Both the position numbers and the translations under genes were made by a program. From Dehalococcoidia bacterium (GTDB lineage Bacteria > Chloroflexota > Dehalococcoidia > GIF9 > AB-539-J10), in contig JAUWQI010000004.1 in NCBI GenBank assembly GCA_030611085.1, positions 1,731 to 65,730 on the forward strand: a DNA stretch of 64,000 bases. The letters are read 5' to 3'. Positions 1 to 64,000 of the stretch are shown one piece after another; position 1 is the first letter of the stretch, and each line of letters starts with the position of its first letter. Below the pieces are notes generated by a model that was not told the DNA's origin, did no database searches, and saw nothing but the letters and a program-made list of their open reading frames with translations.

Positions 1-331
1 TATCCCTACTGGTTCTGCCAAAAGCAAAGGCATTGGGCATCGCTACCTGTGAGATGCCCACCCTGGGCTTGGGGAGCTGAGCTTTTCCGGCAAGCTCAGC
101 CACCATCCTATGTAGCTCCGGCGCCTCTTTTTCCGAAACCCACTTTATTCTCATTGTCCTGCCTACTATGGCAGGACCGATAAGATACTGGATGCCGAGG
201 AAGATAAAGGCTATGATGAGGTAAATCCACCAAGCGCCTGCTCCCATCCAAATTCCAACTCCAACAACCACGCCGTAAAGGATGCCGAAGAGCAATGCTA
301 CCAAAAGGAACATTCTTGTCTTAAGCCACAT
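1..331 (-). CDS. htpX: HtpX-family zinc metalloprotease, N-terminal part (3' end lies beyond window start)
   Basis: Own translation from the ATG at 331: MWLKTRMFLLVALLFG...RIKWVSEKEAPELHRMVAELAGKAQLPKPRVGISQVAMPNAFAFGRTSRD. It has two TM helices and the PNAFA.GR block typical of HtpX. It is open-ended, so it is absent from the ORF track. Confidence 0.7.
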   Translation of the reverse strand, partial: MWLKTRMFLLVALLFGILYGVVVGVGIWMGAGAWWIYLIIAFIFLGIQYLIGPAIVGRTMRIKWVSEKEAPELHRMVAELAGKAQLPKPRVGISQVAMPNAFAFGRTSRD

Positions 332-424
332 AGAATTCCTTCCTACATATTATGCGTTTATCTCGCTAATAATATACAAGGAAATAGGAATAAGCAATAA
401 AGGAGTATAGCTCTAGGCAGGCAC

Positions 425-1099
425 CTATTCCCTGGTGATGGAGACTAGTCCTTTCTTTATAGCTACCACCACTGCCTGAGTGCGAGCGTTGGCGTTGAGC
501 TTGCGAAGAATGGAGGTTACATGATTTTTGATGGTCTGCTCGCTGACATCTAACGCATCGGCTATCTGTTTATTGAGGTAGCCTCGAGCCATATAATCAA
601 GTATCTCTGTTTCTCGGGGGGTGAGTGGTGAAATAAAAGTGGCTGCCTCTTTTTCTCTGGAGAGCTCGTGAAACTGCTGTAATATTTGCTCGGCTACCTT
701 CGGTCGGTCTAGCAGATTTTCATTCACGGGGTGCTCACCGCGAGCGCATCGCCGGATAATTTGTGCCAACTCATTTGCACTCACATCCCTGCTAAGGTAA
801 GCCGAGGCGTGAGCTTTAATTGTTTGAAAAAGCTGGAAGTCTTCCGTCTGCGGAGTGAGGATAATAATAGCCACAGTGGGCAGTCGCTGCTTTATGACTT
901 GACATAGTTTTAAGCCATCGGAAGAAGTAACACCAGCACCTAAAAGCACCACATCGGGAGGGGAAATCTCGATAATGGAGAGCACACTTTCATCAATATT
1001 GGCTTCTCCCGAAATCTCTATATCTGTCATCTGGGAGAGGGAGGCACGTATGCCTTCACGGAACAAGGGTTGCTCATCAATTATAAATACTTCAATCAA
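425..1099 (-). CDS. NarL/LuxR-family response regulator (REC + LuxR HTH) with atypical receiver
   Basis: 224-aa ORF. N-terminal receiver (IIDEQP...). C-terminal LTPRETEILDYMARGYLNKQIADALDVSEQTIKNHVTSILRKL is a LuxR-type HTH. Confidence 0.85.
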   Translation of the reverse strand: MIEVFIIDEQPLFREGIRASLSQMTDIEISGEANIDESVLSIIEISPPDVVLLGAGVTSSDGLKLCQVIKQRLPTVAIIILTPQTEDFQLFQTIKAHASAYLSRDVSANELAQIIRRCARGEHPVNENLLDRPKVAEQILQQFHELSREKEAATFISPLTPRETEILDYMARGYLNKQIADALDVSEQTIKNHVTSILRKLNANARTQAVVVAIKKGLVSITRE

Positions 1100-1202
1100 T
1101 TTACCCTCTAATGCCTTATCATCTACATTAGGCTTTAAGTCACCTTACTTTAGTTTAGCATAAATCATATATAGTGCAAAATGCAAGCTTTGAAGCCTAA
1201 AA

Positions 1203-2006
1203 TCACATAAGCCCCAAATACCAGTTGAGTATTTGGCTCCCCCACAATAGCGTAACCATAGCGGCTAGGGAGAGAAAAGGGCCGAAGGGAATCATTTCTT
1301 TACGACTTTTCTTTTTAATTATTATCAAAGCTATAGCCACTATAGCACCTAGAATAGCTCCCATGATTAAGGCAATAAGAATTAAAGGAAAGCCAGTGGC
1401 TAAACCAATTAAAGCAGCTAGCTTCACATCTCCCCAACCCATTCCACCTCGGGAGATAATAGCTATCAGCAAGAATAGCACAAAGCCAATGCCTCCTCCT
1501 ATGGCAGCATTAGCAACTCCGTGAACTAGCCATTGGGTAAGCCATGGTTGGGGCAAAAATAAAGCCAGAAGCAAAGCTGCTGCCATACCAGGATAGACTA
1601 CCTTGTTTAAGATAAGCCCATGCCCTAAGTCAATCACGAAAATTATTATGAACAGGCAGGCATAGAAAGCCATAACCCCGAAAGCTGTAATACCCAAGTC
1701 TGGCTTTAAGATAACACACCACCAGTAGAGGAAAGGGAATATGATGCCCAGTGCAAGTTCCACCCAGAGCAACTTCTTGGGGATAGAAGCGTGGCAATAC
1801 CTACAGCGACCCTTAAGCCAAAGATAGCTGAATATGGGAATAAGGTCTTTTGCCGCTAAATGATGGTGGCAGACTTCGCAGTGAGATGGCGGATTTAAGA
1901 TAGATTCATTCCGAGGCAGGCGGTCAATGCATACATTAAGGAAGCTGCCCACTGTCACACCCAGGATAGCAAAGCCAATTATAGCAAGCACTTCCACAAT
2001 CCTCAT
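1203..2006 (-). CDS. pilD: prepilin (type IV leader) peptidase, A24 family
   Basis: 267-aa polytopic membrane ORF. GSFLNVCIDRLP...CEVCHHHL...GRCRYC zinc-binding N-domain and the GWGDVKL aspartyl-peptidase motif. Confidence 0.85.
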   Translation of the reverse strand: MRIVEVLAIIGFAILGVTVGSFLNVCIDRLPRNESILNPPSHCEVCHHHLAAKDLIPIFSYLWLKGRCRYCHASIPKKLLWVELALGIIFPFLYWWCVILKPDLGITAFGVMAFYACLFIIIFVIDLGHGLILNKVVYPGMAAALLLALFLPQPWLTQWLVHGVANAAIGGGIGFVLFLLIAIISRGGMGWGDVKLAALIGLATGFPLILIALIMGAILGAIVAIALIIIKKKSRKEMIPFGPFLSLAAMVTLLWGSQILNWYLGLM

Positions 2007-2085
2007 TGTGACTGTTTGGCAAGTAAATTGTCAACATTTAGTTAGTTGACACCTATTAGGAAATTGACTAAACTTAGATTGAATA

Positions 2086-3444
2086 ATGACAACAGAAGTT
2101 CACAAGCCATGGCAAAATGAGAAGGTAGCAAAGCTCTTGGAGGCAATGCTTCAGGGAACCATCTTGGAGATAAAGCCGCAGCTTAATGTGCAATCCGAGC
2201 TAGGTTTTTCCTTTCCCAGTGTAAACCAGCTTCTCAATATTACAGATAAAGAAGCAGTGGCAATCCTGGAGTCTTTGGCTGAGGAGGGCATATTGGTGAA
2301 GAAGTTCTTCGACAAGTTCCTCCATTGTCCTCAGTGTGGGTCAATGAATCTCAGGCCTGTTTACTGCTGCCCCAAATGCGGCTCGGGCAATATCATCCGA
2401 GGTAGAGTGCTAGAACATTTGGTATGTAAATATGCTAGCACAGAGGATGAGTTCCTTTTTAAGGGTAGGCTAGTATGCCCCAAATGCAAGCAGGAATTGC
2501 ATACCGTGGATGCTGATTACCGCAGCCTGGGAGTGTTATACAAATGTCATGGCTGTGAGGAGATATTCAATCAGCCAACGATAAAATGGAGCTGCCTCAA
2601 GTGTTCTTCCATTACTGTCGGGGGTAAAATCGCTGAGGTAGACGCTTATTCCTATTCCCTGAATAAGGAGAAAAGAAACTGGCTACAATTTGAGATTAAG
2701 CCTAAAGCACGGCTTTTACAGTTTCTCCAAAGCCGGGGATATGAGGTAAAGGAAAATGTCAGGGTGAAAGGCGGGTCAGGTGCAGAACACGCCTTCGACA
2801 TTTTAGCCACCAGAGATGATGGCATCGTGCTGCATAATATCGCCATTGGCGTTGAGGTAACTGACAAGCCTCTGAGTCTAGAGAAGGTATTTGGCTTTGA
2901 TGACAAAACCTACGACACTGGTATTCGGGATAAGGTGTTAATTGCCATCCCTGGAGTTGCTCCAGAGGCAAGTCGCTTCGCTGCCAGACAGAGAATAAAA
3001 ATACTGGAATCTAAAAATTTAGAGCCATTTCTGGCTAGTAGCATTTTCCCCCCGATAGCTAGAGAACCTGAAACTGAACTGGAGAGGGTACCCTTCCACT
3101 TCAAATCAAGGTCAGAGCTCATTAGCGATCTCCAAAACCGTGGCTATGAAATAAAAGAGAATACCAAGATAATAGGCAGGTCGGGTGCAGAGCATAGCAT
3201 AGACATTCTAGCTACCAGGGATGATGGCATAGTGATCTATAATATTATCATTGCCATCGAGATAACAGATAAGCCCATAGGCATAGACAAAGTGTTTGAT
3301 TTCGATGACAAAGCCTATGATTGTGGTATTTTCGACAAGGTATTAATCGCAGTCCCAAGCTTAACTCCAGAAGCCAGCCGCTTTGCCCAAAGGCAGCGAA
3401 TTAAGGTATTCGAAGCCGAGACGCTTGAGTTGGAGTCACGCTAG
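2086..3444 (+). CDS. zinc-ribbon protein with tandemly duplicated C-terminal domain, function unknown
   Basis: 452-aa ORF. Paired Cys motifs (CPQCGS..CCPKCGSG, CPKCKQ..CHGCEE, CLKCSS). Two ~100-aa repeats: RGYEVKENVRVKGGSGAEHAFDILATRDDGIV... and RGYEIKENTKIIGRSGAEHSIDILATRDDGIV... Confidence 0.7.
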   Translation: MTTEVHKPWQNEKVAKLLEAMLQGTILEIKPQLNVQSELGFSFPSVNQLLNITDKEAVAILESLAEEGILVKKFFDKFLHCPQCGSMNLRPVYCCPKCGSGNIIRGRVLEHLVCKYASTEDEFLFKGRLVCPKCKQELHTVDADYRSLGVLYKCHGCEEIFNQPTIKWSCLKCSSITVGGKIAEVDAYSYSLNKEKRNWLQFEIKPKARLLQFLQSRGYEVKENVRVKGGSGAEHAFDILATRDDGIVLHNIAIGVEVTDKPLSLEKVFGFDDKTYDTGIRDKVLIAIPGVAPEASRFAARQRIKILESKNLEPFLASSIFPPIAREPETELERVPFHFKSRSELISDLQNRGYEIKENTKIIGRSGAEHSIDILATRDDGIVIYNIIIAIEITDKPIGIDKVFDFDDKAYDCGIFDKVLIAVPSLTPEASRFAQRQRIKVFEAETLELESR

Positions 3445-3630
3445 GTCTAAATATCGCTGCTCAGCGGAATCTTCAGCAGATTAAAGAAGAGCATCACTTT
3501 TCACGGCGCAGGTACTATTAGCCAGAATATAGCCTTGAGCAGAACCAATTAAGGCTCGTGGCGCCAATAAAATACAAGCTTCTCCATCAATACGGAGTTA
3601 AATAATACTTAAGCCCAGTTGACGCCCATA

Positions 3631-4266
3631 CTATTTTGGGGATAGGAAGAGATGCTTGAATTGAGTCAAATCGCTAAGAGATTCCCGATGGTTTCCTCCC
3701 AATCTATCAAGATGAAAGGCGTTTATGCCAACTTGCTTGGAATTGAGAAAATCAAATTGCCTGTTATCACCCACATGGGCAACTCGATTTGGCTGCACAT
3801 TCATTTCCTGGCATATAGCAAGATAAAACTCAGGATTCTTTATTTGCCGGTAATGGGATATAGCGGAGAAGATGTGGGTGAAATAAGATTCTACATCTCG
3901 CAACAAGTAATGCAACAACTCGATTGGAGTGCCTGAGGCAATAACTAACTTATATTTGCTAGCAAGAGAAGAAAGAACTTCATTTACCTCGGGATAGTAG
4001 CATGCCTTATTCAAACAGCTTTCAATCACTGGTTCGGGAGCACCCAAGCCCAGAGAGTTAAACCAGTATCTTACATCATACCATTCCAGTTGCTGGTCGC
4101 CTATCCTGTCATACTCTTCGGTGAGAACCTTCTTAGCCTGGGAAAGGTCAAGGCCATGTTTTTGGGCATAAAGAGAGGGGATGGCTTCATGCCATAAAGC
4201 CTGGCTGAAGTCAGGCGTCACTAATGTTCCTTCAGCATCAAAGGAAATTACTTCGATTTGGTCCAT
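3631..4266 (-). CDS. HAD-superfamily hydrolase
   Basis: 211-aa ORF. Motif I ISFDAEGTLV and motif IV HVGDNRQFD. Confidence 0.75.
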   Translation of the reverse strand: MDQIEVISFDAEGTLVTPDFSQALWHEAIPSLYAQKHGLDLSQAKKVLTEEYDRIGDQQLEWYDVRYWFNSLGLGAPEPVIESCLNKACYYPEVNEVLSSLASKYKLVIASGTPIELLHYLLRDVESYFTHIFSAISHYRQIKNPEFYLAICQEMNVQPNRVAHVGDNRQFDFLNSKQVGINAFHLDRLGGNHRESLSDLTQFKHLFLSPK

Positions 4267-4344
4267 TTAAGTTGTTAATACTACCATAGTCACAAACTAG
4301 AAGTCTATTTGTTAACCTTTCCCAGTTAAGATAAAATAGCAGCG

Positions 4345-5514
4345 ATGGGGCTGAACTATTACCTAGGCGCGGAGAAACTAACCCACACATTTGAGATGGG
4401 CCCTATAAGGCCTCCCAGTGAGGCTTACTCTTTGCTGATAAGGGCCACTAGAAATTGCCCCTGGAATAAGTGCCAATTCTGCCATGCTTACAAAGGCAGC
4501 AAGTTCGAGCTGAGACCAGTTGAGGAAATCTTAAAAGATATTGAGGCAGCTAAAACTATCAGCGAGGGCATAAAGGAGTTAAGCTGGAGAATAGGCTATG
4601 GCGATGGGATTAAGGAAGTGGCAGAAACGCTTCTTAATCAGCCTCAATATGGGCAATGTGTGCATAATGTTGCCCTATGGTTTTGGGCTGGAGCTGAGTC
4701 AGCTTTTCTTCAAGACTCCAACACGCTTATCATGCGCACTCCGGAGCTAATTCAGGTGATTACTTTTTTGAAGCAGACCTTCCCTAGCTTAAACAGAGTA
4801 ACTTCTTATGCTCGCTCTCATACTACGGCGAGAAAGTCACTAGAGGAGTTAAAAGAGCTTAAAGATGCCGGATTGGATAGGATTCATACCGGACTGGAAA
4901 GTGGATATAACCCTGTGCTCACCTACATGCAAAAGGGGTGCACCGCGGAGCAGCAAATTAAAGGCGGAGTAAAAGTGGTGCAAGCAGGTATCTCCTTATG
5001 TGAATATGTCATGCCTGGATTGGGAGGCAAGAAAATGTCCCAGGAACATGCAAAGGAGACAGCCAAAGTGCTAAATGAAATCAATCCTGATTATATCAGG
5101 TTACGCAGCCTTCATATCCGACCAGATACAACTTTATGGTCCAAGTTCCAAGATGGAGATTTCGAATTGCAAACAGAGGATGAGGTAGTAGAGGAAATAG
5201 GCAATTTTATAAATAATCTGGAGGTTACTAGCTACCTTAAAAGTGACCATATACTTAATCTATTGATGGAAGTGGAAGGCAAAATGCCAGAGGATAAAGA
5301 GAAATGCCTCAATACCATAAATCAATATCTATCATTGCCCGAGGAGGAAAGGCTCAACTTCAGATTGGGGAAGAGGGCGGGCTATTATGAAAAGCTAGCT
5401 GACCTGGCTGATAGCTACAGGCACTACAAAATTGGTGAAGTCATAAAGCACATCCAGTCAAAAGGCGAAAATGTAGACCAAGTGATATTCAGAGTAAAGA
5501 ATAGCTTTATTTAG
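4345..5514 (+). CDS. radical SAM domain protein
   Basis: 389-aa ORF. Cys triad in TRNCPWNKCQFCHAYKG, glycine-rich SAM region and a TIM-barrel-like length. Confidence 0.7.
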   Translation: MGLNYYLGAEKLTHTFEMGPIRPPSEAYSLLIRATRNCPWNKCQFCHAYKGSKFELRPVEEILKDIEAAKTISEGIKELSWRIGYGDGIKEVAETLLNQPQYGQCVHNVALWFWAGAESAFLQDSNTLIMRTPELIQVITFLKQTFPSLNRVTSYARSHTTARKSLEELKELKDAGLDRIHTGLESGYNPVLTYMQKGCTAEQQIKGGVKVVQAGISLCEYVMPGLGGKKMSQEHAKETAKVLNEINPDYIRLRSLHIRPDTTLWSKFQDGDFELQTEDEVVEEIGNFINNLEVTSYLKSDHILNLLMEVEGKMPEDKEKCLNTINQYLSLPEEERLNFRLGKRAGYYEKLADLADSYRHYKIGEVIKHIQSKGENVDQVIFRVKNSFI

Positions 5515-5640
5515 AAAGAAATCAATGGCAAAGGGCTTCTTGAACTTAAACCGCTTTAAGCACGGCAAGGCGATAAAGCAAAACAGCAAGCAAAGGGCTG
5601 ATTTGCAAAGCAGGAAAAAGACTAAAGGCCGTTTAAAAGT

Positions 5641-5690
5641 GTAGTTGCCCAATTTATTGGGCGAGTGTGCCTGATTCATCAGGCAACTAC
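5641..5690. repeat. Family-A structured repeat (GTAGTT-hairpin-hairpin-AACTAC)
   Basis: gtagttGCCCAAtttaTTGGGCgagtgtGCCTGATtcATCAGGCaactac. The outer 6-bp stem encloses two hairpins. It lies just 3' of the radical SAM gene. Confidence 0.85.
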
Positions 5691-5766
5691 GAAAACTTGG
5701 AGATAAATGGCTTCCAGGATACCCGAAATTGAACGGAGGTCAAAATCAAAAAGGAGATAAAACATT

Positions 5767-6126
5767 ATGGCAAAAATTGATAAATTAAGCTTCGGCTCCA
5801 TAGTCATCGATGGCAAGAAACATCGTAAAGATGTCCTTATCTTTGCCGACGGCACGGTAAAGAAAAGGAAAGGCGGTCTTTTGATATTCGGCAGTCACAA
5901 TATCAAAAAAGAGGAAATCGAGGAATTAGCCCAAGGGAAACCCGAAATGATAATCATTGGCACCGGCACTGATGGTAAAGCTAGCTTAGCCGCCGGGGTA
6001 GAAAACTGGGCCAAGGAAAAGAACTTAAACCTGACAGTTCAGCTCTCTTACGAGGCTACAGCCACGCTAAACGAGCTTGTCGAGCAAAAGAAAAAGGTCG
6101 CTGCCCTGATTCATATAACTTGCTAG
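5767..6126 (+). CDS. Mth938-like (DUF498) domain protein
   Basis: 119-aa ORF. SFGSIVIDGKKHRKDVLIF...SHNIKKEEIEEL...IIIGTGTDG resembles the Mth938/NDUFAF3-like family. RBS aaaggag lies upstream. Confidence 0.55.
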   Translation: MAKIDKLSFGSIVIDGKKHRKDVLIFADGTVKKRKGGLLIFGSHNIKKEEIEELAQGKPEMIIIGTGTDGKASLAAGVENWAKEKNLNLTVQLSYEATATLNELVEQKKKVAALIHITC

Positions 6127-6228
6127 AACCCTGGGCTTTATTCGAACTCGTTCTTCCCCATGGCAACAAATATGATTGTTGGTATCCCGCTGTCTATCCA
6201 AATATAATTAATCATATACCAATGTGTC

Positions 6229-6393
6229 TCATAATCCCCCAAGGAGGCTCCCCCACGGTATAAGCGATGGAAGAAACGACATGCCTACCAGGAACACAAT
6301 CAGGCCAATTACTCCGTATATTCCCAAGCTGATAAGAAACATTCTCCAAAACAATCCCCAAGCTAATCTCCAGGTTGGTTTAATCTCATCCAT
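6229..6393 (-). CDS. small hydrophobic membrane protein (54 aa), hypothetical
   Basis: Own translation: MDEIKPTWRLAWGLFWRMFLISLGIYGVIGLIVFLVGMSFLPSLIPWGSLLGGL. It is preceded by a strong RBS (aaaggaggt). It is below the ORF-track size cutoff. Confidence 0.35.
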   Translation of the reverse strand: MDEIKPTWRLAWGLFWRMFLISLGIYGVIGLIVFLVGMSFLPSLIPWGSLLGGL

Positions 6394-6514
6394 TCTCTAA
6401 TACCTCCTTTTATTTTTTAGCGATAAAATACATTTATTGCCTTTCGTTGTCAATACCCTAGAAGCTCAAGTCAATAATATTATAGTAAATGGCAGGGCTT
6501 TTTAGCACCATAAG

Positions 6515-7915
6515 TTAAGGTTGAAGCCCCTTGGCCATATAATCGCCCGTTAATTTATAACCGAGTGAGCGATAATACTCCCTGGCACCGATGCCACTCA
6601 GGATATGCAGTCTTTCGATATGGAATTCCTTCATAGTAATTTGCTCCGCCTCCCAGAGCAACTTTTCCCCCAACCCCTGGTGCTGGGCAGCTTGCGTTCG
6701 CTTTTCACCTAAGGGAACCTCGGGACCAAAGATGTGCAACTCCCTGATGAGAGCCGAGTCAATATTAGAGCCTGTATGGAAACCTTTATTAATTCTCAAC
6801 CTCAATAAGCCAAATAAAGTCTCATTGGCATCCTCGAAGGAAAGAAAAATCTCCTTTCCTCCGTAAGTCTCATAGTCTATTCTGGTTAGCCTGGGCTCGC
6901 CGATTATCCAACCATCCCTTAAGCGATGTCCATATTCTCGACAGCGAATACAGTTACATTGAAGTCCCATTTGGCTCATCCGCTTCCTAATGGTTCCTCT
7001 GAGTGCCAGGTCCTTGCTGCCGGCGATGATAAATTTGCTGGGGATATCTCTCATCAGCCTGGGAACCCGGACATATTTAGGAATTAAGGTTTTTATTTCA
7101 ATAAGCAAATCTATCATTTCCTCTTCAGCATAGGGATGATAGCGGTTATCGCGGTACCAATTTTCCAGCTCGCTTCCCACAACCACCAGCGTGGGGTAAA
7201 GCTTGAGTCCATCGGGGCGGAAGCGCTCATCATTAAATACCTTCTGGGATAGCTCTAAATCATGCTCAGGCGTTGACCCGGGTAAACCGGGCATCCAATG
7301 GTAGTAAACTTTAAAGCCATAATCTCTTAACAGCCTGGTAGCGGAGATGATCTCCTTTATTCCATGACCTCTCTTCGTCAGACGATGAATATCATCATCC
7401 AAGGTTTGCACTCCGAGCTCCACTCTGGTGGCGCCAAAATCAAGCATGCTCCTTATCTCCTCCTCACCACAAAAGTCAGGCCTGGTCTCGATACACAATC
7501 CTACGCAGCGATGTTCAGCAGTTTCATTTAATCTTTTGGCTTCCTCTAAATTGATGGAGGGGATACCATTGAGGGCATCATAGCAATCCCTGATAAATTG
7601 ATACTGATAATCCCGGGGATAGGCTAGAAAGGTGCCCCCCATAACAATAAGCTCCACCTTGTCTAGTGCATGTCCCATATCAGCCAAAGTCTTAAGCCTG
7701 AGCTCCACTTGCTTTCTGGGTTCAAAATTGCACTTTCGGGCACGAAGGACTGCTGGGGATTCCACAGTATAGCTCTTCGGCGCATCGGGAGAACTGGGGC
7801 AATAAACACACTCGCCGGGGCAAGGAAATGGTTTGGCCATAACCGCCACTGGAGTCACCCCTGAAATAGTTCGAGTTGCTTTCTTCAATTTAGGTTTCTG
7901 CAAACTAACGACCAT
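6515..7915 (-). CDS. elp3: Elp3-type radical SAM/GNAT tRNA U34 modification enzyme
   Basis: PFPCPGECVYCP radical SAM cluster, a central Elp3 core and a C-terminal GNAT (QHQGLGEKLLWEAE). I place the start at MVVSLQKPK (ATG 7915). The longer track ORF overlaps the divergent gene. Confidence 0.8.
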   Translation of the reverse strand: MVVSLQKPKLKKATRTISGVTPVAVMAKPFPCPGECVYCPSSPDAPKSYTVESPAVLRARKCNFEPRKQVELRLKTLADMGHALDKVELIVMGGTFLAYPRDYQYQFIRDCYDALNGIPSINLEEAKRLNETAEHRCVGLCIETRPDFCGEEEIRSMLDFGATRVELGVQTLDDDIHRLTKRGHGIKEIISATRLLRDYGFKVYYHWMPGLPGSTPEHDLELSQKVFNDERFRPDGLKLYPTLVVVGSELENWYRDNRYHPYAEEEMIDLLIEIKTLIPKYVRVPRLMRDIPSKFIIAGSKDLALRGTIRKRMSQMGLQCNCIRCREYGHRLRDGWIIGEPRLTRIDYETYGGKEIFLSFEDANETLFGLLRLRINKGFHTGSNIDSALIRELHIFGPEVPLGEKRTQAAQHQGLGEKLLWEAEQITMKEFHIERLHILSGIGAREYYRSLGYKLTGDYMAKGLQP

Positions 7916-7952
7916 AACCTTATATATGCTACAGTTTAGCAAGCTTAGACCC

Positions 7953-8606
7953 ATGACTACAAATAGGGAAGTTTTCGACCAGATAGCTGAGAGCTGGTAT
8001 CGAGTGAGACATTGGCCCCGGCTAAGGGAAGAGCTTGAAGTGCTAGCACAAAAATGGCAGGGAGGAAAGCTGCTAAATGTGGGCTGTGCCCATGGCCCTG
8101 ACTTTCTACCTTTTAAGCAAGGCTTTGAACTCTGGGGCGTGGATTCTTCCCCAGCTATGCTCAAACAAGCTCTGAGATATTCAGCCAAATTCCAGTTCCA
8201 GGTTAAATTGGTGGTAGCTGATGCGCTCTCGTTACCCTTTCCAAATGATTCCTTTGACTGGGCAATATCAGTGGCCGCTTATCATCACATCAAGGGAAAG
8301 GATGAAAGGGAAAGGGTATTTATGGAGTTAAAACGGGTGTTAAAGCCTGGCGGCGAGGCTTTCTTAACTGTGTGGAATTATAGGCAGCCTAGGTTCTGGC
8401 TAAAATCGAAAGACCAGGAGGTGCCCTGGAGGCTGAGGGGAAAGACTGTTTATCGCTATTACCACCTTTTCTCTTATGGTGAGCTTAAAAAGCTTTTGAC
8501 CAAAGCTGGTTTGGAAATCATTACGATGTCAGCGGAGAAATCCTACCACTTCCCCATAAAGAACTTCTCCCACAATATATGCGCTCTGGTGAAGAAACGT
8601 CGCTAA
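7953..8606 (+). CDS. class I SAM-dependent methyltransferase, Trm9-like
   Basis: LNVGCAHGPD (motif I). ISVAAYHHIKGKDERERVFMELKRVLKPGGEAFLTVWNYRQ resembles the Trm9/ALKBH8 methyltransferase core. Start chosen at MTTNREVFDQ. Confidence 0.7.
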   Translation: MTTNREVFDQIAESWYRVRHWPRLREELEVLAQKWQGGKLLNVGCAHGPDFLPFKQGFELWGVDSSPAMLKQALRYSAKFQFQVKLVVADALSLPFPNDSFDWAISVAAYHHIKGKDERERVFMELKRVLKPGGEAFLTVWNYRQPRFWLKSKDQEVPWRLRGKTVYRYYHLFSYGELKKLLTKAGLEIITMSAEKSYHFPIKNFSHNICALVKKRR

Positions 8607-8643
8607 GTAGGCTAGCCTTTCATTATGTCGCTGTGTCTCCTCC

Positions 8644-8703
8644 CTGTCATTGCGGCGAGCCGAAGGCGTGGCAGTCAGCGAAGGGGAAGCGTGGCGATCT
8701 CTC
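8644..8703. repeat. Family-B repeat unit (forward), left flank of GIY-YIG gene
   Basis: ctgtcattgcggcgagccgaaggcgtggcagtcagcgaaggggaagcgtggcgatctc. It closely matches the sequence inserted in hisC (60880-60925). Confidence 0.8.
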
Positions 8704-8989
8704 ATAATTCCTCATACAGGTCACGCAATTCTTTATTCATACCATTAACTAATTCAATCTTCTTTTGCCTCGAGCCAGCCTTAATCTGCTTCTCCCGCCA
8801 GATGGCATTTTCTATGTCCTCAAAGACCTCATAATATATCAACTTTGTAACGTTGTATTTTCTAGTAAATCCGCTAGCTAGTTTTCCTTTATGCTCATAG
8901 GCCCTTCTTTTTAAGTCATTAGTGGCGCTAGTATAAAGCACAGTGTTCCTGCTGTTAGTCATTATATAGACATCGTATTGCTTATCCAT
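8702..8989 (-). CDS. GIY-YIG nuclease family protein (small, COG2827-like)
   Basis: MDKQYDVYIMTNSRNTVLYTSATNDLKRRAYEHK...REKQIKAGSRQKK carries the GIY/YIG, Arg and Glu motifs. The upstream ORF extension (MSLRGTKCRSNL) is a translated repeat. Confidence 0.8.
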   Translation of the reverse strand: MDKQYDVYIMTNSRNTVLYTSATNDLKRRAYEHKGKLASGFTRKYNVTKLIYYEVFEDIENAIWREKQIKAGSRQKKIELVNGMNKELRDLYEEL

Positions 8990-9004
8990 AGTTATATTTT
9001 GCGA

Positions 9005-9043
9005 GAGATTGCTTCGGCACTTTGTGCCTCGCAATGACAAAGG
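9005..9043. repeat. Family-B repeat unit (inverted), right flank of GIY-YIG gene
   Basis: The reverse complement reads cctttgtcattgcgaggcacaaagtgccgaagcaatctc. Confidence 0.8.
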
Positions 9044-9112
9044 GGAGAATACCTTCGCCAGGCAAAGAAGAGAGCCTTCCCCATGATAAGAAGCAATTTA
9101 GCAGGAAGCTAG

Positions 9113-12100
9113 TCATACCTGTGGGTTTGGTTGCTCGCTAGGTGGGTCTTGTCCTATCTTCACTTTCTTGGCAAAGCCATCCTCGACAAGACCAATAAAG
9201 ACCTCCACCAACTCAGGGTCGAATTGTGTGCCCGCACCCTGCCTGAGCTCTTTCATCACTTTCTCTTCACAGAGGGCATTGCGGTAAGGGCGTTTAGAAG
9301 TCATGGCAGAAAAAGCGTCAGCTATAGCTAGAATGCGAGCTTCTATGGGGATATTTTTACCCTTGAGCCCTTCAGGATAGCCAGTGCCATCCCATCTCTC
9401 ATGGTGGTGTAAAATGCCACCGAGGCAAGTAACCAGGTCAGGCATATTACCAACGATATTCGCACCCAGTCTAGGATGAGCTTTAATTGCCTCCCAATCT
9501 TCAGGGCTAAGCTCCCCCTTTTTACTCAGTACCTTATCAGAGACGCCAATCTTGCCAATATCGTGAAGCAAGGCGGCAGTGCTCACTCTGGATACATCAT
9601 CGGGCGATAAGCCAATGGTCTCAGCCAGAGCCACAGCATAGGTATTCACTTTTCTAGAATGGCCGTAGGTGTAGGGGTCTTTGGCATCCACTGTTGCGGC
9701 TAAAGCGTAAACGGCGGATAAACCAGCACCCCTGGCAAAAGTTCCAGTCTCTGTTGCTGGCTCAGACAAAATTTTAGAGGAAAGATAAACCCGATTGCCA
9801 CCAGTGTGTTTGGCATAATAAAGTGCGGTATCGGCCGTGGTAACAAGCTCATCGGATATCACCCCATCTGAGGGATAGCTAGCCAAACCAATGCTACAAG
9901 TCACGGCAATATTCTTTGCCTCCATTTCGACAGCAATCTGCGCTCGAACTCGCTCAGCCACGACGTAGGCATCATCTATAGTCGTGTGAGGCAAAATGGC
10001 AATGAACTCATCACCGCCATATCTGAAAGCCTGGTCGGCACCTCGGATAGAGTTCTTGATAATTCTCCCTACTTGGTTCAAGAGCTTGTCGCCGGAAGGA
10101 TGTCCATATATATCGTTGTAGGTCTTAAAGCTATCGAGGTCAAACAAGAATAAGGAAAATACATTACCATGTCTGGAGTGCCGGGCAAGCTCATCTTTGA
10201 GCCTTTCCTCAAAATGGCGACGATTAAATAAGCCGGTAAGCTCATCAATGCGACTTCTCTGCTCTGCCCTGGAATAAAGCAGGGAATTCTCAATGGGCGT
10301 AGCAATCTGCCAAGCTAGTTGTTCCAGAAGGCGTATTTGTTTTTGGCTATAGGCATTGGGTTGGTGACTGGCTATGATTAAACTGCCGATGGCAGTATCC
10401 TTCACAACCAATGGCAGATGAGTGATAGAGCAAATTCCTTCCTCAACATAATGCCCTGCAGTCCAAAATCTGCTAAGTTGTTTTAGATCAGCTTCATATA
10501 AACTTTTCTTATGCTCAACTACCCATTCAGTAGTCGTCCCTTTAAGTGGCACTCTTTCTCCCATGTGACGCACTGAACTTACTTGGCTAGATAGAGCCAA
10601 GATATGAAGCTGGTCCTCTTCAACTAAAGCAATTGTGGCATAATCGAGGGGAATAACTTCCTTTAGCGCATCAGTAAAGCCCTCAAATATCTCTTGGATG
10701 CTAACGCTGGAAGTTATAATTGAGGTCAACTTGTTTATAAGGATTAATTCTTTATCATGGGCTCGCAATTGTTCATGGAAATATTCCTTCTCCATGCTTG
10801 CTGCCACACGGCTGGCAACAGACTCCAGTAAATCAATATCCTCAACGGTGTAAAGTTTCCCATTTCGCTTATCACCTACTGCCAAAATAGCCACAAGTTC
10901 ACCCCTATTTATTAGAGGAATAAACATCTCTACTTTAGCTGATTGAATGTTTTCCTTTTCTTGTTGCCATATAGATTGGAATTCAGGAAAGATGCTGATA
11001 TTCCTTTCCGGCAATATGGTATTTTCTCGCTTCAGCCACTCCACAACAGGGCTATCGTGCCTCGATTTCAGATTTAACATGGGATTACCTTCTGCAGGAG
11101 GGTAGGTAAAGCGGACGGCGAAATCTCCGCTTCCGCCTTCTGGCAAAAGCAAACAAGCTCCACGGCAATCAATAGATTGAGAAAGTAAAGAAATGAGTCC
11201 GCTGCCAAACTGCTTCAGATTAGGAATGCTGCGTATTTGGGTGATAAAGCTAGCTAATTGTTTGCGATAACTATATTTCTCCCCAATAAAAGCTTGTTCT
11301 ATCTTCCTCTGCCAAGCTTTATCCACTATATGAATAGAAAATGCAATAACCGGGATTCCTACGCACAAAGCTACCGCTAGTGTAGTTCGGTCAATTTCAA
11401 AGTTAAACACCAGGTGGATGAGGAAAAGAAGGAGAACGAAAAGAGCAGTGCCAGCGCCATAACTGCCTAGCAGCTTCAGCCCACGGCGCAAAACGACGTG
11501 GGCATCCACCAGGTGATGTGCTACAACAGCATAGGTTAGGATACAGGCCACGATGAGATTGCCGATATGGGCTATGGGGTATCCCCCTCCGTAGGGAACA
11601 ATGGAGCTGGGGATAAAGATTGCTAGGATGGCAATAGCACCAAGTAAATAAGAAATCTGATTATGCTCTACCGGGTCAGGTGAAATCTTACGCCTTCGCA
11701 GCAAAAAATATATATCCTGGACACCTACGATGAATAGGAAAAGAAAACCTATAACAATAATCCAGATACCATAGTCAACATTGATGCCACTGGCGGTAAT
11801 TTCAACACCCCGCGGGATATAGCCCAACAGTGCCAGTGCAATGGCGCTTACTAAGAAAATATATGCCAGTGGTATCTTGATGCGTGCGGACCGATAAAAA
11901 GGATAGATAAAGTAATGGAGTTGGATTAGCATCCAGATGAGAAGGCAGAGAACAATTGCAACTTCAAATAGTTTATCCACCATTAACAAATTGCTGCGAC
12001 TTATGAAGTCGCAGAGGCTCCAGAAGGTTGCTGAAATCAGGAATAAGAAGAAAAACTTTTGCTTCCTACCCCATGGGCGGTTAGCCAGCAAAATAACAAA

Positions 12101-12154
12101 TAGGGGGATATAAGCGATGGCGGCAATTAAAGGAATTAAAGCATGAATATTCAT
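9113..12154 (-). CDS. membrane sensor with GAF domains, GGDEF diguanylate cyclase and HD-GYP phosphodiesterase domains
   Basis: 1013 aa. About 8 N-terminal TM helices. RYGGDEFIAIL (GGDEF). HDIGKIGV...HHERWDGTGYPEGL (HD-GYP). Confidence 0.85.
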   Translation of the reverse strand: MNIHALIPLIAAIAYIPLFVILLANRPWGRKQKFFFLFLISATFWSLCDFISRSNLLMVDKLFEVAIVLCLLIWMLIQLHYFIYPFYRSARIKIPLAYIFLVSAIALALLGYIPRGVEITASGINVDYGIWIIVIGFLFLFIVGVQDIYFLLRRRKISPDPVEHNQISYLLGAIAILAIFIPSSIVPYGGGYPIAHIGNLIVACILTYAVVAHHLVDAHVVLRRGLKLLGSYGAGTALFVLLLFLIHLVFNFEIDRTTLAVALCVGIPVIAFSIHIVDKAWQRKIEQAFIGEKYSYRKQLASFITQIRSIPNLKQFGSGLISLLSQSIDCRGACLLLPEGGSGDFAVRFTYPPAEGNPMLNLKSRHDSPVVEWLKRENTILPERNISIFPEFQSIWQQEKENIQSAKVEMFIPLINRGELVAILAVGDKRNGKLYTVEDIDLLESVASRVAASMEKEYFHEQLRAHDKELILINKLTSIITSSVSIQEIFEGFTDALKEVIPLDYATIALVEEDQLHILALSSQVSSVRHMGERVPLKGTTTEWVVEHKKSLYEADLKQLSRFWTAGHYVEEGICSITHLPLVVKDTAIGSLIIASHQPNAYSQKQIRLLEQLAWQIATPIENSLLYSRAEQRSRIDELTGLFNRRHFEERLKDELARHSRHGNVFSLFLFDLDSFKTYNDIYGHPSGDKLLNQVGRIIKNSIRGADQAFRYGGDEFIAILPHTTIDDAYVVAERVRAQIAVEMEAKNIAVTCSIGLASYPSDGVISDELVTTADTALYYAKHTGGNRVYLSSKILSEPATETGTFARGAGLSAVYALAATVDAKDPYTYGHSRKVNTYAVALAETIGLSPDDVSRVSTAALLHDIGKIGVSDKVLSKKGELSPEDWEAIKAHPRLGANIVGNMPDLVTCLGGILHHHERWDGTGYPEGLKGKNIPIEARILAIADAFSAMTSKRPYRNALCEEKVMKELRQGAGTQFDPELVEVFIGLVEDGFAKKVKIGQDPPSEQPNPQV

Positions 12155-12187
12155 AATGTAAGGCTAGGGCGTTTGGCAATTCAATTT

Positions 12188-12244
12188 GTCATTCTGAGCC
12201 GCAGGCGAAGAATCTCTGAGACCCTTCGCTTCGTTCAGGGTGAC
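12188..12244. repeat. Family-B palindromic element (unit + inverted unit)
   Basis: gtcattctgagccgcaggcgaagaatctc tgag acccttcgcttcgttcagggtgac. Confidence 0.85.
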
Positions 12245-12390
12245 AATAAACATTCTTACAAGGTAATTATTGACATAAATTTGGGAACTGTCAAGAAGGA
12301 CTAAAGTAACGAAAAAAGTCCCTGGCGATGCCGTGAATTGCGACCTAGGTATTAATCAACCATAGCATTGAAACTTTAAGCCTTCAATTT

Positions 12391-12448
12391 GTCATTCTGA
12401 GCCACAGGCGAAGAATCTCTGAGCCCCCTTCGCTATACTCAGGATGAC
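12391..12448. repeat. Family-B palindromic element
   Basis: gtcattctgagccacaggcgaagaatctctgagcccccttcgctatactcaggatgac. It shares the caatttgtcattctgag left flank with the copy at 12188. Confidence 0.85.
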
Positions 12449-12523
12449 AAATGGGAAAGGCGAGGCTATAGCCTCGCCCTACGATTGTTATATTGTCACC
12501 CAACTCAACAAGCCGCTACACGC

Positions 12524-14170
12524 TCAGCTTCGGCTGGCACAGCTTCCACAACAACTCTGGAAGCTCCAAGCAGGGAAAGCATCTTGTCCGAAGGGTTGAT
12601 GCGTGGGTGTCTTCAGATGCCCCAAATCAGCGTTTTCAGCCTCCCGCTGAGCTATATAATTGGAAAAGGCGCCTTGAGGGAGCAAAGTAACCTCTACTGG
12701 TTTTAAGCCAAGCATAGTTTCCATATCGCCGATGAGGCTGTAGAAGTTGCAGCGATATTTTCCATCTAATTTTTTAAATTGCTCACGTATCTCTGCTGCC
12801 ATGCTTCCTTCGCTGGCAATATAATCATCTCTAAGCTCAAGATAGAGATGCAACACAGGCTTATTATCAATTACTTCCTTGCGTGCCACATAATCCACAT
12901 AGGGAATGCCAGTGTTCTCAATTGCCTCCCAGATTACTCTCTCTGTCAGCCGACCAAGACTAGCAATATCAATGAGGTCATCAGCACGTCTTTCAAATGT
13001 CATTTGCGGTATATCAATGCCTAGCTTCTCATTTCGCAGTGAAGTTATCTTGACTATATCGCCGATTCTGTGTCTGACTAGGACACCACCATGAAAATTG
13101 GTAATGACTATCTCGTAACTCTCACCAGCTTTCACCTCATCCAGCAAAACGGTTTTGGGTTGGTAAGAATGGTCTAACTGCCATTTGAACTGTTCTCTTT
13201 CAGGGATAAATTCAAAGAAGTTGAGATTGGAGATAAAAGTCATACCTTCGTAGTCCCAGGCCTGCGTGGCGTAAACACCACCCTCAGTACCACCATAGAG
13301 CTCCAGAGGGCGCTTCCCCCACAGTTCCTCCACCCTTTTCTGGAAAATGGCGCTATCCGCTCCACCACCCACGACTACCTTAATCGACCACAGGTCTTTG
13401 GGCAACATAGGACGACGAGCTAGCTTGCTCTTGATTAATCCTTTAATTAAGCGAGCAGATGCCGTGGGATGGGATAATAAAAAACGCGTGTCTATATTTA
13501 TTGCTCCTTGCTTAAACATCTCACCGATATAAACCAAGATAGAGGGCAAACCGCCAAAAGCATCGAGACCCCGACACAAAGCTTCTCTAAAACCAGTTTC
13601 TATCTTCTCTTGAAATGCCATTCCCTCAGCATTAGAAGGCAAGAAGTCGTAGCCAAGTGCCTGTTGCATCGAGTGTGCTACGACGCCTGATCCATAATAT
13701 CGAGAGCCCATAGTGGACAGGATTTTCAAATGCTCTTTCACTAGAGAATTGCCCTGAGGGTTGCAAGAGGCCAAAAGCCCAACACCACCAGTCACCTTCT
13801 CCAACTCGTATAAGAATCTCTGGGGTAAGGGTATCCACTTGAAGTTGTATTCACCAGCCCTGCCTATAGTATGCACCCACATTGCAGGCTTTGCCGGCAG
13901 CACATCCTCCCTTTTCTCCACAAGCTCAGGAAGATAATCGGCATAAGTGGTCAAGGGCACCTGTTCTCGGAATTCCTCCACGGTTTCCGGCATAGCGCCA
14001 CACATTATCCTCCTGCCCATCTCGCAATTCTTCAACAGCTCAAGTTGCTCCAATAGCAGCCTTTCCTGGATAACCATAAACTGTTCCAAACTGAGGTCAA
14101 TAAAGCCACAACACATTTGCCATAGCTCTTCCTTTTTCCCCTGCCTCAATAAATCAATCGGCCTTAGCAT
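12524..14170 (-). CDS. GH3-family (acyl-adenylate-forming, auxin-responsive-promoter-like) protein
   Basis: 548 aa. FREQVPLTTYADYLPELVEK...KWIPLP and the overall layout resemble bacterial GH3 family proteins. The family assignment is by eye. Confidence 0.5.
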   Translation of the reverse strand: MLRPIDLLRQGKKEELWQMCCGFIDLSLEQFMVIQERLLLEQLELLKNCEMGRRIMCGAMPETVEEFREQVPLTTYADYLPELVEKREDVLPAKPAMWVHTIGRAGEYNFKWIPLPQRFLYELEKVTGGVGLLASCNPQGNSLVKEHLKILSTMGSRYYGSGVVAHSMQQALGYDFLPSNAEGMAFQEKIETGFREALCRGLDAFGGLPSILVYIGEMFKQGAINIDTRFLLSHPTASARLIKGLIKSKLARRPMLPKDLWSIKVVVGGGADSAIFQKRVEELWGKRPLELYGGTEGGVYATQAWDYEGMTFISNLNFFEFIPEREQFKWQLDHSYQPKTVLLDEVKAGESYEIVITNFHGGVLVRHRIGDIVKITSLRNEKLGIDIPQMTFERRADDLIDIASLGRLTERVIWEAIENTGIPYVDYVARKEVIDNKPVLHLYLELRDDYIASEGSMAAEIREQFKKLDGKYRCNFYSLIGDMETMLGLKPVEVTLLPQGAFSNYIAQREAENADLGHLKTPTHQPFGQDAFPAWSFQSCCGSCASRS

Positions 14171-14228
14171 AGTACACCTCCTAATTTTCTCCGAAGCTTT
14201 TTAATTTTGATTTCTCGTTCAAATCTTT

Positions 14229-14278
14229 GTAGTTGCCTGATTTATCAGGCTCGGTCGCCCAATAAATTGGGCAACTAC
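14229..14278. repeat. Family-A structured repeat (inverted orientation)
   Basis: gtagttgcctgatttatcaggctcggtcgcccaataaattgggcaactac. Confidence 0.85.
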
Positions 14279-14301
14279 ATTTTTAAACAGCCTTTTTCCC
14301 T

Positions 14302-14368
14302 GTCATTCTGAGCCGCAGGCGAAGAATCTCTGAGATTCTTCATTCCGCTTCGCTCCATTCAGAATGAC
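14302..14368. repeat. Family-B palindromic element
   Basis: gtcattctgagccgcaggcgaagaatctctgagattcttcattccgcttcgctccattcagaatgac. Confidence 0.85.
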
Positions 14369-14494
14369 AGGGAATATTGAAGATACTATGACAGACCTTA
14401 AAATAGCTTGGGAAGAGATTGTGTTCTAGAAGATAGTTCTATTTGAAGCTGTAGAAAATATGATTGAGAGGAAAATGCGAGGAGAAAGAGAGAA

Positions 14495-14809
14495 TTAGGA
14501 ATCTTTGCCTTTGCTGCCCAGAGCCTGTAGTCTCTGAGTTAACTGCTCAAATTCTTCATTCTTGGGCTGCTTGCCCAACTCTAAACCATAGCTAATGAAG
14601 AATTCCAAGAAATTGCGCAGTAGTTCTTTCGTTCCTTCCTGAAACTGGTGAAATTCTTCCTGAGTTACGCCGTTATGCCTTTTACCTTCTCCCTTTAATT
14701 GGTTCTCGATAAGAAAGTTGAGGAACTCGGAACGGTCCATATCACCACGATTGTCGTCTATCCTTTTCACCAGTTCAGCACCTACTATAAGCATTCTTTT
14801 CTCAGACAT
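14495..14809 (-). CDS. hypothetical protein (possible ribbon-helix-helix N-terminus)
   Basis: 104-aa ORF with upstream RBS ggagcg. No recognisable catalytic motif. Confidence 0.45.
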   Translation of the reverse strand: MSEKRMLIVGAELVKRIDDNRGDMDRSEFLNFLIENQLKGEGKRHNGVTQEEFHQFQEGTKELLRNFLEFFISYGLELGKQPKNEEFEQLTQRLQALGSKGKDS

Positions 14810-14910
14810 TATAACGCTCCTACCATTTTACAATACTCCCTCTTTTTAAACAGGGGATAACCTTTACCATGCTTCCAGGCACCCCCTCTATAACCCACAA
14901 AGCTCGAGCC

Positions 14911-15195
14911 CTAAGCCCCATTGCCATTATTGAAATTAAGCAACTCTGTTACAGTATTTATACTTTTAAGCACCCCCCGCCCTTTATCAGTTACATAATA
15001 GGTAACTATAGGATTGCCCACCTCCACTCTGTTAATAAGCTCGTGGCTTAAGAGAAAACCAAGGTATTTCTGGAGTTGGCTGTAGCTCATGTTGGCGCTG
15101 TACATAATCTCCGTCTTGCCAGCACCATTTTCCCCCACCCGCAGCATATCAGCTATTATCTCTATGTTAGACCGACGACGATTCATTGCCACCAT
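14911..15195 (-). CDS. winged-helix DNA-binding protein
   Basis: 94 aa. RRRSNIEIIADMLRV...KTEIMYSANMSYSQLQKYLGFLLSHELI... is a typical small wHTH pattern. Confidence 0.5.
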   Translation of the reverse strand: MVAMNRRRSNIEIIADMLRVGENGAGKTEIMYSANMSYSQLQKYLGFLLSHELINRVEVGNPIVTYYVTDKGRGVLKSINTVTELLNFNNGNGA

Positions 15196-15409
15196 CCCAC
15201 CCTATTACTATTTACCTAGTACTATTCTACCATAAGGACAACAGAATTTGTCAATAGAACATAGTTCTTGTGCCAGGGGATTGTTGCCAGGGTAGCAATC
15301 TATTGGAGGGGTGGGTGGAAAGAGCCAAGATCCCTCCTATAAAAGATATATCCCACTCGATTACTTGAATATGGACTAATACCTTATTTTCATGTAACTT
15401 AATATTGGT

Positions 15410-15862
15410 ATGAAAGCGCTAGTGCAGCGAGTCACTAAGGCTTCAGTAAGTGTAGAGGACAATATAGTAGGCGAGATTGGTCAAGGGTTGGTGATTCTCC
15501 TTGGCATCGCCCGGGATGATTTAAGGGAAGATGCGCGTTATCTGGCAAATAAAGTAGTTAACCTCCGTATTTTTGCTAACGAAGCAAGCAAATTTGCCCT
15601 TTCAGCGCTGGAGATAAAAGCAGAAATTCTCATAATAAGCCAGTTCACTCTTTTAGCTGATTCACGGAAGGGGAGACGGCCAAGCTTCATTGAAGCAGCG
15701 CCACCAGATAAAGCGAAGGAACTTTATGAATTCTTCATCAATCAGGTTCGTTCCACCGGGCTCAAAGTAGCGACTGGGCTTTTTCAGGAGCGTATGCTAG
15801 TGGAGATTCATAATGATGGGCCGGTAACTTTACTATTGGAGAGCAAGGGGCAAAACCGATAG
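15410..15862 (+). CDS. dtd: D-aminoacyl-tRNA deacylase
   Basis: MKALVQRVTKASVSV...GQGLVILLGI...SQFTLLADSRKGRRPSF...NDGPVT are canonical Dtd motifs. Confidence 0.9.
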   Translation: MKALVQRVTKASVSVEDNIVGEIGQGLVILLGIARDDLREDARYLANKVVNLRIFANEASKFALSALEIKAEILIISQFTLLADSRKGRRPSFIEAAPPDKAKELYEFFINQVRSTGLKVATGLFQERMLVEIHNDGPVTLLLESKGQNR

Positions 15863-15925
15863 TGAATTTGATGCATTGAGGGTGGTGAATAATATGGAAT
15901 ATGCTAATAAGAAAGGAGGAAGATA

Positions 15926-17527
15926 ATGAGCACTAAGATACCAACTACTCTGGGAGTTACAGGTATGAGATATTTGACTCATCATATGACATTGAGGACA
16001 AGAGTGCTCAATTTCCCCAAAAAAGTTGCATTGGTAGATATGCCGCATGGCTACAAAAAGGAAACCTATGAAGAATTATGGTTAAGGTCAAACAGGTTAG
16101 CTAACGCTCTTACTGTGCTGGGAATAAAGAAAGGGGATAAAGTTGCTTACTGGTCAGAAGAGTGTGCAGAGATTGTAGAAATTTGGTATGCCACATCAAA
16201 GATCGGAGCTGTATGGACAGGGGTGAATGCACGATATAAGGGCAGGGAGGCAGAGTATGTGATTAATCATTCGGATGCGGTGGTAATGATTATAAGTCCT
16301 GAGTATGTTGACCAAATAAAATCCATTCAAGCAAACTTGGAGAATATTAAACATTATATAGTGTTGGGTGAAAGGGCTGTAGCGGGTATGCGTAGCTATG
16401 AAGCACTGTTAGCAAAGACCTCAGATAAAGACCCTGAGGTAGAGGTAAAGGATAATGATTGGGATAGTTTAACATATACTTCAGGAACAACTGGTGTGCC
16501 TTCTGGGTCAATGCGTAGTCACACATCTGGGCTTGGTTGGGAATTTACCCTATGCCTCAGTTGTGGCTTTGCACCTGATACTAGAATGCTATCCTGGTAT
16601 CCTAATTATCACTGGGGAGGGCCTGCTGTATGCACAAGGCCCATCCTAATGATGGGTGGAACTAGATGGATACCCGGAGCCCCTAATGCGAAAGAGGCTT
16701 TGGAAGTTATACAAAGCGAAAAAATAAATTTTTTAGCAACTGTACCTTCTATAGCTGTGATGTTATGTACTTATCCTGATATAGATAAATATGATACATC
16801 TAGTGTGAAAGGATGGTTTATGAGTGGTTCTGCTTTCCTTACACCTCATAGAGAACTTGTAGCAAAACACTTCCCCCATGCTCAAATCAGAGAGGTTTAT
16901 AGCTGCACTGAGGCTTTCTTTACTTGTGCTACCCATGAAGAAACGCTGAAGATTGAAAGAGCTTCTGGCAAAGCGGCTCCAGGGAATGAGGTGAAAATTT
17001 TTGACAGGGAGGGGAATGAACTTTCCCCAGGGGAGTGGGGATTAATATGCGTGAGAGGTATGAGCGTCCATGATGGGTATTACAAAAACATGGAGAAGAC
17101 AAAAGATAGCCTGCTCAATGGAGAGTGGTTTACCGCTGAGGATATAGGCTTTAAAGACGAGGATAATAATGTGTATGTCTCTGATCGAGCCAAGGATATT
17201 ATAAATACTGGAGGTGAATTGGTTTACCCAGTGGAAGTTGAGAATGTGCTCTTGACCTACCCAAAAGTAGCTGAATGTGCTGTGATAGGTATTCCTGATC
17301 CAATATACAATGAAAAAGTTACTGCATGTGTGGTATTGAAACTGGGGGAGAAGGGAACACAAGTCTTAGCTAATGAGCTAAAAGAATTCTGCCGAGCTAG
17401 GATGGCATCGTTTAAAATACCGCGGAGAGTGGATTTCATTGGCGAGATACCCAAAGTTGGCAGTGGTAAGATCGACAAAAAGAGATTAAGGGAACCCTAC
17501 TGGGAGAAAGAAAAATTCAAGGTATGA
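15926..17527 (+). CDS. AMP-dependent acyl-CoA synthetase/ligase
   Basis: 533 aa. LTYTSGTTGVPSG (A3), the TGD-like region, and the C-terminal GKIDKKRL. Confidence 0.8.
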   Translation: MSTKIPTTLGVTGMRYLTHHMTLRTRVLNFPKKVALVDMPHGYKKETYEELWLRSNRLANALTVLGIKKGDKVAYWSEECAEIVEIWYATSKIGAVWTGVNARYKGREAEYVINHSDAVVMIISPEYVDQIKSIQANLENIKHYIVLGERAVAGMRSYEALLAKTSDKDPEVEVKDNDWDSLTYTSGTTGVPSGSMRSHTSGLGWEFTLCLSCGFAPDTRMLSWYPNYHWGGPAVCTRPILMMGGTRWIPGAPNAKEALEVIQSEKINFLATVPSIAVMLCTYPDIDKYDTSSVKGWFMSGSAFLTPHRELVAKHFPHAQIREVYSCTEAFFTCATHEETLKIERASGKAAPGNEVKIFDREGNELSPGEWGLICVRGMSVHDGYYKNMEKTKDSLLNGEWFTAEDIGFKDEDNNVYVSDRAKDIINTGGELVYPVEVENVLLTYPKVAECAVIGIPDPIYNEKVTACVVLKLGEKGTQVLANELKEFCRARMASFKIPRRVDFIGEIPKVGSGKIDKKRLREPYWEKEKFKV

Positions 17528-17599
17528 GGGATATCATGTTATCTTCCTATACTATTTGTAGTAAGCCAAAAAGCGAAGCAATCTATTTGTGCATAAAAT

Positions 17600-17628
17600 C
17601 AACTAATTGCATCAGCAACTTATTGCAA
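17600..17628 (+). promoter_or_regulatory. two direct copies of CAACT(A/T)ATTGCA, putative Fur-family operator
   Basis: caactaattgca (17600-17611) and caacttattgca (17616-17627), about 35 nt upstream of the Fur-family gene. The same 12-mer recurs at 18099 and a variant at 21282. Confidence 0.5.
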
Positions 17629-17662
17629 TAATTTTCCTGCCCTGTTACAATCTTACGTTGAG

Positions 17663-18079
17663 GTGAGCTGCCACAAAGTTCTTCAGGAAAAGGGTTATCG
17701 TTTAACTCCACAGCGCATGCTAGTCATCGAGGCTCTTCATGGCGCTGACGGGCACATCAGCGCTGAAGAAATTTACGAGCAATTACATAGTCGTTACCCT
17801 TATAGCAACATCTCTACTGTGTACCGCACCTTGGAATTATTAAAGAAGCTTAACTTAGTCACTGAAACTGGTTTTGGTGATGGGTGTGTCCGTTATCATG
17901 TTGCTGAGAAGGGGCATCACCACCATCTTGTCTGCCGCACCTGCGGCAAAATAATGGATTTAGATGAATCTGTGCTATATCCGCTAAAAGACGCTTTGCT
18001 TCATGATTATGGATTTGATGCTGATTTGAGGCATTTAGCTATTTTGGGAGAGTGCGGCGAGTGTCATAGGCGAGAATAA
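17663..18079 (+). CDS. Fur-family metalloregulator (Fur/Zur/PerR type)
   Basis: 138 aa with a GTG start. LTPQRMLVIEAL...HISAEEIY... wHTH, the HHHHLVCRTCG and CGEC metal sites. Confidence 0.85.
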   Translation: MSCHKVLQEKGYRLTPQRMLVIEALHGADGHISAEEIYEQLHSRYPYSNISTVYRTLELLKKLNLVTETGFGDGCVRYHVAEKGHHHHLVCRTCGKIMDLDESVLYPLKDALLHDYGFDADLRHLAILGECGECHRRE

Positions 18080-18098
18080 TTTTTTTGCTTGATTAGTG

Positions 18099-18110
18099 CA
18101 ACTAATTGCA
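18099..18110 (+). promoter_or_regulatory. CAACTAATTGCA motif copy upstream of FmdE-like gene
   Basis: Exact 12-mer identical to 17600-17611, located 75 nt upstream of the 18185 start. Confidence 0.45.
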
Positions 18111-18184
18111 AATGCAAGGAGTGTCGGAAAATAAAACTTACTCTGATAAACTAAACAGATTCAAAAATAAATAGGAGGCGTTAC

Positions 18185-19435
18185 GTGATTAAAAGAATCT
18201 CGAAATCAGGTATTCTGGTAGGGCTGGCTATCCTTTTAGTTCTAGGCACGGCACTACTCAGTGGATGCGCCAAGGAAGCATCTGCCCCCTCAGGAAAGAT
18301 ATCGGTAGTTAGTGATTATCCTAGTTTAACGCCACTAGTTGACTTTGTCGGCGAAGAAGATTTATCCGTGCTGAACCTGGTGGGATTCAAAGCCGCAGAT
18401 AGAGCTATGAAAGAATTGGGCTTTGAAAGAGGCGACCCTGATATTCTGGCACTGACAGATGCTGGATATATAGCACAGATTGGAGAATATACCTCAGAGG
18501 GAGCCCTTGATGGGGTGATAATGACTGCTGCCACTTCACAAGGCAAGGCAAGCCTGATAAATGTGCACAAGCCCTACAATTCCCCACTATGGTTTGCCTT
18601 CTTCGATAAGAAGAGCAAAAACTGTGTTTACCTTGAAGCCAAGAGCGATGTTCTCAAAACTTACCTGGATAGGGAGAAAACAGGAAGGGATGCCGCCTTA
18701 ACGGCTTTCATGAAGCTCAAGGATGGGGAGATATTCTCCCCGATTGCCAAGGAGAACATTGATGCTGCTAAGCTGCTGAACAATCCCGAACCGTGGCAGG
18801 AGAAGATGGTAGCCAGGGTGTTCGGCGGGAACGAGTTCAGTCTCATCACCCTTTGTAACCTCTGGGCTATGGGATTGCCCAACGACTTCATGAAGGTGGC
18901 CGAGCTTCACGACCATATCTGCCCAGGGCTAACCAGCGGCTACATGATAACCAAATACATAAAAGAGAATTTTCCCTCCGCAAATCCCAGAAATGAGTAC
19001 ACTGTCATAGCCATCCCGCCCTGGTGTAAGGATGACGCTATGATACAGATCTTTGAGACCAATGTCGGTCACAAAGCAATGTATGTAAAGCACCTGACCA
19101 AGGAACAGCAGAAGGCACTTTCCGGGGAAGCCAAGAAAGTAGCCAACATCTTCATCAATAAGGCGACCAACAAGGGAATCGTGGTGGGCTTTGATTGGCC
19201 TAAAGTATATGAAGTTGCCGAAATGCCTGATGAAGCGATAGCCAAGTTCAGAGATTTTACGACCTACTGGTGGTGGTGGGGGAGGCTAAAGGAGGACATT
19301 GCCCTCATGGGCTATCTAGACAAGCCAGAGGACTTTGTCTGCACCATAAAAGAGTTTGACACCACCCCTGAGCAGATTGAGAAGCTGACAACAGCCGGGG
19401 TAAATCCCTTGGTCGAGCTTGGTATTATGCCTTGA
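18185..19435 (+). CDS. lipoprotein with C-terminal FmdE-like domain
   Basis: Lipobox LLSGC after the signal peptide. HDHICPGLTSGY matches the FmdE-family HxHxCPG motif. GTG start with RBS aggagg. Confidence 0.65.
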   Translation: MIKRISKSGILVGLAILLVLGTALLSGCAKEASAPSGKISVVSDYPSLTPLVDFVGEEDLSVLNLVGFKAADRAMKELGFERGDPDILALTDAGYIAQIGEYTSEGALDGVIMTAATSQGKASLINVHKPYNSPLWFAFFDKKSKNCVYLEAKSDVLKTYLDREKTGRDAALTAFMKLKDGEIFSPIAKENIDAAKLLNNPEPWQEKMVARVFGGNEFSLITLCNLWAMGLPNDFMKVAELHDHICPGLTSGYMITKYIKENFPSANPRNEYTVIAIPPWCKDDAMIQIFETNVGHKAMYVKHLTKEQQKALSGEAKKVANIFINKATNKGIVVGFDWPKVYEVAEMPDEAIAKFRDFTTYWWWWGRLKEDIALMGYLDKPEDFVCTIKEFDTTPEQIEKLTTAGVNPLVELGIMP

Positions 19436-19470
19436 TCTTAGCCAAACCTAAAGAGAGGCTATTTAAAAAT

Positions 19471-19521
19471 GTAGTTGCCCAATTTATTGGGCGATAAGAG
19501 TTTGATAAATCAGGCAATTAC
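19471..19521. repeat. Family-A structured repeat (slightly degenerate)
   Basis: gtagttgcccaatttattgggcgataagagtttgataaatcaggcaattac, just 3' of the FmdE-like gene. Confidence 0.8.
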
Positions 19522-19614
19522 AAAAGTTTGCGAGTGTGAAATATCCTTAATTGCCTAAGATTGAACGGAAAATCAAAATTAAACTGCCTTAAAGAAGAAC
19601 GGAGGTGATACGAG

Positions 19615-19767
19615 ATGTGTGTTCCAATAAGTGTAGTTACGGGTGGGGCGGTTAATAGTTGCACTGGAATTTGCCGCGTGTGGCCCCAGGTTACTGGTTT
19701 GCTAGCTCTGGTTGGCGTCCTGGTCTGGAACTTCAGAAAGTCAATATTTAAAAAACCGAGTACCTAA
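19615..19767 (+). CDS. small Cys-rich peptide with C-terminal TM helix (50 aa), paralog 1
   Basis: Own translation: MCVPISVVTGGAVNSCTGICRVWPQVTGLLALVGVLVWNFRKSIFKKPST. RBS ggaggtga lies 7 nt upstream. It is a paralog of 21321-21488. Confidence 0.5.
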   Translation: MCVPISVVTGGAVNSCTGICRVWPQVTGLLALVGVLVWNFRKSIFKKPST

Positions 19768-19892
19768 TCAGTTACTTGTTATTCGCGTAGGAAAGCAGTC
19801 ATTATTGGCGCATTCCTGCAGGCTTTAGGAAATGCAGGAGGGGATTATTGTATCTATGCAGTAGCAATAAATGATATTTAAGGGGGAATAAA

Positions 19893-21198
19893 ATGGCGAA
19901 AAACAAAGTCAGGCTCATTATTACTGTAATATGCCTCATTGGGATAGGCTTGCTTGCATGGTCTATACATTCTACGCTAGCCAAACAAGATTACAATGCT
20001 TTAGGCAATGCTAAGGTATGAAGAAGGGAATTATGACAAGGCGATTGAGTATTATACCAAGGCGATAGAGCAAGACCCTGAGAATGTAGATGCCTATTAC
20101 AATAGAGGTATTGTTTGCTGTGAGTTCTTTCATCACTATGACAAACTTCCCGAACAGACCTATATTGAGGCCGGGCTCGGAGATGAGGAGCAAGCTTTCC
20201 GAAATGCAATGGCAGATTTTAAAAAAGCATTGGAGTTAGACCCAAATTATGCCCTGGCATATTTCGGCAAAGGAAATGCATATTACCTGTATGTAGACTC
20301 TTATGCTGCCAGAGCAACAAAGGTGATTCCAGAGTACGAGAAGGCGATGGCGGGCAAAGATTGGATACTTGATAAAGTTGGGGTGGAAGGAGTTGCATCG
20401 ATATATACCAATCTGGGTAGAACTTACTTCGCCATGTGCGAAATGGACAAAGCATATGAGAATTACAAAAAAGCGTTGGATTTAGCCGCAATAGATACTG
20501 CACTTGAGCATCAGGCGCCGGTTTGCATAGAGATGGGGAAATATGAGGAGGCATACGAATTAGCTACAAAGTATATCGACATGGCTAAAGGTTCGGAGGA
20601 ATTTGATTTGGCACTTATGCCCGGAATGATAGCGGCGTATCACCTCGAAAAGTATGATGAAGCAATTGAATACGGCAATGAAATAATAGAAACTTTCCCA
20701 GATTCAGGTTATGTAGCCGGGGCGTACAGATTTTTAGCCAAAATATACAAAGAAAAGGGAAATGATGCCCAAGCAAGAGACCATGTTGATGCGGCAATAA
20801 TTATGTGTACCGAAATAATTAGTTCAGAGGAAACAGGAGTGGCAGACATCCCCGGAGCCTACTATGAGAGGGGATTAGCATATTTTGACATTGGAAAGTA
20901 TGAGAAAGCGATAAGCGATTTTAAGTATCTGGTAGAGCATCCAGAAATAGCAAACCGTGAAATCGCCCATGAAAACTATTACTTTGAAGGTTATATCGGG
21001 TTAACTTGTGCCTATTCTCAAGTTGGGAAGAATGATGAAGCAAGGCAGGTTTTAGAGAATGGTCTGAAGTTATTGGATGAGCCTGATTTTCAGGGCTATA
21101 AGAAATACAGAAAGGACGGTGTGGAAGCATTGTTAAATGAAATAAATATGGGCAAATCTATACCGATACCAATGATGTACCAAATAATCGGAAAGTAA
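19893..21198 (+). CDS. membrane-anchored TPR-repeat protein (apparent 1-nt frameshift near 20011)
   Basis: ATG 19893 (RBS aaggggg) gives MAKNKVRLIITVICLIGIGLLAW...DYNALGNAKV*. The track ORF 20008-21198 continues the TPR motif (..YEEGNYDKAIEYYTKAIEQDP) in the next frame. Confidence 0.6.
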
Positions 21199-21281
21199 AG
21201 GTAGCAAGGAGAGAGACTGTCGGATATTAAAGTAGAATTAAGCGAAGGTTTGACAAGACTATTGAATAATGATATCATCTG

Positions 21282-21293
21282 CAATCAATTGCA
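21282..21293 (+). promoter_or_regulatory. CAATCAATTGCA motif (variant of putative Fur-family operator)
   Basis: tgcaatcaattgcaat lies 28 nt upstream of the peptide-2 start. It is near-palindromic. Confidence 0.4.
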
Positions 21294-21320
21294 ATAAGCA
21301 AACTAAAGGAGGCAAAAGAG

Positions 21321-21488
21321 ATGTGTGCACCAATTACCGTAACTACCGGAGGAGCAGTCAGTGGCTGCACCGGAGCCTGCCAAGTTATGCCTCAAATACT
21401 TGCTTCACTGGGTATCCTTGGCGTCCTGATTTGGAACTTCAGGGGCTTAATAGGAAAGCGTCTGAATTTTAGAAAAGTAAATAGCTAA
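21321..21488 (+). CDS. small Cys-rich peptide with C-terminal TM helix (55 aa), paralog 2
   Basis: Own translation: MCAPITVTTGGAVSGCTGACQVMPQILASLGILGVLIWNFRGLIGKRLNFRKVNS. RBS aaggagg lies 8 nt upstream. Confidence 0.55.
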   Translation: MCAPITVTTGGAVSGCTGACQVMPQILASLGILGVLIWNFRGLIGKRLNFRKVNS

Positions 21489-21532
21489 CTTCACTATTTG
21501 CTTTTTCTGTATTTGCCGGTTTTGAGTCACAG

Positions 21533-21570
21533 AGCCCTACTTCAGCAGTAGGGCTTTGCGTTTATTTGAA
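21533..21570 (+). terminator. intrinsic terminator/attenuator after peptide 2
   Basis: agccctac-ttcagca-gtagggct hairpin followed by ttgcgtttattt. Confidence 0.55.
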
Positions 21571-21590
21571 GCAAGGATTTTTCTATTTGA

Positions 21591-22454
21591 ATGGCAGTTT
21601 GGATGAAGCGCTTCATATTAGCTCGGAATTTAACCTTGCAGGTTGAGATTACTAATGTCTGTAATTTAAATTGCAAAATATGCATGAGACACGGCTTCGA
21701 AAGGCCGAATGGATTCCTTTCGCTAGATAACTTTAAGAGAATCCTCGATTCAGGCAATTTTCGCTATGTTGGCCTACATGGTTGGGGGGAACCTCTGTTA
21801 AACAAGCAGTTATTCGACATGGTTAGATATGCTGAATCGAAGGGCGTTTCCACCAATCTCACTACCAATGGGACATTGATCCAGGAAAACATAGACAATA
21901 TCTTAAGCAGTGGTTTATGGGAAATCGCCTTTGGTATATATGAGAAGGAACTTTTTAGTAGAGTAACATCTCAGATTGAAAGGTTAATAGAGCAGAAGAG
22001 GAAACGAAATTCTAAGAGGCCAAAAACCTACCTCGACATCACTATATATGAGGGTAATCTGGAGCAAATTCCTGAGTTAGTCAGGCTTGTCCCAGAACTC
22101 GGAATAGATGCAGTGATCCTCCACAGGCTGTTCAATGTCTATAAAGTAGATTCTTCTGTAAAATATATCTCCGAGGAGGAAGAAGAGGAACTATTTGCCA
22201 GGTTAAGGCAATTGGCAAGTCTACTTAAGCTAGAGTTGTATTTGCCGCCGAAACATTCCTATCCTTGCCGAATCGTTAAACGCAGCATCTTTGTTACATT
22301 GGAAGGGAAGGTCACGCCTTGCACCTATCTTCCTGAGTTTTATCTTGGCGATGCCTTAGAGCAAGGAGTAAGCAAGGTTATGCACTCGAAGGCATATTCA
22401 GATTTTGTTAAGAACATGAAGAATCATCCAATATGTAGTAAGTGTCAATGGTGA
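21591..22454 (+). CDS. radical SAM enzyme with short SPASM/twitch-like C-terminus
   Basis: EITNVCNLNCKICM (CX3CX2C), GWGEPLL, and C-terminal Cys residues (TPCTY...HPICSKCQW). Confidence 0.8.
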   Translation: MAVWMKRFILARNLTLQVEITNVCNLNCKICMRHGFERPNGFLSLDNFKRILDSGNFRYVGLHGWGEPLLNKQLFDMVRYAESKGVSTNLTTNGTLIQENIDNILSSGLWEIAFGIYEKELFSRVTSQIERLIEQKRKRNSKRPKTYLDITIYEGNLEQIPELVRLVPELGIDAVILHRLFNVYKVDSSVKYISEEEEEELFARLRQLASLLKLELYLPPKHSYPCRIVKRSIFVTLEGKVTPCTYLPEFYLGDALEQGVSKVMHSKAYSDFVKNMKNHPICSKCQW

Positions 22455-23014
22455 GGAAGGATAAGTCTTATTTTACTCTGCGAGAATGGGCGATAATCGT
22501 TCCTCTGGCTTTAGCCAGCGTCCTAATAAACACTTATTTGCCCATAAAAAGCATCACTGCGCATTTTGACATTCCGGGACCTGCAGCAGGGATGGCTTTA
22601 TTCGGCGGCTTTATCTTTGTGCTATGGATATCGCTAGCTCATCTTACTATTAAGAAGAAATATAGTGGAATTATAACTTCCATCCTTATAGGTGCCATTT
22701 CTCTATTTATCCACCCATGGTATGGCATCATATCCCCTTCCTGGTTCAGCCTTTATGGCATTCTTGGACTTGGCTTTATGGGCATAATTATTGAGCTAAT
22801 GTCCAAATCTTATTGGCGGAGTGTAGTCGGGGGAGGATTAGGGAATTTATGTTGCCTTGTGATAACCTGGTTAGCCATTGGATTTCATACCGGGACATGG
22901 ATGCCAAAGGAATGGGCGCCGTTTCTTATCCTTGGTGCCATTATTTCAGGTGCCATCGGGGTATTGATAGCGCAGGGAATTACCATGGTAATCAAAACAA
23001 ACCAACCTAGATAG
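22442..23014 (+). CDS. polytopic membrane protein (about 5-6 TM), unknown function
   Basis: 190-aa hydrophobic ORF. Its start overlaps the stop of the radical SAM gene by 13 nt, which suggests translational coupling. Confidence 0.6.
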   Translation: MSMVRKDKSYFTLREWAIIVPLALASVLINTYLPIKSITAHFDIPGPAAGMALFGGFIFVLWISLAHLTIKKKYSGIITSILIGAISLFIHPWYGIISPSWFSLYGILGLGFMGIIIELMSKSYWRSVVGGGLGNLCCLVITWLAIGFHTGTWMPKEWAPFLILGAIISGAIGVLIAQGITMVIKTNQPR

Positions 23015-23073
23015 AATTTCAAATGTGAGCTCCAAACTGGCGTCTAAAAGCTTTGACTGAATGAATTTATTTT

Positions 23074-23126
23074 GTCGCCCTGAGCGATAGTGAAGGGTCT
23101 AGATTCTTCGCTTTGCTCAGAATGAC
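23074..23126. repeat. Family-B palindromic element
   Basis: gtcgccctgagcgatagtgaagggtctagattcttcgctttgctcagaatgac. Confidence 0.8.
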
Positions 23127-23188
23127 AGGAGAGGTTGGTAAACGATAGCTTTGATTGAATGGGGCTAAAGATTTGAAAGATGGCTAAA

Positions 23189-24313
23189 TTAGCTGATCAA
23201 AGAAGTAGCGACTATTACTCGCTGTATTTCAGACACTACTTCATATATCTGGGTAACCTTGGCATCACGATATAAACGCTCAATTTCGAGGTCTTTGGTA
23301 TACCCATACGAGCCATGAATTTGCATTGCCATGTTGGTGACATCAACTGCTGCTTGAGAGGCAACAAGCTTTGCCATAGCTACATCCTTGCGGATGCTTT
23401 TCCCTTCATCCTTAAGAGCTGCTGTTCTGTATGTTAGCCATCTAGCAGCCTCAATCCTGGAAGCCATCTCTCCAATGTATGACTGGATGGTAGGAAGCTG
23501 GAGTATTGATTTACCTTGTACAGGGCGTTTCCTGGCGTAGTCCAGAGACATCTCCAAAGCTGCCTGTGCTGTGCCTACTGCCTCAGCACAAATACCTAAC
23601 TGACCAACATTTATTGATGATAGGAGGATGTCATATCCCTCTCCCTTCTTTCCCAACAAGTTTTCTTTGGGCACGGAAACATCATTCAAAGAGAGCTGGC
23701 ATGTCCCTGAACCTCTTAGCCCCATTGTTTCCAATGGTTTACCGATAATGAAACCCTTAGAGGAAGGGTTGACAATAAAGGCGGTTATTCTCCCTGTCTC
23801 GTCTTTAGCATAAATCACTGCTACCCCCGCTCCAGGTGCTAGTGAGGAAAAGGTCTTATCTCCATTGAGGATATAATAATTGCCACCAGGGCAAGCCGTA
23901 GTGACAATCATTTTTGGGTCTACACCAGTTGCCGCCTCTGTAAAAGCAAACATAGCAGTATACTCTCCTTTAGCTAGAGACTTGAGGAACTTCTGTTTTT
24001 GCTCCTCGCTTCCATAGCGATAGATTGCCTCCTCACTAAGAGCATTAATAGCAATGATTGCTGCCACTGCCATAGAAACTTGGGAAACCTGCTCCACTGC
24101 CAGAACATAACACTTATAACCTGCTCCAGCACCCTCATACTCTATTGGCAGTTGCAACCCAAAGAACCCCAAGTTGGCTATCTCTGGAATCAGGTCGATT
24201 GGCCATTCGCCACTACGGTCAATTTCCACAGTGCGGGGTTTAACCAATTTATTGGCAAAATCTCTCGCCCGCGTTTGTATCATTAGTTCTTGTTCGGTAA
24301 GATTGAAATCCAT
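23189..24313 (-). CDS. acyl-CoA dehydrogenase
   Basis: MDFNLTEQELMIQ...FTEAATGVDP...IHGSYGYTKDLEIERLYRDAKVTQIYEV are ACAD hallmarks. ATG at 24313 with RBS gggagg. Confidence 0.85.
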   Translation of the reverse strand: MDFNLTEQELMIQTRARDFANKLVKPRTVEIDRSGEWPIDLIPEIANLGFFGLQLPIEYEGAGAGYKCYVLAVEQVSQVSMAVAAIIAINALSEEAIYRYGSEEQKQKFLKSLAKGEYTAMFAFTEAATGVDPKMIVTTACPGGNYYILNGDKTFSSLAPGAGVAVIYAKDETGRITAFIVNPSSKGFIIGKPLETMGLRGSGTCQLSLNDVSVPKENLLGKKGEGYDILLSSINVGQLGICAEAVGTAQAALEMSLDYARKRPVQGKSILQLPTIQSYIGEMASRIEAARWLTYRTAALKDEGKSIRKDVAMAKLVASQAAVDVTNMAMQIHGSYGYTKDLEIERLYRDAKVTQIYEVVSEIQRVIVATSLIS

Positions 24314-24344
24314 TTCTATTTTGCCTCCCAAGGGAGTTTAAGAT

Positions 24345-24884
24345 ATGCTATACGAAATGGTCTCTCAACCGCAACTCAAAGTTCTCATCGCCTGTGAGGA
24401 AATAGCTAAGGTTGTTGCCAGGCTGGCTGGCGAAATTAAAAAGGATTATCAGGGAAAACAGCCTTTATTCATTGGTGTTCTCAAAGGCTCCTTTGTATTT
24501 ATGGCTGACCTCGTTCGCCAGCTTGATTTGCCCCTGGAGATTGATTTTATCAAGCTTTCCAGTTATGGCGCTGGCAAAGAGACTTCAGGCAAAGTTAGGG
24601 TAGTTCAGGGGCTCAAGACACCCATAGAAGGCAGAGATGTTCTGGTAGTGGAGGATATTGTGGATACTGGCATCACCATTTCATTTTTGCTTAACTACTT
24701 AAAAAGGAAAAAACCTGCTTCTTTAAGACTTTGTGCTCTAACAGACAAGCCGTCCCGGCGTCGAGTTCCTGTATCCATTGATTATCTTGGCTTCAGCGTG
24801 CCTGACAAGTTTATTGTTGGCTACGGTCTTGATTTTGATGAGAAGTTTCGTTACTTGCCCGATATTTGTGAGCTTAGCTCGTAA
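24345..24884 (+). CDS. hpt: hypoxanthine phosphoribosyltransferase
   Basis: VLVVEDIVDTGITISFL PRPP loop and FIVGYGLDFDEKFRYLPDI. Confidence 0.9.
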   Translation: MLYEMVSQPQLKVLIACEEIAKVVARLAGEIKKDYQGKQPLFIGVLKGSFVFMADLVRQLDLPLEIDFIKLSSYGAGKETSGKVRVVQGLKTPIEGRDVLVVEDIVDTGITISFLLNYLKRKKPASLRLCALTDKPSRRRVPVSIDYLGFSVPDKFIVGYGLDFDEKFRYLPDICELSS

Positions 24885-24903
24885 AATAAGGCTGTTTGGG
24901 AAT

Positions 24904-24953
24904 GTAGTTGCCCAATTTATTGGGCGGGTATGCCTGATAAATCAGGCAACTAC
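24904..24953. repeat. Family-A structured repeat
   Basis: gtagttgcccaatttattgggcgggtatgcctgataaatcaggcaactac, just 3' of hpt. Confidence 0.85.
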
Positions 24954-24979
24954 AGAAATTTTCCCGGGAGGGTTAAGAA

Positions 24980-26710
24980 ATGAATTTAGCTGAACTTATT
25001 TCTGTAGCTAGAGGGAAAAAACCAGCGGATTTGCTTCTAAAGAATGCTCGCATAATAAATACCTTTGTTGGAGAAATAGAGCAGGGCAATGTAGCTATTT
25101 ATGGCGATAGGATTGCCGGCGTAGGGGATTACGACAAGGCTAAAGAAATTATCGATTTACAAGCCAGTTACTTAGCCCCAGGGCTGATTAACGGTCATAC
25201 CCACATAGAAAGCTCTATGCTTCATCCTGCCCACTATGCGCAAGCAGTAGTTCCCCACGGCACCTTAGCGGTGGTCACTGATTTACACGAAATCGCCAAT
25301 GTCTGTGGAATTGCGGGCATAAAATTTGTTATGGATTGGGCACAAAAGCTGCCGCTAGATATGCTATTTATGGTTCCTTCATGCGTGCCGGCAACTACTT
25401 TGGAGACATCAGGTGCCCAAATCAGCGCTGAGGAAATTAAAAAACTTTTAGCCTATCCCAATGTAATCGGCATGGGCGAGATGATGAACTTCCCCGGCGT
25501 GGTTAATGGCATCGAGGAGGTTTTGGATAAGATTGTTGCTTCAAAGGATAGGGTCATTGACGGGCATGCTCCCGGACTTGGTGGCAAGGATTTAAATGCC
25601 TATATGGCTACTGGCATCTTTTCTGACCATGAATCCACTACTCTGGAAGAAGGTAAGGAGAAATTGCAGAAAGGGATGTGGCTGATGATTCGAGAGGGCT
25701 CTTCGGAGAAAAACCTGGATGCCCTTCTCCCTCTGGTGACTGATAACACTTATAAAAGGTGCCTTTTTGTTGTAGATGACCGCAGTTGCTTTGATTTACT
25801 CCACGATGGTGATATCGATGCCGTGGTCAGAAAGGCTATCAGCAGGGGATTAGAGCCAGTCCGAGCAATTCAAATGGCGACAATCAATACTGCTGAGTAT
25901 TTCAGGCTCCATGATAGAGGAGGTATCGCTCCGGGTTATAAAGCCGACCTTATAACCATTACCGACCTTTCCCAATTAGAAATAGACATGGTGTTCTATA
26001 AAGGCAAGCTAGTGGCGAGGCAAGGCAAGTCTTTATTTGCCATGCCACAACTGAAAGCTGATAGCTATCAACTGACAGCTAACTCGGTGTGTCTTAAGCC
26101 TCTTACCATGGAATCACTGTCATTGCGAGCACAGCGAAGCAATCTCAGCAAAGAAAATTACCCCGTCATTGAAATCGTCCCGGGGCAAATTGTTACCAAA
26201 AAAAGAGTGGAAAAGGTAAAAGTTGAAAATGGGACAATTGTGCCTGACTTAGAAAAAGACATCTTGAAGCTCGTGGTAGTGGAAAGACACAAAGCCAGTG
26301 GCAATGTTGGTTTAGGTTTAGTTAAGGGATTCGGCTTAAAGAAGGGAGCATTAGCCTCCTCCGTGGCTCACGACTCTCACAATATAGTAGTTGTCGGCAC
26401 AAATGACCTTGATATCCTCAGAGCAATTGAGGAAATAGACAAATTACAAGGTGGGCTTGTTGTTTGCGCTAACGGCGAGGTTCTCGCCTCTTTGCCCTTG
26501 CCCATTGCTGGACTCTTGTCCTCAGAGCCTTTAGAGATGGTTGTGGCTCAGTTGGAGAAGGTAGAAAAGGCTGCAGCTAGCCTGGGCAATTTGCCTCCAG
26601 CACCTTTCTCTATCCTCTCCTTCCTCGCCTTACCCGTGGTTCCCGAATTGAGGTTAACTGATTTGGGGTTGGTGGATGTGGTGCAATTTAAGCTGATTAC
26701 GCCGCCTTAG
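24980..26710 (+). CDS. ade: adenine deaminase
   Basis: 576 aa. PGLINGHTHIESSM metal site, VIDGHAPGL and VAHDSHNIVVVG. Confidence 0.9.
   Translation: MNLAELISVARGKKPADLLLKNARIINTFVGEIEQGNVAIYGDRIAGVGDYDKAKEIIDLQASYLAPGLINGHTHIESSMLHPAHYAQAVVPHGTLAVVTDLHEIANVCGIAGIKFVMDWAQKLPLDMLFMVPSCVPATTLETSGAQISAEEIKKLLAYPNVIGMGEMMNFPGVVNGIEEVLDKIVASKDRVIDGHAPGLGGKDLNAYMATGIFSDHESTTLEEGKEKLQKGMWLMIREGSSEKNLDALLPLVTDNTYKRCLFVVDDRSCFDLLHDGDIDAVVRKAISRGLEPVRAIQMATINTAEYFRLHDRGGIAPGYKADLITITDLSQLEIDMVFYKGKLVARQGKSLFAMPQLKADSYQLTANSVCLKPLTMESLSLRAQRSNLSKENYPVIEIVPGQIVTKKRVEKVKVENGTIVPDLEKDILKLVVVERHKASGNVGLGLVKGFGLKKGALASSVAHDSHNIVVVGTNDLDILRAIEEIDKLQGGLVVCANGEVLASLPLPIAGLLSSEPLEMVVAQLEKVEKAAASLGNLPPAPFSILSFLALPVVPELRLTDLGLVDVVQFKLITPP
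26119..26146. repeat. Family-B unit embedded in frame in ade
   Basis: gtcattgcgagcacagcgaagcaatctc, translated as ..SLSLRAQRSNLS.. inside the ade ORF. Confidence 0.7.
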
Positions 26711-26711
26711 T

Positions 26712-26795
26712 GTCATTTTAAGAGAGCCCTTCGCTCTCCCTGTCATTCTGAGCGTGTGAGCCGAAGCCCTGAACGAAGTGAAGGGAAAGAATCTC
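26712..26795. repeat. Family-B composite element
   Basis: gtcattttaagagagcccttcgctctccctgtcattctgagcgtgtgagccgaagccctgaacgaagtgaagggaaagaatctc. Confidence 0.8.
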
Positions 26796-26804
26796 AAGCC
26801 TCTC

Positions 26805-28544
26805 TTATTTCTGCCTTGTTGCCCACAATGGCGTTTTTTCGAAGGGCTCGCCGTTTAGCTTGGCTCGTAGGGTTCTCTCTAGCTCCTCTACGGGTACCCG
26901 AATTTGTGCCAGGCTATCCCTGTCCCGGATGGTAGCCTGATTGTCCTCCAGAGATTCAAAGTCTATGGTAACGCAGAAAGGAGTGCCAATTTCATCCTGC
27001 CTCCTATACCTTCGCCCTATGCTTTGAGAATCATCGTAGCAGGTCATAAAGTTGGGGCATAGTTGCTTATAAACCTCTTTGGATAGGGGAGCTAATTTTT
27101 CATTTCTAGAGAGGGGCAAAACCGCTACCTTCATGGGAGCCAGGGAAGGCTGAAGATGCAAAACTGCCCTCTTTTCTCCCTCAACCTCTTCTTCCGAGTA
27201 GGCATCGATGAGCAAAGCCAAAACAGTGCGGTCAACGCCAGCCGAGGGCTCGATAACATAAGGAATATACCTTTCGCCGCTCTCTCCATCAAAATAACTG
27301 AGGTCCTTGCCGCTATGTTTAGCATGTTGTGTTAAGTCGTAATCGCTCCGATTAGCTATACCTTCCAGCTCTGACCAACCCATTGGGAATAGATACTCGA
27401 TGTCATAACAATCTTTAGCATAATGGGCTAGTTCATCTTTGCCATGCTGACACAGGCGGAGGTTTTCCTTCTTCATGCCAAGTTTAATATACCACTCAAA
27501 CCTCTCCTTAACCCAGTAATCAAACCAGGCTTCATCAGTCCCTGGCTTAACAAAATACTCCAATTCCATGTGCTCAAATTCCCTGGTTCTAAAGATGAAG
27601 TTGCCCGGAGTGATTTCGTTGCGGAACGATTTGCCTATTTGGGCAATGCCCAGAGGCAATTTTTTTCGAGTGGTGGTAACCACATTTTCAAAATTAACAA
27701 ACATGCCCTGAGCTGTTTCGGGGCGAAGGTAAACAGTGCTTGCTTCCTCCTCCACAGGGCCCATGAAGGTTTTAAACATCAGATTAAACATGCGTGGCTC
27801 AGTTAACTCACCACCACAGGAAGGACAGTAATGCTTGGGGACTGTTTGAGTAACCTGCATGTTGGCGAAGTCGACAACTATTTCCACTGGCTCGAAGATA
27901 CCGTGTATATCATCGAAAACCAATTTTATGCTGGCACCGAGTCTACCCTCTACTACCTTAAACCCGACCACATACCCTTTTCCGCCTGGGTACAGCTGAC
28001 TGCCAACAAACAATGGGTATTTCTTTGATGCAGGCTTGACTGCCTCAAGAAGAATCTCTTTCGATAACGATTGGTTGAGTCTACCGCTACTTGTAAGTTC
28101 GGCTTGTTTTAGTGTTATGGCGCTACTTGGGGCGTCGATTGTTAAACCCTGCACAAACAGTTGGTCTCCGCTGGATGAGAACCAGCTTATCGGCTTGTCT
28201 AAGCTATGCAGGAGCTTGCGAGTGGAGCCTGCAATCTCGTCTAGTCTGAAGCGTGAGTGACAACGCTTACACTCCACCAAAGGGTCAGTAAAACTATCAA
28301 TATGGCCGCTAGCCTTCCAGACATCGGGATGCATCATAATACTGCTATCTATGCCCACCACATCATCCCGCTCCTGAACAATCGCCTTCCACCACGCATC
28401 CCTAACGTTGCGCTTAAGCTCCACCCCCATGGGGCCATAATCCCAGCAGCTACCCAATCCTCCATATATCTCGCTACTGGGGAAAACAAAGCCCCTCCGC
28501 TTACACAGAGAGACGATTTTCTCCATATTTATATTAGCTGCCAT
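26805..28544 (-). CDS. glyQS: glycine--tRNA ligase (alpha2 type) with large insertion
   Basis: [32 protein letters not shown] and FRNEITP are class II GlyRS motifs. It is 579 aa long. Confidence 0.9.
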
Positions 28545-28691
28545 TCTTAGTTTTCCTAGCTTATCAGCTTTATATACTCAGCGTCAAAGAAGGTGGTTGA
28601 ATATCAGGACCGCACTGTAGGGGATTAAAGGAGCGAATGGTGTAATGGGCCGCTAGAGCGTTGCCAGTTTGTAGGTAAGCAATTGGAATTT

Positions 28692-28720
28692 TTGACGTTT
28701 TGGTAGTGGGTGTTTATAAT
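28692..28720 (+). promoter_or_regulatory. sigma70-like promoter TTGACG-17-TATAAT
   Basis: ttgacg (28692-28697), a 17-nt spacer, tataat (28715-28720). It lies upstream of the 28866 operon. Confidence 0.5.
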
Positions 28721-28744
28721 GCATCAACATTCTTCACTGATGCA
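28720..28744 (+). promoter_or_regulatory. inverted repeat TGCATCA-N11-TGATGCA overlapping -10/TSS (putative operator)
   Basis: The two perfect 7-bp arms begin at the last base of the -10 hexamer. Confidence 0.4.
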
Positions 28745-28865
28745 AGCATCAATATATTCCTAAAAGGAGGTAAGAGAAAACGAGAAGAGCATTAATATGC
28801 AGGTTAAAAGAAAAAATTATATCGATGTGTAAAGATAGTTTGTTGTTAAAAGGAGGAATTTAGTA

Positions 28866-30308
28866 ATGGTAGGAATTACTTCTTATGGGGCATATATTCC
28901 CAGGCTGCGAATAAATCGCAAGGTCATTTCCTCAGCTATGGGATGGTTTAACCCTGGAGCGTTACCTGGTGAGAAAGCAACGGTAAATCATGATGAGGAT
29001 AGCCTTACCATGGCGGCAGCTGCAAGCATAGATTGTTTAAATGGGCTCGAACGGGGGAAAGTCGATGGCTTACACTTCGCTACCACTACTTCTTCCTATA
29101 AGGAGAGGCAGGGTGCAGGAATAATTGCTACTGCTCTCGACCTTCATTCTGATATCAGGACTGCTGACTTTACTGACTCCCTTAAGGCAGGAACTACAGC
29201 TCTTCTCTCTGCTTGTGATGCGATTAAGGCCGGGTCAACAAAAAATATGATAGTTTGTACCTCTGATTGCCGAGTGGCGAGGGCTGGCAGCTCTGAAGAA
29301 CAAATCTATGGAGATGGTGCTGCTGCTTTGCTCATCGGAGATACTAATGTAATTGCCACTGTAGAAGGGGCCTATTCTATTTCTTATGATTTTATGGGCC
29401 AATGGAGGACGGACAGTGATAAATTTACTCGAGGCTGGGAGGATAGATGGATTCGAGACGAGGGCTATATCAAAATGCTTCCCGAAGCTATCTCCGGACT
29501 GTTAAAGAAATATAAGCTGAATATTAAGGATTTTGCCAAGATAGTTTACCCTTGCCCCTATCCTAGAGAGCATGCCGCTATAGGGAAAATGCTAGGAGCT
29601 GAACCAGACCAACTTCAAGACACCATGCTTAGTTCAGTTGGCGATACTGGTACAGCTTGTCCATTAATGATGCTTGTAGCAGCACTTGAGGAGGCTAAGC
29701 CAGGTGACAAGATTCTCGTTGCTAGCTTTGGGAATGGGAGTGATGCTTTATTCCTTCAGGTAACTGAGGAAATAGAGAAGCTAGGTGAGAGAAGGGGAAT
29801 TAAAAAGCACCTTGCTCGTAGAAAAGAGCTAGATAGTTATGAAAAATATGTTTCTTTTTCCAATACGCTCGCGATAGAGAAAGGGCGGCGGGGTGAAGAT
29901 GTAGGTCCTACTCAAGTGACAACCCTGTGGAGAGAGCGCAAGTCGATTTTAGCTCTCAAAGGTTGTAAATGTAAACGTTGTGGCACTCCTCAGTATCCCT
30001 ATCAGAGGGTATGCGTGAAGCCTGGTTGTGGAGCTATTGATGAGATGGAAGAGTATAGTTTCTCTGATAAAAGAGGTGTCCTTTTCACTTATACTGGAGA
30101 CAATTTAGCTTTCTCCATGAATCCGCCAGAGATATATGGCATAGTGAATTTTGAGGGGGGTGGCAGGTATTGGTTTAACCTCACGGATTGCGAACTCGAT
30201 TCGCTCAAAGTAGGCACGCATGTGGAGATGAGCTTCCGCAGGAGATATATTCCTGAGGGACGGGGTATTTATGGATACTGCTGGAAAGCTGTCCCAGAAC
30301 TAACATAG
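28866..30308 (+). CDS. HMG-CoA synthase-like domain fused to DUF35 (Zn-ribbon/OB-fold) domain
   Basis: The N-terminus MVGITSYGAYIPRLRI resembles archaeal HMGCS. The C-terminus CKCKRCGTPQYP...VCVKPGCGA plus an OB segment is a DUF35 pattern. Confidence 0.7.
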   Translation: MVGITSYGAYIPRLRINRKVISSAMGWFNPGALPGEKATVNHDEDSLTMAAAASIDCLNGLERGKVDGLHFATTTSSYKERQGAGIIATALDLHSDIRTADFTDSLKAGTTALLSACDAIKAGSTKNMIVCTSDCRVARAGSSEEQIYGDGAAALLIGDTNVIATVEGAYSISYDFMGQWRTDSDKFTRGWEDRWIRDEGYIKMLPEAISGLLKKYKLNIKDFAKIVYPCPYPREHAAIGKMLGAEPDQLQDTMLSSVGDTGTACPLMMLVAALEEAKPGDKILVASFGNGSDALFLQVTEEIEKLGERRGIKKHLARRKELDSYEKYVSFSNTLAIEKGRRGEDVGPTQVTTLWRERKSILALKGCKCKRCGTPQYPYQRVCVKPGCGAIDEMEEYSFSDKRGVLFTYTGDNLAFSMNPPEIYGIVNFEGGGRYWFNLTDCELDSLKVGTHVEMSFRRRYIPEGRGIYGYCWKAVPELT

Positions 30309-30334
30309 TAGTTGGAATTGTAAAGGAGGGAAAG

Positions 30335-31537
30335 ATGCCAGAGGGTATAAAAGACAAGGTAGCAATTATTGGAATGGGATGCACGAAATTTGGAGAACGA
30401 TGGGATACGGGACCTGACGATTTAATTATTGAAGCGTTTACCGAATGTGTTGAGGATGCCGGAATAGAAAAGAAGGACATCGAGGCTGCTTGGTTTGGTA
30501 CCTGCTATGATGAACTTAATGTGGGGAAAAGCGGCATGCCTTTATCATATATACTGAAATTGCCTTTCTTACCCGTAACCAGGGTGGAGAATCTTTGCGC
30601 CACTGCTACGGAGGCTTTGAGGGGTGCTTGCTATGCGGTGGCAAGTGGAGCCTTTGATATAGTATTAGCCTTGGGCATGGATAAACTTAAAGATGCTGGT
30701 TATGGTGGTCTTCCTCATGTTGATATGGCTCTCGGGGGCACCACAAGGGGTATACTTACATGGCCAATCTTTACTGCACCTGGCGCCTTTGCCATGATGG
30801 CCACTAAATACTTTGCTCAATATGGCCTTAGCCCTGAGGAAGGCAAAAGGACATTAGCCAAGATATCATCAAAGAGCCACCATAATGGCACCCTGAGTCC
30901 TAAAGCTCACCTTCGCAGAGAAATATCTGTAGAAGCAATAATGAAGGCTCCCATGATTGCCTGGCCATTGGGCTTATTTGATTGTTGTGGAGTAAGCGAC
31001 GGAGCCTCGGCTGCTATTGTGACTCGAGCGGACATGGCAAAAAATTTCAGGTCTGACCCCGTTTATGTTAAAGCTCTTCAGATTGCTGAAAGCTCGGGAG
31101 AGGAAATGATGTATACTGACTGGGACAGCGCTCATGTGGAGACAACTTATCGTGCTGGTGTCAAAGCCTATCAAGAGGCAGGGGTGAAAAACCCACGGAA
31201 AGAGATAAGCATGATGGAGACCCATGATTGTTTCTCTATTACTGAGCTCACTGAATATGAAGATTTACAAATATCGCCTCGCGGAAGGGCTAAAGAGGAT
31301 GTCGATGCTGGATTTTTCAACCTGGATGGGCAAATTCCCAATGAGTCAGATGGCGGTTTAAAGTGCTTTGGCCATCCCGTTGGTGCCTCTGGGTTGCGGA
31401 TGGTATATGAGATGTATAAGCAACTTCAGGGTAAAGCTGGCCCAAGACAGATAAAGAATCCCAAACTGGGGCTCACCCACAATATGGGAGGTATCCCGCT
31501 TTTGAACATAGTTAGTGTTGCCATTGTGGGTCTTTAA
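30335..31537 (+). CDS. thiolase-fold protein (SCP-x/archaeal acetyl-CoA acetyltransferase type)
   Basis: RVENLCATATEAL (nucleophile Cys), GGLKCFGHPVGASGLRMV and NMGG. Confidence 0.8.
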   Translation: MPEGIKDKVAIIGMGCTKFGERWDTGPDDLIIEAFTECVEDAGIEKKDIEAAWFGTCYDELNVGKSGMPLSYILKLPFLPVTRVENLCATATEALRGACYAVASGAFDIVLALGMDKLKDAGYGGLPHVDMALGGTTRGILTWPIFTAPGAFAMMATKYFAQYGLSPEEGKRTLAKISSKSHHNGTLSPKAHLRREISVEAIMKAPMIAWPLGLFDCCGVSDGASAAIVTRADMAKNFRSDPVYVKALQIAESSGEEMMYTDWDSAHVETTYRAGVKAYQEAGVKNPRKEISMMETHDCFSITELTEYEDLQISPRGRAKEDVDAGFFNLDGQIPNESDGGLKCFGHPVGASGLRMVYEMYKQLQGKAGPRQIKNPKLGLTHNMGGIPLLNIVSVAIVGL

Positions 31538-31582
31538 TTTGCTTTCTCTTCTTATTACTAGAGTTGCTAGATGGCATTCGGC

Positions 31583-31612
31583 TTGCACATTTTTCTCGGA
31601 ATAGGCTATACT
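31583..31612 (+). promoter_or_regulatory. putative promoter of 5S rRNA (TTGCAC-18-TATACT)
   Basis: The hexamers are at 31583-31588 and 31607-31612, about 10 nt before the mature 5S 5' end. Confidence 0.45.
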
Positions 31613-31622
31613 AGCAACAGAG

Positions 31623-31744
31623 CTTCTTGGTGACTTTAGCGGAGTGGACCCACCCGTTCCCATCCCGAACACGGAAGTGAAACTCTCCAGCGCAGACGAT
31701 ACTTAAGGGGCGACTCTCTGGGAAAATATGTCGTTGCCAGGAAG
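31623..31744 (+). rRNA. rrf: 5S ribosomal RNA (stand-alone, no 23S upstream)
   Basis: cccacccgttcccatcccgaacacggaagtgaaac core. The terminal helix cttcttggtgac pairs with gttgccaggaag. Confidence 0.85.
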
Positions 31745-31746
31745 CT

Positions 31747-32943
31747 CTATTTCTCTTCATTCTTTAATTTCGATATGTGAATGGAGTTGGTTACTTCGAG
31801 GCTGCCATACTCCATGACTTTATCAACCAAGTCTTTGCTCCAGAGACTATTTTCGACAATGCGTGTGAGCGATGTTGTATCAAGCTGAGAAACCTCTGCC
31901 CATTTATTTGCCTCTTTAATTGTACTTTCCAGTTCCTGGCGCTCGGCATCATTCTTGCCCGGAAATTTTAGTTTTTCATCAAATCTGACCCTTGCTTTGC
32001 AATCGTTGCCTTTTATGACCTCAACCTCTTCTCGCCTGGCATAATCAAGCATTGCCTCTCTCACCTTTCCCATCTCGTCTTTTATCCTTGCCTCCTCATC
32101 TCTGAGAGCTACATACTTATTAACGAGTGCGACCCCTGGCTCATTGAGATACTCGTTTACCGGTAGAGTTTCTACCTTGACGAAATGCCTTCTCAGCGGG
32201 CAGAGGTCGGGATATTCGCACCAAGCACACAGTCCAGATTCTCTTGGAGGGAAATCCTGAGCCGACTCTATCTCATTAATCAAGCTCTTAGTATCTTGAA
32301 CTAAGTTTGAGATAGCTTCAGGGGTGCGGTAGGAAACCAGTTCCGTGTCGAAGGCAAGATAGTGCCAGATGAGCCTGATACTCTTAATATCTGGCCACTT
32401 CTTCTGGACTCCAATCTGGTATAAAGCAAGCTGCCTATCATTATCCGCTTGTTCTTGGCTGAGCAGATACGCTGAGGTTTTGTAATCATGAATTTCATAA
32501 ACATCATCTTCGGTTCGCGACAGTCGGTCTATATAGCCCGTCATCCTGTACTTATTCTCGTCATCCAAGGAGAAATTAAGCCCCATCTCGGTGCCTATGG
32601 TTATATCTGAGCCAAAGGGCGAATATCGCTTGTAGTAAGTTTCAATCAGCTTTTCGCCCAAAGCCCTGTAGTGCTCCTGCGTTAGCTCTTTCCTTGTGAT
32701 AACAATTGAGTCGTGCCAGTTCTCCCGCCAGATTTTGTTGTAGTAGGTGAGTAAATCGGGCAAGCTATTTACTTTGGTAAGCCTGACGTCGTCATAGCAC
32801 TTCTTCAAGGTCTCATGAACCATCGTGCCCAAGAAGCCCTCAACGCCTTCGATATCCCGCTTAATCCTGTCCCGATAGCGAAGCTTGTACTTCAAGGGAC
32901 ACTCCTTATACATACTTAGCTGCGAATGAGAATAGATCGGCAT
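31747..32943 (-). CDS. Cas4/RecB-like PD-(D/E)XK nuclease with Fe-S Cys pattern and ~130-aa C-terminal extension
   Basis: MPIYSHSQLSMYKECPLKYKLRY, IDRL...EIHDYKT (D..D/ExK) and CAWCEYPDLC. Confidence 0.7.
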   Translation of the reverse strand: MPIYSHSQLSMYKECPLKYKLRYRDRIKRDIEGVEGFLGTMVHETLKKCYDDVRLTKVNSLPDLLTYYNKIWRENWHDSIVITRKELTQEHYRALGEKLIETYYKRYSPFGSDITIGTEMGLNFSLDDENKYRMTGYIDRLSRTEDDVYEIHDYKTSAYLLSQEQADNDRQLALYQIGVQKKWPDIKSIRLIWHYLAFDTELVSYRTPEAISNLVQDTKSLINEIESAQDFPPRESGLCAWCEYPDLCPLRRHFVKVETLPVNEYLNEPGVALVNKYVALRDEEARIKDEMGKVREAMLDYARREEVEVIKGNDCKARVRFDEKLKFPGKNDAERQELESTIKEANKWAEVSQLDTTSLTRIVENSLWSKDLVDKVMEYGSLEVTNSIHISKLKNEEK

Positions 32944-32948
32944 AGTTA

Positions 32949-34127
32949 TTACTCACTATCGGTTTCTGACTCGTACACTTTCCTGAGTATTCCTTCAACG
33001 TCATCACGTGCCAAACCGGCTTTTTGCATATCTCTATAAGCCTGCTCACGACTAGAGCCACTTTGCTTCATGGCCTGCGCAGATTCGTAAGGATTTGTCC
33101 CGATGAATGCTTCAATATCCCGCCACCTAACGGGTTTTGGTCCGTATACTTGATCCAGAACCCTCTCAACGTTCTCCTGGTTTAGGCCAGCCCTCTGCAT
33201 TTTCTCATGAGTTTCTTTTCTAGTCAGATTACACTCCTGAAATCTCTTGGTAGCTCCCCAAGGATTGTTGACTATCTGACTTCTATTCGGAAATCCTTTG
33301 CAATACTCCGGCTTGTCTGTTTTCAGCTTGCACAAGTAACATTTCGGATCATCTCCTGTGCAAATCTCACCTTCATCCTCAGCGCAAAAATGCCAAATGT
33401 AGCTATCAACATACTTGCGTGGTTTCCCCAGAGCTTCTGCTATTGTTATCCCTGTTTTCCTGATATCTTCTGGCTTTCTGCTGGCCCTCACCTGAGCTCT
33501 ATTAAGGTTGATTCTATTGAGAAACGCAATTGTGTGGGTATCGGGTTTGAACTCATCGATACCTATATTGTTGAAAAACTCGCAACAGGTCGCTAGTCCC
33601 ACGCTGCGAAGCTTAAACGGGCTATTAGGGTCGGTGAAACATTTTATCAAAGGGGCGTCCGCAGGCCGGACATAGCACTTGCACAACGGGTCATAAGCTG
33701 CTGCAGGCAGATAGCTCTTGATGAGGGTACAGACAGACCCATGCGTAGACATAATCTGCTGGAACACTCTTGCATTATTGCGAATAGCAAGCAGTTCATC
33801 TTCAAGGAATCTTGCCTTCACCTTACTCTTGTACTGAGCGAATAGCTTTCCAATGTCGCTGTCGGTTAAAGCGGCGACGCTATTCACGTTGTAATTAAAT
33901 AAGCTGACTTTCAGAGCAGGCAAGATCTTTTTCACAGATGCCCAATTTGCCTGCCTTGTCAGAATAGCCCTGCATAATCCCTTAAATATATAGTTATCGT
34001 CTCCACGAAAGTCACTAGGGGATGTTCGAATATTTTTCAATACTTTAGGCTTTTCAACTTGCAATGTATCCCTGATCCTGTCTATTAACATCTCACAATC
34101 TGGTTTGGACAGAATATTAATATTCAT
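32949..34127 (-). CDS. Tag-like (3-methyladenine DNA glycosylase I fold) domain protein with Cys-rich and repeat C-terminus
   Basis: By-eye alignment to E. coli Tag: RQANWA vs QAGLSW, AIRNNARV vs IIGNARA, VGLATCCEF vs VGTTICYSF. Two C-terminal repeats MQ(R/K)AGL..(N/D)VE.(V/I)L. RBS aggagg. Confidence 0.45.
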   Translation of the reverse strand: MNINILSKPDCEMLIDRIRDTLQVEKPKVLKNIRTSPSDFRGDDNYIFKGLCRAILTRQANWASVKKILPALKVSLFNYNVNSVAALTDSDIGKLFAQYKSKVKARFLEDELLAIRNNARVFQQIMSTHGSVCTLIKSYLPAAAYDPLCKCYVRPADAPLIKCFTDPNSPFKLRSVGLATCCEFFNNIGIDEFKPDTHTIAFLNRINLNRAQVRASRKPEDIRKTGITIAEALGKPRKYVDSYIWHFCAEDEGEICTGDDPKCYLCKLKTDKPEYCKGFPNRSQIVNNPWGATKRFQECNLTRKETHEKMQRAGLNQENVERVLDQVYGPKPVRWRDIEAFIGTNPYESAQAMKQSGSSREQAYRDMQKAGLARDDVEGILRKVYESETDSE

Positions 34128-34136
34128 TTCTACCTC

Positions 34137-34457
34137 CTATTTTCTGCTGAATCTTCCAGTTCCATCTACCCTCTCCCTCAAAGCCTTCAGATTCACCACG
34201 TCTTCCTTGTTATATTCTAACAGCAAACTCAAGGCATCTTGGTCCCCATAATTCTGATATTTCCACCACAGCCATATTGCCGCCAGTCCGTCAACGCCCT
34301 GTAGCTGCCTGGAAATTCCCAATTGTTGCTCTACTGCCTTGAAGCCACCATAAAGATTATTCCTCCAGCAGTCATACATCAGGTCATGATGGCAAAACTC
34401 AGACTCAAGGTCTATTCCCAGAGAAGAATCAATGAAGGGAAGGTCGAATCGTTCAGT
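34137..34457 (-). pseudogene. 3' fragment of a second RNase H-like exonuclease gene copy
   Basis: Encodes ..FDLPFIDSSLGIDLESEFCHHDLMYDCWRNNLYGGFKAVEQQLG.., a paralog of the C-terminal ~105 aa of 35590-36081. It has no 5' half. Confidence 0.7.
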
Positions 34458-34636
34458 GTGTTTACCCCAGTAAACCTGAGGTCGTCATAGCACTTCTTCA
34501 AGGTCTCGTGAACCCTCGTGCCCAAGAAGCCCTCAACGCCTTCGATATCCCGCTTAATTCTGTCCCGATAGCGAAGCTTGTACTTCAAGGGACACTCCTT
34601 ATACATACTTAGCTGCGAATGAGAATAGATGGGCAT
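34458..34636 (-). pseudogene. 5' fragment of a second Cas4-like PD-(D/E)XK gene copy
   Basis: MPIYSHSQLSMYKECPLKYKLRYRDRIKRDIEGVEGFLGTRVHETLKKCYDD is nearly identical to the start of 31747-32943. It then runs into the exonuclease fragment out of frame. Confidence 0.75.
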
Positions 34637-34733
34637 CTTAACCTTTGTTAGTCTCCCTTCGGATTGTTTGTTGGCACCCTTGTTCTTTACCCTACTCCCT
34701 TTGCGTGTTTATTCACAGGCAGTTCTCACCGAG

Positions 34734-35555
34734 TTAATCCAAATTGTTTCTTGGTACTAGTCGGATATGCCACTTATCCAGCTCTTCTAAGAACCACTCG
34801 TAAAATGCTGTTGGATTTCCTATATAAGGAAGCCTTACACTCCGTTGTATCCAAGCATCATTTACTTCAGTCCGGTTCCCACCTTTATCTTTTACCCGTA
34901 GTCCTCCCCACCTATCCCGAAGCTTCTCTGTGAGCCTGTATTGCTTCCCCTTCCCACGTCGTTTACCAATGGGTATGCATTTTGTCAATCTTCCAGATTT
35001 CTCATCCTCACGCTTTCCAAAGACTATAATATCTGCGTCGTTATATTGCCCTCTTGTATGTGCATTCCTACCACGTTCCCCTTTGTTTACAAGGTCTTTC
35101 GCGGAAATTGGCTTACCATCTACAATGTAAAGACCGATGATAGCATAGACAAGTCGATCTTCCTCTGGTTCACGCTTAATAGGCTTAAGACCTGCATAAA
35201 AAGCCAATATGTCACCATCATTTAATTCACGAATGGGCTTGCCCCTGTGGTGAGTCTTCTTAGAAGAGAAATCACACCCATCAACATCACCATATGATAA
35301 TTCATAGAAGTCGGGGTCAAGGTGCACGTTCTTGCCCTTTAATTTGTCCGGCGGAAGGCGTTTCTCAAATTCCTCACAATCGCAATACTTATTGAACTCA
35401 TCGTAAGTCGTTCTATGCTCTGGACAAACTTGCCTGCCTTCTGGTATGGGAACGTAAACGAAATCATAAACGGGGTCAGTGGTATTGTTATTTACTGGAG
35501 CATTCCAGCCACCAGATGTTAAATCTATACCTACTCTAACCAGTAATGCGTGCAT
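34734..35555 (-). CDS. hypothetical 273-aa protein (possibly Nmad3-like nucleotide-modification-associated domain)
   Basis: MHALLVRVGIDLTSGGWNAP...VHLDPDF...GDILAFYAGL. It reminds me of the Nmad3 family, but this is from memory only. Strong RBS aaggagg. Confidence 0.4.
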   Translation of the reverse strand: MHALLVRVGIDLTSGGWNAPVNNNTTDPVYDFVYVPIPEGRQVCPEHRTTYDEFNKYCDCEEFEKRLPPDKLKGKNVHLDPDFYELSYGDVDGCDFSSKKTHHRGKPIRELNDGDILAFYAGLKPIKREPEEDRLVYAIIGLYIVDGKPISAKDLVNKGERGRNAHTRGQYNDADIIVFGKREDEKSGRLTKCIPIGKRRGKGKQYRLTEKLRDRWGGLRVKDKGGNRTEVNDAWIQRSVRLPYIGNPTAFYEWFLEELDKWHIRLVPRNNLD

Positions 35556-35589
35556 GTTTTCCTCCTTTCTTTAATATTGGGGTGCTGTT

Positions 35590-36081
35590 TCACTCCAGCC
35601 TCTCCCGCAAAACCTTCAGATTTACCACATCCTCTTCATTATACTTCAGCAGTGTAGTCAACGCATTTTGGTCACCTCCATTCTGGTATTTCCACCACAG
35701 CCATACCGCCCCCAATCCACCGACGCCCTGTAGCTGCCTGGGGATTCCTAGCTGTTGTTCTACTGCCTTGAAGCCGCCAAAAAGGTTATGCCCCCAACAG
35801 TCATACATCAGGTCGTGATGGCGAAATTCAGCCTCAAGGTCTATTCCCAGAGAAGAATCAATGAAAGGAAGGTCAAACCGCTTGCCGTTATAGGTATAGA
35901 TTGCATTTACGCCGTTGAGGGATTCGAGAAGATTCTCTCTGGTCACGGCTTCGCCCACTAATTGAATGAGCTTATCATCTTTGCTATTGCACAGATAAAT
36001 GCCGACTACGGTTATATAATCATAAAACCGAGATAAGCCAGTGGTCTCTATATCAAGGTATGCATCAGTCAATTGCTTCAT
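35590..36081 (-). CDS. RNase H-like (DEDD/YprB-type) 3'-5' exonuclease domain protein
   Basis: MKQLTDAYLDIETTGLS...YTYNGKRFDLPFI...HHDLMYD is the exonuclease motif I-III pattern. Confidence 0.7.
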   Translation of the reverse strand: MKQLTDAYLDIETTGLSRFYDYITVVGIYLCNSKDDKLIQLVGEAVTRENLLESLNGVNAIYTYNGKRFDLPFIDSSLGIDLEAEFRHHDLMYDCWGHNLFGGFKAVEQQLGIPRQLQGVGGLGAVWLWWKYQNGGDQNALTTLLKYNEEDVVNLKVLRERLE

Positions 36082-36117
36082 AGCTCGTGCCTTTAGATTG
36101 AAGTGTAGCACATACCA

Positions 36118-36149
36118 GTGACAGCTAGATTGTCACAAACTGCTATTTT
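36118..36149. promoter_or_regulatory. inverted-repeat operator-like motif GTGACA-N7-TGTCAC plus conserved tail
   Basis: gtgacagctagattgtcacaaactgctatttt lies upstream of the exonuclease operon. It is near-identical to 39047-39078. Confidence 0.55.
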
Positions 36150-36207
36150 GTTGGTATATGCCTATCGTTGTTGGAACAGCCTCGCTATATAGATATTGTC
36201 CTCTTTC

Positions 36208-36432
36208 TTACTCCAGTAGCTTGCGGAACTTCTCACGAGTAAGGGAGGCTTCTCTCAATATTTCTCGCAGTGTTCCCACCTTTATCTCTCGATGTCTGGG
36301 AATGGCCACAGTGTGGTTGGTCTTTGGGTGATAGTAAACCATATGGCTTCCTCTTTGCCTATCGAACACGAATCCTGCACGCTTCAGAGCTGCGGTCACC
36401 TGCTGCCAGGTAAGGCTGGGCAGTCGGCTCAC
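36208..36432 (-). CDS. hicA: HicA-family mRNA interferase toxin
   Basis: 74 aa. LKRAGFVFDRQRGSHMVYYHP...IPRHREIKVGTLREILR. Confidence 0.8.
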   Translation of the reverse strand: MSRLPSLTWQQVTAALKRAGFVFDRQRGSHMVYYHPKTNHTVAIPRHREIKVGTLREILREASLTREKFRKLLE

Positions 36433-36632
36433 ACGACTACCTCACGCTCCTTAATCTGTGGTAATGATAACCCTCGCTCCTTGAGACTCTCTAGATAAAC
36501 CTCTATGGCCTCTCTGATATTAGCCATAGACTCCTCAATGGTTTCCCCTTGGGAGATACAGCCAGGTAAGGAAGGCACATACACAGTATAGCCACCTTCT
36601 TGCTGAGGCTCCACGATTACCCTACATTTCAT
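36429..36632 (-). CDS. hicB: HicB-family antitoxin (short form)
   Basis: MKCRVIVEPQQEGGYTVYVPSLPGCISQGETIEESMANIREAIEVYLE. RBS aaaggagg. 4-nt overlap with hicA. Confidence 0.8.
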   Translation of the reverse strand: MKCRVIVEPQQEGGYTVYVPSLPGCISQGETIEESMANIREAIEVYLESLKERGLSLPQIKEREVVV

Positions 36633-36766
36633 TTTGCCTCCTTTGTTATCAAAAGTATCTCTTATGCCCCATGCTTGGGTTAATTCTAGTATGACCCAGG
36701 CTCGAAAGCAATGCTTCACAGTGTTCATATTATCATTTACATGAGCGGCAGCATCTAGCACAAATG

Positions 36767-37198
36767 CTATTTCCTTTTAGAGACTTCCAGCGACTCTGAT
36801 TGGGCGGTAGCTTCTAATTTATGGTCGGAAGAAGAAAAAGTTATCGTTGAGCCAAGCCTTGTCTTGAGAGTCAATGCTGAGGCAAGGTGGATGGCGTCGA
36901 ACCCCCTGAGGCTGTGTCGTTCAGCAAGCGCGCCAGCAAGCTTCGATACTGGCCATTAGACATCTATGGCAAAGTAGGCACCCCAGTGCTGCTGCAGATT
37001 AGTTATCACGGTGTGATACTGCTCATCGGTAAAATCGCCTTGTCGGTGTTTCCTGGCAAAAGCGGCACAAGCTTCGGCGTATGCCACCTGCGAGGTAGCG
37101 ACAACTCTAGCTCCGTCGAACAAAGCCTTCACTTCGTCGGAGCCATCTTCTCTAACATACAGCTTCACTAAAGAGCTCGTATCTAAATAAAGAATCAT
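36767..37198 (-). pseudogene. vapC: VapC (PIN) toxin interrupted by an in-frame TAA
   Basis: MILYLDTSSLVKLYV...YFAIDV-TAA(36956-36958)-WPVSKLAGALAERHSLRGFDAIHLASAL... all reads in one frame. Confidence 0.7.
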
Positions 37199-37461
37199 CG
37201 CCTGTCTTCAATAACAATCTCGGAAACAGGTTTACCACTAGCTGCTATGGGTTCTGGTGCGATTGGTTTGCCACCTTCCCAAATTGCCAGTCCTTCTTTG
37301 ACCATCTCCGTCAATCGGCTGTAATTGTCAGACTCTTCCACAGGAACAATAAGCGCCACATCGCGGCCGCGATTGGTAACTACAACCTGTTCTCCACTTC
37401 TGACAAGAGAGATATAGTATTTGAGATTATTCTTTAGTTTTCTAATGCCTGCTTTGGCCAT
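37195..37461 (-). CDS. Phd/YefM-family antitoxin
   Basis: 88 aa. KLKNNLKYYISLVRSGEQVVVTNRGRDVALIVP. 4-nt overlap with vapC. Confidence 0.75.
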   Translation of the reverse strand: MAKAGIRKLKNNLKYYISLVRSGEQVVVTNRGRDVALIVPVEESDNYSRLTEMVKEGLAIWEGGKPIAPEPIAASGKPVSEIVIEDRR

Positions 37462-37632
37462 ACCATCACCCCTTTTGTGGCAACATTATAAAGATTTTGT
37501 ATCCACAATGTCAATCTTTAATCGCCCAGTGCAGCCACTCCTATCTGGGAAAGGTGGCATTTTACTTGGTAGTAGGCAAGATAACGAGGCTGTGACAGGT
37601 CATGCTGCTTTGAAAGAGTATGTCGCCATATT

Positions 37633-39009
37633 CTACACTCGTTTGCCACGGCTGTTCACGAATTTGACGAAATCATCTAGTTTTTTCATAGTACAGACGA
37701 TTTTATCCACCAACCCTTCTCCATTAGTATTCCGGACTTCATCAGGTTCGAAACGTCTTGTTATGCCGAAGGTAATATCATCATAGTCAGCGCCATCTCC
37801 CTCAATCGCTTCCCCTATTTCACCGATGTACTTGACCAGGTCTTGCCTTTTCTTGAACTCGCTTAATTTTACTTCCCACTTATCTTCTGGGAGAAAAGAT
37901 TTGTGATTCTCCTCACTTTGATAGTAGTACAAATCAATGAAGAACCCCTTGGGCATTTTAAACAATATACGGGATATCTCGTCTTTATCTGTCTTTATCT
38001 TTCTAAGCAGCTTCTTCCTCAGGGCATCATTTGTGACACGAACCCAAACGGAAAGGCCTTCGCTACCTAATTGAATACACCGGTGCGCCTTGACTTCTTT
38101 AACTTTCTTATCAGAAGTTCCTTTATTGTAAACAGGGAGGAAATAAAAAGTCGCCCAATCATACTTGTTTTTACCTTTTCGAATTCCTTCCGGGGGGCCG
38201 CACTTAAGATAACATTTCTTAGTCCTCTCAGATATATCCTCGGATAGAGCCAGCATCTTCCGTTTCAGTTCTTTCCTTATTTCTTCTTTTTCCTTCGCAT
38301 CTAGCTCTTTTTGCTTCTGCTCGTTAAAAAAATCAAAGTACTTGTTATCATTAAAGCCAGTGAATCCAGCCAGCCCTTCCAAATATAGAAAGTCGCAGAA
38401 TTGCGTTATTAAGAATTCGTTTTTTACATTGAGCAATCGCTTGTTTTCAGGTTCATCCTTTAATTCGCTAAAGAAGGTATATAACTGCTTCCATGAAATG
38501 ACAGCAGGCTTGTGCAGATCTCCCAGTATCCCTTTGTGATTCTTAATCTGATTTTTGTCTAGTCCATCATAGCGCTTACTTTCAATAAGAATTGTCCACT
38601 TTTTCCCAAGCAACCACGCATCAGGGATGCTTGCCTCAGTTTCAGGCCTTGTGTTTTCCGCGTAGATTTGTTCAGTAAAACCGTGGGGGACTATACCCAA
38701 TATTCGCTTAGCTGTCTCTCGGCCAAGATACTTGTCACCGGGATTCCCTTGCTGAAGTAGGAACTTATCCACTTTTGGGGGCACAAGCTTGACTCCTATT
38801 TTCCCGCTCAGCCAGCTAATAAACCGTTTACATATCTCACCATTACCATCGGTAAGTTCTAAGACATTAATAAGAGCCTTGGTTACATTGTTCTCAAGTG
38901 CTTTTGTTTCTTCAGTATCACCGTTCTCCGTATCACCGCCTTTTGTCGGTCCTCTATAATATTCAAATATGTTGTGACCCTTTATGTTGTGACCCTTTTC
39001 ATAATCCAT
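37633..39009 (-). CDS. 458-aa protein with N-terminal PD-(D/E)xK nuclease-like motif, otherwise unknown
   Basis: ..EASIPDAWLLGKKWTILIESKRYD.. (D..ExK). RBS aaaggaggg. It lies downstream of the WYL regulator on the same strand. Confidence 0.55.
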   Translation of the reverse strand: MDYEKGHNIKGHNIFEYYRGPTKGGDTENGDTEETKALENNVTKALINVLELTDGNGEICKRFISWLSGKIGVKLVPPKVDKFLLQQGNPGDKYLGRETAKRILGIVPHGFTEQIYAENTRPETEASIPDAWLLGKKWTILIESKRYDGLDKNQIKNHKGILGDLHKPAVISWKQLYTFFSELKDEPENKRLLNVKNEFLITQFCDFLYLEGLAGFTGFNDNKYFDFFNEQKQKELDAKEKEEIRKELKRKMLALSEDISERTKKCYLKCGPPEGIRKGKNKYDWATFYFLPVYNKGTSDKKVKEVKAHRCIQLGSEGLSVWVRVTNDALRKKLLRKIKTDKDEISRILFKMPKGFFIDLYYYQSEENHKSFLPEDKWEVKLSEFKKRQDLVKYIGEIGEAIEGDGADYDDITFGITRRFEPDEVRNTNGEGLVDKIVCTMKKLDDFVKFVNSRGKRV

Positions 39010-39046
39010 TCTATTCCCTCCTTTGTTTTTAGAATTACATACCTTT

Positions 39047-39078
39047 GTGACATCTAGATTGTCACAAATTGCTATTTT
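39047..39078. promoter_or_regulatory. inverted-repeat operator-like motif GTGACA-N7-TGTCAC plus conserved tail
   Basis: gtgacatctagattgtcacaaattgctatttt lies between the WYL gene stop and the 458-aa gene start. Confidence 0.55.
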
Positions 39079-40059
39079 TTCTTATAGACATCCAGCATAG
39101 CTTTAGCCGTCTCGATAATATCCTGGCGCAGTTCCTCTGGCTCCAGCACCTCCACCTTCTCTCCCCAGCTCAATATCCAGAAACAGAGTTCGTCTGTAAC
39201 GGTCACCCGCAGTGTCATTATTACCGAGCCATCCTTTTGCCTCTCCACCACCTGTGAGGAATGCCATACTGTCTCCTCCATTATCCTGGCTATTTCAGGG
39301 TCAAACTTCAGCTTAACCGTCTTGGCCTCACCATAAACAGTGATGCCCCAGGAAGAACCCAAAAATTCATTAGCATCAAAACCATGTGGCATAACATAAT
39401 GCTCAAGGGTTGGTTCTATGCTTTCTATGCGCTCTATCTTGAAGGTGCGTATTTCATGGGCACGATGGCAATAGGCAATAACATAGCTTGAGTGCCCTGC
39501 CGCCGCTGGCTCAATAAAATATGGCTCTATTGTGCGTTCAGTTGTCTTCTCTGCCTCCAGTGCCCTATAGATTATTTTAACTCGTTGCTGGGATATCCAC
39601 GCCTCAGCTAGAGTCGCCAGGGTGCGCAAATACCTGTCGTCCTTTGGTTGTTTCTGCATCCACTCCATGGTCTTTTGAATTTGCTCTCTCAACGGAGGTG
39701 AGACTATGGAATTCAACTTCATGAAGGTAGAGGCTACATTGGGGTCATAGCGATGGGTGTAGCTGAGCATCAGCCGGGCAGCGAGAAAAACATTCAAGGC
39801 TTCAGGCAGGGTAAAGTGGATGGGGGGGGAGAAGATAACCTTCTGTGATACCGCGCTTAGTGCTCTCTTCCCAGATGGGCACGCCCAGCTCAGTTTCCAG
39901 GGCAGCCAGGTCACGATATGTAGTTCTTTTGCTGACTTCACACCGGCTAGAGATATCTTCTATCTTCAAACCCCTGGGATTCTGGTAGAGCAGGTGCTCT
40001 ACTTTCAGCAAGCGCGCCGTTCGGTCTGTTTTCCGTCTTTCAGCTTCACTCAATTTCAC
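39072..40059 (-). pseudogene. HTH-WYL-WCX transcriptional regulator split by a frameshift at a C8 tract
   Basis: The HTH ORF (39802-40059) and the WYL ORF (39072-39941) overlap. Removing one C from the C8 run (39822-39829) gives a continuous ..EGYLLPPIHFTLPEALNVFLAARL.. (~328 aa). Confidence 0.75.
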
Positions 40060-40147
40060 TGTCTCTCATTAGCCCAAAGTTGCCTGATTTTCATTATAAC
40101 ACCTGCCATAAGAATATTCGTAAAAAGCTAAAACTCCAGCCAAATTT

Positions 40148-40166
40148 GTGACAGACCGTCGTCACA
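40148..40166. promoter_or_regulatory. related imperfect inverted repeat GTGACA-N7-GTCACA in WYL/AAA+ divergent promoter
   Basis: tttgtgacagaccgtcgtcacatg. It shares the tttGTGACA half-site with 39047, but the spacing differs by 1 nt. Confidence 0.3.
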
Positions 40167-40225
40167 TGCCCATGCTATTCTGATTCTTAGCTGCAAATTA
40201 AAGAGATGGGGAGGGTGAATAAAAG

Positions 40226-41602
40226 ATGACCGCGGAAGAACGTTTTCTGGAGGCTATCGACGAGGAAGATAACGAGGAGCTTGAAGCGCCTGCTCCGTAT
40301 GACCGGTTTGCCAGGAGGCATGAAAAGCTCCAATACAAGAACAAGTCTGCTAGCGAGAATTTCTTGGGCAAAGGCAGCCGAGCAAATGCAGTAGCCATAC
40401 TGCCCAGATACTACGGTGAACTGCTGACCTGGGCACTCGATCGCTACATTGAGAAAGAGGGGTGGAAGGTTATTCGAATCCTCGGCTACCGTGGCCGTGA
40501 ACCCATATATATAGATGTGAGCACGGACTGCGATAAGTGTGAGGACCTTTTGATGAATGGCCAATTATTATTAGAGAAGGGTGATAGCCATTTCATAGTT
40601 ACCGTGGACATAAACCTGCAGTGGAGAAATTCAGTCCAGGTAGAAGGTTCTGCCAAAAGGAGAAAGGAAATAGAGAAATTCGCCGACGGCGTCAAGGCTA
40701 TCGCCAAAGAGCAGAACTTCTACCGGGGTAAGAAAATTGAGTTCGGAGGGCGTATTCACTTTCTGAATATCAAAGACAGGTCGTGGGACAGCATTATACT
40801 GGCTCCTGCCATAAAGCGAGAAATCGAGGCTAATACCATTGATTTCTTGAACAGGAGGAAACACTGGGCAGAATATGGGATACCCCAGAAAAGAGGCGTT
40901 CTGCTCGCAGGTGAGCCGGGGACAGGGAAAACAGTAATCTGCAAGGCGCTGATGGCAAATGCCAATGGAGTAACCTGCATCACGACCAATGCCTATGGGT
41001 TGAGCGCTGATGAGTACATCACCGAGCTTTATGAGATGGCTCAAGACCTCAGTCCATGTATCGTTTTCATCGAGGATATAGACCTAATAGGGCTAAACCG
41101 GGAGGAGTATCTCTACCAGCATGGCCCTGCGTTGCTCTCGTTGCTCAACGTACTCGATGGGGTTGAAGAGAAGCAGGAAATCGTAACCGTGGCTACCACC
41201 AATAACCTGCAGACGCTGGATAGGGCCATAAGCCAGCGCCCATCGCGCTTTGACCGCGTCGTAAAGCTCTCTCTCCCACTACTGGAAGAACGGAAAGAAC
41301 TAATCAGCTCATTGTGTCAGAAAATACCCGTAGATGAACCCACCCAGGATTATATTGCCCGTAGGTCAGAACACTGCACCCCAGCTCAGCTACAGGAGGT
41401 TATCTACAGCCTGGTCATAGAGCACTCTGATGAACTATCCGCTGCTCAGTCGCCAAATCTTGAATTTGGCAAAGATGATATTGACCGAGTCATCTCAAGG
41501 ATAAATGGCAGGAATGGGCAGCACATAGGTTTCAATATCTCTGGTAATCACAATGGTGACAAGATGGCCTGTGTGGAAGCTTTGGAGCAAAGCAAGTGTT
41601 GA
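40226..41602 (+). CDS. AAA+ ATPase (classic AAA clade) with ~220-aa uncharacterised N-terminal domain
   Basis: GVLLAGEPGTGKTV (Walker A), CIVFIEDIDLI (Walker B) and ATTNNLQTLDRAISQRPSRFDR (SRH). Confidence 0.8.
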   Translation: MTAEERFLEAIDEEDNEELEAPAPYDRFARRHEKLQYKNKSASENFLGKGSRANAVAILPRYYGELLTWALDRYIEKEGWKVIRILGYRGREPIYIDVSTDCDKCEDLLMNGQLLLEKGDSHFIVTVDINLQWRNSVQVEGSAKRRKEIEKFADGVKAIAKEQNFYRGKKIEFGGRIHFLNIKDRSWDSIILAPAIKREIEANTIDFLNRRKHWAEYGIPQKRGVLLAGEPGTGKTVICKALMANANGVTCITTNAYGLSADEYITELYEMAQDLSPCIVFIEDIDLIGLNREEYLYQHGPALLSLLNVLDGVEEKQEIVTVATTNNLQTLDRAISQRPSRFDRVVKLSLPLLEERKELISSLCQKIPVDEPTQDYIARRSEHCTPAQLQEVIYSLVIEHSDELSAAQSPNLEFGKDDIDRVISRINGRNGQHIGFNISGNHNGDKMACVEALEQSKC

Positions 41603-41781
41603 GCAGACTGCTAAGAGTGTTTTTGATTCCACCATTGTTAATTGCTGTGACTGCCTTGGTCATCGTTGGGCTCAAAGATTTTAACTTACTGAGCGTAATA
41701 ATTCCCAAACTCATAGTGGCAATTGTTATTATTGGGATTCCGATACTTATCGTGAAGAGAGTGTTTTTCCCTAAATACTAA
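41596..41781 (+). CDS. small 2-TM membrane protein (61 aa)
   Basis: The GTG start overlaps the AAA+ stop (gtgttga). The sequence is strongly hydrophobic. Confidence 0.4.
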   Translation: MLSRLLRVFLIPPLLIAVTALVIVGLKDFNLLSVIIPKLIVAIVIIGIPILIVKRVFFPKY

Positions 41782-41802
41782 GAAGAAAGGAGAGTGAGAA
41801 GG

Positions 41803-41949
41803 ATGAAACATCCGGTAAGGTGTCCAAAATGCGGAGGGACCGGCCAGGTACCTAGAAAAGGCTTGCCGCCTATGCTGAAAGGGGCAATCGGGATTCGTCA
41901 GCACGACGAATGTCCTGTTTGCAACGGCGTAGGTTACGTCGAAGACTAG
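41803..41949 (+). CDS. 48-aa mini-protein with two DnaJ-type CxxCxGxG zinc-finger motifs
   Basis: Own translation: MKHPVRCPKCGGTGQVPRKGLPPMLKGAIGIRQHDECPVCNGVGYVED. RBS aaaggagag lies upstream. Confidence 0.5.
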   Translation: MKHPVRCPKCGGTGQVPRKGLPPMLKGAIGIRQHDECPVCNGVGYVED

Positions 41950-42102
41950 AGAATGTGAACCGAAACCCTGACATTGGATACTCTAGGTTAGAGCAGCCGA
42001 CGTGGCTCGGCAGACACACTGGGAAGTGGCACCATGTGAAAAATATTGCGTGGTGCCACCCCTATGAACTTGCGGGTTCTATATATGAAGGGAAGAGGGA
42101 TA

Positions 42103-42210
42103 GAATTTTATATCCCCAAGGTGGGAAAAGATTTCTATATGCCTAGGGTGGGTAAAGACTTCTATGTGCCTAAGGTAAGCAAGGATTTCTATGCTCCTAA
42201 AATTAGAAAG
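42103..42210 (+). repeat. four tandem 27-bp repeats (encode [D/E]FYxP[K/R][V/I]xK in one frame)
   Basis: gaattttatatccccaaggtgggaaaa / gatttctatatgcctagggtgggtaaa / gacttctatgtgcctaaggtaagcaag / gatttctatgctcctaaaattagaaag. Confidence 0.8.
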
Positions 42211-42264
42211 GGGGGACTCTTCTAATTTTAGGATGAAAATATTTTGGCTTCATCATCTTCCCCT

Positions 42265-42297
42265 GTCATTGCGAGGAGCATAGCGACGAAGCAAACC
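42265..42297. repeat. Family-B single unit
   Basis: gtcattgcgaggagcatagcgacgaagcaaaccc. Confidence 0.7.
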
Positions 42298-42328
42298 CTA
42301 ACATAGGGTTGCCATATCTTCATATCTC

Positions 42329-42349
42329 GGTCGGGGACAAGCCCCGACC
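42329..42349. repeat. GC-rich hairpin ggtcggggacaagccccgacc
   Basis: Perfect 8-bp stem with a 5-nt loop. Confidence 0.6.
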
Positions 42350-42364
42350 CTACGACATATAACC

Positions 42365-42388
42365 GTAGTGGCGGGGTTCATCCCCGCC
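42365..42388. repeat. hairpin repeat gtagtGGCGGGGttcatCCCCGCC, copy 1
   Basis: It matches 42796-42819 at 23 of 24 positions. Confidence 0.75.
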
Positions 42389-42731
42389 TTATACTCGCCA
42401 AGAAGAATTGCCTGATATGTTACCCATCTATCTGAACTAAATCACTGGCAGCACAATGATAAGCATTTTCATTCCGCAGGAGCTCCGGGGTTTAATCTAA
42501 CCACATTGATAATCAGTAAGTCGCCCTTGTAATAGTGGGGTAAATCATCAAAATATTTGGTATCGGTAATTCAGGAGAAGGCATATAGCGGGGTTCGGAA
42601 GATAAAGCCATAGGTTTCTACGGGATGATTATGCCTGATTGGTGTCTCAGTTGATATCACCGCTGTGGTCTAAATGCTTATAGTAAATTATAACAACAAA
42701 ATCTGTTAGAATATTCGCAGATTGCTTGATT

Positions 42732-42790
42732 GTCACCCTGAACGGAAGTGAAGAGGAGATTCTTCGGTCGATTCGCTCCCTCAGAATGAC
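42732..42790. repeat. Family-B palindromic element
   Basis: gtcaccctgaacggaagtgaagaggagattcttcggtcgattcgctccctcagaatgac. Confidence 0.8.
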
Positions 42791-42795
42791 AAATG

Positions 42796-42819
42796 GTAGT
42801 GGCGGGGTTTATCCCCGCC
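42796..42819. repeat. hairpin repeat gtagtGGCGGGGtttatCCCCGCC, copy 2
   Basis: See 42365-42388. Confidence 0.75.
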
Positions 42820-42847
42820 TGATCCCTACAAGCAATATTGAAGGCAC

Positions 42848-43351
42848 ATGGCGGAACTGGAAATAGAAATTGCTAAATTGATAGGGGAATGCCATGTCAA
42901 AACAGGCAAGCTATTGACCATCGGTACTATTGAGTCGGCTACTGGCGGCAGGATAGCTGATAAAATAACCAATGTTTCTGGCAGTTCCGATTATTTTAAG
43001 GGCTCTGTGGTAGCATATAGTAACGAGGCAAAAACTAATGTCGTTGGGGTAAAAAAGGGGACTATAGAAAATTATGGAGCTGTTAGCTCACAAACAGCTA
43101 TGGAAATGGCTCAAGGTGGCAGAGAACTCCTGGATGTGGATATATGCATTTCCGATACTGGCATTGCGGGTCCTTCAGGTGGCAGTCCTGAAAAGCCTGT
43201 AGGACTGTTTTATATTGGCTTAGCTAGTGAGAACGAGTGTCTGAGTCAAAAACATGTCTTTTCTGGTAATCGGGAGGAAAACAAGCGGGATGCTGCTGGG
43301 ACAGCGCTAGTTATGTTGAAGCAACATTTGCTACACTGCATTAGCAAGTGA
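42848..43351 (+). CDS. pncC: CinA C-terminal domain / nicotinamide-nucleotide amidohydrolase PncC
   Basis: TIESATGGRIADKITNVSGSSDYFKGSVVAYSNEAKTNVVGV and TGIAGPSGG. Confidence 0.8.
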   Translation: MAELEIEIAKLIGECHVKTGKLLTIGTIESATGGRIADKITNVSGSSDYFKGSVVAYSNEAKTNVVGVKKGTIENYGAVSSQTAMEMAQGGRELLDVDICISDTGIAGPSGGSPEKPVGLFYIGLASENECLSQKHVFSGNREENKRDAAGTALVMLKQHLLHCISK

Positions 43352-43365
43352 GGGTGTTTAAAAAT

Positions 43366-43416
43366 GTAGTTGCCCAATTTATTGGGCAATAAGAGCCTGA
43401 TAAATCAGGCAACTAC
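43366..43416. repeat. Family-A structured repeat
   Basis: gtagttgcccaatttattgggcaataagagcctgataaatcaggcaactac, just 3' of pncC. Confidence 0.85.
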
Positions 43417-43452
43417 AAATTAATCCTCTCTCATCAAGGGAGAGGAACTTTA

Positions 43453-45000
43453 GTGGAAACTTATGAGGGGGATACTATAAAAATGGCAACTTTTGATTTA
43501 AACGAAATAAAGTCGCAAGCAAAGAGCAATTTTACCGAGGCTTGGAGAGCAACGGCAAAGCTTATCCCAACAGGCACTAAAATCAGTCTGGAGGGAAAAG
43601 GCAAACCCCATCTTGTGCGGGAATTGGTGCAAAAATCTCGTGAAATATTGCTAAATCTAGGTTTCGATGAGGTGGAAAATCCTACAATCTTACCCGACAG
43701 CGATGTTGTTAAGCAGTATGGTCCTGAAGCGCGAGTTATTCTTGACAGGGTTTTTTATCTAGCGGAGTTACCCCGTCCTGAAATAGGGCTGAGCGCGAAA
43801 AGAATAGCTCAGGTAAAGAAGATAGCGGGGGAAATCGACATTGAAAAACTACAGTCTGTTTTAAGAAGCTACAAAAAAGGGGAAATTGAGGCAGATAACC
43901 TTATTGAGGAGCTCATGGCTAGGCTGAGCATCACTGATTACCAGGCTACAGAGCTTTTGAACCAGGCTTTCCCCGAACTTTACAAGCTTCGCCCCTTGCC
44001 TTCTGATAAGACTCTAAGAAGCCACATGACAGCTACCTGGTTCCACACTTTAGCAGCATTGCAGGATAAATCTGGCTTTCCCCTCGCCTTATTCTCCGTG
44101 GGACCTCGGTATCGCAATGAGCAGAGAGAGGATGCCCAACATCTACGAGTCCATCACTCAGCCTCAATCGTTATAATGGATCCTGAGGTGTCATTGGACG
44201 CAGGAAGGGAAATAACAGAAGGAATCCTAAAGCAGTATGGCTTTTCCGATATTAAATTTGAGACGAAGACAGCGACATCTAAATATTATGCTCCAGGGCA
44301 AGAGCAAGAGATATTCATTAAGCATAAAGGGAATTGGCTCGAAGTTGCCGATATTGGAATGTATTCTCCGATAGCCTTAGCAAACTTTGATATTAAGTAT
44401 CCGGTATTTAACGCTGGTTTTGGGGTTGAACGACTAGCTATGCTTCTCTATGAGCTAGATGATGTTAGAAAAGTAGCATATCCCCAGTTTTCCATAGCTG
44501 ACTATTCTGATGAAGAAATAGCCAAATCTATTACCTGCATAGTAAGTCCTAAAACCACGAAAGGAAAGAAAGTAGCCAGGGCAATCGAGGAAACTGCTCG
44601 AAAGTATAAAGACGAGATTGCGCCCTGTGAATTTCTAGCCTGGGAAGATAACTTTATTCAAGTGAAAGTTACAGAGAAGGAAGCAGGCAAGAGGCTAATC
44701 GGGCCCGCAGGGTTTAACGAGATTTGTGTCGCTAATGGCGCTATTTATAGTGATATTGCGCCTTCAGGGGCATATACCGGGATAAACTACATGCGTGCCA
44801 TTGCCGTAGGAGCAGCAGCTTCAATCGAAAGCAGCAAAGATAACCTAAGCTATCAGGTGAAAATGATAAAGCATCTCTCGGACCTCAATTTACAAATTCC
44901 GGAGGCTATTCGGGAGCATATAGAAGGGCAGCAAAAAAAGATTGGGGTTAGTGGTGCTGTATTTGTGACTATAGAGGCAGAACCAGTAAAAGGGTGCTAA
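43453..45000 (+). CDS. sepS: O-phosphoserine--tRNA(Cys) ligase (SepRS)
   Basis: Long colinear similarity to methanogen SepRS: QYGPEARVILDRVFYLAELPRPEIGLS, TLRSHMTATWF, HHSASIVIMD, SKYYAPGQEQE, GMYSPIALANF, GFGVERLAM, VAYPQF. The start is GTG 43453 or ATG 43483. Confidence 0.85.
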   Translation: METYEGDTIKMATFDLNEIKSQAKSNFTEAWRATAKLIPTGTKISLEGKGKPHLVRELVQKSREILLNLGFDEVENPTILPDSDVVKQYGPEARVILDRVFYLAELPRPEIGLSAKRIAQVKKIAGEIDIEKLQSVLRSYKKGEIEADNLIEELMARLSITDYQATELLNQAFPELYKLRPLPSDKTLRSHMTATWFHTLAALQDKSGFPLALFSVGPRYRNEQREDAQHLRVHHSASIVIMDPEVSLDAGREITEGILKQYGFSDIKFETKTATSKYYAPGQEQEIFIKHKGNWLEVADIGMYSPIALANFDIKYPVFNAGFGVERLAMLLYELDDVRKVAYPQFSIADYSDEEIAKSITCIVSPKTTKGKKVARAIEETARKYKDEIAPCEFLAWEDNFIQVKVTEKEAGKRLIGPAGFNEICVANGAIYSDIAPSGAYTGINYMRAIAVGAAASIESSKDNLSYQVKMIKHLSDLNLQIPEAIREHIEGQQKKIGVSGAVFVTIEAEPVKGC

Positions 45001-45009
45001 CTCTCCTTT

Positions 45010-45037
45010 GTCACCCTAAGCGAAGCGAAGGGTCTAG
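45010..45037. repeat. Family-B single unit
   Basis: gtcaccctaagcgaagcgaagggtctag, immediately after the sepS stop. Confidence 0.75.
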
Positions 45038-45162
45038 AAACAGAGGAGCAATATTAAATAATTCAACTTTAGTTGTGCCAAAGGCACAATCAAAATTGAA
45101 GCTGAAACCAAAATTGAAGAGCCGCGTTTTAAGCAGGGGGCGAACCATCGCAAGGGGGAAAC

Positions 45163-46305
45163 ATGGCGAAACAAGCAGAAAGTAAATCATTACAAAAGCT
45201 CGCTAACTTGCGCAGGCAACATAAGAGCTTTATAAATATTATGCCCCTACAGACAGGAGGCATGCTTACCGAGGCTGCCCAAAAAGCTTTAGTGGAATTT
45301 GGAGATGGTTATTCCGTATGCGATTTCTGCCTTGGCAGCTTGTGCAATATAACAAATCCTCCTGTTAGGGAGTTTGCGCATGAGCTTTTACCGGAGTTCT
45401 TGGGCTGCGAAGTTGCTACTTTAACCTATGGGGCAAGGGATGGCATATTTATGATAATGCACTCTCTGGCAAAGCCAGGAGGTTCAATTATTGTTGATGG
45501 TAACAGACATTACACCACGGTTGTTGCTGCTGAAAGAGTGGGATTGAATGTAATCGGAGTGCCTTCTTCGGGATATCCAGAGTTCAAGGTTGATGTTAAC
45601 GACTATGTATCACTTATAAAAAAACACAATCCTAAATTGATTCTATTAACCTATCCCGATGGCAATTATGGCAATATTTCCGATGCCAGAAGACTAGGGG
45701 AAATTGCCCAGGAATATGACATTCCCTATATTGTTAATGGAGCATATGCCGTGGGCCGGATGCCGGTAAATATGGAGGGGTTGGGAGCGGATTTCATTGT
45801 TGGTAGTGGGCACAAAAGCATGGCCTCTGCTGGACCTTGCGGGGTGTTGGGAATGAAAAGGAAATGGGAAGAAATCGTGCTGAGGAAATCCGAGGCATAC
45901 GGCAATAAAGAGCTTGAATCGCTGGGTTGCACCTTGCGGGGAACTCCCCTGGTAACACTTATGGCTTCCTTTCCTTATGTGAAAGAAAGAGTTAATCACT
46001 GGGATGAGCAAGTATCAAAGGCACAATGGTTTTCCCGCGAGCTGGAAAAATTGAGCTTTAAGCAATTAGGAGAAACACCACACCAACATGACCTGCTACA
46101 CTTTGAGACTCCGGCGCTCTATGATATTTCCAAGCATGTTCGGGAGCGGGGATACTTTCTCTACAAGGAGCTGAAAGAAAGAGGCATTTGGGGACCGCAG
46201 CCAGGCCTGACGAAAGCTTTTAAACTTTCCACCTTTGCCGCTACCAAAGAACAGCTACAATTTGTCATAGATTCCTTTAAAGCCATCCTGAATAAATATG
46301 GATAG
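45163..46305 (+). CDS. pscS: Sep-tRNA:Cys-tRNA synthase (SepCysS), PLP-dependent
   Basis: 380 aa. IVGSGHKSMASAGPCGVLG (PLP-Lys plus the Cys-containing loop), fold-type I aminotransferase layout. Adjacent to sepS. Confidence 0.8.
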   Translation: MAKQAESKSLQKLANLRRQHKSFINIMPLQTGGMLTEAAQKALVEFGDGYSVCDFCLGSLCNITNPPVREFAHELLPEFLGCEVATLTYGARDGIFMIMHSLAKPGGSIIVDGNRHYTTVVAAERVGLNVIGVPSSGYPEFKVDVNDYVSLIKKHNPKLILLTYPDGNYGNISDARRLGEIAQEYDIPYIVNGAYAVGRMPVNMEGLGADFIVGSGHKSMASAGPCGVLGMKRKWEEIVLRKSEAYGNKELESLGCTLRGTPLVTLMASFPYVKERVNHWDEQVSKAQWFSRELEKLSFKQLGETPHQHDLLHFETPALYDISKHVRERGYFLYKELKERGIWGPQPGLTKAFKLSTFAATKEQLQFVIDSFKAILNKYG

Positions 46306-46346
46306 CTTGTCTTGTGGGTTAGCTTCAAGGCACCTTGTTTTCGATT

Positions 46347-46372
46347 GTAGTTGCCTGATTTATCAGGCAATA
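46347..46372. repeat. Family-A half element (second hairpin only)
   Basis: gtagttgcctgatttatcaggcaata, between the convergent pscS and rimI-like genes. Confidence 0.7.
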
Positions 46373-46373
46373 G

Positions 46374-47000
46374 CTAGAATAGTCGCGTAGAAACCTCATT
46401 GTGTCTTTGTGCATGGGCCATCTTTAACTGCTGGAAATGTGACTGAAATGAAGCGGAGGCGATATCATCCGTGCACATAAGTATAGCATCTTCACCATCA
46501 TTGGAGTAATACCTGAGGCGTCTCCCCACCGTTTGAAACCCGTACTTTTCATAAAGCGCCTGAGCCATTTTATTGGAAGCACGTACTTCTAAAGTGACTG
46601 CGGTAGCATCTAACTGTGTAGCTAGTCCAATGATTGAGATGAGCAATCCCTCGCCTATACCAATTCGGCGGTAATTATTTCTTACAGCAATAGTGGTGAT
46701 ATGCGCATCTTTTAACATTAACCAGAAACCAGCAAAACCAATGATATATTCTGTTTTAGGTTTCCCCTTATTGGGGGAGTGATTGGGACTAAAAAGCCGT
46801 TTGAACAAGGGTAGTTGTTGCACACCTTGTCGGTTTAGTTCTGTAGAAGCTACTATGTAGCGAGCTATTGGATTGTTGAAGTCTTGTTTATACGAGGGAT
46901 GAGACCGGAATACCCACTCACCAGGGAAAGCCTCATGGTCTATTTCAGCTACCTGAGGGATATCCTTATTTTTTATAGGGCGAATGATATAATCCGCCAT
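46374..47000 (-). CDS. GNAT N-acetyltransferase, RimI-like
   Basis: IRPIKNKDIPQVAEIDHEAF...AVRNNYRRIGIGEGLL...LEVRASNKMAQALYEKYGF. Confidence 0.6.
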   Translation of the reverse strand: MADYIIRPIKNKDIPQVAEIDHEAFPGEWVFRSHPSYKQDFNNPIARYIVASTELNRQGVQQLPLFKRLFSPNHSPNKGKPKTEYIIGFAGFWLMLKDAHITTIAVRNNYRRIGIGEGLLISIIGLATQLDATAVTLEVRASNKMAQALYEKYGFQTVGRRLRYYSNDGEDAILMCTDDIASASFQSHFQQLKMAHAQRHNEVSTRLF

Positions 47001-47136
47001 TGTTTATTTTACCACCTTCACCTTAGTTCCTTTGCTTCACTAGAGAGAGATAGATTCATTACTTGGAATTTTAGCATAGCAGTTGATGGTAAATCATGCT
47101 ATCTTAAAGTTACCTTGTTATAATGAAGTTTTAAGC

Positions 47137-48078
47137 ATGAAAAATATACTAGACCTCCATGTTCAACTAGCTCCCCGCCACTATAAAGGATTAATTCTGG
47201 CTAATCCAGTGATGGCGGCTGCTGGCACGGTTGGTTACGGCGTGGAGTATAGTAAAATTGTTGACATACAGAAATTAGGCGCTATTGTTTGTAAAGGGAT
47301 TACCCTTATGCCACGGAGTGGTAATCCTCAACCGCGGCTGATGGAAACTGCCAGTGGCTTGCTTAATTCTGTTGGTCTGGAAAATATCGGTATTGCTGCC
47401 CTGCTCGAGGATAAAGCGCCTATATGGGCAAATTGGCAGGTTCCAGTCATAGTTAATGTTGCTGGAGAAACAATAGATGAATATATTGCTGTGGCGAGTA
47501 AATTAGAAGGCATACCAGGGATAAGTGGTATTGAGCTAAATATTAGTTGTCCCAATATCTCAACTAATAGTATGGAGTTTGGCGCAAATCCGAGACTCGC
47601 GGCTAAATTGACTTCAGCGGTTAAAGCGGTAACCAGCTTGCCAATCATAGTTAAGCTGAGTCCTAATGTAACTGATATTAAAGAAATCGCCCTGGCAGTG
47701 GAGGAGGCTGGAGCCGATGCTTTAACTTTGATTAATACGGTGAAAGGAATGGCAATCGATATAGCTAAAGGGAAGCCTTGCTTGGGGAATACTACTGGTG
47801 GGCTTTCTGGTCCTGCTATCAAACCTATAGCACTCTACATGGTGTATGAGGTAGCGAAGGTTGCCCATATTCCATTGATAGGTTGTGGTGGTATTGCTTG
47901 TGCCACAGATGCGCTGGAGTTTATTATGGCTGGAGCTAGTGCAATACAAGTTGGCACAGCTAATCTAACTAACCCTCATAGTAGCCTTGTTATATTGGAA
48001 GGGATAGCAGATTTCATGAAGAATAAAGGAATTACGAATTTAACTGAGTTAGTTGGCGTGGCTCAGGATAACTCCTGA
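47137..48078 (+). CDS. pyrD: dihydroorotate dehydrogenase catalytic subunit (class 1)
   Basis: NPVMAAAGT, LNISCPN (catalytic Cys), GGLSGPAIKP and GCGGI. Start at MKNILDLHV. Confidence 0.85.
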   Translation: MKNILDLHVQLAPRHYKGLILANPVMAAAGTVGYGVEYSKIVDIQKLGAIVCKGITLMPRSGNPQPRLMETASGLLNSVGLENIGIAALLEDKAPIWANWQVPVIVNVAGETIDEYIAVASKLEGIPGISGIELNISCPNISTNSMEFGANPRLAAKLTSAVKAVTSLPIIVKLSPNVTDIKEIALAVEEAGADALTLINTVKGMAIDIAKGKPCLGNTTGGLSGPAIKPIALYMVYEVAKVAHIPLIGCGGIACATDALEFIMAGASAIQVGTANLTNPHSSLVILEGIADFMKNKGITNLTELVGVAQDNS

Positions 48079-48125
48079 CAGATTTTTATTTAGCAGTTAA
48101 TTCCTTTCAGATAAAGCTTGCAATG

Positions 48126-49670
48126 TCATTTTGAGCTATATTTTTCTTGTAATAGCCTTCTCAATACCTTGCCTGTAGGCGACCTCGGTAAGCTACCCAC
48201 CACTATCACGGAGCTCGGCACAGCGTAACTTGGCAAATTTTGCTGGCAAAGTTGTGTCACTTCCTCTGATGTTAGACTCTTTCCCTCCTTGACGACTATA
48301 GCAGCTATTGGCACTTCACCCTGTTCATTATCAGGTACGCCGAATACCGATGCTTCTAATATAGAAGGATGATGGTAAATCACTTCTTCCACTTCCACAG
48401 GGTAGATAGTTTTGCCTCCACTGGTGATAACATCTTTTTTCCTTCCGATATGGTAAATATAGCCTTCCTCATCCATAGTGGCTAAATCCCCGGTATACAC
48501 ATAGCCATCACGAAAAACCTCCTTGGTAATCTGTGGCAACTTCCAATATCCCGTCATTGTGTTGTCCCCTCTAACTATAACCTCCCCCGTTTCTCCAGGA
48601 GCTATATCTCTGCCATAATCATCAACAATCCTCACTTCAGTATCGATTGCCTCACGACCACAAGAAGTTAACCTCTTCACCTTTTGAGGAGGTCCCTCTA
48701 ATACCATCTCCACAGCAGGCAAAATAGATACAGGCGTTGCCTCCACAAGCCCGTAAACTTGGTTAAATACTTTACCGAAGGCAGCAACAGCTCGTTTCAG
48801 AACTTCCAATGGCAAGGGGGCACCACCAAACCAAACACAGTTTAGGCCACGAGTGTTGTATTTATTCAGATGAGGGTAATCAAGGAGAGAAATAATCTGC
48901 GCCGGCGTCACAAAAGTGGCTGTTACTCTCTCCTTCTCCATAACTTCCAGAGCAGTTTGAGCATCGAATTCCTTTAAGATAACAAGGCTAGAGCCAACAT
49001 AAAAATAGGGGAAAATATTAAGGATAAGAGGAGCCATCCAGAACAAAGGGACCGCTATAAGAGTAACATCAGTATGTTTTATGCCCCCCGTAATAACATA
49101 GTTCAGGGTGATTGCTATGATGCTTCTATGTGTATGCATAACCCCCTTGGGCAAACCTGTAGTGCCACTGGTGTATAGTAAATAAGCTAAGTCCTCTTCT
49201 TTAATTTCCAAATTTGGCTCATTGGAAGGATGTTGGGAGACAAATTCTTCATAATTTATCAGGCCTTCGCTACTAGCACCGACGATAATAAAATTCTTTA
49301 TCCGGCTTAAACCAGGTCTTATAGAATCAACCAAAGATAGGTAATTATCTCCAAAAACTAATGTATTAGCTTCGGCATCATTCATAAGATAACTTAGATC
49401 CTGACCGCTTAGCATGTGATTGAGGGGAACCAGAACTAATCCGCCTTTCGCTGCAGCACAGTACAACTCCACAAATTGAGGGCAATTATCCAGCAATACG
49501 GCTACCCTATCGCCTTTGTTCAACCCCAAAGCTATTAAGCCATTTACTAGACTGTTTACTCTATTATTAAACTCCTCAAAGGTATATCTACTATCCCCGA
49601 AAATTAAAGCTGCTTTCTTAGGATATCTCTTAGCATTCCTCTTTATTATGTCTCCTATAACCATTAGCAT
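48126..49670 (-). CDS. AMP-dependent acyl-CoA synthetase/ligase
   Basis: LLYTSGTTGLPKGVMHTH, YTGDLA and SPTGKVLRR. Confidence 0.8.
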   Translation of the reverse strand: MLMVIGDIIKRNAKRYPKKAALIFGDSRYTFEEFNNRVNSLVNGLIALGLNKGDRVAVLLDNCPQFVELYCAAAKGGLVLVPLNHMLSGQDLSYLMNDAEANTLVFGDNYLSLVDSIRPGLSRIKNFIIVGASSEGLINYEEFVSQHPSNEPNLEIKEEDLAYLLYTSGTTGLPKGVMHTHRSIIAITLNYVITGGIKHTDVTLIAVPLFWMAPLILNIFPYFYVGSSLVILKEFDAQTALEVMEKERVTATFVTPAQIISLLDYPHLNKYNTRGLNCVWFGGAPLPLEVLKRAVAAFGKVFNQVYGLVEATPVSILPAVEMVLEGPPQKVKRLTSCGREAIDTEVRIVDDYGRDIAPGETGEVIVRGDNTMTGYWKLPQITKEVFRDGYVYTGDLATMDEEGYIYHIGRKKDVITSGGKTIYPVEVEEVIYHHPSILEASVFGVPDNEQGEVPIAAIVVKEGKSLTSEEVTQLCQQNLPSYAVPSSVIVVGSLPRSPTGKVLRRLLQEKYSSK

Positions 49671-49732
49671 TCCTCCTTCATCATGTCTCCTATAACCAGG
49701 GCCAAACTTTGACTTTAGATTTTACCATAGGC

Positions 49733-50164
49733 TTATATTCCACTTTTACCTTCAGCCTCTTTTGTTCCGGTTAACTCCTTCTGGATAAAGCTCACAATGT
49801 CGCTTGTTGAACTGCCTGGACCAAAGACAGCTTTTACGCCCATTTGTTGTAAAGCTGGAATATCATCCTCAGGAATTATACCACCGGCGATAACCAGAGT
49901 ATCACCCTTTCCTTTTTTTCTTAAGTTATCCATAATCAGAGGGAAGAGCTCTAAGTGAGCCCCGGACAGGATGCTCAGCCCGACAACATCCACATCTTCC
50001 TGGATGGCTACCTCAGTAAGCATTTCTGGAGTTTGTCGGATGCCAGTATAAATCACCTCCATGCCAGCGTCTCGTAGAGCCCTGGCTACAACTTTGGCAC
50101 CCCGGTCATGCCCATCCAATCCCGGTTTAGCTACAAGAATGCGAATTCTGCCTTCCTTCGACAT
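49733..50164 (-). CDS. methylmalonyl-CoA mutase, B12-binding subunit
   Basis: [23 protein letters not shown] (DxHxxG) and GGIIPEDD. Confidence 0.85.
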
Positions 50165-50183
50165 ATTTCAGCTTCCCACCTGC

Positions 50184-50582
50184 TTAATCCATCTGGCAAA
50201 GCTCGAGAAGTACGCCCCTGGTTGATTTAGGATGGACAAAAGCAATCATACCTTCTAAGCCGCGGCGTGCCTTTTTATCAATCAACTCCACGCCTTTGCT
50301 GGCTAGTAAATCAAGTGCTTGGTCAACATCGTCTACCTCAAGGGATATATGGTGTAAACCTTCACCTCTCTTCTCCAAAGCTTTGGCCATAGCACTTCCA
50401 GGAAGTGGCTCCAATATTTCGAGTTTGGTAGTACCACCCATGTCAACAAGCACTGATTTCACTCCTTGTTCGGTCACAGTTTCAACTTTACCAGGCTTGG
50501 CATTAAATAAATTCTGGTAAAGCTGTAAAGTCTCATCTAAATTCCTGACCAGAATTGCTACATGACTAACTCCTTTGACCAT
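50184..50582 (-). CDS. mce: methylmalonyl-CoA epimerase (VOC family)
   Basis: 132 aa. VSHVAILVRNLDE...GEGLHHISLEVDD...IAFVHPKST. Confidence 0.8.
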   Translation of the reverse strand: MVKGVSHVAILVRNLDETLQLYQNLFNAKPGKVETVTEQGVKSVLVDMGGTTKLEILEPLPGSAMAKALEKRGEGLHHISLEVDDVDQALDLLASKGVELIDKKARRGLEGMIAFVHPKSTRGVLLELCQMD

Positions 50583-50597
50583 GATTTAACCTCCCTT

Positions 50598-52256
50598 TTA
50601 AAAAGCTAAAAATTCCTTTTGAGTGCCGAAAACTTTGCGGAGCACATCACACATCTCGCCTAAAGTGGCATAAGCCTCTACACATTCAAGGAAGGCAGGC
50701 ATAGTATTATCTTTGCCCCGAGCTACATCCTCCAGGCGCTTAAGGGTCTGCTTCACCTTATCGTTATCCCTTCCATTCTTAATCTGAACCAGCTTTTTCT
50801 TTTGGTTTATTTCTACCTCTGGGCCCACTCTTGACAAGGTTATTTTAGGGGAAGGCGAGATAAATTTATTAACCCCGACTACAACACGCTTACCGCTTTC
50901 AATTTCTTGCTGGTAATGGTAAGAGGCTTCCTGAATTTCCCTTTGCTGATAGCCCTGCTCGATAGCAGCGGCAGCGCCACCAAGATTGTCAATTTTAGCA
51001 ATATATTTGCTGGCCTCTTCCTCTAGTTTATTGGTGAGGAATTCGGTGTAGTAGGAACCGCCAAGGGGATCGGCGACATCAGCAACATTGCTTTCGTAGG
51101 CCAGGATTTGCTGGAGGCGTAGCGATTGTCGGACTGCATCTTCGGTAGGAATACAATGTCCTTCGTCGTAGCAAGAGATTGCCAGAGACTGCACACCCCC
51201 CAACACTGCGGCTAGTGCTTGAACTGTAGCTCTAACGATGTTATTCATAGGTTGTTGACTAGTAAGCGTCACGCCTCCAGTTTGGACATGAGTGCGGAAC
51301 ATCCAGGAGCGAGGATTCTTAGCATCAAATCTTTCCTTCATTATCTTTGCCCAGAGACGCCGCAATGCTCTTAGCTTGGCTACTTCTTCAAAGAAATTGT
51401 TATGAGTTTGAAAAATCCAGGATATTCTTGGGGCAAAGGAATCTACATCTAGTCCCGTATCAATAATTGCCTGGACGTACTCAATGGCATCAGCTAAAGT
51501 GAAGCCAATTTCCTGAGCTGCAGTAGAACCTGCCTCTCTTATGTGATAGCCCGCAATGTTAATGTAATTCCAGCGAGGAAGATATTTGCTGCAGTATGCT
51601 GCCGTATCAGCGATTAAGCGTATGGAGGGCTTGGGCGGGAAAATATAGGTACCCCGAGCAATATATTCTTTTAGAACATCATTTTGAGTAGTGCCATCCA
51701 GTTTAGCTGACTCTATTCCTTGTTTTTTAGCTACTGCGATATACATAGCGAGGATAGGGGCACATGGAGCGTTTATGGTCATTGAAGTGCTAATCTTGTC
51801 TAAAGGAATACCCTCGAATATAGTCTCCATATCTTGGAGGCTGTCTACAGCGACACCAACTTTGCCCACTTCGCCTCTGGCTAAAAGGTGGTCCGAATCA
51901 TAACCAATTTGTGTAGGTAAGTCGAAGGCTACACTTAAGCCAGTTTGCCCTTGCTCTAAGAGGTAGTGGTAGCGTTGGTTAGTTTCCTCAGCAGAGCCAA
52001 AACCAGCATATTGGCGCATCGTCCATACCCTGCCCCGATACATATCAGGTTGGACGCCTCGAGTAAAGGGATACTCACCGGGATAGCCCAAATCTCTGAG
52101 GTAATCAAAGTCTGCGGAATCTTCAGGAGTATAAACGGTGTCAACTTCTATATTTGAAGTTGTTTCAAATTTATCCTGTCGCTCGGGAAAACGCTTTAAT
52201 GCCGAAGCCAATGTGGTTTCACGCCATTCTTGCTTACTTTTGCTCGCCATGGTCAC
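50598..52256 (-). CDS. methylmalonyl-CoA mutase, large catalytic subunit
   Basis: GEYPFTRG, RQYAGFG, GLSVAFDLPTQIGYDSD and FRTHVQTGG. Confidence 0.9.
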   Translation of the reverse strand: MTMASKSKQEWRETTLASALKRFPERQDKFETTSNIEVDTVYTPEDSADFDYLRDLGYPGEYPFTRGVQPDMYRGRVWTMRQYAGFGSAEETNQRYHYLLEQGQTGLSVAFDLPTQIGYDSDHLLARGEVGKVGVAVDSLQDMETIFEGIPLDKISTSMTINAPCAPILAMYIAVAKKQGIESAKLDGTTQNDVLKEYIARGTYIFPPKPSIRLIADTAAYCSKYLPRWNYINIAGYHIREAGSTAAQEIGFTLADAIEYVQAIIDTGLDVDSFAPRISWIFQTHNNFFEEVAKLRALRRLWAKIMKERFDAKNPRSWMFRTHVQTGGVTLTSQQPMNNIVRATVQALAAVLGGVQSLAISCYDEGHCIPTEDAVRQSLRLQQILAYESNVADVADPLGGSYYTEFLTNKLEEEASKYIAKIDNLGGAAAAIEQGYQQREIQEASYHYQQEIESGKRVVVGVNKFISPSPKITLSRVGPEVEINQKKKLVQIKNGRDNDKVKQTLKRLEDVARGKDNTMPAFLECVEAYATLGEMCDVLRKVFGTQKEFLAF

Positions 52257-52396
52257 CCCCGTAGTAAATTACTAGCATTAGTAAATCATTCTAGCATAAG
52301 CTTAATAGAAGTTAAATCACTTATTGCTCAGGCTGTTTAGTTTATTATCCTGAGCACTCCGAGATTGCTTCTTAAAGTCAAAGTGATAAGGCTTGC

Positions 52397-52987
52397 TTAA
52401 CCCTGAATTAACTTCTGGCCTGCAAGGAAGGCTTCCCTTAATGCTGTGGGGTGCTTGTTGATAGCTCCCTTCGCCTCTATTCCCGAAAAGAGCAACTCCC
52501 CAGCATAGCTTATATCTAATGTAGCAAACCAGCTTTTTACTGTGGCTATGGCAGGCCCAAATAAATCAGAGAGCTTTGCGCCGCCTGCAGAAATAAACAG
52601 CCCTTTACGCTCTCCGTGAGAATTGGCGGTGCTGGGAAGATTAAGGACATATTTTGTTACCCACAGTGCTTGACAGCGGTCTATCATAGCTTTTGTTTGC
52701 GCTGTTACACCCATAAAGAAAATAGGGGAGGCGAGAATCAGGTAATCTGCCTCCCTTAGCTCTTGATATAGCCATTGCATGTCATCTTCTATGGCACACT
52801 TGCCTGAGGGCAAGCATTTATCGCAATGGCGACAAGGAGCTATGTCGTGTTCATCAAGAACGACTATCCTTGTTTCAGCCCCTTGTCCGCCAGCACCAAG
52901 CATCGCCGGCTGTAGAAGCAGGTCGGTATTACCGCCGCGTCGAGGACTGCCAGCGATGCCCAAAACCCTGAGCCTCGAAGCTGCCAT
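52397..52987 (-). CDS. iron-sulfur flavoprotein (Isf-like NADPH-dependent FMN reductase fold)
   Basis: GSPRRGGNT flavodoxin-like P-loop. Compact cluster motif CRHCDKCLPSGKC (CX2CX2CX5C). Confidence 0.7.
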   Translation of the reverse strand: MAASRLRVLGIAGSPRRGGNTDLLLQPAMLGAGGQGAETRIVVLDEHDIAPCRHCDKCLPSGKCAIEDDMQWLYQELREADYLILASPIFFMGVTAQTKAMIDRCQALWVTKYVLNLPSTANSHGERKGLFISAGGAKLSDLFGPAIATVKSWFATLDISYAGELLFSGIEAKGAINKHPTALREAFLAGQKLIQG

Positions 52988-53008
52988 ACTGTCTAATGGC
53001 GCTTAAGC

Positions 53009-53770
53009 TTATTTCTTATCAGGATTAGCTCGGCTCAAAAAGGGTGTCACCATATCTATGGGCAAGGGAAATATTATGGTATTGGTTTTTTCTGTGGCAA
53101 TACCAGTCAATGCCTGTAGATAACGAAGTTGCAGGGCTGCAGGTTGAGCAGAAATGATTCGAGCAGCTTCAGTCAATTTTTCTGCTGCCTGATATTCACC
53201 CTCAGCATGAACAACCTTAGCACGCCTTTCTCGCTCAGCTTCAGCTTGGGCTGCCATAGCTCGCTTCATTGTATCTGGCAATTCTACATCCTTAACCTCC
53301 ACCATGCTTACCTTTATCCCCCAGGGATTTGTGCCTTCATCAACAACTATTTGTATCTTCTCATTAAGTCTATCCCGATGTGCCAATAACTCATCCAGTT
53401 CAGATTGCCCCACGATATTTCGCAGAGTAGTCTGGGCAAGCAGCGAAGTTGCCTTTATATAATCGAGCACTTTAAGAATAGAATCTTCGGCAGCAACTAC
53501 ACGAAAATAAATTACAGCATCAACTGTAACGGTAACATTGTCCATGGTCATGCATTCTTGCTGTGGCACATCCATGGTGATTACACGAAGGTCGATCTTC
53601 CTCATACGCTCAACAAATGGTATAAGAAAGACAAGTCCTGGTCCTCTAAGACCAACCCATCTACCGAGGCGGAAAACACCTCCTCTTTCATACTCTTGAA
53701 CGATTTTGATAGCATTTGCCAAGAGTATTATTACTGCTACGGCGATAATGATGTAGATTAATGAGCTCAT
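53009..53770 (-). CDS. SPFH/band-7 (stomatin-like) protein
   Basis: VQEYERGGVFRLGR...RVITMDVPQQE...ERERRAKV. Confidence 0.85.
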   Translation of the reverse strand: MSSLIYIIIAVAVIILLANAIKIVQEYERGGVFRLGRWVGLRGPGLVFLIPFVERMRKIDLRVITMDVPQQECMTMDNVTVTVDAVIYFRVVAAEDSILKVLDYIKATSLLAQTTLRNIVGQSELDELLAHRDRLNEKIQIVVDEGTNPWGIKVSMVEVKDVELPDTMKRAMAAQAEAERERRAKVVHAEGEYQAAEKLTEAARIISAQPAALQLRYLQALTGIATEKTNTIIFPLPIDMVTPFLSRANPDKK

Positions 53771-54072
53771 TTTCCCTCCTTTTCTTCAGTTTTCTTAGCC
53801 ACCCATAACTTCAATCCTTCTACTTTAGTTATAACCACCTCCTCTCCAGGTGCTACTGTATCATTTCCTGCAATGGCTGTCCATAACTCGCCTTCAGCTA
53901 AAACTGTGCCTTTGGGATTGAGTGTCGTTTGTGCTACAGCTTCCTTCCCTATCATGTCCTCGGTGCCAGTAGTGAGTTTTCGCCCTTGAGCTTTAACAAT
54001 CGCATAAATGACAAAGATAACAAAAGCAACGGCAAAAACTATAGCTATGATAATCGGGCCTGTTATTTCCAT
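53767..54072 (-). CDS. NfeD-like short protein (TM + OB-fold)
   Basis: 101 aa. GKEAVAQTTLNPKGTVLAEGELWTA...VVITKVEGLKLWV. Paralog of the C-terminus of 54092-55411. Confidence 0.7.
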   Translation of the reverse strand: MEITGPIIIAIVFAVAFVIFVIYAIVKAQGRKLTTGTEDMIGKEAVAQTTLNPKGTVLAEGELWTAIAGNDTVAPGEEVVITKVEGLKLWVAKKTEEKEGK

Positions 54073-54091
54073 GTGTAGTAAGCCCCCTTTC

Positions 54092-55411
54092 CTATTTTTT
54101 CGATTTTCTTGTCACCCATAATTTCAACTCCTCTACTTTGCTTATTATCACCTCCTCACCTCTTTCTATTCTATCCTTTTCCGTTGTGGCTGTCCATAGT
54201 TCACCTTGGGCAAGAACTGTGCCTGTAGGGTCCAGGGGTGTTTTGGCTATGGCTACTTCCCCTATCATACCTTCAGCCCCTGTGGCCTTGCGCCGTTTTT
54301 GTCCTCTAACGATAGCGCCGATGACAAAGACAGCAAAGGCAGTGATAGCCACTGTTACCCCGGCAATCAACCCACGATTGACCTCTATTCCCGGGCTGTG
54401 GCTGAACAAGATTAGCGAGCCTATGACCAGCGAGACTACACCTCCGGCAGTCAATAATCCGAAGCTTGTAGTAAAATACTCGGCGATAAAAAGTCCCATA
54501 GCAAGCAAAATGAGCGCTATGCCTCCCCAGTAAGCATTAAGCACACCTAAAGAGTAAAACGCCATGAATAAACTGATGCCACCTACCACTCCAGGGAAAA
54601 CCATTCCCGGGTTGGAAACTTCGGTGATTATCCCTATTGTAGCCAGGGTAAACAGGATGTAGGCAATATTGGGGTCACTGAGGACTTGCAAGAACTTCTC
54701 AATGGCGTTCATTTCATTTCTAGTTGGCTCATTGTAACCCGTGGTATTAATAGTAACTTCCGCGCCATTGGCTAAAGTAACTTCCCAACCATTGATTTGG
54801 GAGATAAGGCTTTCCAAATTATCAGCCCGCAGGTCAATAAGGTTATACTCCAGCGCCTCAGTATCCCTAAATGATTTGCTTTCCGTCACTGCCAAGCTTG
54901 CTTCTTCTATATTGCGACCACGCTCCTCAGCAATAGTTTCCATCCACTTAGCTGAGAACTCGGTAATCTTTTTCATCTGGTCTTCTGGTATTTCCTGCCC
55001 TCCACCACTTACGGGATGGGCAGCGCCAATAGTAGTGCCCGGCGTCATAGCAGCTATATGGGCGGATAAAGTGATGAAGGTTCCTGCTGAGGCAGCCCAA
55101 GCGCCTTTAGGGGAGACGTAAACTACAATAGGCACTTTGGCATTCATAATTCTTTGGACTATCTTCTCAGTTGAGGTGAGCAGCCCTCCCGGTGTGTTTA
55201 GCTCGATAACGCAGGCAGTAGCATTCTCTCTTTCGGCATGGCTGATGCCCCGATCGATATAATCAGCCACAACAGGCACGATAGTGCCTTCTACATGGAG
55301 GACTTCAACAATGGGGGGATTGGAGGCGCTGAGTATGCTGCCTCCCAAAATCCCGACTATTGGGAGCGCAAACAAAGCAAGGGAGAAAATCCTAAACAAA
55401 GTCCTACGCAT
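54092..55411 (-). CDS. NfeD-family membrane-bound ClpP-class serine protease
   Basis: 439 aa. TPGGLLTSTEKIV and AASAGTFI (ClpP-like), 4-5 TM helices and a C-terminal OB-fold. Confidence 0.8.
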   Translation of the reverse strand: MRRTLFRIFSLALFALPIVGILGGSILSASNPPIVEVLHVEGTIVPVVADYIDRGISHAERENATACVIELNTPGGLLTSTEKIVQRIMNAKVPIVVYVSPKGAWAASAGTFITLSAHIAAMTPGTTIGAAHPVSGGGQEIPEDQMKKITEFSAKWMETIAEERGRNIEEASLAVTESKSFRDTEALEYNLIDLRADNLESLISQINGWEVTLANGAEVTINTTGYNEPTRNEMNAIEKFLQVLSDPNIAYILFTLATIGIITEVSNPGMVFPGVVGGISLFMAFYSLGVLNAYWGGIALILLAMGLFIAEYFTTSFGLLTAGGVVSLVIGSLILFSHSPGIEVNRGLIAGVTVAITAFAVFVIGAIVRGQKRRKATGAEGMIGEVAIAKTPLDPTGTVLAQGELWTATTEKDRIERGEEVIISKVEELKLWVTRKSKK

Positions 55412-55512
55412 CTATCCTTAACCTCAAGGTAATTATAAACTAGGCAAGCAAAAGCAACAAATTTGGCTGCTATCTTTCGTTATTGAAGCTGTTTGGCAAC
55501 CCGACTGTAGAC

Positions 55513-55614
55513 GCTGAGCCCTTCGCCTTCTGTCATTTTGAGGAAGCCCTCCACTCCCCGTGTCATTCTGAGCGAAGCGAAGAATCTAGACCCTTCGCTA
55601 TCGCTCAGGGTGAC
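55513..55614. repeat. Family-B composite element (three units)
   Basis: gctgagcccttcgccttctgtcattttgaggaagccctccactccccgtgtcattctgagcgaagcgaagaatctagacccttcgctatcgctcagggtgac. Confidence 0.85.
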
Positions 55615-55671
55615 AAAGTAAACAATTTCGTTATTGAAGCTAGATGCGGCTTAGTGTAGAATAGGCTAAGG

Positions 55672-56916
55672 ATGAAAAGCCAAAAGTGTAAAGGAATGCA
55701 AGACCTACTTCCCAGGGATATGTTGAGATTCCGCCGTGTTGAAGATGCCTTTCGAGACTGTTGTTATGAATGGGGATATCAAGAGGTAAGAACGCCAACT
55801 TTAGAGTATCTCCATTTATTTACAGCTACAGGAACACTTACCCCGAGCAAGTTAGGCAGAGTATATTCCTTCCTTGATTGGGATGGCTGGAGTGGTGAGA
55901 GAGTAGTCTTACGCCCTGATGGCACTATTCCTGTAGCCAGGCTATATATTGATAATCTAGGTGAGCGTGAAGTAGCCAGGCTTTTCTATATAACTAACAT
56001 CTTTGCCTTTGAAGGAACGGGCAAGGAGAATAGGGAGCGATGGCAATGTGGTGCCGAATTTCTCGGTGGAGCTAAATTTACCGCTGATGTGGAGATAATT
56101 CTGTTGGCCAGGGAGATTATACGAAGACTTGAGCTTAATAGCGTTAAATTGCAATTGTCTCACGCTGGCTTGGTGAAGGCAATGATTAAAGAACTTAAGC
56201 TCAGCTCCAGTGAAGAAGCTAAGGTAACAAGTCGCGTTGTGGAAGGAGACTGGCAGGCATTAACAACCTCAAAATCAATTAACCCTGAGTTAGCTAGTCT
56301 TCTATCTCAGCTTCTGAGCCTCAAGGGAAAATCGAGTAGCTTTTTACAAAATATAAAAACTTTATCCCCAGAAGTTTCATCGGACTTCAGGTCTAATCTG
56401 GAGAATTTCATAGATACCACTGCATTGTTAGATAACCTGAGTTGTAATTATGAAATCGATATCACGGCGATACAGGGTTTTGAGTATTATACTGGAGTTT
56501 GTTTTCAGTTACTGACTGGTGGGAAAAAAGTGGGTGGTGGAGGAAGATACGATAACCTCGTGCCTCTTATGAGTGGAAGAGATACCCCAGCCTGTGGATT
56601 TGCTCTATATGCTGACTCCATAGCTAAAATTCTTCCATTAGAAGAGGAAAACAAGAGTGAACCTGAGATTTTAATCAGAGGTGAGGAGCTAACTCTGGAA
56701 ATAGCAAAAAGATGCTTCACCTTGGCTCAGTCGCTTCGTGGTGCTGGGCACACCACAGAGATTGGTCTTACTGGGCAAGGGAAATCCGATTATCGATGGA
56801 TTATTTCAGTTTCAGGAGGGGAGCCATCTCGGCTAGTACTCATTAATTGCAAGGAGGAGCGACAACGAGATGTAACTTCCATAGCAGAGGTTCTTGCTGT
56901 ATTAGGTGAAGGATGA
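55672..56916 (+). CDS. hisZ: ATP phosphoribosyltransferase regulatory subunit (HisRS paralog)
   Basis: GMQDLLPRD...VRTPTLEY...LRPDGTIPVAR (HisZ-type rather than the LRPEGT of HisS). It lies directly upstream of hisG. Confidence 0.75.
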   Translation: MKSQKCKGMQDLLPRDMLRFRRVEDAFRDCCYEWGYQEVRTPTLEYLHLFTATGTLTPSKLGRVYSFLDWDGWSGERVVLRPDGTIPVARLYIDNLGEREVARLFYITNIFAFEGTGKENRERWQCGAEFLGGAKFTADVEIILLAREIIRRLELNSVKLQLSHAGLVKAMIKELKLSSSEEAKVTSRVVEGDWQALTTSKSINPELASLLSQLLSLKGKSSSFLQNIKTLSPEVSSDFRSNLENFIDTTALLDNLSCNYEIDITAIQGFEYYTGVCFQLLTGGKKVGGGGRYDNLVPLMSGRDTPACGFALYADSIAKILPLEEENKSEPEILIRGEELTLEIAKRCFTLAQSLRGAGHTTEIGLTGQGKSDYRWIISVSGGEPSRLVLINCKEERQRDVTSIAEVLAVLGEG

Positions 56917-56968
56917 GAGATTGTTTTAACCCTTACCTCAATCCTCTCTCGTCAAGAAAGAGGAGAAA

Positions 56969-58510
56969 ATGAATAACAATATGGAAAATCAACCTGTCAA
57001 GCTTGCTTTGCCCAAAGGTAGGTTCCTATCTCCTACAGCCAATCTGCTTGGTGAGATAAACCTGGGCTTCGCTGGCTATAGCAGCAAAACAAGGCGCTAT
57101 CGCCTTCAGTCAGCAAGATTTCCCTATCTCTCAGCTAAGATATTTCAGGAAAAAGATGTTCCTATTCAGGTAGCTGTAGGGAATTATGACTTGGGTATTT
57201 GCGGTTCGGATTGGATTGAAGAAGTTGTGGTGAAGTATCCTGCAGGTGCTCTGGTAAAAATGGCAGGTCTAAACTATGGTGAGGGCAGTATATATGTGGT
57301 AGCTAGCACTCAGGCGGGATTCTCTAATCTTGATGAATTATTAGCCAGGCAAAATGATTGGCGCATAGTAAGCGAGTATCCTAATTTGGCTGAAGCTTTC
57401 GCCTTAAAAAATAGAGTGAGAAGGTTCAGGATTTTCCCAGTATGGGGAGCTGCTGAAGTTTATCCCCCAGAGAGTGCCGACCTAGCTATATTGCAGGGAA
57501 AGAATGAAAGTGACCTGAAGGCTCAAGGCGTGCTCCCTTTAATGAGATTGTTTAAGGTGACTGCTTTTCTCATCGCCAATCGAGAAAGCTTAGGGAGTAA
57601 AAATCTGAGTCAAATATTGACTTGCTTAAGCAATGTCAGCTCAAGCCAAAGTAACATCACTGTGAGACAGGATAATTTCATTGCCGTGAGCCAAAGCCCT
57701 GAGCCCTTCGCCTCCTGTTATTTTGAGCGAAACGAAGAATCTCGTGGCGCTCAGGATAAACTCCGTGAAGGGGAAGCAAAGCAATCTCCCAGCAAAAGGG
57801 AAGTGACAGCGCAGCTAGCCTGGCAGTCGAAGGAAATTAAACTGGCTCTGCCTGATGGACACCAGTCTCCCCCCACTTCGCAATTTTTGAAACGAACTGG
57901 GCTTAGTCCCCTGGGATATTCTGGCAAGGCACTGAATCGCCGCCCCTCTATCAATTTAGATTGGGTTGGCATTAAGGTAATCAGACCTCAGGATATGCCT
58001 CTTCAAGTGGCCAATGGCAATTTTGATTTAGCTGTGACTGGTGAGGATTGGTTGCTGGAACATCTCTATCGTTTTCCCTCAAGTCCGGTGGCAAAGCTGC
58101 TAGACCTTGGCTTTGGCAGGGTAAAAATCGTAGCTGCAGTGAGCCGAGATATGCCCGTGGCTAATATCGCGGAACTCAGGTCGCTCGTTCAAAGTGGCGA
58201 GTTTGCTCCTTTCAGGGTCGCTTCGGAGTACATAAATATCGCCGACAAATATCTTCGAGACAACTACATTAGCCCATACAAGCTAATACCAACCTGGGGA
58301 GCAAGTGAGGCTTTCCTGCCTGAAGACGCTGATTTACTTATAGATAATACTCAAACCGGAAGGACATTGGCACAACACGGACTGAAGGTTATCGATGTGC
58401 TTTTCCAGTCCACAGCCTGCCTAATTGGCAACAAAGATAGCCTTGACTCCCGTGGTAAAAAGGAGAAGATTGAGTCCCTTATTCGGATATTTCAATCGGG
58501 GTTATTATGA
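56969..58510 (+). CDS. hisG: ATP phosphoribosyltransferase, single ORF with two tandem short-HisG-like halves
   Basis: Half 1: VKLALPKGRF...VAVGNYDLGICGSDW. Half 2: IKLALPDGHQ...VANGNFDLAVTGEDW...DLLIDNTQTGRTLAQHGL. The linker is repeat-derived. Confidence 0.75.
   Translation: MNNNMENQPVKLALPKGRFLSPTANLLGEINLGFAGYSSKTRRYRLQSARFPYLSAKIFQEKDVPIQVAVGNYDLGICGSDWIEEVVVKYPAGALVKMAGLNYGEGSIYVVASTQAGFSNLDELLARQNDWRIVSEYPNLAEAFALKNRVRRFRIFPVWGAAEVYPPESADLAILQGKNESDLKAQGVLPLMRLFKVTAFLIANRESLGSKNLSQILTCLSNVSSSQSNITVRQDNFIAVSQSPEPFASCYFERNEESRGAQDKLREGEAKQSPSKREVTAQLAWQSKEIKLALPDGHQSPPTSQFLKRTGLSPLGYSGKALNRRPSINLDWVGIKVIRPQDMPLQVANGNFDLAVTGEDWLLEHLYRFPSSPVAKLLDLGFGRVKIVAAVSRDMPVANIAELRSLVQSGEFAPFRVASEYINIADKYLRDNYISPYKLIPTWGASEAFLPEDADLLIDNTQTGRTLAQHGLKVIDVLFQSTACLIGNKDSLDSRGKKEKIESLIRIFQSGLL
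57679..57788. repeat. Family-B composite sequence embedded in frame as linker of the HisG didomain ORF
   Basis: cattgccgtgagccaaagccctgagcccttcgcctcctgttattttgagcgaaacgaagaatctcgtggcgctcaggataaactccgtgaaggggaagcaaagcaatctc. Confidence 0.75.
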
Positions 58511-59856
58511 TAAAAGTCAAAGGATTTGCTAAGGCAAAACAACTGTTGACCAGGAAAGATCTCCTGGAATCTTTCGCTGCCTCGCCACAAATAGCAACAC
58601 AAATAAAGCAAACTTTCGGGAAGGAGCTTTCTCTTCAGCAAGTAGTTGACCTTATCATAAACGAAGTTCGTAACAAAGGCGATAAGGCTCTTTTTGATTA
58701 CACTAAGAAACTGGATGGCGCCGAACTTGATTCCCTCGAAGTAAGCAGGCAGGAGGTTACCGCAGCCTACGACGAAGTGGACAAGAAGCTCATTCCGGCA
58801 CTTGAACTAGCAGCTGAAAGAATACGAAGTTTCCATCTTGCTTGTGGACATAAGGCTGGCGTAATTCCCATTGACAGGTATTTAGGACAACAGATTTGCC
58901 CCTTAAATAGGGTAGGTCTATATGTCCCCGGTGGCACTGCTGCTTATCCCTCTACAGTGTTGATGATGGCTATACCGGCTAAGGTAGCGGGTGTGAAAGA
59001 AATCATTATGGTTTCACCACCAGGAAAAGATGGTAATATCCCTGCACCTACATTAGTAGCTGCTGGCATCGCTGAGGTCAACCATATTTTCAAAGTTGGT
59101 GGTGCTCAGGCGATTGCTGCTTTAGCTTTTGGCACTGAGTCAATACCCAAAGTGGATAAAATTTGTGGCCCAGGCAACATTTTTGTGACATTGGCTAAGA
59201 AGATGGTTTATGGCACAGTAGCTATTGACGGTCTTGAAGGGCCAAGCGAGTTAGTGCTCGTAGCCGATGAGGCCGCTGACACTGTCCTTTGCGCCGCTGA
59301 CCTTTTAGCTCAAGCTGAGCATGACCCCCTGGCTTCGGTGATTTTAATTACTACCTCATCTGAATTAGCTAATCGTGTGGATAGGGAAATTGAGATACAA
59401 CTAAGAAAATTGAAGCGCCGTTCCATTGCTAGACAAGCTATTGATAGGGGAATAGCTGTAAGTGTCCATGGCATTGATGAAGCAATCGAATTGGTTAACC
59501 TTTTTGCCCCAGAGCATCTTTCCCTTATGGTATCTGATGCCTCTTCCCTGGTTTCCCGAATTCATAATGCTGGCTGTATTTTCGTTGGTGAAAATTCGCC
59601 TGTGGTTTTGGGGGATTATGTTGCTGGTCCCAGTCATGTATTGCCCACAGGCGGCAGTGCCCGTTTTAGCTCTCCCCTGGGTGTAGCGGATTTCTTAAAA
59701 GTCAGTAACATTGTTGCTTTGGATAAGGCTACTATGCAAGAGCTAAGCCAGTCAGCTATAGTGATAGCCGAGGCTGAAGGGTTGGACGCCCACGCTCAGG
59801 CAGTGGCTCTCCGTGTCATTGCAAGCAAAGCGAAGCAATCTCAACCATTTTCATAA
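58507..59856 (+). CDS. hisD: histidinol dehydrogenase
   Basis: VPGGTAAYPSTVLM, GPGNIFV, QAEHDP and the GDY..G.SHVLPT motifs. Confidence 0.9.
   Translation: MIKVKGFAKAKQLLTRKDLLESFAASPQIATQIKQTFGKELSLQQVVDLIINEVRNKGDKALFDYTKKLDGAELDSLEVSRQEVTAAYDEVDKKLIPALELAAERIRSFHLACGHKAGVIPIDRYLGQQICPLNRVGLYVPGGTAAYPSTVLMMAIPAKVAGVKEIIMVSPPGKDGNIPAPTLVAAGIAEVNHIFKVGGAQAIAALAFGTESIPKVDKICGPGNIFVTLAKKMVYGTVAIDGLEGPSELVLVADEAADTVLCAADLLAQAEHDPLASVILITTSSELANRVDREIEIQLRKLKRRSIARQAIDRGIAVSVHGIDEAIELVNLFAPEHLSLMVSDASSLVSRIHNAGCIFVGENSPVVLGDYVAGPSHVLPTGGSARFSSPLGVADFLKVSNIVALDKATMQELSQSAIVIAEAEGLDAHAQAVALRVIASKAKQSQPFS
59815..59842. repeat. Family-B unit forming the C-terminal tail of hisD
   Basis: gtcattgcaagcaaagcgaagcaatctc, translated as ..VIASKAKQSQ.. 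just before the stop. Confidence 0.7.
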
Positions 59857-59985
59857 AAAGGACGAGAGCTAAATAAAGGATTAGAAGGCAAAAATACAGA
59901 GCAAAAACTATGATAAATCCTGAGCACGAAATACGAAATCCTATTTGTTTAGGATTTAGAGTTTAGATATTAGGATTTCATAAAA

Positions 59986-61221
59986 ATGGACATAGAAAAG
60001 CTAATAAGGCCTGAACTAGCAGCTATGGGGGGTTATACTCCTATTGAGCCAATAGAGATTTTGGAACAGCGGGCTGAGAGAAAAATAATAAAGCTTGACG
60101 GCAATGAAAATCCTTATGGTTGCTCCCCCAATGTCTATCAGTCTCTAGCTAGTTACCCTTACTATCATATTTACCCTGACCCGGAACAAAGGGAGTTGAG
60201 GCAAGCTCTGGAGAAATACACCGGCTTAGACTCTCGGCACATCGTTTGTGGCAGCGGCAGTGACGAATTGATTGACCTTATTCTGAGGCTCTTTCTTAGG
60301 CCTGGGGATGAGGTTATCAATTGTTCACCGACATTCGGCATGTATCCCTTTAATACTGAGCTTTGTGGAGGCAGAGTGGTTGATGTACCCAGAGATGAGA
60401 ATTTTGCCATTGATATAGCTGGTATTAAAAAAACGCTGAATGAAAAAACAAAGGTCATTTTTGTCGCCTCACCTAACAATCCTACAGGCAATACCATTAC
60501 TGAGCAGGAAGTTATGAAGCTTGTTGATACTGGAAGAATCGTGGTGGTAGATGAGGCTTACTTTGAGTTTAGCGGTGTAACTATGGCTAACTTGGTGCCT
60601 AACTACCCCAACCTGATAGTGCTGCGCACCTTTAGTAAATGGGCGGGGCTGGCTGGCTTAAGAATAGGCTATGGCTTTTTCCCTGTTGAAATTGCTGGCT
60701 ATCTAATGAAAATTAAGCCACCATATAATATCAATGTAGCAGCGCAAGCAGCCGTGCTAGCTTCTCTGGCGGATATAGATTATCTTCGTGACAATGTGGC
60801 AAAGATAGTTGATGAACGAGAAAGGTTATTTGCTAAGCTAAATGTCGTTGCGGTGAGCCGAAGCCCTGAGCCAAAGTTGCGAGCCGAAGGTGTGGCAATC
60901 AGTGAAGGGGAAGCGAAGCAATCTCATTGGCTAAAGCCCTACTCCTCCAGTGCCAATTTTATTCTTTGCTCCTTGCGCTGTCACTCTGAGCCCTTCACTC
61001 CTTGTCATTCTGAGGGAGCGAAACGACCGAAGAATCTCGCTCAGGATAAACTCCACGAAGAATCTTATGCCAGAGAAATCTGGCGACAGTTACAAAAAAA
61101 AGGTATTTTTGTTCGTTACTTTGATACTCCAAGATTAAAAGATTGTCTGCGAATGAGCGTGGGCAAGCCTGAAGATACCGATGCCTTAATTGAGGCTTTG
61201 AAGGAGGTTAAACATGTTTGA
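59986..61221 (+). CDS. hisC: histidinol-phosphate aminotransferase (with two repeat-derived insertions)
   Basis: LDGNENPYG, ASPNNPTG, RTFSKWAGLAGLRIGY (PLP Lys), SSANFIL and LRMSVG. Confidence 0.85.
   Translation: MDIEKLIRPELAAMGGYTPIEPIEILEQRAERKIIKLDGNENPYGCSPNVYQSLASYPYYHIYPDPEQRELRQALEKYTGLDSRHIVCGSGSDELIDLILRLFLRPGDEVINCSPTFGMYPFNTELCGGRVVDVPRDENFAIDIAGIKKTLNEKTKVIFVASPNNPTGNTITEQEVMKLVDTGRIVVVDEAYFEFSGVTMANLVPNYPNLIVLRTFSKWAGLAGLRIGYGFFPVEIAGYLMKIKPPYNINVAAQAAVLASLADIDYLRDNVAKIVDERERLFAKLNVVAVSRSPEPKLRAEGVAISEGEAKQSHWLKPYSSSANFILCSLRCHSEPFTPCHSEGAKRPKNLAQDKLHEESYAREIWRQLQKKGIFVRYFDTPRLKDCLRMSVGKPEDTDALIEALKEVKHV
60844..60925. repeat. Family-B composite insertion 1 inside hisC (in frame)
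   Basis: gtcgttgcggtgagccgaagccctgagccaaagttgcgagccgaaggtgtggcaatcagtgaaggggaagcgaagcaatctc. Confidence 0.75.
60980..61064. repeat. Family-B composite insertion 2 inside hisC (in frame)
   Basis: gtcactctgagcccttcactccttgtcattctgagggagcgaaacgaccgaagaatctcgctcaggataaactccacgaagaatc. Confidence 0.75.
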
Positions 61222-61804
61222 AAGAAAAGCGAAAGTAACTCGTGAAACTGCGGAAACAAGTATTAAAGTGGAACTAAACATCGATGGCAGTGGGCAATTT
61301 GAAATTGCTACTGGAATAAGAATGTTCGACCACTTTCTCACTCATCTAGCGCAGCATGGAGCATTTGACATAACGCTCTCAGCTACAGGCGCTGACCAGC
61401 ATCATGTAGTTGAGGATGTAGCTATTTCCTTAGGTAGGGCTTTCAGCCAGGCGTTAGGAAAAAAACTAGGCATTACTCGAATGGCACATGCTGTCGTGCC
61501 TATGGATGAAGCGTTAGCAGCAGTAGTGATAGATATAGGGGGAAGGGGTTATAGTGTAATAGAGGCATCCTTTACCAGGGCTAACATAGGTGACTTATGT
61601 GCTGATTTAGTTCGCCACTTCTTAGCTTCCTTCGCCTCTGAAGCCAAAATCAACCTTCACGCCAAAGTAATCACTGGCGAAAATGACCACCACAAGGCTG
61701 AAGCTTTATTCAAAGCCTTAGGTCGAGCGTTGGATTCCGCCACCCGCATTGACGAGCGAATTGTGGGGCGAATTCCCAGCACCAAAGAGGTTATCGAGGG
61801 ATAG
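61214..61804 (+). CDS. hisB: imidazoleglycerol-phosphate dehydratase
   Basis: RETAETSI, FDHFL, DQHHVVED, HAKVITGENDHHKAEALFKALGRAL. Confidence 0.9.
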   Translation: MFERKAKVTRETAETSIKVELNIDGSGQFEIATGIRMFDHFLTHLAQHGAFDITLSATGADQHHVVEDVAISLGRAFSQALGKKLGITRMAHAVVPMDEALAAVVIDIGGRGYSVIEASFTRANIGDLCADLVRHFLASFASEAKINLHAKVITGENDHHKAEALFKALGRALDSATRIDERIVGRIPSTKEVIEG

Positions 61805-61871
61805 AAGGATACATGAGTAATTGGGAAAGCTTTTCCGAGAAACTCTTGAAGGTTCTGCGTATTAACAAGCT

Positions 61872-61946
61872 TGGCTCCCCGGGCAGGATTCGAACCTGCA
61901 ACCAAGCGGTTAACAGCCGCCTACTCTACCATTGAGCTACCGGGGA
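61872..61946 (-). tRNA. tRNA-Asn (GTT)
   Basis: Hand-folded cloverleaf: TCCCCGG/CCGGGGA acceptor, anticodon loop CTGTTAA, TTCGAAT T-loop, CCA encoded. Confidence 0.85.
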
Positions 61947-61957
61947 ATATCCTTATT

Positions 61958-62031
61958 TGGCTGCCGAGCCTGGATTCGAACCAGGGCTTAAGGATCCAAA
62001 GTCCTCCGTGCTACCACTACACAACTCGGCA
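61958..62031 (-). tRNA. tRNA-Gln (TTG)
   Basis: Hand-folded: TGCCGAG/CTCGGCA acceptor (U1-A72), anticodon loop CTTTGGA, TTCGAAT T-loop, CCA encoded. Confidence 0.85.
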
Positions 62032-62044
62032 CAATCCAATTTCG

Positions 62045-62129
62045 TGCCGAAGGTCGGACTCGAACCGACACGAGAGTCGCCCCCCAACAGTTTTTGAGAC
62101 TGCCGCGTCTACCATTCCGCCACTCCGGC
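62045..62129 (-). tRNA. tRNA-Leu (CAA)
   Basis: Hand-folded: GCCGGAG acceptor, anticodon loop CTCAAAA, long variable arm, TTCGAGT T-loop, no encoded CCA. Confidence 0.8.
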
Positions 62130-62139
62130 ATTTAAAAAG

Positions 62140-62211
<72 letters not shown>

Positions 62212-62253
62212 CCGCAGGTATTCTAGGTTTTATTTCCTTCAGTGTCAAGCAGG

Positions 62254-62805
62254 CTAGCTTTGCCCACCAAGCCTGACTAAAGGGATATGAGCAATACAGA
62301 GAGGACATTCTTCAGATGGATAAGTTATAGTTGGAGCATGAAGGCAGCTAAAGAAAGGCACACCAAAATCTATTTCTTGCTGGCTACGGTCGACGAGCAC
62401 TCCAATGCCTACAATAATTCCGCCAAACCTGTCTACAGCACTCATCGTCTCTCTAATCGAGCTACCTGTGGTCAGGATGTCATCAACAATAAGGACATGT
62501 TCTCCAGCTATAATATCAAAGTCCCGTCGGAAGACTCTTTTTTCCCCTTCTTTCTCAGCGAAGATACTCCTCACCCCCAATTGACGAGCAGTTTCGAAGG
62601 CGAGGATGATGCCTCCAGTAGTTGGTCCAGCAACTACCTCTATTTTTTGATTTTTGAAGTGTTGGGCAATAAGGCGACACAGTTTCTCAGTATAATGGGG
62701 GTATTGCAAGACACGAAACTTCTCCCAGTAAACAGGTGAATGTAATCCCGAAGCGAGGCGGAAATGGCCCTCCTTTATCGCTCCAGCCGCTTTGAATATC
62801 TCCAT
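62254..62805 (-). CDS. pyrE: orotate phosphoribosyltransferase
   Basis: GHFRLASGLHSPVY and VLIVDDILTTGSS PRPP loop. Start at MEIFKAAGAIKEG. Confidence 0.85.
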   Translation of the reverse strand: MEIFKAAGAIKEGHFRLASGLHSPVYWEKFRVLQYPHYTEKLCRLIAQHFKNQKIEVVAGPTTGGIILAFETARQLGVRSIFAEKEGEKRVFRRDFDIIAGEHVLIVDDILTTGSSIRETMSAVDRFGGIIVGIGVLVDRSQQEIDFGVPFFSCLHAPTITYPSEECPLCIAHIPLVRLGGQS

Positions 62806-62816
62806 TATCTCATCGT

Positions 62817-63392
62817 TCAAATTATGCCTCCAACTGAACAGCAAACCATTGCCTCATGCTCCTCCCCTTCAGTCAACTCTGGGTAGCTGTAATGCTTTAT
62901 TACCCCCCATTTACCCGGTGGCCAGTAAATAAACCAGGCCTTGCCGATGATATTCTCGCGAGGCACTGTGCCCCAGGAGCGTGAATCACTCGCATTGTTA
63001 CGGTTGTCTCCCAGCACGAAGTATTCATCTGGGGGAATTTCTTTAGAGGGCATCGTGTAACGCGGTGGCTCTCTAATATAGTCCTCTTCTATAGGGATAC
63101 CATCGATAAAAACCCTACCTTTTTTGACTTCCACAGTCTCGCCGGGCAATCCAATAACTCGCTTGATAAAGGGAACCTCTGATTTGAAAGGTGGCCAAAG
63201 AACTACTACATCTCCTCGCTCAGGGTCTGAGAAGAAATAGCTTGCTTTGCTTACCATAATCCCTTCACCTTCTTCAACATTTGGCAGCATGCAGGAACCG
63301 TGTACTTTATAATTCGCCACGACAGCTTGGAGAAGAGCGAAGATAGCAATAGCAATGAGGATGGTTATGCCCACTTCGCGAAGGATTTTCAT
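62817..63392 (-). CDS. lepB: signal peptidase I (with Cys at the usual nucleophile Ser position)
   Basis: N-terminal TM helix, HGSCMLPN (box B), FIKRVIGLPGETV (box D Lys) and YFVLGDNRNNASDSR (box E). Confidence 0.85.
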   Translation of the reverse strand: MKILREVGITILIAIAIFALLQAVVANYKVHGSCMLPNVEEGEGIMVSKASYFFSDPERGDVVVLWPPFKSEVPFIKRVIGLPGETVEVKKGRVFIDGIPIEEDYIREPPRYTMPSKEIPPDEYFVLGDNRNNASDSRSWGTVPRENIIGKAWFIYWPPGKWGVIKHYSYPELTEGEEHEAMVCCSVGGII

Positions 63393-63464
63393 TTGTGAAA
63401 GTTATTCTATCATTCCTTCCCAAACTTGTCTCTCGCCCTTGCTCGATGATAATATATTACCAGT

Positions 63465-63537
<73 letters not shown>

Positions 63538-63606
63538 CTTTCCATTTTGTCTGTTATCAGACTACAATTGTCAGCAAATATCCTGAAAATTCTGGGGGTA
63601 GCATAA

Positions 63607-64000
63607 ATGAAACAAAGTAAGAGGGTACTTGTTACTGGAGGGGCTGGTTTTATTGGTTCACATCTTGCTGAAGAGCTAGCAAGGCGAGGCTATCAAGTTA
63701 TTATCCTCGATGACCTCTCCACCGGGAAGATGGAAAACATTGCTGGCCTAATCAACTCAACAAACTCCATAAACTCTATAACTCCACAAACTCGAGGAGT
63801 GGAGTTCATCCGCGGCAGCATCACCAATCCTCCTCTGCTTCAGAAGCTCTTCCAGGACATTGACTATGTCTTCCATCAGGCAGCCATCCCCAGCGTTCCC
63901 CGAAGCATAGAAAACCCTTCAGCATCTCATGAGGCAAATATAACGGGAACGCTCAATGTGCTTCTAGCCGCCAGGGATAAGAGCGTTAAAAAAGTAATCT
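63607..64000 (+). CDS. NAD-dependent epimerase/dehydratase (SDR, GalE-like), 5' part; continues beyond window end
   Basis: Own translation: MKQSKRVLVTGGAGFIGSHLAEELARRGYQVIILDDLSTGK... (Rossmann GxxGxxG). Confidence 0.8.
   Translation, partial: MKQSKRVLVTGGAGFIGSHLAEELARRGYQVIILDDLSTGKMENIAGLINSTNSINSITPQTRGVEFIRGSITNPPLLQKLFQDIDYVFHQAAIPSVPRSIENPSASHEANITGTLNVLLAARDKSVKKVI

Follow-up and report, generated by a model that had tools for sequence, protein, structure and literature searches.

In-frame TGTC-tagged hairpin repeats in hisC and hisD of a free-living Dehalococcoidia bacterium probably represent selfish DNA

Hairpin repeats lying in frame within protein-coding genes have been described before, in Rickettsia as well as in other bacteria. 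The elements of Rickettsia, the Rickettsia palindromic elements (RPEs; Ogata et al. 2000, 2002), number 44 insertions in R. conorii according to the accounts given in PMC10969869 and PMC3733652; they are small palindromic repeats scattered over numerous unrelated housekeeping genes in a genome of ~1.2 Mb. RPE-4 and RPE-6 of R. conorii have been placed, together with dRS3 of Neisseria, into a superfamily of CGTC-tagged REPs, in which TGTC is a common variant of the tag and a CCTC variant exists too (Di Nocera, De Gregorio and Rocco 2013, PMC3733652). In the Ssn/NTS system (Chenal et al. 2025, PMC11893778), a small single-domain GIY-YIG nuclease gene lies between its own hairpin repeats (NTS-ssnA-NTS), with the GTC before the stem and the C after it being positions important for cleavage and binding by SsnA; cleavage in this system is site-specific and confined to the single-stranded form of the repeat. 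Finally, GTAG-tagged REPs and BIMEs are small hairpins arranged in mosaics and associated with RAYT (TnpA-REP), an HUH Y1 transposase.

Here we analyse repeats of this general kind in a 64,000-nucleotide stretch of DNA (the window) from a free-living sediment Dehalococcoidia bacterium, represented by a 1.16-Mb metagenome-assembled genome (MAG; 30 contigs, 83% complete). The features considered are listed in table 1. The C-terminal tail of hisD and two blocks within hisC are best explained if all three are copies from the same abundant family, that of small REP/SRM-like hairpins with a TGTC tag. The simple unit consists of TGTC, a 5-bp arm (ATTCT, ATTGC or ACCCT), GAGC-GAA-GCGA, the complementary arm and CTC, and the same modules make up longer forms of 36, ~55 and ~85 nt; consensus units begin with (A/C)TGTCA. 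The genome contains about 250-330 units (~217 with a perfect stem; 248 nhmmer hits with E<0.01), the 5' and 3' arm types agreeing in 198 of 200 paired units, and the 10-mers GTCATTCTGA, GTCATTGCGA and GTCACCCTGA occur 169, 66 and 51 times, respectively. Among the 248 units, 149 are intergenic and 52 internal to long ORFs; inverted dimers are present as well (e.g. 12180-12247). An identical 28-nt unit recurs in over 12 phyla. The same genome also has a separate GTAG-tagged family (GTAGTTGCC..), distinct from the one in hisC and hisD.

Table 1. Repeat-related features of the window, with positions counted from its first nucleotide.
Feature	Position	Strand	Evidence or remark
Double-hairpin unit adjoining the GIY-YIG stop codon	8646..8701	+	direct reading; D13
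Single-domain GIY-YIG nuclease gene, 95 aa	8702..8989	-	PF01541 only, E 9e-14
Inverted ATTGC-type unit TGTCATTGCGAGGCACAAAGTGCCGAAGCAATCTCT, just upstream of the GIY-YIG start	9004..9039	-	I8; 20.9 bits
ATTGC-type unit in the adenine deaminase gene (ade), reading SLSLRAQRSNL	26118..26146	+	29.5 bits, E 1e-6
Repeat block in hisG (56969-58510), linker between two HisG halves	57686..57790 (about)	+	repeat families D7, D8, D11, D17
hisD, histidinol dehydrogenase, 449 aa, repeat-derived C-terminal tail	58507..59856	+	PF00815 match 10-411/411
Single ATTGC-type hairpin unit in the hisD tail, 29 nt	59814..59842	+	nhmmer
hisD-hisC spacer, 129 nt, with another short repeat motif AAATCCTGAGCACGAAATACGAAATCC	59857..59985	+	
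hisC, histidinol-phosphate aminotransferase, 411 aa	59986..61221	+	PF00155 match 33-405; best PDB 8bj4, E 8e-86
HisC insertion site 1, double-hairpin ATTGC-type element plus extra inner material	60843..60925	+	27 aa, residues 287-313
HisC insertion site 2, one ~85-nt composite element	60979..61065	+	29 aa, residues 332-360
Central long-loop unit TGTCATTCTGAGGGAGCGAAACGACCGAAGAATCTC of block 2, outer 5-bp stem intact	61003..61038	+	nhmmer

The family shares with CGTC-tagged REPs (PMC3733652) the unpaired 5' tag, as well as its hundreds of mostly intergenic copies, its inverted dimers and the minority of copies inside ORFs; in both cases the stop codon of a gene may come from a copy, and repair and tRNA functions are frequent among the affected genes. 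The hairpin itself resembles theirs in part: its stem likewise opens with A-T and T-A pairs, and both the loop and the unpaired 3' tail are short, but it has only five contiguous Watson-Crick pairs, followed by tandem G-A/A-G, a 2-5-bp inner GC stem and a GAA loop (CGTC REPs have a stem of 8-9 bp and a loop of 4-5 nt), and its tail is CTC rather than CCA. No CGTC-type family from Chloroflexota was found in the literature searched. Compared with RPEs as portrayed in the accounts cited above, the repeats described here similarly reside in frame in many unrelated housekeeping genes (at least 46 carrier ORFs) of a genome of similar size, at places where the fold tolerates them (predicted coil in the case of HisC), with tRNA synthetases, a pseudouridine synthase, PolA and other repair genes as recurring carriers. 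On the same accounts, and unlike RPE-1 (~100-150 bp, with a conserved peptide), the unit here measures 28-36 nt and its composites up to ~85-110 nt, and the host is free-living, unlike the obligate intracellular Rickettsia. The parallel with RPEs drawn in the initial annotation is supported and is likely more than an analogy, as both sides would belong to one superfamily of TGTC/CGTC-tagged hairpins with RPE-4/6 and dRS3/NTS (PMC3733652, PMC11893778); the link follows from Di Nocera's assignment of RPE-4/6 to CGTC REPs.

In hisD, the unit TGTCATTGCAAGCAAAGCGAAGCAATCTC, which scores 26.5 bits in a genome-wide nhmmer search (E 9e-6), takes the place of the final ~5 codons of the native gene; it is read as (R)VIASKAKQS and followed by QPFS and the stop codon, the protein ending with ..ALRVIASKAKQSQPFS. 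Close homologues without the unit end with ..ERRLK, which represents the HisD baseline, and the homology of solved HisD structures to the window's protein stops at about residues 437-441. The stretch ..ALRVIASEAKQS.. is common to 27 of the 120 close HisD homologues and is followed by variable extensions; in a member of the same genus (G001) the HisD tail reaches ~60 aa and is made of repeats. A motif resembling the one in the spacer downstream of hisD recurs at about 36.8 kb of C3 in G000, and in another genome (G011) hisD and hisC overlap by 4 nt.

HisC is 411 aa long here, compared with the baseline of 359-362 aa in relatives. The element at site 1 has the 5' arm GTCGTTGCG and the 3' arm GAAGCAATCTC and reads VVAVSRSPEPKLRAEGVAISEGEAKQS. 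That at site 2, reading CHSEPFTPCHSEGAKRPKNLAQDKLHEES, combines a half arm, a full unit, an inverted half arm and a 3' arm; its central unit (43.8 bits, E 2e-11) is among the best-scoring in the genome and has an inverted copy, 97% complementary, at 42756-42792, and the whole 85-nt block has 16 other genomic copies (at least 70% of the length, 85-93% identity). The conserved LKPYSSSANFIL strands sit between the two blocks, which flank ..HWLKPYSSSANFILCSLR.., and a normal HisC C-terminus follows block 2. Both the hisD tail and the two in-frame hisC blocks are confirmed as first annotated from the sequence.

Both HisC blocks are missing from solved HisC structures. In the alignment with the closest of these, 8bj4 from Medicago, residues 1-288, 314-334 and 365-406 of the query correspond to 4-293, 294-314 and 319-360 of the chain, so the blocks are skipped and represent insertions of ~25 and ~26 residues. 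They coincide with coil of pLDDT<50 in the AlphaFold model (293-312 and 333-357), located between a helix (264-290), strands (316-330) and another helix (361-371). These data support a position of the blocks between secondary-structure elements, in two loops of the C-terminal small domain, a placement that rests on the alignment and the predicted secondary structure, given the mediocre quality of the model (overall pLDDT 71; TM 0.42-0.47 to 8bj3). The expectation that the insertion sites lie in loops and that the peptides are tolerated there is supported by sequence and model and was, if anything, too modest, whereas the idea of neutral surface hairpins stands only in part, the inserts being predicted to be disordered rather than folded into hairpins. 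HisC and HisD are very probably still functional and the added peptides mere passengers, as judged from intact motifs (in HisC the PLP-lysine motif FSKW and other invariant residues), the single hisC copy found in the genome and conservation in relatives.

The two HisC sites differ in how often they are filled. Site 1 is empty in nearly all close homologues and filled in three of 120, two of which have a simple unit, (S/G)VIAS(K/G)AKQSH; the version in G001 is longer, and in the other genera KELE takes its place. Site 2 contains a repeat peptide, of varying sequence, in 73 of the 120 and is empty in about a third. At least 12 changes between the filled and the empty state map onto the tree, at least five of them forced by starred branches, together with 38 changes of content type. 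Site 2 is thus a recurrent, long-lived hotspot at which elements have been gained, lost and exchanged between lineages. Insert lengths at the two sites differ between G000 and G001 by 21 and 10 codons, that is by whole codons, so the frame was kept both times. Comparison of filled sites with empty-site DNA, available from G003, G010, G012, G018, G019 and P0114 (the last a sister of a filled homologue), reveals no target-site duplication at either HisC site and ~12 nt of native sequence replaced. A classical MITE, for which terminal inverted repeats and a target-site duplication are expected, was rejected on these grounds.

The window also encodes a 95-aa GIY-YIG protein, the only one of its kind in the genome (a single tblastn match), which has no NCBIfam match and only the generic GIY-YIG domain in Pfam. 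The unit adjoining its stop codon does match block 1 of hisC, as noticed in the initial annotation (8655-8701 versus 60879-60925, 87% identity over 47 nt). A unit beside the homologue in G007 has a near-identical GGCAC-N3-GTGCC loop, one base off the unit upstream of the start codon, and homologues in G010, G015 and G027, like the gene here, have inverted TGTC hairpins on either side; in G027, the one divergent lineage examined (60% identical protein), the adjoining units have ATTCC arms. This layout is reminiscent of NTS-ssnA-NTS with its ~95-aa nuclease, and the GTC tag, the ATT.. stem start, the C directly after the palindrome and the hundreds of copies are likewise shared with NTS (PMC11893778), making the protein a candidate Ssn-like partner of the repeats. 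The degenerate SRM motif from the same source, HGTCWYN(0-2)YYVSBRHN(0-5)WNVSBRGN(0-2)RNCYNB, has only two matches in the genome and does not fit the units, since the ATTCT-GAG and ATTGC-GAG stems break its YYVS positions; that paper contains no discussion of in-frame intragenic copies. Unlike in the Ssn system, several repeat-rich relatives lack a detectable nuclease homologue, including the near-complete G005, G023 and G025, and among 41 relatives the presence of the gene does not track how many ATTGC-type units a genome has (6/12 versus 7/29, p=0.15). A dedicated enzyme acting on single-stranded hairpins that are combined into mosaics would be a trait in common with GTAG-tagged REPs/BIMEs, from which the system here differs in both tag and enzyme.

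Taken together, we consider it probable that the TGTC-tagged hairpins spread as selfish DNA and persist in hisC and hisD as in-frame passenger peptides. We infer that the repeats are mobile, and their spread would most likely follow a single-stranded DNA route involving the small Ssn-like GIY-YIG nuclease, its own gene flanked by repeats. The observed pattern is that copies in genes persist only where their length is divisible by three and no stop codon is introduced, where the position is a loop, a terminus or the linker between two domains, and where orientation and frame give a hydrophilic, flexible peptide (CHSEGAKRPKNL, VIASEAKQS or SLRAKRSNL). In hisC, two copies lie in two loops of the small domain; in hisD, a copy has replaced the last few codons, and the reading frame continues to the next stop.

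A somewhat unlikely alternative is that no transposition takes place, the units being moved by illegitimate, microhomology-guided recombination or gene conversion, with sequences mimicking the arms as landing pads and the nuclease at most introducing nicks. The lack of a duplication and the replacement of ~12 bases, seen at both HisC sites and at the hisD end, are as compatible with recombination or repair-templated copying as with transposition. The central unit of site 2 has also been exchanged between similar flanking modules in different lineages (CHSEGAKRPKNL versus VIASEAKQS), repeat-rich relatives without the nuclease exist, and the empty sites, encoding C-S-..-(E)AKEI (CSLPEGKAKEI in the HisC baseline), have codons that partly resemble both repeat arms. 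However, this mimicry is weak (around the 94th percentile at three of six empty sites, above the 99th in P0114, none at two), whole 85-nt composites with defined ends recur at unrelated loci, and the order units-nuclease-units is conserved, with the arms differing along with the nuclease in G027.

The initial annotation pointed to four repeat-carrying genes within 35 kb, which holds: besides hisC and hisD, a unit is present at residue 379 of Ade, in the linker of Amidohydro_1 and Adenine_deam_C (Pfam 64-345 and 403-571), and a repeat block in HisG, whose 513 residues are aligned by relatives (frames of 463-504 aa) only at ~3-237 and ~276-512. Genome-wide, the 52 internal units fall, in crude ORF calls of at least 150 aa, into 46 ORFs (~4% of genes carry in-frame units), in most other cases between Pfam domains (e.g. 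IleRS, BirA, NadK, TilS, MiaB, FtsY, Ade, CarA). The count of in-frame versus frame-breaking copies proposed in the annotation yielded no clear frame-breaking copy, none of 13 candidate split-gene pairs being actually split. Intragenic units are biased in orientation (41 same versus 11 opposite, p=3.6e-5) and intergenic ones are not (49:44; Fisher p=0.002 for the comparison), and of the ATTCT-type units inside genes, 17 give CHSE.. (hydropathy -2.0) and three give VILS.. (+0.7). Such a bias towards one orientation and hydrophilic frames in intragenic but not intergenic copies argues for a filter at the level of the peptide.

The same bias, restricted to intragenic copies, speaks against the highly unlikely possibility that intragenic hairpins are kept for a function of the nucleic acid (mRNA stability, translational pausing between units of folding, or a DNA site for the nuclease or replication), with the peptide as a by-product. 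Consistent with such a function, stems remain complementary inside genes, with the high-scoring central unit of block 2 as an example, the HisD unit is kept in 27 homologues and an exact unit across phyla, and between genera (G000 versus G008) the site-2 element is better conserved than flanking hisC (79/87 versus 57/72, p=0.04). Conversion from other copies would explain conservation equally well, however, and comparison within the genus shows no excess (element segments 83%, 86% and 78%, with 72/87 = 83%, versus 85-91% for flanks). Moreover, the content, length and even presence of elements vary between sister lineages, and the blocks do not surpass shuffled sequences in predicted folding energy (z +0.15 to +1.2).

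It is hardly plausible that the carriers are decaying pseudogenes or artefacts with frames open by accident, even if repeats are a classic cause of misassembly and the genome is a fragmentary MAG: the frames are open over 411 and 449 codons and match Pfam models almost along their full length with invariant catalytic positions retained, the his operon hisG-D-C-B is complete in the window, all 42 tested carriers are real, intact genes (40 by Pfam, plus HisC and HisD), and dozens of independently assembled relatives (JGI, ENA, NCBI, Logan) have inserts at the same sites, making an assembly artefact an unlikely cause. Removal of the inserts after transcription or translation in an intron- or intein-like manner, leaving normal mature enzymes, has a practically negligible chance of being true, as apart from the Cys codon at the start of block 2 it is a formal possibility only, known inteins are several times longer than these 27-29 residues, Rfam, intron models included, gives no match to 57500-61400 at a cutoff as lax as E<=1, and insert boundaries and content differ between relatives.

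Selfish spread of the repeats with passenger peptides, the reading we favour, would make in-frame 'selfish DNA in proteins' as common in a free-living, streamlined Dehalococcoidia genome as in Rickettsia, with a repeat family that is common to many phyla at the nucleotide level and tied to the recently described Ssn nucleases. The data quantify which copies persist, namely those in loops or linkers, in one orientation and in hydrophilic frames, and HisC site 2, filled, emptied and refilled many times, provides a natural experiment on the tolerance of loops to insertion and on the insertion mechanism. For annotation, CHSEGAKRPKNL, VIASEAKQS and SLRAKRSNL in metagenomic proteins can be recognized as repeat-derived peptides. 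A more specific scenario, unlikely and offered as speculation, is that the TGTC hairpins are non-autonomous partners of a minimal Ssn-like GIY-YIG mobile system using single-stranded DNA. Such a system would return repeatedly to the same protein loops, since the arms of the element are mimicked there by native codons (Cys-Ser ... Glu-Ala-Lys-Glu-Ile in HisC) or by earlier copies. Should this be true, sites such as HisC site 2 would be self-perpetuating landing pads, where module exchange would keep reshaping the surface loops of housekeeping enzymes, and, given the identical 28-nt unit in so many phyla, protein loops would have a general way of evolving that has so far gone unrecognised.

The window covers positions 1731-65730 of contig C17 of the genome under study (1.16 Mb in 30 contigs, 45% G+C), which belongs to Dehalococcoidia (Chloroflexota) by the names of its homologues. 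The hisG-hisD-hisC-hisB row is intact, with full-length Pfam matches, and both hisD and hisC contain repeat-derived coding sequence, for which the sequences and coordinates of the initial annotation proved exact when the DNA was read again. The nearest solved HisC structure, that of Medicago HISN6 (8bj4), aligns with our protein in three pieces (residues 1-288, 314-334 and 365-406 against residues 4-293, 294-314 and 319-360 of 8bj4), so the two repeat blocks of HisC are insertions, with about 25 and about 26 residues that have no counterpart in 8bj4. HisD ends in ..ALRVIASKAKQSQPFS, and its homology to solved structures ceases at residues 437-441. Most of its close homologues (87/120) terminate in ..ERRL(K/E)* or at most two residues beyond, and ..ALRVIASEAKQS.. 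followed by variable extensions is common to 27 of the 120, which implies that the hisD unit took the place of the last ~5 codons across a whole clade; in the same-genus genome G001 the HisD tail is about 60 aa long and repeat-built. The hisD-hisC spacer, 129 nt long and repeat-bearing here, compares with a 4-nt overlap of the two genes in the relative G011. It includes AAATCCTGAGCACGAAATACGAAATCC, which resembles GGAAATCCTAAGCACGAAATACGAAATGCTAAAC at ~36.8 kb of contig C3 and may, to judge from its sequence, represent a third small repeat. An Rfam search at the his locus gave no match. The neighbouring hisG encodes, in one ORF of 513 aa, two short-form HisG units in tandem, the first of which may have a HisZ-like regulatory role. 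Of 24 relatives from the whole order, 23 keep the fused form (open frames of 463-530 aa), and its linker, the sole part that does not align among them, holds a repeat block here.

Coordinates of the his locus, repeat elements and neighbouring features (window positions, unless a contig of the genome under study is named)
Feature	Position	Strand	Remarks
hisG	56969-58510		
hisD	58507-59856		
(R)VIASKAKQS of HisD	59814-59842		encoded by TGTCATTGCAAGCAAAGCGAAGCAATCTC
hisD-hisC spacer	59857-59985		
hisC	59986-61221		
HisC block 1	60843-60925		residues 287-313, VVAVSRSPEPKLRAEGVAISEGEAKQS
HisC block 2	60979-61065		residues 332-360, CHSEPFTPCHSEGAKRPKNLAQDKLHEES
hisB	61214-61804		
tRNA genes	61875-62211, 63465-63537	four minus, one plus	cluster of four directly 3' of hisB
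5S rRNA gene	31626-31742		
GIY-YIG gene	8702-8989	minus	95 aa, PF01541 only; single copy in genome
Double-hairpin unit flanking GIY-YIG gene	8646-8701		
Inverted unit on its other side	9004-9039		
GTAG-tagged repeats	5621-5694, 14220-14297, 19451-19524, 24884-24957, 43346-43419, 46345-46368		
Junction units	C15:101601-101675, C18:7668-7698, C6:16807-16836, C29:9303-9331, C7:30943-30971, C28:2172-2196		
Multi-unit gene HypF	C5:46266-48800		
Multi-unit gene Mfd	C27:38927-42469		
Multi-unit gene DapF	C29:10269-11198		
Multi-unit gene PyrK	C3:6898-7902		stacked repeat peptides, ..RSPCHSEPFTVIASEAKQSHLAQDKLREESHPSEQAPRSNL..

The repeat unit, as defined by k-mer counts and pattern searches of the genome, consists of the tag TGTC, a 5-base arm, GAGC-GAA-GCGA, the complementary arm and CTC, the inner part being replaced in some units by a longer stem such as GAGGGAGCGAAGCGACCGA. 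Perfect units occur with the arms ATTCT (124), ATTGC (43) and ACCCT (41), and the number of units retrieved by profile searches was 248 at E<0.01, rising to 318 at E<1. Where a 3' arm lies within 32 nt, it is of the matching type for 198 of 200 5' arms, and such near-perfect covariation identifies the hairpin as the conserved feature of the units. Thermodynamic folding of blocks and units as DNA gave no energetic signal (z -0.26 to +1.2), and the case for the hairpin therefore rests on arm covariation. Two longer forms recur: a double hairpin of ~55 nt, exemplified by hisC block 1 and the unit next to the GIY-YIG gene, and a composite of ~85 nt, represented by hisC block 2 and 16 other copies (at least 70% of the length, 85-93% identity). 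Because both forms are standard elsewhere in the genome, their nesting need not mean successive insertions, and we set aside the idea of separate insertion events into hairpin loops. The exact 28-nt ATTCT unit, TGTCATTCTGAGC(R)(H)AGCGAAGAATCTC, extends over more than 12 phyla among the matches listed (loci L077-L156), the labels of the genomes including Chloroflexota, Nitrospirota, Acidobacteriota, Verrucomicrobiota, Bacteroidota, Clostridia, Saccharimonadales, Cyanobacteria, Planctomycetota, delta- and gamma-proteobacteria, Poribacteria and others, with Pedobacter nototheniae and Calothrix PCC 7716/7103 as cultured hosts. Nucleotide identity across phyla points to horizontal spread or to very strong constraint by a recognising enzyme. 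A second, unrelated family of ~60 copies genome-wide, (T)GTAGTTGCCCAATTTATTGGGC .. GCCTGATAAATCAGGCAACTAC, has a GTAG tag and two hairpins and looks, by its sequence, like a GTAG-type REP/BIME.

On a gene map of crude ORF calls (1122 ORFs, which take up 87% of the genome), 149 of the 248 units are intergenic, 15 overlap an ORF end, 52 are located inside ORFs of 150 aa or more, five lie no more than 15 codons from a stop and 27 are N-terminal or in short ORFs, and thus ambiguous. The internal and C-terminal units are spread over 46 ORFs, i.e. ~4% of the genome's genes. All 40 carriers checked with Pfam are recognisable genes, among them IleRS, PheT, ProRS, TilS, MnmA, two MiaB-like enzymes, TruA and the CCA-adding enzyme, together with FtsY, RecG, Mfd, RadA, PolA, BirA, NadK, PurH, PurC, CarA, PyrK, DapF, homoserine dehydrogenase, GlmM-like PGM, PGI, PdxT, HypF, HypD, Cmk, Ade and others. 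Among the genes with internal units, the majority have the unit between Pfam domains. Frame-breaking copies were sought as patches between same-strand ORFs with an upstream stop in or beside the patch and a downstream frame open into it. These three features coincide in 13 of 86 repeat patches, and inspection by eye found no split gene among the 13 pairs, all of which are distinct, full-length neighbours (e.g. Pfk/aldolase, ArgD/ArgG, Tpi/MiaA, Adk/Map). In-frame carriers hence far exceed detectable disruptions, so that the refuting case named in the initial annotation, as many disrupting as in-frame copies inside genes, does not hold. Units are often placed exactly at gene junctions; some contribute the C-terminal residues and the stop codon (ArgD ..MSLRA*, dGTPase-like ..ATLRSQ*, the Cmk tail), and others what look like extensions at the N-terminus (in MiaA, Map and a nitroreductase-like gene, with provisional start codons). 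Some genes hold at least three translated-frame units each, with a long run in PyrK.

The intragenic units are also biased in orientation, 41 following the gene direction and 11 opposing it (binomial p=3.6e-5), whereas intergenic units between co-directional genes are balanced at 49:44 (Fisher test of the two ratios, p=0.002). Stop codons do not explain this bias, since each orientation offers two open frames (three against two for ATTGC). ATTCT-type units are read 17 times as CHSERSEES/CHSEGAKRPKNL (mean hydropathy -2.0/-1.4) and three times as VILSEAKNL (+0.7; p=0.003 for the skew), and ATTGC-type units mostly as SLRAKRSNL (seven) or VIASEAKQS (five); the reverse frames would yield more hydrophobic peptides of the RFFASLRMT or DCFASLAMT type. 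We infer that the skew in orientation and frame is the pattern expected if selection favours loop peptides that are hydrophilic and flexible.

In the protein collection, the 120 homologues nearest to our HisC measure 351-413 aa over a baseline of 359-362 aa, and extra material in their alignment is confined to four places: site 1 (after residue 285), filled in 3 of them, site 2 (after residue 334), filled in 73-74, a duplication (1) and C-terminal extensions (38). The duplication, in the JGI homologue P0021, is an exact 30-residue tandem copy (IVVVDEAYFEFSNVT..NLIVLR) after residue 184, in the PLP-binding core, and reflects either misassembly or disruption of the gene. Unfilled, site 2 reads CSLPEGKAKEI; filled, it gains 7-50 residues from one small vocabulary (CHSE.., ..AKRPKNL, VIASEAKQS, AQGKLREES). 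In DNA alignments the relatives G003, G010, G012, G018 and G019 have empty sites, and our genome (G000) has filled ones, as do G001, G007, G008, G011 and G015. The inserts of G001 comprise 48 and 39 aa vs 27 and 29 aa in G000, differences of 21 and 10 codons that keep the frame in both.

On a tree of the HisC core, inferred with the insert columns removed, the filled or empty state of site 2 changes at least 12 times, at least five of these changes being forced by well-supported branches, and its content type requires 38 changes. In a sister pair with 99% support, P0004 is filled and P0114 empty; ~12 nt are exchanged for a 93-nt composite in the filled allele, and no target-site duplication was found in this DNA comparison. 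The 'empty' sequence of P0114 (TGTTCTGTCCTTAATGGTCGAGCGAAGGAAATCT) is more unit-like than 99% of random genome windows, and may have been left by a deletion. At the other empty sites the likeness to repeat arms is weak, and arm mimicry by the empty site was set aside, the signal being weak and inconsistent. Between G000 and G008 the site-2 element is somewhat better conserved than the flanking codons (91% vs 79% identity, p=0.04), and no such excess was seen within the genus; with the excess in one pair of genera only, the sequences are no more than suggestive of nucleotide-level constraint or conversion, and extra conservation of the intragenic unit was set aside.

The initial annotation had envisaged the inserted peptides as possible folded surface hairpins, which the predicted structure does not bear out. 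In an AlphaFold2 model of HisC from the 120-sequence alignment (mean pLDDT 71), the inserts correspond to two of the four segments with pLDDT <50 (293-312 and 333-357, the others being 15-29 and 217-225), and the predicted layout is a helix (264-290), coil (insert 1), strands (316-318, 325-330), coil (insert 2) and a helix (361-371). The model belongs to the correct fold family, and a Foldseek search retrieved HisC structures first (E 4e-32), with TM 0.42-0.47 and an rmsd of ~17 A, values that make the global geometry unreliable; we therefore used only the local confidence and secondary-structure profile, by which the inserts seem to be disordered and not to form folded hairpins.

Several known repeat systems resemble the one described here. 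As read from sequence, the repeat-flanked GIY-YIG gene has the NTS-ssnA-NTS architecture of Chenal et al. 2025 (PMC11893778), and its counterparts in G010, G015 and G027 also have repeats on both sides; beside that of G027 (60% identity, from another family) the repeat arms are ATTCC/GGAAT, nearer to Neisseria NTS. An NCBIfam search with the protein gave no match. The units share with NTS a GTC ahead of the palindrome and a C behind it, positions critical for cleavage and binding by the nuclease SsnA (PMC11893778). We do not class them as SRM in the strict sense, because the published regular expression (PMC11893778) matches only two sites in the whole genome. Across 41 relatives, GIY-YIG presence was not significantly associated with counts of ATTGC-type units, the only subtype counted (p=0.15), and no homologue was detected in three near-complete, repeat-rich genomes. 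In two respects the units also agree with CGTC-tagged REPs (Di Nocera et al. 2013, PMC3733652), namely in the TGTC tag, a stated variant of CGTC, and in stems starting A-T, T-A; this superfamily takes in dRS3 and Rickettsia RPE-4 and RPE-6, and has members inside ORFs (PMC3733652).

The alignments and the genome-wide counts of in-frame carriers support the proposal of tolerated, RPE-like, in-frame repeat insertions in hisD and hisC. The kind of event has already been described, in Rickettsia RPEs, intragenic GTAG/CGTC REPs and Ssn-associated hairpins; our literature search found no paper on such in-frame repeats in Dehalococcoidia. What this locus adds is the scale of the phenomenon, its orientation and frame filter, and a well-sampled recurrent hotspot in HisC.
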